Assembly (NCBI GenBank): GCA_001599295.1
Contig: BCGN01000007.1
Location: 74,433-138,432 of the forward strand
DNA length: 64,000 nucleotides
Direction of reading: 5' to 3'
Source of the DNA: Sporopachydermia quercuum
Lineage: Eukaryota
Positions 1 to 64,000 of this stretch are shown one piece after another. Each line of letters begins with the position of its first letter. Position 1 is the stretch's first letter. The notes beneath the pieces are model-generated. The model ran no database searches, was not told the DNA's origin, and saw nothing but the letters and a program-made list of their open reading frames with translations. The translations under genes were made by a program, and so were the position numbers.

Positions 1-393
1 ATGATTTGACTAAACATAAATTCAGAATCTAATGTTCGAATAATTCTATTGGATACCTGTTTACTTTTTGGACAGTATACTTGACGCCTCATCTCCCCTA
101 CTTATCACGTGAAGAGTGATAGTTATTTATATATTACACAATCATTTATTACAATTTCAAATGTTTGGGTGTTTTCCATTCTCATCTAAAAACTCACTGA
201 CCATTTTTGTAAAGCAAGTGAAATTCATGAGCAAGAAAACTTGATTGCAGTGGAAACATATTAATGAGATCAACCTTTATATGAATGTATAGTCGTGATA
301 TCAAGGGTAGCGGGCAAATAAAAAGGTTTATTCTTTGAGGTTACAACAAGCTTGAACTTGTTGTGTACATACGGATATCGTTAACCTGGCAAG

Positions 394-1275
394 ATGAGAA
401 GGCATTTGAATAGGTATGTTGAGAGCATTTGTGACAGTCATGGTTTAGAACATGCCTTGGGTAGCAAGATATGGAAGAAGCAGTTGTTATGGAATGGCGT
501 GCTATATGCAATATATCTTTCAATCATAGAAACTAACCTGGAACCATAGGTCATCATCACACCGTAAGGCATTGATCAGAAATCTCATCACCTCATTGAT
601 TGAACATGAATCAATAGTCACAACACACGCCAAGGCTAAGGAAGCTCAAAAGTTTGCCGAGAGAGTACTCAACTTGGTTCGACGTCCCAATGTTGAAATT
701 GCTAGACGAATAGCTCAAGCAAAGACCTTCGTAAGTACAATCGCGAAATAAAAATCAACTTTACTTCCATGATGTTGAAATCGAATATATGAACTAACAA
801 TCATTCCATTTAGAACCCCAAGACTGTGTTACCGAAGATGTTTGGTGAATTGGCTGAACGATACAAGAACAGGGAACGTGGATTTACACGTGTTTTGCAT
901 TTAGAACCAAGATTAGGTGATAATGCTCCTCAGGCAGTTCTAGAGCTGGTCGACAGCCCAAGAGAAATCAAACTATTCATGACAGCCAGAATAGTCGCTA
1001 GATTAGAAACTCAAAACTTACCAATAGATTCTTTAACACAAAAGAATGTTGACAAGCTTATTCGTGGACGATCAAATGGTGAAGCCATCTTCAGACAAGC
1101 TGTGGATACCATGAAGAAGGCTTTCTATGATCCAGAAACTTGCTCTGAAGAAATGAAAGCTAGTTTAGCAACCAATTTCCCAAGTAAGTCAAAACCTCAT
1201 AAGCACCAGAGATATGTTATGGTGCCAAGAAAAGATGCTGTAAAAGAAGAGGAAAGCTCTCAGCAAGCTAACTAG
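394..1275 (+). CDS. MRPL8: Mitochondrial ribosomal protein bL17m; 3 exons (394-413, 550-730, 814-1275)
   Basis: Spliced translation [45 protein letters not shown]...ERYKNRERGFTRVLHLEPRLGDNAPQAVLELVD matches L17 motifs. Introns GTATGT..ACTAAC..TAG (414-549) and GTAAGT..ACTAAC..TAG (731-813) keep the frame. Confidence 0.93.
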
Positions 1276-1593
1276 TAGGCCTGGGATTGTGGAATACTTT
1301 TTGTTAAGTTGGGATTATATTTGTTTGGCTATTCTACGGATTGATTTGGTTGCTTTGTGGTGAATTCCTTTATTGAACAATTATGTAAAAGCAGCTTCAT
1401 GTATATAATTTTTTTATTTTACATATGTCAAACAACGTAACCACTGCTCGTCTGTTGATGGTTTAACCAGTTGCTGAATAGAACAATGTCTTGGAATAAT
1501 TTTTACTTAGATTGTCGGAAAAAGAACCAAAAAAATCTACTGCATATCTAACGTACTTTACTTCACGTAATTAAAATCCAAATTGTATTAAAC

Positions 1594-2961
1594 TTATGCT
1601 ACAGGAGCATCCGATTCTTGCTTTTGAACAGCTTGCATCAACATCTGATTTGCCTTAAATAATAATCCCTTCGTCTTTTCAATGGTTTCTTGATAAACAC
1701 CTGTGACAGGGTTGTTCATAATAACAGTTCCTTCTGATTCATCAATCTTAACAATCATCTTGGTATCCTTGATCAAACTAGCAATCCACTTCTCACCTTG
1801 TTGTCTAGACAAGTTCAAGCTATTACATAGCTGTTCTAAATCAATTCTTTGATGGATACGGCAGTAAACTTCAGAAATCAAATATCTGGCTGATGATAAA
1901 AATAAATCGGTATGGCTGTTGAGGAAAAAGTCAGTTCTCAAAATAGCTTCAGACTCAGCCAATCTAGCTTGTGCTTCTTCGAAATCAAAATCAATGTACA
2001 AAGCTTTCACAAATTGCGTCAAAGGATCAGAATATTCATAAGATTCTTGACCAACAATACGGATCAAATCTTTCAATCGCTTTTGGAAGTTTTGAGAGTT
2101 ATGGTTCTTAATAGGAGTAGAGATGACAGCAGCAACCAAATAACTAATGATCCAAGGGCAAGCAGCTTGAATTGTGGACATATAAGAAGAAGAAAAGAAT
2201 AAATCACATAGTTGTTCTCTACCACCTTCCATGTTGAAGTAAGGGAACAAAGACCAATGGATAACCCAAGATCTGTGATGTAATTGAGTTAAAGGATCAG
2301 CAAATGATCTAGTGTCAATGACTTCTCTTAGTTTGGTTAATTCTTCAACAGCTAAATCCCATTGAACAGTTAAAATCTCTGAAGCTAATTTACCCCAGGT
2401 GGCAGAGGCAACTAATTCATTGTTAGTTGAAAAGACCCTGAAGTTGTTGAGTAAATCGGCAGCAGTGACATAGTTCCCACTGTTGTACTCCAATTGGCCA
2501 TATTCATATAATTTGCTAATCTTAGCTTCGTCTATACCATAATCTTTTTGTAAAAACTCCAAGTTGTATTTCTTATCTTGCTTCAGTTTATCGATTACTT
2601 CTTGTGTTGATAGAACATCTAAAATTGGGGCTGTTTCTTGTTTGAGAACATCCAATTTCTCTTCAATTTCTTGTTTCTTTTGTTCGAATTCTTCTGGTAA
2701 AGGGTCGTCTGCTGATTTGCCGTGTAATTCATTATATAAAGATCCAACGTAGTCTACCATATCGGTTCCTTTCAGCAAATCAAACTTCATTTGCAACATG
2801 ACTTCAGAGGGGTAAATCTCATTCTCGTCTAAAGATGCTAGTAAAGGGAACACTAAATGACGGTCCAAGAAAGGTGTTATCTTTCCAGTCAAGTTATATT
2901 GTTGAACCAATTTCAATGTTTTCTCATCAAGAGAAACCCCCTGGGACTGTTCTTCAGTCAT
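1594..2961 (-). CDS. INT6: Translation initiation factor eIF3 subunit e (Int6, PCI domain)
   Basis: 455-aa ORF with FLDRHLVFPLL, WGKLASEIL, HHRSWVIHWSLF, YSDPLTQF and YCRIHQRID motifs typical of eIF3e. Confidence 0.95.
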   Translation of the reverse strand: MTEEQSQGVSLDEKTLKLVQQYNLTGKITPFLDRHLVFPLLASLDENEIYPSEVMLQMKFDLLKGTDMVDYVGSLYNELHGKSADDPLPEEFEQKKQEIEEKLDVLKQETAPILDVLSTQEVIDKLKQDKKYNLEFLQKDYGIDEAKISKLYEYGQLEYNSGNYVTAADLLNNFRVFSTNNELVASATWGKLASEILTVQWDLAVEELTKLREVIDTRSFADPLTQLHHRSWVIHWSLFPYFNMEGGREQLCDLFFSSSYMSTIQAACPWIISYLVAAVISTPIKNHNSQNFQKRLKDLIRIVGQESYEYSDPLTQFVKALYIDFDFEEAQARLAESEAILRTDFFLNSHTDLFLSSARYLISEVYCRIHQRIDLEQLCNSLNLSRQQGEKWIASLIKDTKMIVKIDESEGTVIMNNPVTGVYQETIEKTKGLLFKANQMLMQAVQKQESDAPVA

Positions 2962-3680
2962 TGTTGATAATCGCTAATTTGATACTGCCTATTTCACTAC
3001 TGGCGCTCGCTGGTATGGAATGGTTAAAAGTATGAGCTGTAAGCTTCGTTGCTAAATAGACAAATTTGCAGTTCCAAAAGACTGTGTCAATCTGTAATTC
3101 AGACTATAACGATGCAATTATAGTAACGTCAATCAACTTTCAATTTAACAGATATCACTCTCTTCTGTTGATGACAGTTGTTTCCTTGAATTTCCCATTC
3201 TAATTTTTCACTTTTGGTGTTACTGCTTAAAAATTTTCAGTACGATTGTTTGAAGGTGGTATTATTACAGATTACGTGATTAAGAATAATAAGAAAGGGT
3301 GTTTGGGGGTCANCCGGGGGCACAACGAGAGATGAAAGCTTTCCGGGTAAGCAATAAGTGATTGTGCTATTACTTGATCACGTAATACATTTATACCTAT
3401 TACCTGATGCTTGGACTTAATTGATTGTATAGTAAAAGGATGTAGATAAAGGAGGAAGACCAAACTGTTAACAGATAGTATATACATCTTGATTTGAAAG
3501 GAGTATTTTAACGTGTTTGATGATTGGGGGTTTTCATAGAAGCTTTTGGATGATTTGTGGGAATATTCATTAAGCAAAAGTTCTCGTTGATACATACAGC
3601 GTATTCATCGAAACGCGGTCGTGTATCTGAGGGTATCGTATCTGTCACTTAGCGCGATCTCTAACCAATTACTATTCAAA

Positions 3681-5647
3681 ATGATTACTGGTGATCTTGA
3701 AACGAAAGCTTCACACTTTTTGACGTTCAATGTCCTAGATGAACAAAAGAGTGTATGTTTTGGAAAGAAGCGCGTTATTTTGATTCTTGTTCTTCAACAA
3801 ATTATCTTACTAACTGAGTAATAGGTTAGCTATAGATTGCTTAGCAGAGCATTATCAGTGAACGTAGCAGATGCCAAATAGTAAGTGGTAGCTACTAAGA
3901 GCCTAGGGAACTGGAGAAAGGAGTTTTGTATGAACTGCATGTGATTTTTTCGCAATGCTTCTTCAAGTACCTGTAAATTTAAACTTGTAATATTGGTTCA
4001 TTACTTATCCACCGTGTTATTTTTTTATACTAACAGCCTAGCTTACTGAATTCTTTTTATAACAACAAAAAAGACAGCTTTGACCTGAGCGCTACTTATA
4101 TAATCACTGGATCTCTGAAACCTGACGATGGTTCTCTGAATGAAGATGCAGTGTCTATTCTTCATTCTGGAACGACAAAGCTACATGAACACACCAAATC
4201 AGTGAAGCCTATCAGTACAAGATGCGTTCGACTATTATCAGAAAAAGAATTAGAAGGTAAGTTCAGATTTTCCAATGAATTGAAATAGTATGTGGGTTCA
4301 AATTGCAGAGAAAGTATAGTAACTAACACTACTTATTAGAGCAAAGAAAAGCATTTGATAAGATATTTGCAGTGCATGTCTACAGTTTACAACTGGCGGC
4401 AACATCAGTACGTATTTGAAAATTAATATTATAANCCAACTTTCTGTTATCGAAACGACGAATACGAGTTATTCAAGTTGAGATCTCAAATGGAATCAAT
4501 AACTGCAAGTTTACCCAATTCTCTTAGCGATGTACCACTAACATTCAGAAGAGCCCATCATCAATAGCCGCAGCAAATGTTAATGTATCTGAGAGATATC
4601 CTTTAAACACTGAAAATCTAAGCGAAGAATGCGAGAAGTTTGGCATTCTGAAAGCAAATAGTAACCCTCAAGTGACTTTTGTTGCAGGTAAAGCCATTGG
4701 AAGAACTACTAAACCTCCTAGTACCAGCAGTAATGGTGGTAGCTCCATTGGCAGAAGCAAACTAGTGATCCCATCAAACAAGCAAAACGGTGGACTACAA
4801 GGCTTTACAACTGGTAAAGCAGAAGCACAGAGAACCAACTCCTCTACAAATAGTACAGCAACGAGTAGGGCTACTTCTAGTAGTGGATCCACACAGTCAA
4901 AAGCTAAACAAAATATAAGGAATTCTAAAGGCTCAATTCTTTCAGCGTTGTCAGCTTCAGCAAAGAAGAACCCTGTTAGAGAGAAAGTGGTGATAGCTAA
5001 TGTGCAAGAAACTGGCAATGAACCAGAGGAAGAGCAGAAACGTGTTGATACTAAGGAGGATGAGAAGAAGCGAAAAGAAGAGCAGGCGAAGCTTGCTCTA
5101 CTATTTGAAGATGACGATGGTGAGGATTGTAAGTTTTTGATTTACTGATGATTTACATTTTCATGAAAAATATGAGCTTATAACTAACGATATGTTACTA
5201 GTTGAAATGATGGATGTAGATTCAAAAAAAGAAGTACAACCTGAAGCAGATATCGAAGAGGATAAAAATAAGGAAAACCATGAGACCCAGAAGGTAGAAG
5301 ATCCAGTGGGGCCGATAGAATTAGACACAGATGATATTGAGGAAATCATGGAGGACGCGTCAGAGGATCAAATAAATACTTCAGCTATTGATATTGATAT
5401 TGACAGTAACGAAACCGAGGAACCAGAATCCAAAAAACTGAAGATGACGCATGAAGTTGACGAAGATGGATTCATGGTAACGACTATCAAGAAAGAGGCA
5501 CCTAAACTTCAGAAACCAGTAGCTAGACAATCAACTATCAAAACTGAGAGTACGAAGAGGACTACTCCCAGCAAACCAACCCTAAGCAAGACGAAGAAGA
5601 AAGGTAATAATCAAATGTCTGTTTTATCTTTTTTTGGCAAGAAATAA
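3681..5647 (+). CDS. POL32: DNA polymerase delta subunit 3 (Pol32/Cdc27); 6 exons (3681-3752, 3825-3880, 4042-4256, 4340-4407, 4549-5128, 5202-5647)
   Basis: Spliced N-terminus MITGDLETKASHFLTFNVLDEQKS/VSYRLLSRALSVNVADAKYLLNSFY...ATYIITG is Cdc27-like. It has a DEDGFMVT motif and a C-terminal PCNA PIP box QMSVLSFF. Five GT..CTAAC..AG introns preserve the frame. Confidence 0.88.
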
Positions 5648-6569
5648 TAAGATTCACTCAGAATATTGATAATATGATCTATCTCCGTTGCAAGCAATAA
5701 TGGAAAACCTGCCGGTTGGAGTTTTTCACGAAATTCAAATCATGTCTATTATTTTACCATTACTTTCAATTTGAAATGCTTTCTAGTATTTCTCGTATAT
5801 CTAAAAAGGGACCATAGATCATGTGACACATCGTACAAGTTCTAATGAAGCAGAGTCTTTTTCTGCCTCATGGGATAAATGTTTCAGGGAAAGGTTCAGT
5901 TATTCCAATGTGGAAGTTAAACAAAGTTCTTTGCAAGCGGAAACTCTTTCAAAATGTAGTTGTTCTATCATAGAAAGCCAAAGTAATAATTCTATTCCAT
6001 TACCTTACTGAATGCTTGTGCTTCTAGAATACTGCTCCTTCCGAATCATTTCTGAAGTTTCAGCTCATGGGATTATTTCCGATTATTCATAAAATAAACT
6101 CCGTTATTCACCATTATGTCAGCAATGACAAACTGACATCGAAACCCGTTTCTACCTTTTACTACTATTTTAGTCATTCCCCACCATAACTTTATTTCTT
6201 CATCCTTTCCGATTTCTCTTAACAAACTATCAAATAGGCAATTGGCCACTGCTAACATAACAATTACTAAGAGTACTACTAAAACTTTATTCCTCATATT
6301 ATCGTTTTTTCACTATCTCCCTTGCTCTTGAGATAATGCTTACTTCATGCTTATTTATTATATAAATGACCTTTTCTCTCGTCTTGTGAAAGATTTCTAG
6401 TGACGAACGAATTCGATGGAATATCGTGTTGACTAAAGTAGTCATCCAAGTTAGTAAAATCAACAGAAATTCATACATACAGTTAGTACCAAACTAATGA
6501 AGATTCAGTCATCTGCTATCAGTTCTGCTAAAGGTACTTAAACTGACAGAAATCCCAATTGAAGTCTGA

Positions 6570-7673
6570 ATGAGTTCTGAAGAAAAAATATCTTCAAAAA
6601 GAGAGGAAAAGGTTATTAAATCTGNTAATACTAATTACTTTCATAACAACCTCGTTTATATCTTATCAATTATCATTATAGCTGTATTAAGTATTCTATA
6701 CAACAGAGCAACACTTCCTACAACAAGTACACCCAGTACAACAACTAACTATACAATGTCAGCCGCTTCTAAAGTAATCAAGCCGAGACCAATTCTTAAG
6801 GTCATTGAAGCCATCGAGCAATCCGAGGGTGTCGGTGCCAAGGTTAGAAGATCAATCGGCGGAATGAAAGTGAGAAACTTCACTCCTTTCCTTATGCTTG
6901 ATCATTTTAAAGTATCGCCAACTGCTGGTTTCCCTGATCATCCTCATAGAGGTCAAGAGACCATTACTTATTTGATGAAAGGATGCATTGCTCACGAAGA
7001 TTTCACTGGTTCTTCTGGTGTGCTAGCTCCTGGCGACTTACAATTTATGACTGCAGGTAAAGGTATCATGCACGCGGAGATGCCTGTGCCTAATGCTGAT
7101 GGATCTGATATAGAAGGTATGCAATTATGGGTTGATCTACCAAAGGAACTAAAACACTGTGAACCAAGATATAGAGACTTACGTGCTGAAGAAATCCCAA
7201 TTGCTAAACCTGATGATTTAGTCACCGTGAAAGTAATCTCTGGTAATTCTTATGGTGTTGAGTCTTTACGCGATCTGGCATACACTCCAGTGTCATACTA
7301 CGATTTTGAAGTAAAAGTTGGAGGAAGATTCAACCAAAAGATTGATCCTGCTTTCAACGCCTTTTTATACGTTTTAGAAGGATCTGTCGAGATTGATGGA
7401 AAGACCATTCCAAGATTTCATACTGTTTTCTTTAAACAAAACGGTGATGGTATCGAAGGATCAGTTGACGTTGATGCTAAGGAACCGGCAAGATTTGTAA
7501 TCATCGCTGGTCAAGCTCTTGATCAACCTGTTGTGCAACATGGTCCTTTTGTTGAAACTTCAAGGGAGGCCATTTATGAAGCTTTTATCGATTATCAAAC
7601 TCATCAAAATGGTTTCGAAAGANGCTTGAACTGGGAGAGTGAAATCGGTAAGAGACTGACCCATAGGTATTGA
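6570..7673 (+). CDS. Pirin-family bicupin protein (alternative start at 6756)
   Basis: EQSEGVGAKVRRSIG, PFLMLDHF, GFPDHPHRGQETITY, DLQFMTAGKGIMHAE, QLWVDLP and QPVVQHGPFV motifs. Confidence 0.93.
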   Translation: MSSEEKISSKREEKVIKSXNTNYFHNNLVYILSIIIIAVLSILYNRATLPTTSTPSTTTNYTMSAASKVIKPRPILKVIEAIEQSEGVGAKVRRSIGGMKVRNFTPFLMLDHFKVSPTAGFPDHPHRGQETITYLMKGCIAHEDFTGSSGVLAPGDLQFMTAGKGIMHAEMPVPNADGSDIEGMQLWVDLPKELKHCEPRYRDLRAEEIPIAKPDDLVTVKVISGNSYGVESLRDLAYTPVSYYDFEVKVGGRFNQKIDPAFNAFLYVLEGSVEIDGKTIPRFHTVFFKQNGDGIEGSVDVDAKEPARFVIIAGQALDQPVVQHGPFVETSREAIYEAFIDYQTHQNGFERXLNWESEIGKRLTHRY

Positions 7674-8054
7674 GAAATTTTTTTAAGAAATGGTAATTGG
7701 TAATAGCACTGTAGGAGCTATCATTCTTCACACATGCTGTTTTAGTAGAACTCTAGTCACTTTTTTCCTTTACTAAGACTATTTTATTAATCATCGTTTG
7801 AACATATTCTTCATATATTCGCTAGGGAATTAAATGGGCTTGGTTATATTATTTTTGTTTATAGGATTGAATATCTAATCTGTATTATACTATTATTAAT
7901 TAAATTCAATTGCATTATATCCGTAGATATAATTCGATAAACTCATTTAACCCAATAAATAAGCCTTTGAGATGTTATGTAAATTGAAGCCTTTTTGATA
8001 TTTTCTATGTTATACATAAAGCATTAGAATATCTATACAATACCATTTGTTCCC

Positions 8055-8675
8055 CTAATATTTGCCGATATCCCATTCTGAACGTTTCCTTTGCTTGAAT
8101 TCTGCCCTTTTCTTCAGTATAGAATGTTTGCTCGTAACTGGTTCCAATGCTTTACCAGTTGAACTGTTTTTAGACACATTACTGAACATATGACCTCCTC
8201 CAGTTATGCTGTTAATTCTATTTATGCTAGACCTAGTGCTATGAGTATAAATCTTTTGTCTTATTTGCCTATCTTTATAGCTATTGTCAGTGTCTTCTTG
8301 TTTTCCGTTGATTTTGGAACTGCGTTTCTTACTTATCCTTCCCTTATCGTTAGATGTTTTTTTTTCTCCCTCATTATCTATGTTTTTCATTCTGTTATTC
8401 CCATCAACTTCTAAACCCTTTTTCTTTTCCTTTGAATCAACTTCCTTATTACTGACTTTCTCTCTGCCGCCGTCCTTGTTTCCTCCTTTTGTTGACTTAA
8501 TCAGACTATTAAGAAAACGTATGTTTGGTTTCAAACTATTCTCCTTATAACTTCTCTTCACAGAGAGCAAACCATTTTTCTCAAACGACGATGTAATTCC
8601 TTTTGCTTCCTGCTTTAAAGCTTCAATTATTCTCTGCTCTTCGTCATTTGAATAAACAAAATCATAAGACATCAT
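8055..8675 (-). CDS. Small basic, low-complexity conserved fungal protein (KPNxRFL...EWDxGK type), function uncertain
   Basis: ORF with ATG at 8675. LKQEAK...KPNIRFLNSLIK near the N-terminus and RSEWDIGKY at the C-terminus resemble a family of fungal hypothetical proteins sometimes annotated as PRP38B-like. Confidence 0.6.
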   Translation of the reverse strand: MMSYDFVYSNDEEQRIIEALKQEAKGITSSFEKNGLLSVKRSYKENSLKPNIRFLNSLIKSTKGGNKDGGREKVSNKEVDSKEKKKGLEVDGNNRMKNIDNEGEKKTSNDKGRISKKRSSKINGKQEDTDNSYKDRQIRQKIYTHSTRSSINRINSITGGGHMFSNVSKNSSTGKALEPVTSKHSILKKRAEFKQRKRSEWDIGKY

Positions 8676-10053
8676 AGAAACAAGAACTCTTTTGTTGAAG
8701 AGATACCAAGACAACTGATAACAACAGTAGGATCACTTATTATGTGAGTTGTTTGAGAACCAATCAAGAATCTTATTACACAGCTTGTGATGCTCCATCA
8801 ATATTCATCATGATAGATATATAGGTTAACTGAAGACTCTATTTTCNAATAGTAGTAAATGTTTGAAGATAAGTGTTTAGGCCATAGAGTTGGTTTATCC
8901 TANAATTATTGTTAGAATTGCTTTACTTCGGTTACATTCAGTCTCATAGGAGATAGTATCGACTGAGAACTACTTCAATATATAAATACATATACTGATT
9001 TAGAAAAAGATAATATGGTAGCATTAGTAGTAGAAATGTCAAAAGCATGCGATAATACNCGAAAGTTCNTATTACAAGAAAAAGAAACAATTAAGATAGT
9101 GAGATGTAAGTGAATGCAAGTACCGCATATAATACATATGTTTGACTCTTACTTCACTTTTTTACCATGCAGGGGAGAAATTATCCATAGGCTCTATAAC
9201 CTTTGAAAATACAAGTACAATAGGGAATAGCTTATTATATCCTTGCAGTTCTACGGTTATAGTTTCTATTTATCTANTATCGTTTCATTGTTTTAGATGT
9301 GTTCGCGTAAACGAATCCGCTTGCGGCAAAACCCGTCTATCATTAGGCGAGCTAATCCATAATTATGCAAACTTCCTTCTTTGTTAAATCCAAAACCTGC
9401 AAATCGATTTATGTTTGACACTACGATCCCCATTTTCTAATAATAAAATACTTAGTAAATAAACCGGTCTAGTGGCTACTAAAAACTCATCCTTTCCTCT
9501 TTTTAATAAACCACTTCTCCACAGTATCTTGTGAAGTTTGCATCTTCATACTTGACTTTCCTTCCGTGTTCCCCATTCTATGGACACTTCTTTTCATATA
9601 ATCCGGACAAACTTACACGTGACTTTATCTAGTTCCCCGCTTCCTTTTCCGGGAAACTTTTCCGAGATCTCACGAAACCCAATTGTCATAACTTTTTTTT
9701 AACCCAAATAGGTTTTTTCACATAACCAATTGGTTATCTCACTGATGAGCTTCTTTTGTATAAATACTTATCANGTGGCCAATTGATTAATTGTTAGTTA
9801 AATTTATAGTATGACAGAATAATACATAGATGGTATTTCAAAAGTGTCTTAGAAGGTTTCTAGTATTTAAAGGTAGTTGATAGATTGGATTATCGTATCA
9901 CGTCGTCTAACATTTTTATCAGGAATATCAGCTTTAATTGAACAGTAAAGCGACAAATTAAACAAAACCGAACAGGGAAAGATCAATAGATCATTGATAA
10001 AACTCAATAGTGAATACTGCAACTACAGCAAAGCAGATCTATAGTAATTGAAT

Positions 10054-10947
10054 ATGTCAGGCATTAAGAAGCTTGCTGAAATTGCTACCTTCAACGGTAA
10101 GCTACTGAAGCTATCTCATGAATCATCNGTACTGGGATGTACTATGGAATTCAATGTATTCCTACCATCAAAATACACAACAGCAACAAGCAAATCTATA
10201 CCTATTCTTTACTATCTATCAGGATTAACATGCACTGCCAACAACTGCTCAGAAAAGGGATTTCTTCAAGCAACTGCTGAACCACTGGGTTTGGCTATTG
10301 TTTATCCTGATACTTCACCAAGAGGCCTCAGTTTACCTGGTGAAGATGAATCTTGGGATTTCGGCACTGGCGCTGGTTTCTACATCAATGCTACTAAGGA
10401 ACCTTATGCTAAGAACTATAGAATGTACTCATATGTTATTGAGGAATTACCAAAGGTTGTTGAAGCTGAATTTGGGTACTTAGACGTTTCGAATGCGTCA
10501 ATCACTGGTCACTCAATGGGCGGTCATGGTGCATTGACTCTTTTCCTAAAGAACCCAGGTAAATACAAGTCAGTGTCAGCATTTGCTCCTATTTCCAACC
10601 CCATCAACTGTCCATGGGGTGTAAAGGCTTTCAGTGGTTATTTTGGCGAAGAAGAAAAAGATGGCAAATGGAAAGANCACGATGCCACGGAGTTGATTAA
10701 AAACTACGATGGCCCTACTCCAGAAATCCTTATCGATGTTGGAACAGGCGATAATTTCTACACAGGAAAGCAATTGTTACCTGAGAATCTAGAATCAGCC
10801 GCTAAAGGTTCTGAATACGATAGTAAGGTAAAGGTCAACTATCGTGAAGGATATGATCATTCATACTATTTCATTTCAACTTTTGGTGCTGATCATGTTA
10901 AGCACGCTGCCAAGTATCTCGGTTTATTGGATTCTCCTTCTTTATAA
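10054..10947 (+). CDS. S-formylglutathione hydrolase (esterase D; YJL068C/FGH orthologue)
   Basis: [26 protein letters not shown], nucleophile elbow [17 protein letters not shown] and [10 protein letters not shown] motifs. Confidence 0.96.
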
Positions 10948-11120
10948 TTGGAATGAATATGATGGAATGTTTAATAATTAGTAACTAAATATAAATGAAC
11001 GTGACCCTTTTTGTTCTTTGATTGACCGACAATTGGTTCATATAGTTGTATGTATTTCGTTTGCATTGGCTATACCGATGTGAATAAGCACCATACCGTT
11101 ATTAACTACCATCGGTCCAC

Positions 11121-12824
11121 CTAATCCCTATCNATATCTACAGCATCCTCCTCCTTCCCATCAGTAATAATTGCAGAGCTTTGCCAGCCTGCTGCTGCTA
11201 TTGCCAATACCTTTTTATCACCTAAATTCACTCTTGTAGGTTCAAGAACAGTTTCTTGTCCCACTGACCTTCCCAAGCCTAAACATCCACAGTTTCTACT
11301 TTCAGTTCCCCAACTATAAAGCAAGCCGCCTTTNATTAAAGCCAGAAAATGCCAGTCACCAACAGCAACAGAAATACATCCTGCTTGCTGAAGAAATGGT
11401 ATAACCTTAACACTTGCAGTATTCTTTTCTATTGCTTCTCTACTAGTTGGCTCAAGGTAACCTATCAAAACATCATCTTTTGAAGAAAAGGCAACAAATT
11501 TGTTGAAAGAACCAGAAACCTTAACAAATCTCAAATTGGGATCACCACCATACTTGTTGGAAATATAGTCATGGAAACAACTTAGCTCATAAGGCTCTGC
11601 TAGTACTGCTTGCTCATGATTATCAACATCTACTCTATATAGCTTTCCATTGCCTTTAATAAACACAATCACTCTATTCAAAGCAACAAAATCTATGATA
11701 GTATCATCATCATAGCTATTGATATTAAAATTAGGATTAGTATAATTATCATTATCAACATCATCACTATCACTTTCACTATTTTGTTTGAATCCTAGAC
11801 CTGTGTTCTTTATTACAGCACAATCAGCAATAGCTCTATCATTAGAATCTTCACGCGTTCTCGAATGCCAAACAATTAGTCCAATATTAGGAATATATGC
11901 AACACTGATACCCCAGCCAGCACCGATCCTAGTAATGGGATTATTTGATAGGTTCAAGTCTCCCAGTATTATTTCCACTCCTCTACCTAGCATTTGTTGA
12001 GGAGTGTCCCAAGTCCACAATCGGTTCTGCTGGTCAAGAGCTAGTAAATGTGACCTACCAGCTGCAATGCTGATCAGTTTGCAATTAGGATCAGCAGTGA
12101 GAAGTTCTTTTGGTGCGTACGGACTACTCGTAGAAGAGATAGTACTAGTAGTGAAAGATGTGCCTGTGGTAACAGCAGGACCAGCTGGAGTCTCAGGACC
12201 AGGGGCTGTAGTAGTAGAAAAATGACCTGTCTCTGGCATTTCACCATTAAGAGGCCGCGCACGTCTGACGCTTGCCGCTCGACGGACAGCTCGAAACCTA
12301 CCGTCACGGGTTATTCCTACAGGTCCCGGGCTATCAACATGCAAATGAGATGCCATCATACCCCCGCCGATCATATAACCTTTCCCAGATTCAGCAGAAA
12401 GAATCCAAGTAGAAAATCCACCCATGACAATATCAGAGATCATTTTTCCTGATAAATAAGGAATTCTATAAGGAACAGATATACCAGTTGAGATTTGATG
12501 CATTCGGCCTGTTCTAACCGGTGCAGAGTATATTTCTCTGGGATCAACACCTAANCTACCACCTTGAGTTTCTCCCCATACATAAACACTAGCTTTAGCT
12601 CTCCAACGATACATTTCAGGCCATTTCAACACAGTAAAAGGATTCGGTTGTAAGCCAAAACTTCGTTGGTATAAATTGTGCCAAATAGTGGGATCTTGAC
12701 ATAATCGGTGAAAGTATTTGCTTGTCATGGATAAATTTTGGATATCTTTGATATCAAGATAAAAGAGGATATCGACTAGCACATCTTCACTTAGGTCTTC
12801 GAAAGAGAGTGATGAATCAGCCAT
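11121..12824 (-). CDS. SAF1: F-box plus RCC1-repeat protein (SCF-associated factor)
   Basis: N-terminal F-box (LSEDVLVDILFYLDIKDIQNLSMTSKYF...DPTIW) and RCC1 repeats (IAAGRSHLLAL, VAVGDWHFLAL, YSWGTESRNCGCLGLG, IAAAGWQS). First ATG is at 12824. Confidence 0.85.
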   Translation of the reverse strand: MADSSLSFEDLSEDVLVDILFYLDIKDIQNLSMTSKYFHRLCQDPTIWHNLYQRSFGLQPNPFTVLKWPEMYRWRAKASVYVWGETQGGXLGVDPREIYSAPVRTGRMHQISTGISVPYRIPYLSGKMISDIVMGGFSTWILSAESGKGYMIGGGMMASHLHVDSPGPVGITRDGRFRAVRRAASVRRARPLNGEMPETGHFSTTTAPGPETPAGPAVTTGTSFTTSTISSTSSPYAPKELLTADPNCKLISIAAGRSHLLALDQQNRLWTWDTPQQMLGRGVEIILGDLNLSNNPITRIGAGWGISVAYIPNIGLIVWHSRTREDSNDRAIADCAVIKNTGLGFKQNSESDSDDVDNDNYTNPNFNINSYDDDTIIDFVALNRVIVFIKGNGKLYRVDVDNHEQAVLAEPYELSCFHDYISNKYGGDPNLRFVKVSGSFNKFVAFSSKDDVLIGYLEPTSREAIEKNTASVKVIPFLQQAGCISVAVGDWHFLALXKGGLLYSWGTESRNCGCLGLGRSVGQETVLEPTRVNLGDKKVLAIAAAGWQSSAIITDGKEEDAVDXDRD

Positions 12825-14747
12825 GATTGAATAGAAAAGGTTCTGATAGTATGGAGAATTCAAAATCTGTTGTTCCTTGAATGAGTTGCTTCTTATTGCT
12901 ACTAGTCTGTTTAGTTGAATACAAATAGTAATGATATTCTCTTAACCAGTTGACGATATAGCAATACAACAATCGTATTCTTAGTATAGCTAAAAAGGTG
13001 GTAAGATATATTGAGCTATGGTAACTTAGTGTCTGGAAGTTTGATTACTGAGTTATAAGTCACAGTAAACAAGCCACGCCTAGAATATATATTGTTATCG
13101 CTGTAACGATTTTTAAGTAATATTAACCGTGCAGATCAGTAAAGAAATATAGGAAAAGGATTATCGCTTTTTCAGGGCACCTTAGTAATTTGCCAACTAA
13201 TCCACGAAGTAACTCCAATCAAACAGCTAAATTGCAATTCCTACTAATAAAAACTGTTCTGATATTCCAATGACACAAAATTTTATCAGAAAACCAATAA
13301 AAAACAAATGCTAACATCATCGTTTAGAAATAATGATCTGCTTCTATCGCATCAACGATGGCGTAGAAGGAGATGAGCCGATAAGGCGATCGAGGGGAGA
13401 TAATTTACATGTAAATGAGAAGTGGATTGATGAGCAGAGAATATAAGGTTTAAAGTTTGATTGGAGAAAGACGAAAAACTTTATCTAAGGAATTAATTGA
13501 GTTCTCTGGAGATGATTTGGAAAGATAGATATTGTAGGAAATAGAATAGAACACAGTACTTGTATTGGTTGATAAAGCTGATTTTTTGTATTGGGATGCA
13601 TCAGATGTTCGACAAGAAGGAAAAGCAAAACTAAAGAAGAAGTGCATCTGAGTAAAGCAAGGTGTTTCGGTGATTGTCCCGAGAATAATAGACACAATCA
13701 AACCTTATTTCGTTAGATCTTTTTTACCAAGGGAGAGTTTGCTTGGTACTCGAGATTTACTCGAGATTTTCATGATTATTTACTATTCAATGACTAGGAA
13801 AATACAATCAAATTTTTTGGTTGACTAAAAAAGTCTATTAATTCTGTTTTTGTCGGTTAGTGTTTGTTTCGTTTGTAGCTCAACACTAATGCAGCACTTG
13901 TTAGGTCAGTGATCCACCTTCACTCCATTAAGATGGCGGAGAAAAAGATTGATCGACCGACCAATAAAGTAGATCTTCTCGATTGAGCCTTTTGAAGCAG
14001 AGGAAGATTTGTTATTATGCCTTACTTGATAAAACACCATACGAAGTTAGTTGCCAAAAAGATTTTTAATACTAAAAAGATGGGAAATATAACCTCGTTG
14101 TAACCTCACCGTTATAGTAATTGATGAACTAGTTAATCCTTCTGCTTGCCTTAGCTTGAGAAGAGAAACTTTAAATCGTGATTTTTTAAATAGTAACTCA
14201 ATTTAGAGTTGCTCTAAGTAAGCATGAACAGAATGGAACAAAAAATGAAGTATTGTTACAACTGTCATTTCTTCAACTGGATCATGGTAAACACAAGATA
14301 ATGTCAAATGGTTCTTATATTAGAAGATTTCTACATTGCAACGTCGCTAAAGGAATAAATCTTGGCTACTGCGAGCAAACAAATTTTCATCAATGGATAA
14401 CAAATACAACACTTCAACGATCAACCTTTCAGCTATATCTGCACATGCCATTCAGAACAATTCACAATTTTCACAATTATGTTTTAGAAAAGAGTATGGC
14501 AATTGATCTAAGTGCCATACTCTTTTCTAAAACATAACTCATCTACGTAATATCTTATTTAATATATTCCCTAATATTATAATTCATTCGAGTTCATTGT
14601 TCGAACATTTGAATGAATATGCAATAACCTTGCATGCACGGTATAATGTTCACATGTAAGTAAACATTATTGTTTCTCCCCTTTTCTTTTCAATATCACA
14701 ATGCACATTCTCCTATTTCTTTTCTTCCAACTTGTTATACTTGGTTC

Positions 14748-15473
14748 TCATTCTTCCAGCTTCTTTATTACTTTGGCAGGAACACCAACAGCAACACTAA
14801 AATCTGGTATATCTTTATTCACAACTGAGCCAGCTCCAATCACACATCCTCGACCTATCTTCACCCCTGGTAATATCTGAACATTAGCTCCAATCCAACA
14901 GTCCTCACCAATTTCAACAGGTAATCCAAATTCAAGAGCTTGAGCTCGAAGTTTGTAGTCAATTGGATGACTAGCAGTTATGACATTTATCGATGGACCT
15001 AACAGGGTTCTACTTCCGACAGAAATCGTAGCGACATCAATGAATTTAACACTGCAATCAAATCTATGTTAGTACTGAGATAACAAAATAACTAATACAT
15101 CGAGAGAACCAATTTTAATAACATACCCAGAATTACAATAAACATCATCACCAAAAATGGTATTACAGCCATATGTGAAAAAGATTGATGGTTCCATCAC
15201 TACTCCTGATCCACATTTACCTAATACTTGTTGTAGTATTTCAGTTCGAGCTTTATAAAATTCAGTAGTGGTGGTTTCATCACCTGGTGCTAAATTATTA
15301 TATTGAGTAGTCAATTTCAAGGTTCTCATTCTCTTCTCGCGTAAAACTGGTATTGTTTCATTATAAAGACATCCTGATACCATTCGGCGATACTCCTCGC
15401 AATCAGGAACATTTTTCAAGGATAGTGCTTTCGCTATCCATTCGGAATTTAGTTCTTCATTTGCTTCTGGCAT
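14748..15473 (-). CDS. Maltose/galactoside O-acetyltransferase (hexapeptide repeat; YJL218W-like); exons 15473-15127 and 15051-14748
   Basis: EEYRRMVSGCLY and MEPSIFFTYGCN in exon 1. After a GTATGT..TACTAAC..CAG intron the frame continues NSGVKFID...LLGP...TASHP...PVEIGEDCWIGANVQILPGVKIGRGCVIGAGSVVNKDIPDFSVAVGVPAKVIK. Confidence 0.9.
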
Positions 15474-16457
15474 TCTTGGTGTATCTATTTCTGAGAAATT
15501 CACTGTCACTATTACTCCGAATTCGTATTGAATTGATGGTATTAAATCTCAGCTCTTTGCTTTATTATTTTTTGCAATCATATAAATATTGTTGTTTGAA
15601 GCAATAAAATGAAAGAAAAGAGAAGCGTTGAGAATTGAATGAAATTAAATGACATTTAGATGAAGTTGAAAGTAAAGTTTACTTTAGATAACCGCAGAGT
15701 TAACGCTCAACTTTAAATTTAAAACGCATTAGTGAAAAAGAAATAAGATTCATAGAACGAGCCAGCAGAAAGATATTATAAGGCATGACAGTTTCTATTG
15801 GATTTGTTATTATGAGTAATAACCCTGCTAGGAGAGAAGAAAAAACACAATTAGCAAAATAAGAAAGGTACAACTGCTTAGTTTGGTACCACTATTCCAC
15901 CTCTTTTTGAGAATAATTCATCAGCCCCAACCCAACAAACTTCGTTCCTCAACTAAACAAATCACGAAAAAAAAGAAGTCTTGCTCGAAACCTAAATTCC
16001 GAATATGGAGACCTAATAAGGTTAATATTTAAGATCATTGTTCCACTGTTATCATCACGTGATATTTCACATGACATTTGTCTGAAAGCCTCATCAATTC
16101 AGCTATAAGTTACTTGCTTCAATCATTACCATTTGATTTTCAATACAATTGAGGATCAAATGCTATATGACTGGTTATAATTAGACATGACGACGGCTTC
16201 TAGAATATCTCACAGTTCGTTTTCATTCCAGGTTGCTAGCTAATTTACTTCTTTCTACATCTTACAGATATTTCTGTATTCATCCTCTCTTTGATAAGTA
16301 ATGAAAGGTTTTAAATCACAACCAAAATTCAAATAAATGTTCCCAAAAATAAATGCTTAAATATTAAATGCTATAACCATCAAAAAACACCCGAGCAATC
16401 AACACCCCCTCTTCACACTCTCCCGCAGGTCACAGCTTATCATTCTCATATTGCACA

Positions 16458-19400
16458 TCACGGAACTCGTTTCGTACAGAATCTATTGAACGTCTCACGC
16501 ATGATTTTTCGAGTTTTGAACAAATTTAATATCCTGAGCCTTTCATTATCTAGATGGGCATTATCACTTGCTTGACCACTAGGCAATTGAGCTGCTGGAG
16601 CATCAAATATCTTTTCTAGGAATCTAACAGAGGGAATAGATCCACCTTCTCTTATATATAAAGGATCCATACCCCATTCTTTCTTCACAGCAGCTTGTAA
16701 AATACGGAATGCTTCATTACCAGGAGCTCCTAACCATGGTTCGGCCTCATGAAATATATTGACAGTCAAATGATTGTCTGAGCCCAATTTGTGAAAGCAA
16801 TTATTGATATAGCTTACTAAAGATTGTTTTATATCATCCAGTTCTTGATCAGGAACAATTCTTATTGATAGTGAAGCACTGGCCATCTTAGGAATAACAG
16901 TTGAATTATTAGGCCCACTTACGTCTACTTTATGAATAGTCAACGATGGGAATCTCCATTTACCCATCAATGTTTCAACAGTTGTAGCATTATCAGGATC
17001 TGAATTGATACTTGATTGTTGAATAATGTCATCATATAACTTCCTTTCATACTCTGAAACAGGACTAACAGAGTCATAGAATTTGGGTAAAAGCACTTTG
17101 CCATCTGCTGAGGTCAACTGTGATAATATTTTAACTAAATCAATAGTAGGCTCTCTAGCAACTCCTCCATGAACACCGGAGTGTCTATCTGGTCTATCAC
17201 TGGAGATTTCAACTGTAGCACTGATGACTCCTCTAAGACCGTAATTCAAACAAGGAACATCATCATCTAACCAGTAAGAGTTACTAAGCAAAATCCAATC
17301 AATAGATCCTATTAAATCTTTATATGTTTGAACTGTTTCTTGGAAGCCAAAACTGCCACATTCTTCTTCACCTTCAATTAAAAATACAACGTCATTTTCA
17401 AGCTCTCCTGCTTGTAGTAAATCGGCAACTGCATATATTGCTGCTAGTACTGGGCCCTTATTATCACTGACACCTCTACCATATAATCTCCCGTCGAGAG
17501 ACGTCAACTTGAAAGGATCTGTTTCCCAACCTCCTGTTTCGCTAGCACTGATCACATCATAATGTCCATAAAATAGTATTCTACATTTGTTATTTCTACT
17601 GGTCAAAATCTGCCTCGAGGTATCGGCTTCGTTGAATATCTTTGATGATGACGCAGATGAGGATGATGAAGATAATGAAGGTTTACCTTTGCCTGGAAAA
17701 GAAGCAAAAACAATAGGATTGCCGTTATCTGTAGGAATTAATCTAGCCGATGCTCCGAATCTCCTAAATAGATTTTGCAGAAACGTAGCACATTTCCTGC
17801 AATCATCTATGTAAAGATCAGGCCTAGAGGACACAGTCTTGTAGGAAACAAAGCTCGCAAGGTCTTGTATCAACTGGTCGTTCTCAAGACCAATATTAAC
17901 TATGCTTTTCCTTTTATCGGAAGTCTCGCTGTTGATGCTTTCATTCGTAACATTCACGTGACCGGAGAAAACACTATCAGAACCAGCACTAGATTGAGGC
18001 TTATTTTCAATTAAACGGTCAACAGAAGAATCTATTTTATTCAACCAGGTGACATCGTATAAAGCAATAGAAGGTTCGCTACCAGCTACTGCTAGATACA
18101 CTTTATTGCCCTTATGGAAAATCTTCAGTGATAATACAGTACCATCATAATTGACCCATTCATACAATTGCTCATTCTGTAATTCCCATTTCTGCACACC
18201 GGTTGTCGATCCTTTAAACACACAGTTTGAATAAGCTTGTAGTGCTAGAATATCACCTTCTGTCCCCTGAGTCCATCTAATTGGCTGACAAGTATCCAAA
18301 TCCCATATTTTCACTTCACCACCAGTTAATCCGCAGTAGAGAAAAGAATCCTGTAACGCTAATGATAAAACACTCAATTCATTCTTCAAATCGTATAAAA
18401 CTGTTAGCTTATTATTCTGCAAAGACCATATTTTTACAGAACCATCACCACCCCCAGACACTAACACATCCCGTTGTTCTTCTCCATGTTTCTGCTTAAC
18501 TAACATGGCGTATACATAGCCATAATGAGCATATGTCTGAATATTTGACTCAGGAACTTGAACTAATGTTTCAAAAGGATGAGGTATTGACGTTTCTTTG
18601 TTACCTGGTTTAGAATTCAATAATTCTGCCTGGCTGGCTTTGATTGCTGTTTGCTGTGGTGACATTTTCCCTCCCGGACCTCTAGAGTCAAAGAACCTAT
18701 CATATCTATATGAAGGTAAAGCTATATATGAATTATCTCGCGATCTATCAACGCTTTTCTTTCTACAGTCATCCTCTAAATGTACCCAAGAAATACTTGT
18801 ATTCTGGGCTCCAAAGTATAGTGTTCTAAACTCAGGTGACCATGCTAATGAGAAAATATCACCAATATCCACCAGAGAGTAAATAGTATTTGCTAGTAAA
18901 ACACCTTCACTAGTAATTGACCATATTTTAAGTAACGAATCAGAACCTCCAGATACTAATGTTGACTCATCTACTAGCAAAAGAGACAACACAGAGCCAT
19001 CATGAGCTGGAATAACAGATTCTTGTTGATAAGACGCCAATTCGTAAGAAATGATCTTTCCATCTTGAGTACCAGCGAAAAGTCTCCCTAGAGACTCATG
19101 GATAACCAAAGATAGAATTGAGGTACTGTAAGTCCATTTATGCAATAAATGAGGATTTCCTGAATCACTTTTCACACTTGAAGGTTTAGTATAACCGGAA
19201 TTGGCATTACTAGTGATCTGAGGGTACTCTTGTTGATAGGATGTATCATCATCTGATGCATAGGCTGCTGGACTTATACTGGACTTAGGGTATTTCTGGT
19301 CGGCAACAGCTTGGGCAGCTGTCTTTTCAAGATCTGCTGATGAATATGTGGGCTTTAAATTGTGAAATATAGGTGTTGATGACCTTGGAATAACTCCTCG

Positions 19401-19487
19401 ACTTCTATAGAATGGTATCTCTTGTCCATGAAGGGGGTCCGCTGAAGACAGAGATCGGGATGATTGGAATCGTTGCTCGTCATCCAT
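16458..19487 (-). CDS. DUG2: Dug2: WD40 repeats plus M20 peptidase-like domain (glutathione degradation complex)
   Basis: N-terminal WD40 repeats (LVSGGSDSLLKIW, DIGDIFSLAWS, RYDRFFDSRGPGG) and C-terminal M20 motifs (FYGHYDVI, GRGVSDNKGP, EGEEECGS, REGGSIP, NAHLDNE). Confidence 0.95.
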   Translation of the reverse strand: MDDEQRFQSSRSLSSADPLHGQEIPFYRSRGVIPRSSTPIFHNLKPTYSSADLEKTAAQAVADQKYPKSSISPAAYASDDDTSYQQEYPQITSNANSGYTKPSSVKSDSGNPHLLHKWTYSTSILSLVIHESLGRLFAGTQDGKIISYELASYQQESVIPAHDGSVLSLLLVDESTLVSGGSDSLLKIWSITSEGVLLANTIYSLVDIGDIFSLAWSPEFRTLYFGAQNTSISWVHLEDDCRKKSVDRSRDNSYIALPSYRYDRFFDSRGPGGKMSPQQTAIKASQAELLNSKPGNKETSIPHPFETLVQVPESNIQTYAHYGYVYAMLVKQKHGEEQRDVLVSGGGDGSVKIWSLQNNKLTVLYDLKNELSVLSLALQDSFLYCGLTGGEVKIWDLDTCQPIRWTQGTEGDILALQAYSNCVFKGSTTGVQKWELQNEQLYEWVNYDGTVLSLKIFHKGNKVYLAVAGSEPSIALYDVTWLNKIDSSVDRLIENKPQSSAGSDSVFSGHVNVTNESINSETSDKRKSIVNIGLENDQLIQDLASFVSYKTVSSRPDLYIDDCRKCATFLQNLFRRFGASARLIPTDNGNPIVFASFPGKGKPSLSSSSSSASSSKIFNEADTSRQILTSRNNKCRILFYGHYDVISASETGGWETDPFKLTSLDGRLYGRGVSDNKGPVLAAIYAVADLLQAGELENDVVFLIEGEEECGSFGFQETVQTYKDLIGSIDWILLSNSYWLDDDVPCLNYGLRGVISATVEISSDRPDRHSGVHGGVAREPTIDLVKILSQLTSADGKVLLPKFYDSVSPVSEYERKLYDDIIQQSSINSDPDNATTVETLMGKWRFPSLTIHKVDVSGPNNSTVIPKMASASLSIRIVPDQELDDIKQSLVSYINNCFHKLGSDNHLTVNIFHEAEPWLGAPGNEAFRILQAAVKKEWGMDPLYIREGGSIPSVRFLEKIFDAPAAQLPSGQASDNAHLDNERLRILNLFKTRKIMRETFNRFCTKRVP

Positions 19488-22400
19488 AATGCAAATAATA
19501 TAGAATCAAATCAACAAGTGTATTATAACAGCTACCAACATCTTCATGCATGCTAATGCGATTGCGTATGAATGTTGTGTCGTATTGCTTTGAACATGTT
19601 GGAAGAAGAACAGCAATAGTCTTCTAAATGCGCATCGGAAAATGTTGTGTAACATGTGAGTAAATCACCTCAGGTCTCATTGTGGGATAAAAGTGATGAG
19701 ATGTCACATGATAAAGAAGAAACCTTAATGGGAGAATGAAGGTTGATTTGGGTGGTTCGATGGATATAATATAATAGGTTAATGTGAAGAAAGCATGATG
19801 GGAATGATAATGAAATTTTGAACGCAGCAAAACAGCTAGAGGCAGTTATTTTCAAGAGAATGAAGAATTCAGATGTATGGGATTTTTTTAGTAGTTAATT
19901 GAGGTGAATGTGGCCTATAAATAGTAAGAGGTTTATTTGTATGAATTGAGGAGAAATGGAGAATGAGTCTAAGCTGAGTATTTATTTATAAGCATGAATA
20001 TCATGACTACAGTATCATAAGTTAAGAAAGGCAGTGATTACCTAAATATATCTAATGAACTTAACTAAAATTCTTCTGGTTCACTGAAATGATTGATCTG
20101 TGAGTTCTTTTAAGAACAATGAAGTTGTAGATGGTGGAAAGTGTGTTAGTCACATGATCAGATCAAATCATTCAACTGGGAAACTCCCTGAAAACGGAAT
20201 GGAAAAAAGGACTATCTCAGAGCTAGTAGCAAGAAAAGCTAAATTNATTTTGAAGAAGTGTGTATCAAGTCAATAAGCTTTTAACTGTTTCTATTTGAAT
20301 ATAAGTGAAGCTCTTTTCTCAAATTGAAAGCCGTTACAACTCTTTTGAAAGAGATACTTAGCAGGTTCGAATCAGAGATTGTCTCACACTTCCTGTAGAT
20401 TATCAGAAGGGAGAAAAAGATATTCGATCTTTGAAACATTCAAATACTATTAGATAATTGTTGTATCTGGAAATATAAATTCATCATCAGATTTTGCTCT
20501 CTTAACATTCGACGAATATCGTAATTCTTGTTTATTATTTCCTTCAGAGGCAATTTTGAATCATCCATCTTTTATAATCCATTCGATATTGTTCGAATGC
20601 AAGTAGTACATGAGTTTCTCCTAATCAATCTTATATATTCCTTCACTATCTTAAGTATCCTTACTTTTTAATATCCAAAACTATGTAATATTAAAAGTAT
20701 CCAAGGCAACAATGTCCAAGACTATTGATGATCATCTTTCTGACAAGCCTCCAAAATAAGTGAAATTATCAAATAAATACTCATTAGACTAGTAAACTAT
20801 TCTCTAAAAGTTTCTTTTAGCTACCTCCAACAGACATCTCAGCCTCGTATAATTGAAAGCTAAAATTTTTATCACTGTTAGCCATATCTGCAAGAATAAG
20901 GAATTAAAGGGTCTGTCAGTTGGTTTCCATACATTGATNCGAAGACAATTAGTTCATACTGCCAACAGACTAGTTGATTTCTATTTCAACAGCAATTAAA
21001 AGCTCATCACTCATTGAAACCCCGCATTATCTTCAAGATTTTCAATAGAGGACTCTAGAGCATAGCTAGATCAACATCGATGGCTATGCTTTCCTCATGT
21101 ACATCATCCAGAACTATGTATCCAATTGCAGAACTCGTTCTTTCGCATGTGCTAGGATCAATTCCTGAAGGCATTATTTACCATTTCTAGGCTGAACGCA
21201 TTGAAAAATGCAAATGGTANTATCTTTGCATTGGTTAACTTGTGATCTTCTCACATTCCAAGTCTACGGCTTATTGAACAAATGGATCTTGGGTCCATAA
21301 ATCAAGCTGCCTTCACTTGTGATAGAAAGGAACACTTTTGCATATCAATTATATAGCACTGGTTTATTTTTATATAATAAGGGTAGTTAGTTGAACAATC
21401 TATCAGGTTTCATTATTCCACAGGAATATTCAATGAGCAATCAAATGCAATAAAAAACAAAAAGAAAGGTGAGAAATTGAATTACAGCTCATCATTGACT
21501 ATCATATTACTTACTTCCTCTTATCAATCTTTTGTTACCTTGATTCCTTTATTGAAAGAATACAATTTGGATATATAATTATGACAGTTGCAAGTATTAT
21601 GCATCATTAAAGCTCCTTATTAGTTTATTAATACTTTAAGATCAAAGTTGTACATAAAATCGGAACAGAACGCATACCCTAGCAGATGCCAGTATCCAAA
21701 ATCAGTTAATCAGTTAATCCAACTGAAGAACAATGATACAAAAAGCAGCGATATAGATGTCTTTTCAAAACTTGCTTGTAAGAAAACGAATCAAAGTGTA
21801 AGAGTTGGAAACTTTGTTCGCAAAACATAAAAGCACTTCAATCAATTGTTTAAAGAAAGTTTCATGTGGTATCTAAGAGAGAAGACAGCATGGTTTTGTG
21901 CTAGTTCACTTACCTTAATAGGAAACTGCACTTTAGTTTTGCACCATACTTGAACTTTATGATCCTGTAATAGGAATGGAATTAAAAAGGAAGAAAGAAA
22001 GAAAAAAAAGCAGGTTTCTGTAAGTTTGAAAATTGGACAAAAACAAGTGGAGATCATATTAAAACAGAGAAGCTGTAATGAAACGGAATTTTAATAATGG
22101 AGAGTCAGGTTTGTATTAGAAATGGGTATCGCTTGTAAGAATTTATAAAATTTAAGTTTAAGTTCCCAACTACTTGATTTAAGTTGATTTAGAAAAACAA
22201 AAGTTTGAAACTGGTGTAGAGTTCAAGTTGATGGAGAGTGCTTCATATAATAAGCAAACTACATGAAAAGGGTCATTAAATTTAATTGAAAAGATTCTAA
22301 ATGTTTAGTTGTTCATTTCCAAAAATTTAGGAAACAATAGAGGGTAATTCAACTGTCCTACTTACTATCTCCCTTTAATACTAGTTCATTTTCGAAACTA

Positions 22401-23246
22401 AACGTTAATTAATGTTATGAACCTAAAAGAGCGATTGATGATATAAAATATTGAGCTATTAGAGTGTATGCTTTTCAGAACCACATCTTTCTCAAACAGA
22501 AAAGAGACAGTAGATGAAAGCACCTCAAATTAAGAAAATAACTAGAAATTATTTCTGAATTCTATTATAGATAGATGGATACTGATCCTAGAGATTAAAC
22601 CTTCGAGTCACAGTGCCTTCAGAGATGCGACAAATATTTCACACGATAAAAAATCCTAAACTGAAATCAGTAAACTAGCTTAGTTTCAAACGTTAATCTT
22701 ATTCACTATTACGAGTACAAACATATTAATTGGATTTGAACATCTCATCAAATATAAAATGTTTCCATCATATCAATTAATTTTTCTCTTTTTCTTTTTC
22801 GTCTACTTTTTTCTTGTCTATAAAAGTTATTATATTCAATAACAAGAGTGATTCTCTCAGGAAGTTCTTCCAAACATCAGGAACAAGGATCGAATTTATG
22901 ACTGTAAATAAGTTTTGTAAGCTATTGATTGCCTAGCTTGCCAGAAATAATTACCACGATTATGAATACACGATAGATAAGAAAATATTGGTGATTTTGA
23001 ATTTCTATTGGAGTATTTGATAGCAGCAAGATTTATTAAGCTAGATATAGTTTGTCAATTGATGTTTTATCTGTTGGAAGGAAAGTAAAGATTTCAGAGT
23101 GATAATTGGTCTTTGGAGTACAGGCGACATTAAGCCTTGAAGTTTGATACTATTATAGCGATAAGTTAAGGGGGCATTATCTTGAATACTAGACCAGAAA
23201 TATCTCAAGGTTGGTCAGTTAAGGTCAATTTAGCAACATAACAATA

Positions 23247-24665
23247 ATGGATTTAGGAAATAGTCAGGAATTTGTTTCAGTACTTTGCAATCCATCTGAA
23301 GTAGAAGAATATATACCATATTCCCTACGATTAAGCAAAATTCATCTGACATCAACTTGGAATCCATTTAGCGATTTACCATACGAGCAAATGAGTTTAA
23401 CAGAATCATACCCTTCACCGAGTTCATCGAAATCATCCATATCTTCAGAGTCATCTACATCAATATACTCCAACAATAACCTTTATGAAGCTGGCGAGTA
23501 NCAGCATCAGTCATCCAAAAAGCTTTCCACACNAGGCTCTTCACCAAGATTCCAATGTCAATATATTCATGAGGATGAGGAGGGCTATAAATTTCTCATG
23601 TTCTCAGATTCAGAGATTTTGTCGTCTACTTCAACAAACTCAATCGAAGCTACAAGAGATGAGATAATTGAATTCCGACCTGGAACCTCTTCAGAGAAAG
23701 AGCTAGAAGCAAAATCCTCTAGGCAAAAGAAAGGAAGGTTGACTAATTTCAAAAAGAAACCAACAGTGAACAAACCCCAAGTCTTGACCAGTGAGGAAGA
23801 AACAATTACGGTTAAGCTTGAAGCACCCTTGTTGAATTTTAGTTTGCCAGATGCTGGTTTTTTCACAACTAAGAACCAGTTTATATTTGGATTCCAGAAT
23901 CCAAAAAGTAATGATATAAGATTGAAAACTTATAATCTACATAATTTTACAAATATGTCGTGCTTAGAAGAAAAAATTGATATTAATCAAAAGATATTGA
24001 AAAATTCTCCGAAGCTTCAAATAACTGGAATTCCATCAAAAACGAGAGTGGAAACCCTATTCACTATGAATGTTATGATTCCTTCTACTGTGCAAATGGA
24101 GGGAGCAACTCTACTGAAAATACCAAGAGAGGGTTTAACAAAACCAAAATTACAATTGACTAGTCAGTTTCTCCCTTCGGAGATTCATCGTGACAATGAA
24201 AATTTTATTTCACCTCCTGGACTTCTTTCAATGTATGCACAAGTCATTTCTATGAAAACCAATAAACCTGTTCACATGTGCTACTTATGTCTAAGACGAG
24301 AAAAGCGCCGGTTCGAAAGAAAAAAATCGTTACTTCCTGAAGACAAATTTTTCTGGTCTGAAGCTACTAATACATCTTCCAATTCTCATTGCCGCAATTT
24401 CTCTTCTAAGCCTGCTCTTCTATTCAATGCCCCCGAAATAATAGAAATTCAAAAATCGAGAACAGAATCACATTTTTTCTCATTGGCTTGTAGAATTGCT
24501 TGTTACTGTAAACATCATCAAGAGAAAAGCGGATACAAGCTTCTAATGGTTCTGAAACAAAAAGGTAAAATAATTGCATCTTTTGAATCAGACCCGATAC
24601 AAGTAACAGATGATCATAAGTCATATGCCTTCAAAGCTTCAGTTAAAAGAAGAACTAAAAGATAA
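23247..24665 (+). CDS. Spt23/Mga2-family DNA-binding-domain protein lacking IPT, ankyrin and transmembrane regions
   Basis: 472-aa intact ORF with SKTRVET, KPKLQL, CYLCLRREKRRFERKK, LLFNAPEII, RIACYCKHHQEKSGY and PIQVTDDHK. These align motif by motif with the N-terminal domain of the MGA2 gene at 58545-62372. Confidence 0.85.
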   Translation: MDLGNSQEFVSVLCNPSEVEEYIPYSLRLSKIHLTSTWNPFSDLPYEQMSLTESYPSPSSSKSSISSESSTSIYSNNNLYEAGEXQHQSSKKLSTXGSSPRFQCQYIHEDEEGYKFLMFSDSEILSSTSTNSIEATRDEIIEFRPGTSSEKELEAKSSRQKKGRLTNFKKKPTVNKPQVLTSEEETITVKLEAPLLNFSLPDAGFFTTKNQFIFGFQNPKSNDIRLKTYNLHNFTNMSCLEEKIDINQKILKNSPKLQITGIPSKTRVETLFTMNVMIPSTVQMEGATLLKIPREGLTKPKLQLTSQFLPSEIHRDNENFISPPGLLSMYAQVISMKTNKPVHMCYLCLRREKRRFERKKSLLPEDKFFWSEATNTSSNSHCRNFSSKPALLFNAPEIIEIQKSRTESHFFSLACRIACYCKHHQEKSGYKLLMVLKQKGKIIASFESDPIQVTDDHKSYAFKASVKRRTKR

Positions 24666-25073
24666 TTAATAACATCACGGCAACACGAAGTTTACGTCTT
24701 TCAGGCAAAACGTTCAAGACAAGAATTATCAAACTTCCAGCTCAATATCATATACTTTGATCACTATTGAATCACCCTTGATTTGCTAAATAATTATATT
24801 GATTTTATGTCAAATTCATCTGTTCACAGTCTGTTAATTTTCTTGTTTCACATCAAGCTCTATCTAATGTCTATAATTTTACACGCTTCCGCAAATCAAT
24901 GTGTAGTATATTTTTTTCTCATAGACGTTGAATCTTTGTTCCTGACAAACCATGCTAGAGATTATGCGACTATACAACTTTTCCATGTGTTCCAACACAC
25001 AATTAATACTTATTAATAGTTTTTAATACATTACTCATGCGATAATGTGCACCTTCTCAGAATCCAATTCATG

Positions 25074-25931
25074 TTATAGCTTTCCCCGACTATTCATAGT
25101 AATACATCCATTACCGCTATATACATCACGGCATTCTACGATCTTCAATTCTGCATCTTTCATTCCAAAATCTCCCATAACTGCTGTTCCTTCTGTTTTC
25201 TTCAGCACTTCACGTACCACCCATAACGCTTCTCCGACTCCTCCAATAAAACCAGTAAAATTTTTCTTTTCCCACACTCTATCGACACATATGGCAGCAA
25301 ATAGATCACCAGTGCCTGTAAAATACCCTTCTAATTTTCCAACATCCCATAATGCAAATTCTCCCAAAAATGATGCTATAACTCCAACTCCTTGTATCCC
25401 TCCTAATCCTTCTAACGTGGTTATCACCACCCGCTCAATGCCTTTACTGTGGAATTCCCGTAAACCATTCTTCACTTCATCTAGGCTTCTCATCTGATGT
25501 TGCAACAACAGTTCTGCTTCGAACTGATTAGGTAGCAAGAGCTGAACACCTGATATCAGCTGCCTATATATGGGAACCACATCTTCATCAACGTACATAA
25601 CACCTCCGTCGCCCATTACTGGGTCTAATGCCCAAAATGCCTTACTACCTTTTATAGCTTTTTCTACTACCACTAACTCATCAGCGTTGGGAACGTATCC
25701 TGTGAGAATTACTTCATAGCTAGTGATCTGATGAACACTTTTCAGTAATGACTCTAATGTCTCTGGTGATGTTTTCGTACCAGAAAATGCTCCATATCCT
25801 GTATGATTGGAATACTGTACCGTATGAATTGTATCAACGTCCCAGTCCAAACATTGTAGAGGAAATGTGGCTGCCTTTGCTCCCACATAGCCGTGAACTA
25901 CATGTGACTCTATCAGTAGAATATGTTTCAT
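25074..25931 (-). CDS. BUD16: Pyridoxal kinase (PdxY/PdxK type)
   Basis: SHVVHGYVG, AATFPLQCLDWDVD, SNHTGYG, ILTGY, LDPVMGD, PNQFEAE and FTGTGDLF motifs. The PLQCL and NHTGYG motifs favour Bud16 over Bud17. Confidence 0.85.
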   Translation of the reverse strand: MKHILLIESHVVHGYVGAKAATFPLQCLDWDVDTIHTVQYSNHTGYGAFSGTKTSPETLESLLKSVHQITSYEVILTGYVPNADELVVVEKAIKGSKAFWALDPVMGDGGVMYVDEDVVPIYRQLISGVQLLLPNQFEAELLLQHQMRSLDEVKNGLREFHSKGIERVVITTLEGLGGIQGVGVIASFLGEFALWDVGKLEGYFTGTGDLFAAICVDRVWEKKNFTGFIGGVGEALWVVREVLKKTEGTAVMGDFGMKDAELKIVECRDVYSGNGCITMNSRGKL

Positions 25932-26847
25932 TCTTTAGTTGAATTTGAGTCCACTGACTTATCACTTTAGCATTCTATTCCAATATCAATTGAGATAGAG
26001 AAATAGAGAACAGTGATGTCTATTTCAAATTAGGAAACAGACAAATGGCTGAAATGTGAGCAATAACAATNTAGTTTGATGCAACTGATAATTATTGATT
26101 TTGAAACCCTCACTTCATGTGAAAATTCTGGCAGTCTGAGTCAATTATTTCGGACAGATGAGATAATATTGTCCGAAATTCTCATGAGTTATCTTCCCTT
26201 CGGATATACCGGACAATTGAAGTCGATAGCAATGAAGAATGGTAAAACTATGAAGCGGGTTATGATGAGATATTATTACTTTTTGTTGACAAGTAAAGAA
26301 AATTAAAAGAATGTAAGAGATTGGAACAATTGTAAGAATGCATCATTTGCGATTTAAGTGCGAGAAGCCTTTCGTTTTCTCATCGCAGCTTAAAGAGTAT
26401 GCTAGTATTGTTTCGAGGACCTTCCAGACGAAAAACTTGTAATAAAACAGTTGACATGATTTAATAACAGGAATTTTTGATTAGTTAGTTATGGTTTTCT
26501 AGATTTCTCTTAGCGTTTGGTTAAATCGCACTTGCTGATATCGATGATGTTGTTTCTTGACTAGATAAGACACGTTTAATGTTTATCTAGATTACGGAAA
26601 TAATAATAATTCCTCAAGGTATAGTCTCCGAATTAGCAATACCTTACCTCTTCACAATTGATACTTATTATCATCGTCATCATCATCAGCTTTCAGTTTC
26701 TTCATCAGATTACTATTGGAATCTTCATGATCTTTTGATCTTTCTTATATCTCATCCTTAATTGTTTGTTTGTATTTAGGATAGTAGTATACGATAAAAG
26801 TGTCAGTGAATTCTAGGAGATATATTCAAGATTATCTACATCTCATC

Positions 26848-29800
26848 ATGGTAGACTCGCACCAACCTGCTGTTGCATCGTCACCATCTCCTTCACCATT
26901 ACCACAGTCTAATACTAGGCTCGATGAGCTTTTATTATTGCAGTTTGCTCAATCAGCATGCAGGGGCGATTTTGGAACCATCTATAATCTTCTCGACAAT
27001 CATTCCAATGTCTTCTCAAGTCATATATTAGGAAAATCATCCTTTCTCACTCTACTACTTGCATTTACGCCAAAGCTCATCGACGGAAGTGAATTCAAAC
27101 CTATTATTGAATTCGTATTAAACAAATATGAGAAGGAGAACTCAGCTGGGTTTAAAGAGGCTTTTAATCCAGAATCTGACGGTTTTGCTATCTCCAAAAC
27201 AGCATCACTACTTTCAAATCTCAACTTGGATACTTCTTCGGAAGTAAGTGCTGTATTGCGTGAAGTTTGCCTTAATGCGAACAGCTTAACAGCTCCTTTG
27301 GACTGGAATCCTTTAGCTAGCTTAACTCTTGATCAACTGGTTGAATCGTGGATAAAATCTCGTTGTCATCAAATTCCTTTGCCCGTAATTGCATCCACCA
27401 TTAAACTAGCCCATAAGCCGGTTCTTGACTATCTATTTCATTGGTATCAAGGCTTAGTTCTCCCTTTACAGTCAATTTCTCCCCAAGAGAAACCTGTTTC
27501 TCTCATAACATTCCAGTCATTATCACCACAAGATGTGTTCTCATTACTATCACTAGAATCAATTTCCACTCAAGAGAATATCCCTAAAGTGCTTGAAACC
27601 GTNCTTCCATATATTGAATATACTGATAGCTGGATTCAGTTTTGGTTGTGGCTCACAAATTATGCAATTACAAATTCGCAATCTCCGGAGATTGCCGAAT
27701 CGATCACAATACTAATCAACCAATGTGATAAATACGTAAACCATATTTTTGAAAGCAAACCACAAACACGAGAACAAATGATTAGCGTGTTTCTCGCGTC
27801 TTTATTATTCATCACTGGTTTTACTTCCTCACGGTCTATTGCTTTCTCACGTAAAGCTTTGCTGCAGCTAGAGAAAATCCCCATGGAAGAGTCTAATCCT
27901 TTCACTGTGGAAGGCCAATTAGAATGTGTCAGCAGTTTCTCTTCGATTGCTGATAAGGTGGACAGCATTACTGTTGATGATATCAAACAGTTATTGCAAT
28001 CACCAATAACATATCCCTCTAAAGCTACTATTCGATTATACTCATCTATTCAAGAGTCAATTAGCCTTTTGTATCAAGTGTCACCAAATGGCATTAATGC
28101 TGATAATAGTTCTATTGGTTCGAATAATTCCAGTGTTGATATAAATGTATCGACCACTAGTATATTCAACCTGCTAAGGCTGAGAGTTTGTTCTACAGCT
28201 GAAGAACAAAAACAGTTTTTTTATTACTATTTGCTAGGAACGAAGCTTCCTCTAAATACCGAATTAAATGATTTGAATCAGCATCAGTTGGAAGTGAGAA
28301 GAACTGAAGAAGAATGGAGAGTTTACATTATATCCATTCGGTGGATTAAAGACAATTCTCAGATATTTGAGAAGCTTGACAGTTTGTTTTTAGAAGAAGA
28401 AGTTTTATTGTGTTTATTGCGGTCAAATGGTAAGTTGAGTTTGCTTTATTGGTGTTTGAGGACTTGCATGAATACAGTGGACGGATGAGTAAAAAGTTTG
28501 TTTGTTTCTATGAATTCTCATGAATTTTGCACTGTTTTCTGGGTATTGTTTACATAGTGGATACTTAATGGAACGTCTACGAACTTCTAAACTATTTTAG
28601 ATTTGCTAGTTATTATCACCCAGAATGGTTTTGCTGAAATTTTCGATATAACAAGATAGCTAGAGAAATAGCACAACAATAATCACAGAGACTGCTGCAG
28701 AAGCAACTACATGAATTATTATAACAATTGGTATTCATTGCCGTTTGTCTCCATTATCTGACTATTCTCTCCTACCCACCCCGACTATCCTATCATTGCT
28801 AACATCATCTAGAATTCCAACTGGTAAAATCTTTTTACCTTACGCCAACTGTATCTTCTCACAAAATACCAAATCTACTATCAACAATCCTATCAACGTT
28901 CTGGTCGAATGTTCGTTCTGCTTCTAATGTAAACAGATCCATTGGCCACATGAAAAGTGCTGCTGATTGCTTGTCATTGCTAACACCATTGATTCAACAA
29001 CAACAAGGACAGCAAAAGACCGAAAATAAAAACAGATCATTTGTAATTCCTATTGATATTACTGCAGCTGAAAACATAGAGAAAGCCCAGTCATTTTTGA
29101 ATGCCTGTGATGAATTGTGTAAATATTCATTGTCATTCACCCAGGGAGTACCAGCTAAGCCAGTGGAAATACTCACTCAAGCAGAAATGAATGTATTAAA
29201 AGTATTGGAGATGTTGATGGAGCAGAATCACGGTGCATATTTACAGCTGGATCGTTTGGAAAGTATTGCTGTTTGTTTGATGAAAGCAATTGGTGATAGT
29301 AAGGAAACTGTTGACAAGTATAGTATTGGTGATAATGATGGTAGAACTCCTATTGCTGCTAAGTTAACGGCAATGTGTATTGAAACATCTCTTGCAAATG
29401 ACGATTTCAATACAGCTTTCAACTATGCAGTTCTTAATCCTGGTTTACTATCTTCTTCCAGTCAAACCGTCTCATCCTTATGGCTTACGTTCTATCAAAT
29501 GACAAAATTCTTCTCTGTTCAATGGGACGATGAAAATGGCTGTCCTATTGATGTTTTGGAGAAGAAACTAATAGTATTAACTAAATGTATGAGCAAATGC
29601 CACGATAGATACATTCCTACGTTGCTAGAACAGTGGGCCCGTCTGAGCAGTCAATACAATGAGAGGGTAACTGCTGAAAGCAGTGGTACCAGTGCCAATA
29701 ATATGAATATCACTGCCAGTAGTAGTAGGAACAGCTTTGGCTATATCAATAGTAATAATCATGGCAATGGCAAGGGTAATCCTGAGTTGCGATTTGAATC

Positions 29801-29942
29801 AAGGCTTTCTAGAGCCTTACAGTCATCAGCAGCTACTATTATGAATTCACAGCAAAGAGTCCCTGGTGTTTCTGCTGATCAAATATCTAATATGCTTGTT
29901 TCTGGTCTAGGATGGGCTATTGGAGCTAATAATAGACACTAA
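26848..29942 (+). CDS. SEC39: Sec39 (Dsl1 tethering complex subunit); exons 26848-28429 and 28813-29942
   Basis: A GTAAGT..GCTAAC..TAG intron (28430-28812) joins the two ORFs in frame: LLRSN/EFQLVKSFYL...SASNVNRSIGHMKSAADCL. It also has LANDDFNTAF and a C-terminal LVSGLGWAIGA motif. Confidence 0.85.
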
Positions 29943-30414
29943 ATCACTAGGAACTAGTATTGATGCTGAAGGAAATATGTAACATGTACGGGTATACTGA
30001 GTACTTAACAATGGTAAGCGAATGGTAGATTTACTTATTTACCTAACTTAAACTATAGGGTACTTAATATAGAAGGAATGAAAAGAGAGTATGACGTAGA
30101 TTCCCATAATATCACATCTGCAGAAATCCGTGGACTGAATTGAATGAACATGAAAATAAATAGAGCTTGGAAATTTATACGGCAATGATTGAAATTCTCG
30201 ACACTAATATTAGCAGTGACTAATGATACAACTACTCTATCATCAACTGCTCTTACAGTATCAGTAACAAATAAAACAATAATAAATAATAATGAAGAAC
30301 TATTCATTATCATCACTATTGCTACTAATAATGATCATATGAACTTCATGATGTTTATGACTGTTTGTAGTCCATCATTTTTTAGGATATTTTATAGTTT
30401 CTTGATATTTTATC

Positions 30415-30433
30415 AAAAAAAAAAAAAAAAAAA
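30415..30433 (+). repeat. Poly(A) tract between convergent SEC39 and PIF1
   Basis: Run of about 19 A residues. Confidence 0.8.
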
Positions 30434-30741
30434 ATTAAATGAATAAAAAATATGAAAATTTATGAATCAAAGTAGAAGTAGTATAATTCTATGGTTTTAT
30501 TGTTATTGGTAATATATTAAGGTTCCTTTCACAATATTACAACTATAATGCAGATCACCATAATAATATCCTTCTCATAGTAATCTTCATATAATATACC
30601 TTTTATTTAGTATATCTTTAATCATTGACAGCTGTCTTAGTTATTTACATCATAAGTGTTTATACATAACAAATGAACCATTCAGTATCACTTCCTATTC
30701 TTTCACTTTTTATGGCTTTTTTCTTGCCTTTCTCCTTCCTC

Positions 30742-33700
30742 TTACTCATTTGCTGCTTCATACAATTCTTTATCAAAGTCATCTGACCATTCCATTGAAA
30801 AATCCTCATGATTGTTTGTTGAATCTAACAGCAAAAGAGAATTTAATTCTTCATTGTCAATATTATTAGCATTACTATTCGTACTAACACTACTTGCGAT
30901 TCTATCATGAGAGGATTTGCAGTTAACGATGTTTGATGAGAAATCTGAAGCAACACCGATGGGACGATCCATTGCAAGAGTGTTTCTTCTGCTGGTGATG
31001 GCATCGGCAATAACTGCAGGATTGTTCGTGCTTTCAGCAGTTGCGATAGAATGAAAACTATGTTTTTTGTCAATTGTAATAGTAGTAGTAGTAGCAGTAA
31101 TAGTGCCCGTATTGCTAGCAAGGTTGATACTGTTACAGCTCCTGCTACTGCTACTAGAAGAGACATTCATAGGTGGATTATTACCAATAAAACTATTCCC
31201 ATTAACATTCTTCTTAACGGCCTCCTTAATATTTTCCTTATTAGTACTATTATAAGTACCACCAGTTCCCTTATAACTCAAATCATTGTTCCAAGCATTC
31301 GCAACACTATTTTTATACCCTTTAAATGCTGGATCATCATCATGACTGCTATTAGAAGCATTTACCTTTCTATTTTGGTGGAATTTCGATTTCATCTCGT
31401 CGCTTTTCACTGATGGTTGTCTATTCAGTCTTGGAGGTTCCACGTTTCCTAATGTCACCTGCCTTAACACTGGTTTTACAGTAGTAGCATCGGCATTATT
31501 AGTGTTATCACCATTACCATCGCCTCTTTCCACTTCAGCACGGTCACTTTTAACTTCAATTATTTCATCTTCTGCTTCATCTTTTCCTTCTTGTTCATCT
31601 TCGCCAGCTATCTTTTTATAGAACTTCATTACCTTCTCGTCAGCCCTCACTTTACTAGGATGAAAATTCAAGACTTGTAAACCTGACCGGCTAACAGCTC
31701 GACTCAAGGCAACATAGGCTTGCCCTTTCTCAAAAATCCTCTGTAAATTAACCCGCACTTTTGGTAACGTTTGACCTTGCGATTTATGAATAGATAGTGC
31801 CCATGAAAGCACTAAAGGGATCTGGTTTCTAGATACTAACGTTTTACCGAATTGATCATCAATGCTCCAATCTTCTCTGAAAACAAGAACATCCCTTGTT
31901 GTTTTATCTGGTAGGTTGAATCTTACATACGGCAACAGTTCTGATTTTGGTTCCTGATTGATAGCTTTGATAAGAGCTTCTTTCCTTTTCCAGTTAATGT
32001 TGTTTATAGATGAAGATAACTTCTTTGGATCAGAAGGAATATTAAAAATATCATCAGGGTATTTCGAGATGGAACCGCCAGTAGAGTTATTAGTAGAATT
32101 AATAACAGAATTACTAGTATCATTCTTGCTTAATTCCTCTTGTAGATTCAATTCTCCTCTTTTAACTAACCGAAACGTATGGCTATCCATAAATCCTAGC
32201 ACTTTACCCAATGACCCATTAACCAACGTAGAATCAGTATTTTTGATCAACATCACCTGAGTACCGATCTTCAGATTAACCTCCTGAGGCGCCATGAACG
32301 AGGCCAGTAACGAAGTAGCCATTTGGCTATTTAGAACAGAATCGTGCTGATCATTAGCGGTGTAAGCAATAGCCTCACCGGGCAACTGTTTCAGGCGGCG
32401 AAGATTAGCATTCTCTACTTCTTTGCGGGTGGGGAACAGGTCTGTTGGCTCTATATCATCGTCCTGGGCTAAAGGTCTGTTCAGCTCTTTGAACTTCCTG
32501 TGCGTCTCGGGACCTATTTTCCCAAGCCGCATTTCGTTGAGCATGGTGATGAATTCCACGTCTCCTTTCTGCCGGAACACCTTTTTCAACACGTATGTTT
32601 TCTGAATGCATTCTTTCCAAGCTTTTGATTCAAATGTATACTGTTTTGCTGAAGATGAAGCATTGTTTGTCTGTACTGGAGGTAGCTGGAAGTAATCACC
32701 AGAGAGAATCAGTTGGATTCCACCAAATGGTTCTGTTCTATTTCCTGTTAGATTCCGAGCAATGGTATCCAGCTTGTCGAACAAGGCTCCGTCAATCATG
32801 GAGATTTCGTCGATGATAAGCACGGAAGTGCTTCTCCACCGTTTCCGAGCTACATGGTTTTTCTTTATTTTGTCAATAAGCTTTTCTGCAGACTCCTTGC
32901 CGATTCCAATGCCTGCATAAGAATGCAGTGTTGAGCCTCCGATATTGCAAGCTGCAAGTCCAGTGGAGGCCGTAACGGCGATCTGAACCCTGCCGTGTTT
33001 CCTGCGGAGGGCTTGGATCATGGAACGAAGGAGCACAGATTTGCCTGTGCCAGCGCTGCCCGTGAAGAAGATGCTGTATCCTTCTAGGGCGCAGTCTATG
33101 ATTTCCTGTTGCTGGCTACTGAGGAGAATAGGAGGTTCTGTTGAAGTTTCCACAGAATTTGAGGTATCAACCGATGTGCCTGCGCTGGCATTAGCACTGG
33201 TAGTGTACTGTCTTGCTTGGATAGTTGATAGTAGCTCTATGCGAGTTTTTGCTTTGTTTGCTCCTCTGTTTCTTGTTCGCACGCGCTTGGCTATCGGTGA
33301 AGAAAAGGGCTGGAAATCAGAGTCAGAATCATTTTCGCTATGTAAATTAACTGATATATCCTCGACAAGAGTAATACCGGATTGTTCTTTGATGTATTCA
33401 GCACTGATATCAGCATCAGAATTAAAAGATACTGGCGACGTGGTAGAATCTACACTTGAGGAAATGTTGATGGTATGTTTGTGTCGTTGATTTGTATGAG
33501 CATTGATGTTGGGAATAGGTTGGGAAGAAGCTGACGATGAGTTGGGAGTAGAAGGGGCTTTTCTGGGAGCAGGATTAGTATGAATATTGGTACTATTGGT
33601 ATTAGTACTACAATGAGTAGAAACAAACCCAGTGTTGATGATCCTACTGGAAAGTTCCAGTTTTCGTTTTCTCACCATTTCCAAGTGTTGTGATAATGTG

Positions 33701-34296
33701 GGAACAGTGATTTTGGGCCCTAATGTTTCAGTTCTATGCCAAGCTGGCGATGAAGACCAAGGAATAGAGACATCAGAGGATTGCCCTGAAACTGGATGTN
33801 GAGAGCTCATAGGAAGAGGAATAGTTGTATGAGGAGTTCCATCTGAAATGAAATGTTCAATTGACTCTTGGTGATGCTCTTGGTCTTGTGATAATGCCAG
33901 CAGGTCTTCTACGGAAAAACTTTCATTGATACAGGAATTATCAGAAGAGTTGAACGTGTCATAAACAGTGAGTTTAGGATTGATGTTGATAGCGTTGATT
34001 CTGTCGATAGTATTGCTATTGTCGTTAGTACTGCTGTTGCTATTCCTATTGCCGATTACTTTTTGATTATGTACATTTCCTTTCATCAACACACTATTTG
34101 TCCTGTCTGAAAAATTACTATCACCATTTTCTCCCTTTTCTCCTTTGCTTCCAATACTATAAATATCTTCTGAAATCGATTCCTGTATTAAATCCGAAAA
34201 CTCATCTTCCTCTGTATAACTTAGTTGCGACAGTATAACCAAATCATCTTGGATTATTGCTGATTCGACAGGGCTGGGGATTTCTGTTGTGGACAT
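30742..34296 (-). CDS. PIF1: Pif1-family 5'-3' DNA helicase (frame stays open upstream to 34614 without an ATG)
   Basis: FFTGSAGTGKS, TASTGLAACNIGG, IIDEISM, FGGIQLILSGDYFQLPPV, VFRQKGD, QIPLVLSWALSIHKSQGQTL and FEKGQAYVALSRA motifs. Assignment to PIF1 versus RRM3 is not certain. Confidence 0.9.
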   Translation of the reverse strand: MSTTEIPSPVESAIIQDDLVILSQLSYTEEDEFSDLIQESISEDIYSIGSKGEKGENGDSNFSDRTNSVLMKGNVHNQKVIGNRNSNSSTNDNSNTIDRINAININPKLTVYDTFNSSDNSCINESFSVEDLLALSQDQEHHQESIEHFISDGTPHTTIPLPMSSXHPVSGQSSDVSIPWSSSPAWHRTETLGPKITVPTLSQHLEMVRKRKLELSSRIINTGFVSTHCSTNTNSTNIHTNPAPRKAPSTPNSSSASSQPIPNINAHTNQRHKHTINISSSVDSTTSPVSFNSDADISAEYIKEQSGITLVEDISVNLHSENDSDSDFQPFSSPIAKRVRTRNRGANKAKTRIELLSTIQARQYTTSANASAGTSVDTSNSVETSTEPPILLSSQQQEIIDCALEGYSIFFTGSAGTGKSVLLRSMIQALRRKHGRVQIAVTASTGLAACNIGGSTLHSYAGIGIGKESAEKLIDKIKKNHVARKRWRSTSVLIIDEISMIDGALFDKLDTIARNLTGNRTEPFGGIQLILSGDYFQLPPVQTNNASSSAKQYTFESKAWKECIQKTYVLKKVFRQKGDVEFITMLNEMRLGKIGPETHRKFKELNRPLAQDDDIEPTDLFPTRKEVENANLRRLKQLPGEAIAYTANDQHDSVLNSQMATSLLASFMAPQEVNLKIGTQVMLIKNTDSTLVNGSLGKVLGFMDSHTFRLVKRGELNLQEELSKNDTSNSVINSTNNSTGGSISKYPDDIFNIPSDPKKLSSSINNINWKRKEALIKAINQEPKSELLPYVRFNLPDKTTRDVLVFREDWSIDDQFGKTLVSRNQIPLVLSWALSIHKSQGQTLPKVRVNLQRIFEKGQAYVALSRAVSRSGLQVLNFHPSKVRADEKVMKFYKKIAGEDEQEGKDEAEDEIIEVKSDRAEVERGDGNGDNTNNADATTVKPVLRQVTLGNVEPPRLNRQPSVKSDEMKSKFHQNRKVNASNSSHDDDPAFKGYKNSVANAWNNDLSYKGTGGTYNSTNKENIKEAVKKNVNGNSFIGNNPPMNVSSSSSSRSCNSINLASNTGTITATTTTITIDKKHSFHSIATAESTNNPAVIADAITSRRNTLAMDRPIGVASDFSSNIVNCKSSHDRIASSVSTNSNANNIDNEELNSLLLLDSTNNHEDFSMEWSDDFDKELYEAANE

Positions 34297-35162
34297 GTTT
34301 TGCGTTTTATTCCAACGGCTACTTAAATTGCCTCTACTCAAATGTAAGCTTTTATTTCCAATGCAATTTCTGCTCTTGAAAAGGTATCTTTTCGCATCAA
34401 CATTACCACAGACGCTGTAAGTTCCGGTGCGATTGAAATAGGAATTTACCGTATGTACTGGCAAGTAGTAATGGTGCTTCCCGGAAAATGAGAAGCCTAC
34501 AGCCGATCTCAGCGGCTGTATGAGATATGGAATTTCGCTAAACAACGCTGCTTTACAATGGTGATCACGCTGTTGCTGAATCAAAGCAGAATGCTGAAAT
34601 AAACGGCAACTCAACTAGTTTTATGGTAGTTGGAATCAAATGAGAGCACGAAAACGGGGAAAAGAATAGAAAGTGGTGGTGGGGTTGAGAGTTTGGTTCT
34701 ATGGAGTTAGAATTGTGGTTGTTCGAGTTGTTATTTGTGGATTCTTGATGGTTCTTTGTTCATGGGTTTTGATTGTGGTTTGTAGTTTGTGCTTTTTATT
34801 ACTTCTTTGTTGATAAATACATACAATCAGACAAAAATTTGGGTTTGGTTTCTGTTACAAATGGAAATACTGAAATGAGATGTGAAGCTAAACGGAGAAG
34901 ATATAATTCATTAACAATAACTATAAGAATATGGGATTTGCATGATGGATGTTTCACGGTTGATTAGTAATAGAGGTTTGAAGTATCTTTCACTTCTTAA
35001 ATTATATATTTGAGATAATGTTATGAGCCAGTTTTTTGTTATTATCTAGTTATTTTAGATCTTATTTCCCTTTCTATGTCTTTACCATCAACAACCTTTG
35101 AATGGTACCGAACCAAAAACTATGAGACAAATATAATCTCCGAAGCTATCTATGAACACGAA

Positions 35163-35351
35163 ACGCGTAAAAAAAAAAGTCACGGGACGTATAATATTAC
35201 AAGCAAGTGAGATCAAGTTATTATTCTGCCAATAGTTCGTCTACTCAAAACTGTTATTAAAAACGTGCTGATTTTGGAAGTATTGGATCTGAATTCTTGA
35301 TCATTATTTTGACGGTTTTTTCAGNGTAAACCCTCCCATTTTTCCACGCGT
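35163..35351. promoter_or_regulatory. Two MCB elements (ACGCGT) in the divergent PIF1/OGG1 promoter
   Basis: ACGCGT at 35163-35168 and 35346-35351, lying between two DNA-metabolism genes. MBF binds this element in yeasts. Confidence 0.6.
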
Positions 35352-35389
35352 TTTTTTAACTACATTTCATTCTGATTCCAATATTGACT

Positions 35390-36919
35390 ATGGGAAAAAT
35401 GGATTGGCAATCGATAGCAGTTCCTCAAAGTGTAAGTAATTGTATTCTGATAATTATCCTGATTCATCTTGATACTTTTATTCTGTTCTTTTGATCTTCT
35501 TTCATTTTTGAAAACCATAGTTCTTTCACTTCCTCTATATTGAAGAAACCTACTAACCGCTCATCATAGGAACTGAGCTTGGCCAAAGTGCTTCGGTGTG
35601 GTCAAACATTCAGGTAAGTCGTTCTTTCAAGCAGCAGGTATCCACAATTTCTCACTCAAATTTCCTTCTAACACTTTCTAGATGGAAAAACATCGACAAT
35701 ATATGGACATGTGCGCTTAAAGGCAGAGTGATCCTACTGAAGCAAGACAGTCAATACCTTTATTATAAGGACGTTTTTCCTGTACACGATGATAAAACTA
35801 ATGCAAAGTCTACTACTAGACCCCCAAGCAATTTATCATCGACTGCCTCCATTATTCAGGACTATTTCAATCTGTCCGTCAAAGTAAACGATTTATATCA
35901 GGAATGGTCAAAAAAGGATAAAAACTTTGCTAATAGATCAAGTGCTTATGAAGGTATAAGAATACTAAGACAAGATCCGTGGGAGAACTTATGCAGTTTT
36001 ATATGCAGTTCCAATAACAACGTCAAGCGAATATCTTCCATGGTTGAAAGCTTATGTGTATATTTTGGTGATTATATTGCAACTGTTGATGGGGTTGAAT
36101 ATTATGATTTCCCATCTCCGGATGCTCTAGCAAAGCCCACTGTTGAAGCAGTCTTGAGGAATAAATTGAATTTTGGTTATAGAGCAAAATATATTCAGCG
36201 AACAGCAGAGGCAGTGAGCAAAGATTCTCAAGGGCTTGAAAAGCTCTTTGAATTAAGAGAGAAGCCTTATAAAGCGTGTGTTGAGCATTTATTACAGTTT
36301 ACAGGTGTGGGACCTAAAGTAGCTGACTGCGTGGTAAGTGTTATTTGATAGTATGAAGTATCAGTTGTATTTTTACGTTTTGTAGCTTACACTCTTGATC
36401 TTTTTCTCTTTATTTCTATTTATTAGCTATTTATTTCTTATCTAACAATTGCAGTGTTTAATGAGCCTTGATAAACATTCCTGTGTTCCTATTGATGTAC
36501 ACGTTCATAAAATAGCTACTAGAGACTACAAATTTAAACTACCAAAAGGTGCCGCCACAGGAACCCTGTCGAAGAAAGTGTATGAAGCTATTGGTGATGC
36601 TTTTGTTAAATTATGGGGGGAATATGCTGGTTGGGCACATTCAGTACTGTTTGCTGCGGATTTAAGGGATTTGAATAATGGCTTTAATGAGCAAAGATCA
36701 TTAGGACCATCAGGTGGAGGTAAGGATGGAAATGAGGCCGTGAAAGTGGAATTGGACTTGGAAGAGAGGAAAGTAGAAATCAAATTGGAAGAGAAAACAA
36801 GTATTAAGAAAGGCTCATTGGAACGACAAGAAGTAGTTGAAAATAACTATACTCATGACAACATACCAAGGAAAAGACTTCGAATGAGAGTTAAAACAGA
36901 GATCGAAGTAAAGACATAA
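35390..36919 (+). CDS. OGG1: 8-oxoguanine DNA glycosylase; 4 exons (35390-35431, 35570-35613, 35682-36333, 36455-36919)
   Basis: Spliced ELSLAKVLRCGQTFRW, GIRILRQDPWENLCSFICSSNNN, HhH motif GVGPKVADCV/CLM, VPIDVHV and WGEYAGWAHSVLF. Three GTAAGT..CTAAC..YAG introns. Confidence 0.95.
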
Positions 36920-37229
36920 ACTAGGAAAAGGAATAACGTAGAACTGAAAGGAGAAAGAAAGGAAGGAGAATCAATAGAAAGTATAGCTCTATGTTAAAGT
37001 TCTGTAGGGCAAAAATAATAACTTTGGTGAATTTAATTATAATACGTAAATGAAGAAGTTCACAAGTGGAGCTCTTGTTATATATTGTCCATTAAATAGC
37101 GTCGAAAAGAGATGGTATTGACTATAGTATGTCTTATCTCTTCTTCTCCTACACTTTTTCTACTTCATAACAAGAATTGTTATTCCTATACTGTCAAATA
37201 TATACACGAAACTAACCTCTATATAGGAA

Positions 37230-38156
37230 CTATTTCTCTTTCTCATCTTCTTCAACTTCAATTTCATTTTCGTCTTCTTCAGTTTCACCTTTGTCGGTTT
37301 CAGCTGCTAAATATCCTTTAACTGCTAGAACCTCCTTATTTGGAGGAACAACATTACCTGCTTCACGATAAGACTTCACAGCTCGAAAGGCTTGAGCCAT
37401 TGATTCTTCGTCATGACCAGCAGTAAAAACGATGAAATGTTCACCAATATCTTGTAATCCTTCTAGACCTTCCGTATCTATAAACTGTTTAAATCTATCA
37501 AACTTCAATTGAGCAATATGTTTCACACCTTCAACGTACTCTAAAGTAACAGGAATCTCAGTCAAATTTTCAATATTAATTCCATAGAAAGCATACAAAT
37601 ATCTATCTAATTGAGTTCCTTTATCTCCATGCTTCTTTCTACCCGCGCCCAAATACTTCTTTCTGAATGTCTTCATATAGGCCTCCTTTTCTGCAGAGAA
37701 CGCATCATTAGTGTTCTTCCAACCATGATACCTTTCACTTAATGATTGTCTGATATGATTCATGGTAAGCTTTAATCTTTCGTCATAATTTTCAAAAGAA
37801 GAACCATGATAAGGAGATTTCATTTCCTTTTCAACTAATCTGTGTTCTCGAGCTGTGATGTTTCTTTCCTTCAGCGTAACATACCACAGTTGATGTAAAT
37901 CAGCAAACGACTTTTTACGCAGTTCTTGAACAGTCCAAGGTCTTCCCGTAGCGTCTAGCTCTTCTGGTGTGCGGAGGTACTTCCTATCTGAGAAGAACTG
38001 CCATAGAGGATGGTCATCCGGGACTTGGATATTGGCGACAGTTGGTTCAATAGGAGGCTTCAACGTAATGCCTTTTCGCAATCTGATTGTTGTGGTAGTT
38101 GTTGAGTGTAGCAATCGACATGATTGTCGGTTTAAAAGCAGAGTAGATTTGACCAT
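37230..38156 (-). CDS. MRPL4: Mitochondrial ribosomal protein uL29m
   Basis: HPLWQFF and [29 protein letters not shown] motifs, with a basic presequence-like N-terminus. Confidence 0.92.
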
Positions 38157-39569
38157 ACTGTTGTGATGATGGTGTTAATATTTAAGCAGACGATATTATC
38201 CAATAAGCAAAATAATACAAAACAAAGGTAGTTTGTACAATGTTTTGCTTTACGACTTTTATAAAGGAAGCATTGGTTGAGAAATGCTGAAGGAGAATAA
38301 ATAATGGTAACGACCAAATAACGTATTCGTGGAAAGCTTGGTGTTTATGTTCTCTATGGTTGTGGTGACATAATCTGTGGTTTTTAATAGGTTTATTTGT
38401 ATACAGAACTTGTGGTTAAACCACACAAACCAAATCTTGTGATCGTTGGTTTTTTACTCATTAGCTCTTTGTACTATATTTATTATATTTATTATGTGAG
38501 TCCATTTGTGTATAGAAAATTTTGACTTGGACGACACCCATGCATCGCAGTTTGATGTCTCAATAGAAATTGGGATGATACGCGATCTTTGGGTAAGAGT
38601 CAGTAGATCTAGATAGGAAGGAAGAAAAGGGCTAGTTCACTCAAAGCTTGGATACTTAGATAATTGATATTAATAGATATTGAGAATAATCTCTAATTAA
38701 TAATCAGCTAGTGCTTCTGAGTACTTCACAGTCTAATTCTAATGAACTTATTTCACTATTCGTTTAGAATCCCTACCCTCTCATAATCGCCGTAACTACC
38801 ATTATGTTCTCCGAAATTTACTGCACACAGTTATTGCGCTTTACTCAATAGCAAAACACCCAGCTCAAACTTCTCGATTTCTCTCAATTTTCACCCAACA
38901 GATATATCGACCCATTTGTTCACTTTCCCTTTTCCCATACTAACATTTACCCCCTCAGTATCAAATAATTCACCTGCCAAATAACTATATCACCTCCTGA
39001 ACTTCCTCTTATCACTTCTTCCCGGAAACTATCCTTTCTCCTCATCATCTCCGTAATTTGCACTTACAAGCTGTCTGTCCCTTTTTTCTTCTCTCCATTC
39101 ATTTATGTACTTCTCAACAGACAGACTGTACTTTATAAGTACTATTGACGGTACTGAATACTAACAAGAGCTTACGATTCCTGGTAATCGTTATCTCATA
39201 CCGCATTGTAGACTACGGAGCAAGTTATCAACAACTGAACTATTCATTAAGTAGATTAAACTGTCGGCGTATTGCAGAATTGTTCTGGTAAAGAATCACC
39301 ACCCACTATCAGCTGCAGCACAACTATTAGCTATTATCTACCAGTTATTTTCTAAATATCTATTAGATACTGTTAGTGTATAAGTCAATAATCAATAACA
39401 ACGAATCGGTACTTCCACAAAGCTTGATCCAGCTGTTTGACAACAAAAACAACTCATAGCTCTTATCCCGATCTTCTGCAGCATACATTGTTTCACCACA
39501 NTGCAACAATCAACAGAATTTAACGTCGAACCCAAACTTCCTATATAATATACAGCATAAATACCCACA

Positions 39570-40520
39570 ATGGCTGAGACAACAACTGAACCAACTGCTA
39601 GTTCAACTGAAAGCGAGTCTCAACAATCGGAACCTCTGGATTTGATTAAACTGTGTATTGATGAAATAGTTGTGGTGAAAGTGAGAGGTGATCGTGAATT
39701 AAAAGGAAGACTTCATGTAAGTATTAATTTTGCAGAAGGAAGAAGGAAGAAGGATTGAAATGATCATGATAGTGATAATTATAATGGTAATGAGAAAAAA
39801 TAGTCATGAGAATTATAATAGCAATAAGCCGAATTATGAACGAAGTCGTTTCACTGTCTATGTAAACCAGATGAACTGATTTCAGCTACATACTTCAACA
39901 ATATTTCTACTGTTCATCACCACTCCTATTTTACCACATTACTATAATATTAAAACTGTTGCTATTTTTTGAATTAATGAACTATTTGTTTTATCATCGA
40001 CAATGCAACAACTAAGCTATTGGTGAACTGAGCGTTTCACCAATAGTTCAATTGCATTTAGCTATTTGATGAAATCAATAGAAATAAAACAGATTTTATG
40101 ACAAAAAGGAAAATAGAATGCAAATTATTCTAACCATATGTGTCTTCTTCTGCTTGTATTACTGTTGTTGAATATTTGATTGGTACTTATTTGAAGTAGC
40201 ATAGGTATACGTAAGAGTTGTTAGTTACTCTGGTAACTTTTTATAGAATTTTGACTACTACTACTATTTCTGCTACTGCTACTGGTAGCATCATTATTTT
40301 CAATGCTTGATCATTCAGTTTATTGCTTCTACTTCAATTACTAACAAACATTCATTAGGCTTATGATTCGCATTGCAATTTGATTCTCAGTAATATAACA
40401 GAGACAATATCTGAACTTCTCAATGAAAGCGGGACTAAGAAGAAAACAACAAAAACTTCAGAAATGATGTTTGTTAGAGGTGATAGTGTTATTCTTATAA
40501 GTCCTCCTTCTGGTATTTAA
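39570..40520 (+). CDS. LSM3: Sm-like protein Lsm3; exons 39570-39716 and 40359-40520
   Basis: [40 protein letters not shown]...[16 protein letters not shown] across a GTAAGT..TACTAAC..TAG intron (39717-40358). Confidence 0.93.
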
Positions 40521-41659
40521 TATAATGTAATAGTAATTATTGTTCGAATAGAAGATTATGATAATTAGTAAGACAAAAAATGGAGTCAATCAAGAGGAGA
40601 TAAATAGAGGAAATGAGAGAATGAGAGTAATTACTATTTACAAAAATAGTATTAATGTCACTGTTAATTTATGTCACACTATTGCATCAATACCATAAAT
40701 ACACTATTCATTTATTACATCAACACATTAATTCAAATTCTACATTGTCCTTCTCTTCCAGCTAGCTTGTGACATTGGTTAAACATGTGAATTAATTACT
40801 GTTTGTCTGTTATTCTATTATTCATCATTATCTGATCTATCAATATACTGAGAATATTCAGTCAAGATTAGTAAATAAATATAGTGATAATTTGTGAAAA
40901 CGTTGAGATAATAAATAACAAAGCAAAATGTAATCATGTATATACAACTCCTAGAAATAGGTAAAGAAATATCGTTTCAACAACATCGTCCTGTTTACTG
41001 CTTCGCTTCAGTATCGAGTCAAACAGACTATAGCGCTCCTCCATTATGTTATCACTATGCTATGCAGTTCCATTTGTACCAATCTCCTTTCATTACCAAT
41101 TCTCTTATAGAGGAAAGTGAAAACATAAAAGACCAGTTGAAGATAACGGCAAAGATACTACAAGAATTATTATGTTGGAAGTTATGTAAATTAACCTTAT
41201 GACTATAATTAAGAAAATGACCCAATTTCCAGTTTTTGCAAGCTCTTGTTTAGTTATTGTAATGATTAGGACACATTATTGATGTCTTTGGCAGTCTGAG
41301 GATCTCAATCATAACAAACTATACTAATATTTCATAGTACTGAAAAGGATCCATCATTCAATAAGATGATTATTTGATATTATACTCATACTTTAATACT
41401 CGAAAGGAAGTAGTGTTTTCATTATATTCACTCTACTTAAATTATGGTAATTCTGCGTTAACTGCGTTAATTAATGTACTAAATTTTGATTGANGTAATT
41501 GATGTTGACAGAAACTATAAATGCAACAATAGTTGTTACAGCATTAATTATCTTCCAGAATCGATATTTACATTAATTAACCTACCAGATTAATACTTAC
41601 ATTAATTATTCTCTTCTGACTATCTTCATTGTTTATACATTTGTTCAACACATTTCCTT

Positions 41660-44600
41660 CTATACCGAATTTCTACGAACATGATCAGACCTCACCTTCC
41701 CTTTGGCTCCTGTAGCCCCAGCTATAATAGGCATTCTTCCTTCAATCTTCAACTGCTCCATAACCTCATTGCAATAAACACTTCCAATGCTCAATATCTC
41801 GTCGAACTTACCAAAGTCCAACGTGGCAATATTATCTACTGGTGGCCGCATATATAAAACCCCTGGCGTGTTTTTAGCTTCTTCCAATGCTTTAACGGAT
41901 GAAACATAGGCCAACCTTTGCTGGATTTCCGCTAAACTTGGCACATTTGGATGTTTTGAGAATATGTTCCAACGGTTGAAAACAACCCAGGCTCCTGATA
42001 ACGTATCTCCGTATCTCATAGGTGTAGTATCGTCAATAGATCCAACATCAACGGCAATAACGGTTGCTGCTCCAAGGGATTTCATTTCCTGTACAGTCAA
42101 GTTATCCATGTATCCTCCATCAAGTAACATACTTCCATTGTCTTCTAATGGTGGCAGCAATCCGGCCAATGACATAGATGCTCTAATGTATCGCCAAGCG
42201 TATCCAAATCTATGGATTTCCATTCTGGAATGAGTGATATTCGTGGTATTGGCATAAAAGGGTAACCAGAAGTCCTCAATGCGTGAATCTCCAAATGCCT
42301 TCCAAATCCCTCGGTTGAATTCATGTCCTGTTGTGTATGCTGTTGTAGGATATGTTAAATCCAATACCATTCGCCATAAACTAGAGACTCTGTTGGCAAA
42401 CTGTTTGGCTCTGCCGTAAATCGGGACTAAATCATAATCTCTAGCATATAAACCACCAACAAATGAACCAATAGACGTCCCTCCTACTAAATCTATTGGG
42501 ATTGCTAGTTCTTCAAGGACTTTGATGACCCCCAAATGAGATATACCTCTTGCCCCTCCCCCGCCAAGAACCAATCCAACGGCTTGTCCGGATAGAAGTC
42601 TTGCTAGTCGTTTGAAATCATCTTTGTGAGGTTGGCTTGAAGCTGCGGGGTACCGTCTCGAGCCTCGGTAGGACGTCCATTTCCATTTATCCATGCCGGG
42701 GATATTATACCGAGCTTCTAGATCTTCTCGGAGGGTTTTAAGTTTGAATCTGAGTTTATTCCATCCGGGCGGCGATCGGAACGTTTCAAACCGGTTAAAT
42801 TTGGGTCTGGCACCGTTTTGCTGAGCGGAATTCCCTATTCCTGTCGAAAAGAGCACGTGATGGTGACTTTGCACCCACAATCGGCTCTGCAGCCAAGCAT
42901 GTGTTGAGCCAGCAATAACCGATTTCTCAGCATGGAGAAGAACTAGTTCCGTCCGGGCGGATGAGCCGAGCTTTACCAGTTTCCGTTCAAACTCTCCGAT
43001 GTCTGGCTCGGCATCTCCGTCGGCTATCAGGAGTACACAATCGGCTTGTTGAATGCATGTACGAGTCCAAGCCGAATTAGCTGCGGTATCGGCTATATAN
43101 ACCACCTGATTGTATCGATCTTCCAGATCTGCAAAGTAGCCTGACATTTTAAGCTGCGCCATCTTATCAAAGGCTCTTTTGCCTAAATGGGAAATAAATG
43201 AGGCTTGAGTTAAGGGAATTACCCGTTGTCCGACATCCTGTAAAGCCGAAACTAAGCGTTCTCCGAATTCTTCCACCGGTAATCCGGAAACAACTGGAAG
43301 GATAGTGATTGTCCGAATATTCTGCCGAGGGTTAGGCCCGTTGGAGATCGAGGTGATAGTCGATCGGCCTAATCCAGACTGTTTCTGCTGTTCTGACCGG
43401 AGTCGGGACGCCACTTTCCGGGATATTTCAATTGTGATTGACGGATTTAGTCGGGCAAGCACTTCAAATAGACTTCTCGGAAGCCGGGCGGCTTCGGAAT
43501 AACGGACTGCAATCACCGAGCTTGTATTTTTACTAGCAGTTAACACATCAACTTCTCCTACCGATTCTCCCGCGCTGTACTCCTCAATGACCCGGACGGA
43601 ACGATCATTACGGTTATTACCGCCGGCTCTGGGTTCAGAGTTCCCGGTTTCTTCCGACTTCTGAGCGTCCATCCCATTCCTATTTCCCTGATGTCGAATA
43701 TCCTGTACCGCCCGAAACCTTCCGTTGAGAACTATATATATTGCATCCGCTTCCGAACCCTGCGTGACCAACACGCGGCCGGCATCAACGTTAACCCATT
43801 CCATAGCTAAATCCATATACATAAGCAAAGGATTAAGGTTGTTCTTCAATGTTCTAGCAATTGAAAGGTAAATAAACGGATACCGTTCGCATAGATCTTC
43901 CGAGGCATCTCGAGATAAGAAGCCGACAACGGAGTCAGTTTCTGCAGTAATTGTAGCATAGGATCTAGATCCCATTAGACTCCCGGGAATTCCCGTTATT
44001 CCCCCCGGCAAAATATAGGAGATTATGGTCTCCGAGGCGGGATTGGAGTTAGAGTTTGAGGTTTTCCGATATGAAATCCGCAATTTGCCATCTACCACAA
44101 AATACATCCCGTCATGATCTCCATTCTGAGCTATCATTTCTGTCCCGGCTTCTACCGCAAATACTTCTAATGCAAGTGAAACGTCTCTTTGAGCTGCTTC
44201 AAATTCCCGAGCAATCAGATTTGCCGAGAAATTTCTAGGCTCGGATGTTCCGTCAATAGGTTTCATTGCCGGAGTTAAGATTCTCGGAGATGTTGTTCGA
44301 TGAGAATTAATGCCGTTGTTGCTATAGCTGCTAAGATGATTATTTCCGATATACATATCCAAAGAGCTTTTCTCTATCCCAAGAACGGAAAAGATGCCTT
44401 CGGCAATGGCGGCTCGTAAAGCGGCATCTTCCGTTTCGTCCCGCGATCCAACAAACATACTGTTCAAGTTTGCTGAAGAATTGGATTCTCGTAGTAGTTG
44501 AGGACCCGACGCCTTTCGCGATATCGGAACACTTGTTAGAAGGTCTCCGGGATGATATCCGTCTTCAGGAGAAAGAGTCACATGACGAGACCTCGGAGCT

Positions 44601-46006
44601 ACATGGGATTTTTGGAAGCTTGTCCGGAATGTCATTGAAGGCCGAATTCTGTCCATCGGTTTTATAGTTTTCTCGGAATTACCACCCGTGTGTTTCCGCA
44701 GTTTCATCCGGGCATACCGTTTCAGGTAGCTCGGAATGTCACATGAACAGTTAGCGTTGATTTTGGCTTCCGATTCGTATATTTCTTCCGTTAAACCTAA
44801 ATAATAATGGGCTGTTTGAAACGTAACTCTTTGTAATCTAGCCATGATTATTTGTACTATATGTACTGTTGCCTGAGGGTATAAATGAACGATTCTTTGG
44901 AAAGCTTCGGCAGGAATTGTGGCGATTGAGCAATCTTTAGCTGCTCTTGCGATGATTTGGGGGCTATTTTTAGGTTTCGGGGTACTTCGGGTTTGATTTG
45001 GTGGGGAATTGTTTCCGCTATATCCATTTGTTCCGCTATGATCTCCGGTACGGTCTCCATTATAGTCTTTGTTTCCANTATCATTCGTACTCTCAGCTAA
45101 TGATAAATCGGAAATCAGTGGTAGCGTAGGAACAGACTCAACACCAAGAGAGTCTTTATGATCTCCGAAATATCCCCCCAAATCCATGCTACCATATATG
45201 CTCCCATTTCCCCCATTCATATCATCTTCAGTTCCACTCCCATTCCCATTAGTAAATAAAGATAAAATCGTTAATAAAGACGTCAAAGGTGCTCCTGTTT
45301 TAACCTCATTCAATAACTGATAACTTTCCCCATTCAGTTCATAGCAGTCAGAAGCATAATGGCGATTGTTATTAGCGCCAGTAGCTAATTTAGCATATAG
45401 CTGCACAGTACCTTCTACAACAATAGAAAATCCAATTTGCTCGTCCAACAAAATAACATCTCCTTCATCAAGCTTATGCGTTTGAATATTCCTTGTAAGC
45501 TCGTGAAACACTGGCTTATCAATATAACCAAATAGTTTAATTGCTGATAGAAATTGGTCTAAATAAGTAGTGAATCCGGAGTGGCTTTCTTGAACGTCAT
45601 CCATAAACATGTCAAGTTTGGTGTCTTCTCTAGTAGAATCTGCTGGTAATCGTGAATAGACTGTTAAAATTCGATATCTTATTATCAAAGCCATTGTTCC
45701 ATTGATGATGATGAATATCAGTAGTAGAGAAGAGTATGAAAGAGTGATTGAAACATTAGAGCTTAAGAATGATAAAACGAAGGCTGGAATGTGATAGAGA
45801 AAAAACCCTAGTAGTTTGAACGAAATCCATGAAATGCTTTGAATAATATAAGGAAGTGGAGTAGTTGTAGATGCATCATGATTGGANGCCAGCGGTAAAT
45901 CCAATAAATATAAGGATGAGGATGAGGATGAGGATAAGGATAAGGATGATGACGAGAATGTCAACTCCTGTTGAAAGGAACTTGAAATGCTTGAAACTTC
46001 ACTCAT
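41660..46006 (-). CDS. NTE1: Neuropathy target esterase-type lysophospholipase (cNMP domains plus patatin domain)
   Basis: N-terminal transmembrane segments, cNMP-like domains, and patatin motifs GGGGARG, GTSIG and LDGGY. Confidence 0.96.
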   Translation of the reverse strand: MSEVSSISSSFQQELTFSSSSLSLSSSSSSSLYLLDLPLXSNHDASTTTPLPYIIQSISWISFKLLGFFLYHIPAFVLSFLSSNVSITLSYSSLLLIFIIINGTMALIIRYRILTVYSRLPADSTREDTKLDMFMDDVQESHSGFTTYLDQFLSAIKLFGYIDKPVFHELTRNIQTHKLDEGDVILLDEQIGFSIVVEGTVQLYAKLATGANNNRHYASDCYELNGESYQLLNEVKTGAPLTSLLTILSLFTNGNGSGTEDDMNGGNGSIYGSMDLGGYFGDHKDSLGVESVPTLPLISDLSLAESTNDXGNKDYNGDRTGDHSGTNGYSGNNSPPNQTRSTPKPKNSPQIIARAAKDCSIATIPAEAFQRIVHLYPQATVHIVQIIMARLQRVTFQTAHYYLGLTEEIYESEAKINANCSCDIPSYLKRYARMKLRKHTGGNSEKTIKPMDRIRPSMTFRTSFQKSHVAPRSRHVTLSPEDGYHPGDLLTSVPISRKASGPQLLRESNSSANLNSMFVGSRDETEDAALRAAIAEGIFSVLGIEKSSLDMYIGNNHLSSYSNNGINSHRTTSPRILTPAMKPIDGTSEPRNFSANLIAREFEAAQRDVSLALEVFAVEAGTEMIAQNGDHDGMYFVVDGKLRISYRKTSNSNSNPASETIISYILPGGITGIPGSLMGSRSYATITAETDSVVGFLSRDASEDLCERYPFIYLSIARTLKNNLNPLLMYMDLAMEWVNVDAGRVLVTQGSEADAIYIVLNGRFRAVQDIRHQGNRNGMDAQKSEETGNSEPRAGGNNRNDRSVRVIEEYSAGESVGEVDVLTASKNTSSVIAVRYSEAARLPRSLFEVLARLNPSITIEISRKVASRLRSEQQKQSGLGRSTITSISNGPNPRQNIRTITILPVVSGLPVEEFGERLVSALQDVGQRVIPLTQASFISHLGKRAFDKMAQLKMSGYFADLEDRYNQVXYIADTAANSAWTRTCIQQADCVLLIADGDAEPDIGEFERKLVKLGSSARTELVLLHAEKSVIAGSTHAWLQSRLWVQSHHHVLFSTGIGNSAQQNGARPKFNRFETFRSPPGWNKLRFKLKTLREDLEARYNIPGMDKWKWTSYRGSRRYPAASSQPHKDDFKRLARLLSGQAVGLVLGGGGARGISHLGVIKVLEELAIPIDLVGGTSIGSFVGGLYARDYDLVPIYGRAKQFANRVSSLWRMVLDLTYPTTAYTTGHEFNRGIWKAFGDSRIEDFWLPFYANTTNITHSRMEIHRFGYAWRYIRASMSLAGLLPPLEDNGSMLLDGGYMDNLTVQEMKSLGAATVIAVDVGSIDDTTPMRYGDTLSGAWVVFNRWNIFSKHPNVPSLAEIQQRLAYVSSVKALEEAKNTPGVLYMRPPVDNIATLDFGKFDEILSIGSVYCNEVMEQLKIEGRMPIIAGATGAKGKVRSDHVRRNSV

Positions 46007-47863
46007 TGTAAACGGGGTTATATTTATAGCTGAAGGTTTTCAAAGAAACGGCTCATTATGTATAACTGAAGTATACCCAATAACTGCCGAATATAGAGTG
46101 AGCCTATGATAGTTTGATATATGCACTTCTCTGGTGAGTGAGTAGATAACTATAGATCAACCAATAGTTTAAAAAAGAAAACCAGTAGAATAGATAGAAT
46201 TGGTAAACTAAGAAGGAAATATAAATCAGCCAAAAAAGAANCAATGAATCGTAAATTATTCCATACAATAGTACGTTATTGATCACAAGTAGACCGCGTA
46301 CGAAGGACACCTTATTAGATGAAGACAGCTTGAATCTTCAGGATAGTTATTTTCTAATGAGAGTTTCCTGAACAAAATTCTAATACCGTTTTGCTAGTAT
46401 TCTAATTTCTATTTCACCAACTTCTTTATTCCTATCATACAATAAGCCTTGTAACTTTTCTTATATAAGATATCATCAGCTACCAAGCATTACAGAATAA
46501 CATCCTTTTTGTACCTGTTTGATCTCTTACTCCACACATCACTTGCTTCTAAGTTAACACAACCCAATTTCAAATAAAGCCGTATGACCCGTTTCAAAAC
46601 TTGTAAATATATAAATTCAAATGCTCGTATTTATGCATTCAAGTATATATTCCGTAGAGATAACTGGCAAAAAGTACCTTAGAAGAATAATGAAATAGCA
46701 GGTAAGAGAGAGAAAAAAGCATGCTATGAAGTAACCTTCGTAGAATACAAAAGAAGAAGCGATGATATGATTAGAAGGGTAAATATTACTTTAACTAGTA
46801 ATTTCTGGGGACGGTTTTACCTATTGGGGAACAGATTACTTGATCTGGTAAGGCATGTGGATTTGCTTGAGAAGAGATGAAAATGGGGGGTATTAGGGAG
46901 ATGGGTTGCGTCTATTCTGAGATAGACAGAAAGCTAAGAATTGGATCTGAAGTGGGGTATATATTTCATGGTCGAGTGAATTGGGACTTGCAGAGTTTTT
47001 TAGTAGATTTTTTATAGATTTTGATAGTTGAGTAAGTTCTTCACCGTGTTTGCTATAGGAAAAAGACGATAAGATTGAGTGCAAGATCAAACCGGAAATA
47101 GTACAGCTATTACTATGTTGACATCATCACAGACGCAGTGCAAGGTCCAGGAGTATATGCTATTAACTACCTTCTATTAATTTTTTGAACATACAACTAG
47201 ACAGATTGAGATCCCTTAACTTCTGGCTTTACTACTGCTTTCATTATACTGAAATGTGTTGCAGAGTTGAAGTAAATCAAGAGATCATTGCATTCTCATA
47301 TTTCCATATTATCTCATCGTCTCCGAAATTCACAGTAATCTCACTATTATCTTTTCCGAAATATTTTCTTTTATTATGGTCAAATAGGTGATAAGCGCAA
47401 TTGTATAGCCAAAAGTTCAAGTGACCCAAATTACTTTGATCTAGACTGCGGGATAGTAGTAACGCAGAACAGCAGTTCTATTGTCAAAACATTAGAAGAC
47501 AAAAAATAAAGAAAAGATCCTTCATACTTATCTGGAGAATTAATTTCTAACTAAAATATCAGTAGATATCATTCAATTATAATACCCTGATTCTGCCAAT
47601 TCTGTTGCTACTATATATTAGTTATTTATTTCAAATTACATCTGCAATACTGATCTTAAAAATCATCAGTAATAATCCAATTTCCGTTGTGCTACGTATA
47701 ATTAACACTTTCTATGTATAAATAAACTGAAAAAGAGTGCCACTTGGCTGTAACTATTAGCAGCTTCGACATATAATTCGTCAGTAGTCTCATCCATTAA
47801 CCATCCGAGCTTCTAAGTCTCAAATGCTATATCACTATACCCTGGCCAAATATCTTTATATAT

Positions 47864-50800
47864 TTAGTATCCTTCATCATCATTCCCAGTATTTCTTTGA
47901 TATACCCGCGATGTTTTGAATGAAAATGCTTGACGACATAATGGACAACTGTTTGAACCTGAACTCTTAAACCATTTCAACAAACAACTAGCATGGAACT
48001 TGTTCTTACACGTAGGACATGACTTCTTAGGTAATGATCTATCTTGAGCAATGATTGCATAACAAATAGCACATTCTTCAACACCAGAAACGTGTAAGGA
48101 TACATTCTTCTTGAATAAAGCTATTGCTTCAATTATATTTCCTCCAGGTGATGATACTAACCTCCTAGATGCCAGAATCCAAGCTTTCCATTGATTTTCA
48201 GTAACTCCTACTTTCTGTTTACCTTCAATTGAGAGACTCTTCAATGGATACGTCGCTGGCAGTTTAACAACCATCTCTAACTTCTGTTCATCAACAAGAT
48301 AAACGGCTTTCACTTCCCGCGCTGATTTCAACACTTTAACATCAAATTCTTCATCACTTGTATTAGCAGCAAAAAATGAGCTTACTTTATCAAGTTCTTC
48401 ATTGATAAGCAAAGGGCTAATATATGTTTCAGTGAACTTATCAACAATAGAAGAAAATTGTTTATCTCTGATATCACTATACCATTCAGAAGCAACGGCT
48501 CCACAAGTTTTCAGCACAAGGAAGTAAACATCTAATAGTAAAACCCTTATTTCATCTTCTGGCTCGTAGATAAAAACATGGCTAATACTAGGACTGCTAA
48601 TATTACTATTACCATTTCCATTGCTGCTGATATCACTATAAGCTAATAAGATTTTAAGATCATCTTTGCTGAATGTTTTCAACGTCTTCATAAGTACTTT
48701 ATCATAGCTAAAGAAATACTCCAGAAACATAGGTATATAGTTGGCTTTTACCAGGAAGTTTACATAATGCTTCTGAAGGTTAAACGAAGCATTACGGAAA
48801 TGATCAAGAACTAGAATCCATGAATAAAGGAAAGAATATGTTGAGGAGCTTGGAACAAGAGCTGGAGTTAATGAGCTATCAGCTGGATGAGATAATAGTT
48901 GAAGTAGTTGATTAGGTAAGGCAAATTTGGAGTCTCCCCCAGAGCTTGATTGGCTATTAACATTGCTGTTGTTATTGTTATTGTTATGATCACCGGATTC
49001 TGACGCAAGTTCTTCTTGTTCCTCTGAATCAACATTAATTCGAATATCAATATCACTATTACTATCATTATCATCATCACCCTGTTCCTCTTGATTTTCC
49101 ACCTCCTTTCTATCTAATTCGTAAGCAATAACCCTGTCACTTTCCTCTTTTGAAATCTTGACTCTCAGCAACCAAAATCCTATTCTAACAAGTTTGAGGT
49201 TATCTGACAGGAAAAAATTGTATATAACAGTATCAGACAGTTTGTCGATGCTTCTAATATTTAGTTTCCTCAATAGACTAGTTACCAGGTCTATTAATAT
49301 ATTGATAGATGATTGCTGAATACTGTTTGCTGGCTTAGTGCTTAGAGAAGGTGTAATAGCTACAATGGATAAAATGCCATTCTCGAATTCTGTTTGCTGC
49401 GATTTCCACTCTTCGTCTATTGCCGCAAACCATGGTTCATATGTATGGGAAAGTAGGAATATATATAGCCTTANTGCCATACATTGCATTATCAATATTG
49501 TGTTAGCATCGCTAGACTCATNTGTATCTTCAAGCAAAGCTAATGCATCCTCAAGTAGAGATAATGCAATAGAAGCATCGAGCTGCTGATGCTGTTGCTT
49601 AGAGAATACCTCGATAATGATTTCCGTTATTTCAATCCTACCGAACCATGATTCTTCATCATATGCATCTTCTCCTTGAAGAGCCCGTGATATCTGGAGC
49701 AATAACCGCCTTACGCGTTCTTCTTCTAAAGGCAGCGAGATTTCTTTGGTGGCGGCCCTAGCGAGAATCCATGAGGATAATCCTGTTGTTAATGATCCGG
49801 TTTCGCTGAAGAGCAAGTTTCTCAGTATATTCAATGATGGAAATCTCAGCTCACCAAATGCCCTGATCATAGCCAATACTACGAAGGGTCTTTCATTAAG
49901 AAGCTTACGCCACACTCTGATATCAAAATCCAGACTNATTTCTGATGCCGGTGTGTTTCTTATCTTTTGTTGTAACACCCTGGTGATAGCACGACCCAGA
50001 TAATAGGAAATAGGTGTAGTTCCTTCAGCTAGGTCTTCTGCCTGAGAATAATTGATTACGTCATTGATGGATATTGAAGATGAGGATTGAATATCGGTTT
50101 TGTGGTGCTCGGCTATCGAAATACCAGAAAGGGAATAAGTTACGAGATCATTCGGCAAATGCTCGTCTATAATCTCGTAACCGATAGCCGAGGTCCATAG
50201 ATCGGCTGCGCCTCCAACGAGGACATATTTGAATACATTGAGGCTCAGTTTTGCTGGATTCAGTTCCAAATCGGGCAATGCGATCATAAATTCTCCAAAA
50301 TTGATGAAAAGACGTTGAACTATATCAACAGCATAAGCCACATTTCGGATAAATAGGTCATCATGGTAGGAAACGGTATGATGAGATTTAATCCACATAT
50401 ACTGTGCCACCTCAAGGGATATTTCTGCTTCCTTATATAGCACGGCTTCAACAGTTTTGCCTAATTTAGCAGCCAATAAATCACTAGATGTTAAAATGTG
50501 GCTTATCTTATCAGGAAGATTCATATTAAGGAAACTGTGGCTTAGCTGATCATTACTATATTCGGATAATAGAAATTCAGTCAAAACCTCCTTAGCAACC
50601 GGGTTATTCAAATCATACACTGACCAGTCGCTATTAACTAGAAAAGGGAGAATTTGCTCTTTGGAAATCAATTTGGATGATATCATCGTTTTCTGAGACT
50701 TTTGCGGAAGTTTAGAGAATGTAGTCAAAATGGAATCAACTAAACCTGCGAAATATCCTAGTTTTTTTGCCAATTCTTCCGATTCTCCTGAGATTTCTGA

Positions 50801-52453
50801 TATCTTCGGCAACTGCTCAAACAAATGAACTGAAGCTTCCGAATCAAGCTTAGGAATCATCTTTTCGATGAAAGCTTCACTCCTATCAATCCTTAGTAAT
50901 TCATCTAACAGTTTACTATCAACAGAATCAATTCTTTCAATAACCTTCACAACAGGAACAACGACATCAGCCAAGTCCCCTTTTCTGATACTTTCACCGA
51001 TTAGTCCTAAGATAGCTACTTGAGGGCTACCAATGTCTTCTTGCTCGATAAGCAATTTAATGATTCTTTCTAGCTCTTCTTTTCCTTTCAGCGCAATCAA
51101 CAACTGAGCAATTCCTTTAGATATCAGAGGCTCTTTCTCAAATAGTTCAACCAAAAATGAAATATCAGTAATCCCTATTGCATGTATGGCAGCAGCAATC
51201 TCATTCACTACAGTACTGTTAGGTCTTCTCAATAGTACTATGATTATGGGAATCAGTTCATTCATTGATGCCACAGATTTAAATGGACCTTTTAGTAGGC
51301 TTAGTAGTGTAACATTAGAGACTTCAATCTCCTCCCTAGATCTCACTGCTGAAACTGTTGTTTGAATAGAATGAAGTAATTGCTTGTTAATTAAACCTTC
51401 TGGCAAGGAATTGATCAAGAGATTCAAGCTTTTCCAATACTGTTCAGCACGTCCTGATGATCCATTTGAAATCAATTGCGTCAATACATCAATACGTTTA
51501 GCAGCCCTCTTAGAGCTTTTCCACGCTTGAGGTAACACTCGTAGAGTATCAAATAACGTAATAACAGGAGGGTTCTTCATTTTGACGATATATTTGAACA
51601 ATCCATGCAATATCTTATCGATTTCAAGATTAGGTTCAAAATTTGACGTTAGTAGAAGATTTATTGTCAACATTAACGACCGAATCACATTCGTATCTTG
51701 ATCCTTGAATAATGGCCATATTGGCGAGTCTTCAGCTTGCGGGAACTTATCAACATTGCCAAATAAAAACTCGTAATACATAGAGCATCCAGAAAACTTA
51801 CCATCAGGCGAGTCATTGCTGACAATAAGATCGCCAATAATTCCTAATGCTCCTGTATATAATCTAGCACATTTAGATGCCCTATCATGAATGCTCTCGA
51901 TTCTCTCGTCAGACAACGAAAGCGGTGTTTCTAATAATGCTGATATCACGAATGGTAGTAATTTTCTCTGAAACACTTTGAAAAGAGCCTTTTGTTTCTC
52001 TAGGTTTGGAAAACATGTTGTTATACTCGCTGTTGTTGTTTTAACCACTAGTCTATCAGTATCATGGGTACCTAATAACCATGGGCCAATTGTATATACT
52101 AAGTAAGGAGAATATTCTTTACCCAATTTCGAGCAGAATACACCTTGAACTTCATGAGACAATAATCTCACATTCCTTGAATTATCAATAGATGATTTCG
52201 GATAGATCTGAGCCCAGCACTCTAAAACACCAGCATCAGCTAAAAGGTCCTGCTTACTGATGGATTCTGATGATACTAGACTTTTGAACTTCTCTAGTGC
52301 CTTTTCTTTCGTAGTCGCATCACGTTTTAATAGAGATTTGTAGAGAATTCTCAGCTCAGGGTTTATGATAGATGATGGATCAGGAACTCCCGTAATATAA
52401 GATAAAGATATTTCATAAACTGGTGAAGACCAGTCAGTAAGCTCAGGGTTCAT
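47864..52453 (-). CDS. RKR1: Listerin/Ltn1 RING E3 ubiquitin ligase (ribosome quality control)
   Basis: N-terminal KSLLKRDATTKEKAL and YPKSSIDNSRNVR, an RWD-like LPATYPL, and a C-terminal RING (ECAICY...CPTCKNKFHASCLLKWFKSS...CPLCR). Confidence 0.95.
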   Translation of the reverse strand: MNPELTDWSSPVYEISLSYITGVPDPSSIINPELRILYKSLLKRDATTKEKALEKFKSLVSSESISKQDLLADAGVLECWAQIYPKSSIDNSRNVRLLSHEVQGVFCSKLGKEYSPYLVYTIGPWLLGTHDTDRLVVKTTTASITTCFPNLEKQKALFKVFQRKLLPFVISALLETPLSLSDERIESIHDRASKCARLYTGALGIIGDLIVSNDSPDGKFSGCSMYYEFLFGNVDKFPQAEDSPIWPLFKDQDTNVIRSLMLTINLLLTSNFEPNLEIDKILHGLFKYIVKMKNPPVITLFDTLRVLPQAWKSSKRAAKRIDVLTQLISNGSSGRAEQYWKSLNLLINSLPEGLINKQLLHSIQTTVSAVRSREEIEVSNVTLLSLLKGPFKSVASMNELIPIIIVLLRRPNSTVVNEIAAAIHAIGITDISFLVELFEKEPLISKGIAQLLIALKGKEELERIIKLLIEQEDIGSPQVAILGLIGESIRKGDLADVVVPVVKVIERIDSVDSKLLDELLRIDRSEAFIEKMIPKLDSEASVHLFEQLPKISEISGESEELAKKLGYFAGLVDSILTTFSKLPQKSQKTMISSKLISKEQILPFLVNSDWSVYDLNNPVAKEVLTEFLLSEYSNDQLSHSFLNMNLPDKISHILTSSDLLAAKLGKTVEAVLYKEAEISLEVAQYMWIKSHHTVSYHDDLFIRNVAYAVDIVQRLFINFGEFMIALPDLELNPAKLSLNVFKYVLVGGAADLWTSAIGYEIIDEHLPNDLVTYSLSGISIAEHHKTDIQSSSSISINDVINYSQAEDLAEGTTPISYYLGRAITRVLQQKIRNTPASEXSLDFDIRVWRKLLNERPFVVLAMIRAFGELRFPSLNILRNLLFSETGSLTTGLSSWILARAATKEISLPLEEERVRRLLLQISRALQGEDAYDEESWFGRIEITEIIIEVFSKQQHQQLDASIALSLLEDALALLEDTXESSDANTILIMQCMAXRLYIFLLSHTYEPWFAAIDEEWKSQQTEFENGILSIVAITPSLSTKPANSIQQSSINILIDLVTSLLRKLNIRSIDKLSDTVIYNFFLSDNLKLVRIGFWLLRVKISKEESDRVIAYELDRKEVENQEEQGDDDNDSNSDIDIRINVDSEEQEELASESGDHNNNNNNSNVNSQSSSGGDSKFALPNQLLQLLSHPADSSLTPALVPSSSTYSFLYSWILVLDHFRNASFNLQKHYVNFLVKANYIPMFLEYFFSYDKVLMKTLKTFSKDDLKILLAYSDISSNGNGNSNISSPSISHVFIYEPEDEIRVLLLDVYFLVLKTCGAVASEWYSDIRDKQFSSIVDKFTETYISPLLINEELDKVSSFFAANTSDEEFDVKVLKSAREVKAVYLVDEQKLEMVVKLPATYPLKSLSIEGKQKVGVTENQWKAWILASRRLVSSPGGNIIEAIALFKKNVSLHVSGVEECAICYAIIAQDRSLPKKSCPTCKNKFHASCLLKWFKSSGSNSCPLCRQAFSFKTSRVYQRNTGNDDEGY

Positions 52454-54237
52454 GGTTTGCAGGACCTGTAATGAGGCTTATGATGATTGCTTGAAATTAA
52501 TGGTGTAAAGTGAAATGAGTAGATATTTGTAGTTTCCTTAAAAGCACAAGCATTTCTTTATCAACTAAAAGCCTTGAAATGATGCATATAGCAGTGAAAA
52601 TATGTTGCTTATATACAATAGAGAATATTGAACGGTTGAAAGTTATTTTGATAGGACAAAAGTGAAATATTTCTTTCCTTATTAGAGTTTATGTTAGTGC
52701 CATTTTAGGCAATGATTTGGAAACTTTTCGGAGATTATTATAAAGAACATCGGATATTATATAGTCACGTCATATGAATGGAAGCACTTAGATGGTAATG
52801 ATATGGGAGAGAATGATGGGAGTTAACCAACAGATAGTCTTATTGTGTTGATATGATTTGTATAGGTACTAGTAAGTTTTTTTGAAGTAATTAATTTGCA
52901 ATTGTTGTAGTTCAAGTTGTTATTGTTAGTAAAACCAACAGTTGTATGTTCCCAGGAACAATAAAGAAAGTCGAAGGACAGCTTTCCAATGGATTTCAGA
53001 GCCTTCTACCATAACTTATTTCTTTCTGACATCAGGGTGATAGACTATATTATCATCATTCTAATTTTTTAGTGAGTTCTCTTAAATTATTCCATTGCCC
53101 TTCCACTTGCATATCCACTTGCATACAACAATTCAAATAGGTTCTAAGCCATTCCATTCCGCTTTACACATTTTTTACAATTAAGTTTAACGGTTATGCA
53201 TGTTCCTGCATAGACCCGCGTCCAAATTACTTAAACAAGAAATAAACCAAAAATTCTCGAAGATTCCTGGAATTCATTTACATATGCAACAACAGCAGGT
53301 TATCTGGTATATTTCTGTTCATCAATATTTTCATGCAGAAATGGTGAATCGAAGAAAGAAAAAAAAAAAGGTTAAAAACAGCATTTAAGGAAGCGAGAAA
53401 TTCAAAATCATGTTATCAAATAAGCGATAGAAGTATCTTTCTTTATNCTCAAGCACTCAGTAATCAGCCATAGTTCTCTAGGTCATCCACCTCTTTGCCC
53501 GATTGTCGACTGCCCATAAGTTATGGTTCCAATTACTGGAAAGAGATATTGCAGGATGAGGAGGTCTAAGTGGAGAGTGGGCTTCTGATATATGGTTAAG
53601 AATGCTAAATAGAAGCCTCTTGTAACGGAAAAAACAAAGTTAAAAAGATATGCTTCCATTAGATCTCTGGCACTTCAAATTATTGCTAAATGTATCTATT
53701 GTGTATTATAAAAATACACAGGTGCTGATCATCTCAACTTTTCATTATTAAGTCTCGATCGAGATATATATATGGATCTAACACTATTTAGACCCTTAAA
53801 GTAGGTCTTATCCGTATTCGCAAGGATCTAAATATGATGTAATCGAATAATGTATACTTAAAGTTCACCCTGACTAGTTTGCCGCATTGAACCCGCATAA
53901 TCTCATCGTTAACTCCAATAATCCGCAGTTCACTTCACCCTTACATATTACATCAAATACTCTCAATACCATACTATTCTTCTATCTTTAACTAAGGGTA
54001 TTAAAAATGTATTAGAGCAAACGTTCTGATAGATAATCAACTAGAACTCATACTATTTCCTCTTCAAATACTTCCCCCTTTTGCATTACCTCTCCCTTCC
54101 CCCTAGAGTACCTCACGTCTCCTTTCACTAACTTTCTTATCTAATAGTAGTATTAACCCAGAAAGGAAAATCCACTATTGACCCGAACAGGAGGAAAAGA
54201 CCTCGACAGGACCCACAGCAAAAAGTTTTCCTATAGG

Positions 54238-54249
54238 TGAAAATTTTCA
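54238..54249. promoter_or_regulatory. RRPE-like element TGAAAATTTTCA upstream of SPE2
   Basis: Matches the yeast RRPE consensus (TGAAAA[A/T]TTT) about 480 bp upstream of the SPE2 ATG. Confidence 0.4.
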
Positions 54250-54585
54250 TCAAATTGAGATATCTCATAATATACTAGTGGATTGGTTATCCAATTACAA
54301 CCTCAACTATCTACTGTTATAAACAATTAAATGATTAGAAACTAATCATCCAAATCCAATCAAAAAGTATACACCTTTGAACTCTGAGAAAAGCTGTGAT
54401 CAAAGGATTTAATCAAGCAGTAGAGAAAATAACTACTGCTCATATTTGAGAATTACTCGATACCAATCAACCAATAGAGATTGCCCAAGGTAAGAAAGAA
54501 AGAGTAGAAGGAACTCTTTTATCTCTGAACTTGGGATAAATAATTGACCGCTAGGATATATAGAAAGTATATCCGTGTTTTTCTG

Positions 54586-54636
54586 ATGAGTAAAGAACTA
54601 CTTGCTCGAATTTCAAGACCTTCGAAACCTGGATAA
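54586..54636 (+). promoter_or_regulatory. Upstream ORF MSKELLARISRPSKPG* in the SPE2 5' leader
   Basis: ATG at 54586 in weak context (CTG ATG), 16 codons, TAA at 54634-54636. It ends 82 nt before the SPE2 ATG with no intervening ATG. Confidence 0.6.
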
Positions 54637-54718
54637 CATCAGCAATAACTTCTTTAGACGAATAAACTATACCTAGTTGAGTATTAAACTAGGTAACAAT
54701 CACAAGTAGAATAGAAAA

Positions 54719-55885
54719 ATGGTTGCCCCTACTTTTGATGACCATACATCTGGTCAAACACATAATACTTATGTCAATCAGTCTTTAGCAGTATCGCTGG
54801 ACTCAACCAATGCTTTCGAAGGACCTGAAAAATTATTGGAGATTTGGTTTGCCCCTACAGAGAAGACATTACCATCTTCAGTACGAAACAACGGACTTCG
54901 AGCCATTCCCAGAGCTCAATGGGAAGAAATGCTCGATATTGTTCAGTGTAAAGTTTTATCGACAACCAGCTGCTCAACTTTTGATTCTTTTTTACTATCT
55001 GAATCATCCATGTTCGTATTTCCTCATAAGTTGATCCTCAAAACATGTGGAACTACTACTACATTAATTGGAATTCCCAAATTATTTTCCATCATCAAAC
55101 AATATGGGTTTCCTGAATATTCAAAGCAAACACTAAGACCTTATCGAGTTTTTTATTCTAGACGAGCATTTATGTTTCCTGATCTTCAAAAACCTCCTCA
55201 TAGAACATGGAATGATGAAGTTAAGTATTTAGATGCTTATTTCACAACTGGTGCTGCTTATTCTATTGGGAACTTGAATTCCAACCATTGGCACCTCTAT
55301 GTCACCGCACCGTCAGAAGATTTTTCTTCTTTTGCTAATGACCAATCTGATGAAACGTTGGAATTGATGATGTCTGATTTATCACCATTAGCTGCTGCCC
55401 AGTTTTCTCATGATCGTTCAATTTCTCATGAAAGCGGNTGTGACTTAGGCACGGTTTTGACCAAATCCACAGGAATTGATAAAATATACCCTGAATCTTT
55501 TGGAATTGATATCGATGCTTTTGCGTTTTCTCCTTGTGGATATTCCTGTAATGCTGTTTTGCCTTCCACAGCTACCGGAGGTCATTACTTCACAATTCAC
55601 ATTACTCCGGAAGAAGGATTCTCTTATGCTTCATTTGAATCCAATATCCTCGGAGCTGAATTTGGTGTTCGTCATCAAGATGTTGTTGGAAATGCATTGG
55701 ATATTATGAAGCCAGGAAGGTTTGCTTGTACTTTGTTTAGAAACAAAGTGGGATCTGGTGATTTCAGCGTTCAATTATCAAAATTGGCCGATAGGTTGGG
55801 CTATAAGAAAGTAGATAAAATTGTGTATGATCTTGATGGATATGAACTTTTGTTTGCAAGTTTTGAAGCTAGAAAGGGTTTGTAA
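54719..55885 (+). CDS. SPE2: S-adenosylmethionine decarboxylase proenzyme
   Basis: [13 protein letters not shown], autocleavage site [25 protein letters not shown] and [16 protein letters not shown] motifs. Confidence 0.97.
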
Positions 55886-56607
55886 TGAATGTAATTATAT
55901 TTTTGTTGATGATAATTTGATTGTAGATTTATTGCATAATTTATTGTACTATCGGGTAGAAATTACTAATTGGATTGATAACTGAAACAACTGATCAAAA
56001 ATATATTTGGCACGCTTCAACCTTATATAAGATATCACTATCCTCGTATAGTTGTTCTACGGGCATAGAAATCGCTATGTATATACATATATGTCATTAA
56101 AAATATGCTCTTGTTGATTAAGAGTGAAGTTAAGATACATTTTCATTCATAAAATGTGTCCCCTTTGATAATTTCCTCANTGAAGCTAATTTTCCAGCTA
56201 TTTTGTATAGATCGCGGATAAGCAGATCACTATTTAGATGCGCAGACACTTCATTGACATATTAGACACATTCTAAATGTCTCTAAAGATTTCAACAGTT
56301 AGCCGTCAATTTCTGTTGAAACAATTCATAAAAACTAACTGCACAATCTCATAAGGAACTGCAAAGTTTACTTGAGAAACTCAAAAATTGGCACTATTAT
56401 TCTCTTTGAACAATATCATTCATATCTGACATATTGATGAAGGTATATTCCAATAAGAATAGCTGAAGCTTTCTGTCTCCATATAACATATTCACTTTCC
56501 AGTCTATTATTATTCTCTTTCCCACATACCCTCGTCTTCTTCCATATCATTATGTAACACAGGGCCAACTATCAGTAAACATTCAGTCCCGTACAAAGTT
56601 CACTGTA

Positions 56608-57255
56608 TCATCTTCTGGAATACTGCGTTTTCGCAACAGGTATCGTATTCACACCAGTCGTTATATTCTTCTTTGCTTCCTTCGCAAGCAATCTTTCAGC
56701 TTCATCACCATGCCTTTCGCCTGCTTTACCTTCTTTGAATGAATAGCTGACCCTGCAGGGTTGATTCATTAGATATTGCCCATTCATCGATAAGGCAGCA
56801 TCCGAGCTCTCAAAATCATCAAAACTAACGAATCCATACGACTTGCTTTGATCTCTGACGACTCTAATAATCCTTCCAAATCTCCCAAAAGCTTCTGCCA
56901 GCGAGGCTTCATCAACTAAAGGATCCAGATTGCCAACAAACAAAGTGGCTCCAACATCCAGACTTTTCACTTTATCAGAGTTTGCTTTCTTCATCCTTAG
57001 TGGTTTATGAAACATATATATGTTATTTAACACTGCAATAGCATACGTAGCATCTGATTCGTTTTTATACTCAGCAAACCCATATCCTTTATGTTTATTG
57101 AGAATTTTGTCTTTAGGAAGCGATAAAGAAACGACAGGTCCAGCTTGAATCATTAGTTCATATAACAATCTTTCATCTACTTCATCGTCTAGGTTCGAGA
57201 TGTATACTGTTGCATCCTGATTTCTTTCTGTTTCCTTATTCCTATGAGCATTCAT
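56608..57255 (-). CDS. HSH49: U2 snRNP SF3b subunit 4 (two RRMs)
   Basis: ERNQDATVYISNLD, LYELMIQAGPV, DVGATLFVGNLDPLVDE and GERHGDEAERLLA motifs. ATG at 57255. Confidence 0.94.
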   Translation of the reverse strand: MNAHRNKETERNQDATVYISNLDDEVDERLLYELMIQAGPVVSLSLPKDKILNKHKGYGFAEYKNESDATYAIAVLNNIYMFHKPLRMKKANSDKVKSLDVGATLFVGNLDPLVDEASLAEAFGRFGRIIRVVRDQSKSYGFVSFDDFESSDAALSMNGQYLMNQPCRVSYSFKEGKAGERHGDEAERLLAKEAKKNITTGVNTIPVAKTQYSRR

Positions 57256-58100
57256 TTTGGAGTGTAAAGTGAGCAAGGAGAGTTGTATATATATTTAACA
57301 ATGGTATTAAATAAAGATAAATTACCGGTTGTTTTGACTCTTTATGTACGGCAAAAGCAACTAACTATCTATCACCACTTTTTCACTGGCCAATTCGATT
57401 CTCCCAATCCAGTTTTTATTACTTTTCTACTCATACACTCTAATATTTCTTCCACCTTCAATTGTCGTCACCACTATGTTCTTCCTTCACTCATTATTTC
57501 CATCTACCATTCCCTCTATCCCACTAATAAGAACAGTAACCGCTCTCACAATTTAATTCACACACAATAAAATGCCCAGATACTATAATATAACATCTCA
57601 GCTCGAAACGAAACAAATGAAATGAGATATGATATCCAAATGCCTTAAGAGAGTGTATCCCTTACCCGGACCAATCACAATTTCCGATTTAGGTATACAC
57701 ATTATTTTTTTCCATACACAAACATTTTTTATACTACAGGAAATCTTTTGTGGTATATAAAAGATGCACTTCGCATATAATCCTTCTTTCTTTACTATTA
57801 TAATGATGGGGACCAGTATTGTAGAAAGAAGTATTCTCCTTCTTTCTCTTTTTCTCTCCATTATACCTAATTTCCAAGAAAATAACGTTTTGTTGTCATC
57901 TACACGGACAGTTGAGAATAACTTAGTTATTCTGATTTTCACTACAGCAGTCAGTGGTTGGGAAATGATGGAGAGAAAGCAAGCCCGATTAATCACTAAC
58001 GCCAGGAAAATTATTTACTTGTGCATTAGTTTCATGCCCGGGATACATATTTAGAGAATAGAAGGTGTATATAGATGTGTAAACGAGGATCATTGGTACG

Positions 58101-58154
58101 AGAAGAGCAAGAGAAGAAATAAGACGGAGAAGAGCAAGAGAAGAAATAAGACGG
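58101..58154 (+). repeat. Perfect 27-bp tandem duplication
   Basis: AGAAGAGCAAGAGAAGAAATAAGACGG at 58101-58127 and again at 58128-58154. Confidence 0.9.
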
Positions 58155-58389
58155 AGAATAGTGTAGAACACTATCTACAATGAGCATTGAGCATTCTATA
58201 ATGAATAGATCGTACAGTATTTATGATCCACGTCAACATAGAGAAAGGAGGCAGAAGCGTAGCCTTCTAAAGTTTTAACTTAGAGTATTGTCCAATATTA
58301 ATGCAATACAGAAGCACAAAGTACTATGACATAACAGTAGTGAAAACAATATTGTAGGAATTGTGAAAGTGGGAACACTGGAACCAACG

Positions 58390-58444
58390 AATGCTAATGC
58401 TAATGCTAATGCTAATGCTAATGCCTAACCCTAATCCTAATCCT
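58390..58444 (+). repeat. Hexanucleotide microsatellite (AATGCT)n grading into CCTAA(C/T) units
   Basis: About 6 copies of AATGCT followed by CCTAACCCTAATCCTAATCCT, downstream of the MGA2 stop codon. Confidence 0.85.
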
Positions 58445-58544
58445 CACCAACAATAAAACAACTACATCTAGATAAACACAATTAAAAATGATAAAAACAA
58501 TCATTCATTCAATAATATTACCGTATACAAACGACACATTTCTC

Positions 58545-61500
58545 TCAAGTAGTTATCCCGCTNGAAGTAACAGCAGCTTGAACTGATGTTAGCTTATTAG
58601 CGAAAAACACTTGCATTCTTTCATTTCCTAACATTACAGTAACTAACCATGATCTAACCAAACTCTTTCCTTGATCTAATAAATCATCAGCCCACTGAGG
58701 TTCGGCATTAAAATACATCAACAACATAGAAACAATGACTGCTATTAATACAGGTATCCAAAAGAATATCAACATACGATCAGTATCGACTCTCTTAACT
58801 GGCCTGAATGTTTCAATAGTTCTACCTGTACCCAACTTCTGCTTGTTGTCATCTCTATTTGGACCGGTAAATTGGTCATCAACGTTTACTTCTACCGATT
58901 CCCTTATATCATAATCAACGTTGTCTCCTTCCTCTTCCTCCTTTACAGCTTCAAGAGACAGCTTCTTATCAGTNAAGAACATCTGTTTACCATTAGGAAA
59001 CAAATCATCATAAGTCGGTAAGCTGAATTCTGTTTCATCAGCTTTGAATTGCATCCAAGCTTTAGAAACGCTATCCTTGACACTATTAGTAAGAGTACTG
59101 CTCCTATTTTTCCATGTTTGTAGAAGATTCTTATGAGAGGAGTCCAAAAATTCGTTAGAATGATTAATTCTGAAACTTGGGCCAGGTGATTCTTTATCGC
59201 TAAGATCTCCAGAGTCAGGTTCATAATCAGAATCAAAATCAGACCCTAAGTCAGACCCAAAGTCAGATTTATTGATTTCCACTTGCATGTCAACCAGATT
59301 ACGTAATCGACGTCTTCTTCTAACTCCCAAAACTAATGCCTCATCTGCTTCTTCTTCATCATCAGCTTCATTAGCAGTTCCACTCAAATTCTCATTCCAT
59401 GACTCGTCATCATCAGTGTTATTCAAATCTTCTTCATCTCCATCACAGCTATCGTGCACCATTCTAGAGATATGTCTATAGGAATCTCCATATACAGACA
59501 AAAGTGAAGAAATGGAACTGGAGCTCGAACCATTGACATTGACACTACGTAAATTAGCCATATAACTACGGTGATCTGCTTCATAAGGTAGAAGGTCCAA
59601 AACATTGGAATCAGCAATATCCATCACTGTCATATCGCTAATCTTCGTTTTCATGAAAGGATCTGCTCTGCAATGAAGTAGCAATTCCATACAAGCCCTT
59701 TGTCCATTCAGGGCAGCAAAATGCAATGGTGTCAATCCATTCAGATCAGTCATATCAACTTTTGCTCCACGGGAAATCAATGCAGCGATCATTCGTTTAT
59801 ACCCTAAGATAGCTGCAACATGCATCATTGATTGTCCTTGTCTATTGCATAATTGCCAGTTGGGAACCGTGCGTGGCATCTGGACATCAACAAGTTCCAT
59901 AATCTTCAACAACGCATCTTCCTGTTCACTTAGTCCTCCGTCACTATCAAAATCGCTTTCATCGCCATCTGATAGTAAATGGTGGTTTGCATGTGAGTAG
60001 GCATATGAGTGTGATTGAGATTGGGAATGGGAATTGGAATGAGAGTTCGAACGTGAGATATTTCCATCATTACCAATAAACCCATTGGCTCCGGTACCAT
60101 TAAAGATCGTAGATTCATCAGAATTTGATGCTCCATTGCCAATAATCCGCCGGGCAATATTCTTAGCGTCTTCTAATCTACCATTCATTTTCAGTCCAAC
60201 AATCTGTAATGCTAGTTCTACCAATTGTCTGTCTGAATCATCAACATATGTGAATACTTGTGGAGCAGGAGAATTAACACCTTCAAACGTAACCAGCACT
60301 TGACCTGGTTGAGAAGCTGGTGGCAGGTATGTGACAATGGTTGATTCTGACCAGCAGTTAGTGGTTAATGATCTATGCTCACCGAACATCACTGTTAGTC
60401 CTGGATGGAAATTAGTACCTAACAGTGTGATTTCTACGCCGCCCCGGACAGGTCCTTGCGCAGGGATGATTCTTTGGACAATAGGAACATTAGGATCAAT
60501 AGGAAGCATATTAGCAGCGTTCATAGCAGTAGCAGCAGCAGCCGATGATGCTATTGATGTACTAGAAGGCAACTGGGATGAAAATGATGACGGCACTAAC
60601 GGCATAGTTAGAGGTGAATTTCCAGTACCTGATTCACGTCTAGAAGAAGCAGATGATCCACCAAAACTATTTCTATTACCATTGCCCTTACCATTACAAT
60701 TATTGTTACTACCAACTGGCCTTGAATCGGATAATGGTGATAACGGATCTAGTATTCTACCATTATTTAGCAGAACACCAGAATGTGGTGATGTACCTGA
60801 AGGTTTCATATTAGGAAGCAAGTTGAAAGATACAGGCGGTGGTCCTTGTGAAGGCAGTGTTATTGATCTCCTATTGGGAATAATACCTAAACCATTATTG
60901 TCAGACGTATAAGCTGATGAAGGACTCCAATTAGATCTTCGTTTCTTACTTGCATGACTTGTCGTTGAGAAATCTGTTGATAGAAACTCTGAAGATGAAT
61001 CTTCTATAGATGCTGGTGATGGTGGTGTTATACGTGAACTAGTTGATTCTACTCCGATAGTACTAACACCATTTTCGTCAGGCCCAGTTCCTTTCTTTTT
61101 ATCCATAATCATAATAGGAGTAGAAAAGCTCATTGCTACCACTTCTCCGGAATGATCCTTCACTACAAACAAGATCCTGAATCCTTTTTCTTCATCNTGA
61201 TGCCTGCAATAACAAACTAGTCTTGTAGGTACTTCTATAGTCTTCCCTGGATCATTTTCATCAATAAACGTTTGAGGAGGTGGAAACGACATAACCTCTT
61301 TACAATTAAAGATGATTGCTCTTCGGGGAACTGATTCTTTCCATGGAATTTCATCGGAGTTTGCTGAATAATTCTTCTTTCTCGAGGCTCTTTTCTGTTC
61401 TCTTTTAACGCATCTGGGGCATATATGAAGTGATTTCAAGGGGGTTTTAGTTCCCACGACAAAAGTCTCAAGCATTAAAGTGTTTTTCGTCGGTTCGAAC

Positions 61501-62372
61501 GCTGACGATAATTGGAATTTGGCCTTTGGAATGGTGTCACTAGGGAAGTGAATGAGAAACTCCGAAGGTGAAGGTGAAAAGTTGAGCTTGAGCTTTATTT
61601 GAGTCTCAACCCTTGACCGTAAAGGCACATCTAGAACTGAGAGTTTATATTTGAATTTCCTTTGGTCAATTTCATTAGATAATGATGAATATTCAGTAGG
61701 GATTAAATATGGTGGGCCAGTTAAAGGTCCTAAACCTGAGTTGGAATTAGGAGATTCTTCTTTCACTTTAGCATTATCAGAAGAGTAGGAACTGGGTTTC
61801 CTACCGAATTTCAAGACCGCTAATTCTTTTCTTGCTGCCTCGAATTGATCGTGCTCGATAGTGTTCAGACTAAAGCCTGACATATTATAAGCCGTAGGAC
61901 TTAAATCTACAGGACCAGATTCAGGGTCAGCAGGTAAAGGATGAACGAACTCATTTAGAATAGCATCTCTCTGTTGATTTTGGTCATATAAGGTATATTC
62001 TGAAGAGTCCATATTTATTAGACTGTCAGGATCAAACTCTGGGACACTATTTATATTTCCATTAGGAATTCCATTGGATAAGCTGCTGTGAATATCATTT
62101 GATAGGCCATTGGCAATATCATTAGAAATACCATCAGAAAACCTAGTGACATTCGATTGTAGAGAATTCTGATCGGTGTTGGTATTATAAATAGATGACA
62201 TATGTCTAAACCGGGGATTGTTGAGTTGATTCATATCATTGTTCATTAGACCGGACTGCAGAATATTGCTTAATTCTGAATCCTGGTTTTCAATTGCGTC
62301 TGGNGCCAGGAATGGTTCCCAATCTTTAGGTGGTCGACCATCATTGGTAAATTCAGAAGCTTGAGGGTCCAT
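58545..62372 (-). CDS. MGA2: ER-membrane-anchored transcription factor Mga2/Spt23 (DNA-binding domain, IPT, ankyrin repeats, C-terminal TM)
   Basis: RSRVETQIKL, CPRCVKREQKRASRKK, RLVCYCRH and PIMIMDKK in the N-terminal domain; IPT (IIPAQGPVRGGVEITLLG, WSESTIVTYLPPA); ankyrin (GLTPLHFAA); TM region DRMLIFFWIPVL. Confidence 0.95.
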   Translation of the reverse strand: MDPQASEFTNDGRPPKDWEPFLXPDAIENQDSELSNILQSGLMNNDMNQLNNPRFRHMSSIYNTNTDQNSLQSNVTRFSDGISNDIANGLSNDIHSSLSNGIPNGNINSVPEFDPDSLINMDSSEYTLYDQNQQRDAILNEFVHPLPADPESGPVDLSPTAYNMSGFSLNTIEHDQFEAARKELAVLKFGRKPSSYSSDNAKVKEESPNSNSGLGPLTGPPYLIPTEYSSLSNEIDQRKFKYKLSVLDVPLRSRVETQIKLKLNFSPSPSEFLIHFPSDTIPKAKFQLSSAFEPTKNTLMLETFVVGTKTPLKSLHICPRCVKREQKRASRKKNYSANSDEIPWKESVPRRAIIFNCKEVMSFPPPQTFIDENDPGKTIEVPTRLVCYCRHXDEEKGFRILFVVKDHSGEVVAMSFSTPIMIMDKKKGTGPDENGVSTIGVESTSSRITPPSPASIEDSSSEFLSTDFSTTSHASKKRRSNWSPSSAYTSDNNGLGIIPNRRSITLPSQGPPPVSFNLLPNMKPSGTSPHSGVLLNNGRILDPLSPLSDSRPVGSNNNCNGKGNGNRNSFGGSSASSRRESGTGNSPLTMPLVPSSFSSQLPSSTSIASSAAAATAMNAANMLPIDPNVPIVQRIIPAQGPVRGGVEITLLGTNFHPGLTVMFGEHRSLTTNCWSESTIVTYLPPASQPGQVLVTFEGVNSPAPQVFTYVDDSDRQLVELALQIVGLKMNGRLEDAKNIARRIIGNGASNSDESTIFNGTGANGFIGNDGNISRSNSHSNSHSQSQSHSYAYSHANHHLLSDGDESDFDSDGGLSEQEDALLKIMELVDVQMPRTVPNWQLCNRQGQSMMHVAAILGYKRMIAALISRGAKVDMTDLNGLTPLHFAALNGQRACMELLLHCRADPFMKTKISDMTVMDIADSNVLDLLPYEADHRSYMANLRSVNVNGSSSSSISSLLSVYGDSYRHISRMVHDSCDGDEEDLNNTDDDESWNENLSGTANEADDEEEADEALVLGVRRRRRLRNLVDMQVEINKSDFGSDLGSDFDSDYEPDSGDLSDKESPGPSFRINHSNEFLDSSHKNLLQTWKNRSSTLTNSVKDSVSKAWMQFKADETEFSLPTYDDLFPNGKQMFXTDKKLSLEAVKEEEEGDNVDYDIRESVEVNVDDQFTGPNRDDNKQKLGTGRTIETFRPVKRVDTDRMLIFFWIPVLIAVIVSMLLMYFNAEPQWADDLLDQGKSLVRSWLVTVMLGNERMQVFFANKLTSVQAAVTXSGITT

Positions 62373-64000
62373 AATTTCGGTGATCCTATAATACTATATA
62401 GGCAATAATGCTATTTTTGTATATGGTAAATAAGTGTTGTCTTGGTGTTGTACTATATAATTTGATATGCTGTGAATCACTTATAAACTTCGTTGGCTGC
62501 TCTATTTCGGTTCCAATGATGTAGTATGTTGTAAAGTTCTCGTTCTCTTCTGACTCGTATTTATAACATAATCGAGTTTTAACAAACAAAGGTCTGTTCA
62601 ACCAACCGTTTACTAGTCTAACAGCCTATGAATGATTAAGAACAAGCAGGAGGTACAGAGGTAGTAAGTATCAAATAAAACCAAGTTGAATCGAAAACTG
62701 TTTGAAAACTCGTTTTGAATGCTATACAGCATTAATAGTAAATACTCTTGATAACACTCTTAAAACAGAGTCAAAATGAGTTTCAAGTTTTACGACCTGT
62801 TTCTTGCCGCTTTGCTTATATTGTCGTTGCAGTTGTCGTTTCTGTCAGTGGCTACAATATGATTGATTGATTGACGATTCAAATGAATACGTATCCATAC
62901 AATAACATAGCCTTGGCAGCGTGTGAATTTTATATTATGAATCTTGTAAGAATCTGCATTTTCATTTACACGTATTGTTATTGAAATACAGTTATGTTTT
63001 CCATTGTCTTAATACAAATTAGTATCTTATTATCGGGTAGATGCTATCAATAATTGCACAACTTCAATTTTAAGGGAAATTTTTGTTTGGAACCAACAAA
63101 ATGAGTGGCATAGACCCTAAATTAGTGATCGCACTTGGAATATATTATGCGGAGGGTCTGAAGAGAGGGGTCTATTAGGAGGGGTATGCAAGTTATATTA
63201 CATGGCTAGGTGAGTTATATGCATATGTTGCAGATGGCGCAGATGGTTGTTCACAGTAAGCTTTTTGAAATGGTACGAGGGAGATGCTACGAGATAAAAT
63301 ATGGAAAAGTAATGGAATACATGCTGGAGGGTAGAGAGAAAAGAGTAGTATTGCATTTGGCCGTTGTGGTCTAATGCAGGCAATATGTACTCTTTTGATT
63401 GCTGTAGTTGACTGTCTAACAGGAAGTGCTCATGAATTATTAGCTTACATAATCACCTATTAATGAATGGATAAGGTAAAGGGTCTAGAGATCAATGCAA
63501 TTAAACCACCAGGACAATGAGGATTAAACCCGGCAGTCAAATATTGAAATNACAGGATGCCTTTAGTTAAAAATCAAAATTTCAACAGAGTTTCAACTAG
63601 ACCACAGTTTTGATGGAGTCTGAGCTTTCTTAGAGAAAAATGAACATCAGTCGAAAATGATGAGTCTTCTCAACAAACTTATCGCTATGCCTGTGGCGTT
63701 CAGTAGAATCAAGACCTTCATGCAAAATCTGCACTGATATTAGGTGTTTACTTTCAAATATACCGATCAGAATCTGAGGCTGAACTGTGGATAGCCCCGA
63801 TACAGCGTTAGCGATGTCTTCCCCGTAAGTTCAATTCAGTCTCCTTTTTAGACATGCTTTCTCTTACAATTGTTTCCTTATAATTTGATTACCCAACAAG
63901 ATTTTACACCCATCCCTATAGCCATCGGAGTTAATGATTACGTAATGAAACTTATATCAATACCATTCACATTCCAGTATAGAGCGTTCAGTAGATAACA

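Follow-up and report, generated by a model that had tools for sequence, protein, structure and literature searches.

The window, a stretch of 64,000 nucleotides from Sporopachydermia quercuum, contains the gene SPE2, which encodes the proenzyme of S-adenosylmethionine decarboxylase (AdoMetDC). Of four DNA sequencing runs compared with this region, the two covering all of it, perhaps the source of the window itself, agreed with it throughout, and one other gave only short pieces of coding regions. SPE2 is present in a single copy in the genome. Its best matches are about 50% identical, and those with a name come from Trichomonascus, Sugiyamaella, Blastobotrys and Nadsonia, which probably places the organism among early-branching budding yeasts. 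A divergent intergenic region of 2.3 kb (52454-54718) separates SPE2 from a gene for a protein of 1529 aa with a C-terminal RING finger, which we take to resemble the ribosome quality-control ligase Ltn1/Rkr1. Neither a tRNA nor an Rfam family was found in this intergenic region, and a tRNA scan of the whole window found none. The following features were assigned to the region upstream of and including SPE2:

54318 to 54323, plus strand: TATAAA, candidate TATA box (sequence word)
54416 to 54440, plus strand: hairpin of 8 bp and -9.5 kcal/mol within the presumed leader (folding prediction)
54484 to 54535, plus strand: long predicted stem with internal loops, overlapping the candidate splice donor (a prediction only)
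54490 to 54554, plus strand: candidate leader intron of 65 nt with GTAAGA donor and CTAG acceptor (imperfect branch point; unproven)
54554 to 54574, plus strand: hairpin noticed in the initial annotation, 8 bp with a 5-nt loop, -6.7 kcal/mol (folding prediction; not conserved)
54586 to 54636, plus strand: conserved upstream open reading frame (uORF; from translation, homology and poor start context)
54628 to 54638, plus strand: conserved termination context, Pro codon-GGA-TAA-CA (from 38 distinct uORFs compared)
54670 to 54695, plus strand: second, stronger predicted hairpin, 9 bp, -10.9 kcal/mol, between the uORF and the SPE2 start
54719 to 55885, plus strand: SPE2, AdoMetDC proenzyme of 388 aa (PF01536 among the matches listed)

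Upstream of the putative TATA box lies GAAAATTTT (54239-54247), similar to the yeast RRPE promoter element.

The uORF comprises 16 codons and a TAA stop codon (54634-54636), contains no intron and translates to MSKELLARISRPSKPG, with Pro15 as the penultimate residue. Its start codon stands in a poor context (ctg-ATG-a, with C at -3 and A at +4), and 82 nt separate its end from the SPE2 start codon at 54719, which has a strong context (aaa-ATG-g, with A at -3 and G at +4). The uORF coordinates, the C at -3, the 82-nt gap and the strong SPE2 start had been recorded in the initial annotation and were all reproduced when the sequence was re-read, as were the arms of the inverted repeat GGATATA/TATATCC (54554-54560 and 54568-54574), located 11 nt before the upstream ATG. 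Among the 805 ATG-started open reading frames of 10-25 aa in the window, the uORF is the only one ending in [KE]P[RG], and it is also the sole carrier of the nucleotide ending described below.

A conserved uORF of 17 codons has been published for 25 AdoMetDC leaders of Pezizomycotina, with the consensus MSPKDLLRFLSKPAKPR (Suppl. Fig. 1A of PMC2811004, available in part). According to the same source, most AdoMetDC uORFs share a penultimate proline. Judged by its sequence, the uORF of the window is a budding-yeast member of this published family. It has in common with the Pezizomycotina uORF the position before AdoMetDC (at the DNA level), the length and likeness of the peptide with an acidic-Leu-Leu start and a Ser-basic-Pro-x-Lys-Pro end including the penultimate proline, the poor start with a pyrimidine at -3, and NGA as the last codon. 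In contrast to the Pezizomycotina uORF it belongs to a budding yeast, has 16 instead of 17 codons, ends with Gly instead of Arg and is intronless (the filamentous genomic copies are split in a Lys codon), and it is followed by a spacer of only 82 nt that holds no SDC-type structure (see below). In global alignments, the score of the window peptide was reached by none of 2000 peptide shuffles for L002 (by protein name Geotrichum candidum) and L023, by one for L005 and L027 and by three for L003. The likeness to two further yeast uORFs, L042 and L073, is weak, with 77 and 18 of 2000 shuffles reaching the score. A profile HMM of 25 distinct filamentous-fungal peptides ranked the window uORF first of 808 sequences (the 805 small window frames plus three yeast uORFs) with an E-value of 0.56, and L002 was absent from the top ten. 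Because of this E-value and the position of L002 outside the top ten, the HMM alone proves nothing; the family assignment is firm because position, length, start context and ending combine.

The SPE2 leaders of relatives were surveyed in the best 80 of 540 confirmed SPE2 stretches from a metagenome scan, in which uORFs were identified by pattern search. The count excludes two rows, one duplicating the window and the other, L066, having a match 922 nt upstream that does not end in Pro-x-stop. A complete uORF was recovered in 48 of these 80 loci, three of them yeasts. L002 carries an intronless uORF of 16 codons ending in Lys-Pro-Arg, while the intronless uORFs of L042 (by cluster name Sungouiella intermedia) and L073 have 20 and 19 codons and end in Glu-Pro-Gly. 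L073 appears to be a yeast by its likeness to L042, and the other uORF-bearing loci would be Pezizomycotina according to their proteins and uORFs. The alignment of these leaders revealed a conserved uORF C-terminus with synonymous-biased change, in some yeasts as well, a feature for which the initial annotation had proposed to examine relatives. Three of the remaining 32 loci (again of the best 80 of 540) show the 3' exon signature only (L043, L051, L062), 15 have at most 276 nt upstream, and 14 have at least 485 nt and no uORF. With these 14 loci of the 80 lacking it, the uORF is dispensable in some lineages. No uORF was found by pattern search in S. cerevisiae (L071) despite at least 485 nt upstream, and the available text of PMC6961545 likewise describes S. 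cerevisiae SPE2 as being without a uORF. Apart from their ending (Glu-Pro-Gly, GGA-TAA-CA), the uORFs at L042:2054-2116 and L073:2067-2126 are little like the family; a weak start is common to both, and they possibly form a separate yeast subfamily. We also noticed a block of about 25 nt, some 100 nt ahead of the main start, that is common to L042 and L073.

The initial annotation had held such an element to be undescribed for budding-yeast SPE2. This stands as far as Saccharomycotina are concerned, for which the literature searched, including the accessible parts of PMC2075485, PMC7394265 and PMC3432380 and few subscription papers, gave no account of a uORF. It does not stand for the family as such, which has been published for filamentous ascomycetes (PMC2811004); the occurrence in budding yeasts is an extension of a Pezizomycotina family already in print. 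An experimental test of any fungal family member was not found in the literature searched.

Among 33 filamentous-fungal uORFs, pS was 0.66 and pN 0.11. The window uORF gave pS 0.78 and pN 0.36 against these 33, and pS 0.93 and pN 0.39 against L002, where all values are uncorrected, saturated and not independent. All 33 filamentous-fungal uORFs of 17 codons end with Arg; the window uORF ends with Gly (GGA). The glycine is treated as a trait of the clade, because its codon is still NGA and a Pro-Gly end recurs in two other yeasts. We infer that the uORF is included in the SPE2 mRNA. The interval 54334-54718 (385 nt, chosen after looking) contains a single ATG, that of the uORF, where 7.1 would be expected at the rate of the non-coding DNA of the window. 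Orthologous spacers between uORF and main start measure 242-531 nt, and 32 of 36 are without any ATG; the window spacer of 82 nt is the shortest of 36 (next 242, median 395). The short spacer, the divergence of the peptide from the consensus, the missing SDC-type structure and a TATA-like word at 54557, from which transcription could start downstream of the upstream AUG, would suit a decaying remnant or a reading frame outside the mRNA, with the hairpin due to chance or to a promoter palindrome. We consider this most improbable. Synonymous sites have reached saturation against every relative, yet the window uORF has kept its open frame, its length, its weak start, Lys-Pro and the complete stop context, and the leader is poor in other ATGs.

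Start and stop contexts were then compared across 38 distinct uORF coding sequences, the one of the window among them, for which 36 main starts were located. Position -3 of the uORF is T in 34 and C in 4 sequences, hence a pyrimidine in 38 of 38; at the main starts it is a purine in 35 of 36. The last uORF codon is AGA in 23, CGA in 10, GGA in 3 and AGG in 2 cases (NGA in 36/38) and is never CGU or CGC, compared with 35 of 73 internal Arg codons. The stop codon is TAA in 33 and TAG in 5 uORFs, followed by C at +4 in all 38 and by CA at +4/+5 in 36. As a rough comparison, 201 long open frames from the same loci had C at +4 in 42 cases and NGA as the last codon in 7. For intronless copies the pattern script demanded a Pro-Arg or Pro-Gly end, for split copies a Pro codon followed by one codon of any kind and a stop, so that codon choice and post-stop bases were left free in the search. 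By eye, 25 of 25 published rows end in NGA as well. The published figure shows nothing past the stop, and the section on the family, in the text available, makes no comment on post-stop bases (PMC2811004). Nor does the literature examined, as far as its text was accessible, remark on an RNA-level slow-termination signal at these uORF stops.

The four intronless yeasts keep the stop ending, three of them with Gly. The ending thereby persists through the change from Arg to Gly, through the loss of the intron, and in two yeasts with barely alignable peptides. Its retention as Pro-NGA-stop-CA even at Pro-Gly ends points to a putative RNA-level slow-termination signal at the uORF stop. In filamentous-fungal genomic copies a 3' splice site precedes the ending, which might serve splicing there, but the intronless yeasts have it too. 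In mammalian cells, C at +4 is the most readthrough-prone context (PMC7089771, available in part). A more recent study linked termination pausing to GA-rich sequence before the stop and reported no significant downstream motif (PMC13341110, available in part). It is conceivable, with a chance that we put somewhat below even, that the ascomycete SPE2 sensor is largely RNA at the stop (Pro codon, NGA and UAR-CA) and outlasts the peptide. If this is true, a synonymous change of the last codon or a change of the +4 base would abolish polyamine control. S. cerevisiae would then have lost a polyamine feedback on SPE2 that is still present in budding yeasts outside the Saccharomyces group.

The predicted hairpin at 54554-54574, which has an inner U-G pair in its stem and contains the TATA-like word at 54557, had been proposed as a part of the sensor. 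Stems of at least 8 bp with -6.5 kcal/mol or less occur 25 times in 30,362 non-coding bases of the plus strand (0.82 per kb), and at -6.7 kcal/mol the hairpin lies near that cut-off. Locally the fold is conspicuous, with a z-score of -3.9 in a 33-nt piece cut around the hairpin and of -1.3 in 61 nt. No hairpin is present at this place in the yeast orthologues, and a role in a conserved sensor is not supported. A position-conserved hairpin in the last 40 nt before the upstream ATG was rejected for the whole set (mean z 0.03, 2 of 38 below -2, one of the two being the window locus). Between -70 and -30 there is a weak folding tendency in the set (mean -1.21, 7/38), which is absent in the three other yeasts. 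Comparison of 52450-54800 with Rfam yielded only a chance-level match outside the leader (E 3.6), and the hairpin did not match the leader motif of filamentous fungi, an element that sits downstream of the uORF. Long stems are also found elsewhere in the non-coding DNA of the window, at 16130-16162 (15 bp) and at 40015-40048 (13 bp), the latter near a candidate intron (40211-40358).

In the filamentous-fungal loci, the stretch from the uORF to the main start holds a conserved stem whose flanks are fixed. From its length and position, this stem would be the SDC RNA motif of Li and Breaker, a repressive stem that together with a uORF occupies the fungal SAM decarboxylase leader and that the accessible text describes as an 11-bp hairpin only (PMC5640933). 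A model of the SDC-type structure (R1, built from 17 loci) matched 45 of 81 loci at E ≤0.033, 17 of them training rows. It matched none of L001, L002, L042 and L073, and its best hit in the window had an E-value of 1.3 with filters off. As the model finds nothing in the window, the hairpin at 54554-54574 is not the SDC motif. The 9-bp hairpin at 54670-54695 occupies the analogous place, yet it does not match the model. Six loci (L011, L013, L017, L018, L032, L028) keep the SDC-type structure without a recognisable uORF, so that uORF and structure can each be lost without the other. In the SDC-type structure, conservation is higher in the flanks than in the stem itself (alignment A2, e.g. L069:2333-2402). 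By pairing with each other, the flanks can lengthen the helix, which then has internal loops; of its 17 predicted pairs, 3 show changes in both partners, and these 3 belong to the inner stem.

The putative leader of the window (54345-54721), for which four stems are predicted, the hairpin at 54554-54574 among them, folds with a z-score of -3.68, and none of 100 shuffles was as good. The 240 nt before the upstream ATG reach z -3.04, compared with a mean of -0.30 and a minimum of -1.81 for 13 other window genes (16 tested, three skipped for N). Given this value, and since 10 of 34 orthologous leaders have z < -2, structure before the uORF may be favoured without conservation of sequence. Splicing of the candidate intron at 54490-54554 would keep both uORF and hairpin; the uORF would be lost if the donor were joined to another possible acceptor at 54657. 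Structure or splicing might therefore decide on the presence of the uORF or the access to it, in the manner of the Sp-I/Sp-II forms of N. crassa, where uORFs are spliced out in one isoform (PMC5640933, available in part), or of the spermidine-binding leader of S. pombe. The strong folding of the leader and the location of donor 54490 inside a predicted stem would fit such control. Both candidate branch points, however, depart from the RCTRAC pattern that other candidate introns in the window show, z falls below -2 in only 10 of the 34 orthologous leaders, and no structure is common to the window leader and its yeast orthologues. We regard structure or splicing as the deciding element as very unlikely, while such control can coexist with a polyamine-feedback uORF. 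At most, the hairpins of the leader would slow scanning in a lineage-specific way.

The reading we favour, and consider likely, is that the uORF with its conserved peptide gives polyamine feedback on SPE2 translation. It would probably reduce AdoMetDC translation under abundant polyamines. When polyamines are scarce, the majority of scanning subunits would bypass the upstream AUG in its pyrimidine context and initiate at the strong SPE2 AUG. Ribosomes that translate the uORF would reach a slow termination site at Lys-Pro-Gly, followed by UAA-CA. At high spermidine they would dwell at the uORF stop and block scanning, and stalled ribosomes might queue others onto the weak upstream AUG, with less AdoMetDC being produced. 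Translation of the uORF, the stall, its polyamine dependence and a role of eIF5A are suggested by analogy with MAGDIS, the plant AdoMetDC uORFs, AZIN1 and HOL1. The sensor put forward in the initial annotation, a weak start with a Pro-x-stop end plus a hairpin, thus retains its first two elements: the homology to the published family extends over peptide, start and stop contexts, and the weak start and the stop context are conserved, but the hairpin is not.

A functional uORF could also be a constitutive damper, a trigger of nonsense-mediated decay (NMD) or a sensor of something other than polyamines (e.g. SAM or eIF5A hypusination). Conservation shows selection and not the signal. A weak stop within a 5' leader can trigger decay, and the uORF stop could do so here. 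A simple damper, on the other hand, would need no conserved peptide. Mammalian and plant AdoMetDC uORFs respond to polyamines, most having a penultimate Pro (PMC2811004, as far as available), and HOL1 uses Pro-Ser-stop for polyamine control. We therefore hold these alternatives to polyamine feedback to be unlikely. In S. pombe, the uORFs of spe2 have no dominant role and an interaction of RNA with spermidine is reported instead (PMC6961545, available in part), which cautions against taking an SPE2 uORF for the sensor as a matter of course. By its description, the spe2 5' UTR of S. pombe resembles the window in being a structured SPE2 leader, there under translational control by spermidine; it differs in that its uORFs are not dominant.

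Polyamine feedback through the uORF would have parallels outside the family. The S. cerevisiae HOL1 uORF (MLLLPS-stop) and the AZIN1 uORF, as far as described in the sources available, share with the window uORF a weak start, a Pro near the end, a gene of the polyamine pathway and, by analogy, the proposed mode of action; they differ in having an unrelated peptide and gene, and the window has Pro-Gly instead of the Pro-Ser-stop at which termination in HOL1 depends on eIF5A. With mammalian MAGDIS and the plant, nematode and algal AdoMetDC uORFs the window uORF shares the target gene, and with the plant, nematode and algal ones the penultimate Pro as well; the peptides are unrelated, and the window has no tiny uORF. 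A Pro-Gly end already exists in the AdoMetDC uORF of the red alga Cyanidioschyzon, and AdoMetDC uORFs are regarded as having arisen at least three times (both PMC2811004, in the part available).

The window uORF defines no new kind of system. It extends the fungal AdoMetDC uORF family, so far one of filamentous ascomycetes, into budding yeasts. Since this version is short, intronless and Pro-Gly-ending, it is easily built into a yeast reporter, which would allow a direct test of polyamine sensing by the family. It would also allow a test of whether the last codon and the post-stop bases act as RNA.

Two further ideas found no support. Across the genome, the start-plus-ending pattern is not rare (20 matches, and 29 in the control), which gives no support to a family of such uORFs beyond SPE2; two of ten pattern matches examined were in-frame ORFs. 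Readthrough or frameshifting into SPE2 was considered as well. Over the three frames, the 36 spacers are distributed 15, 10 and 11, and an open main frame from the uORF stop onward occurs in just one of them; because the spacer frames are random, a fusion into SPE2 was excluded. The single case among the 36 is L060, whose uORF stop shares the SPE2 frame with no further stop ahead of the main start, so that readthrough would there lead to a fusion protein.
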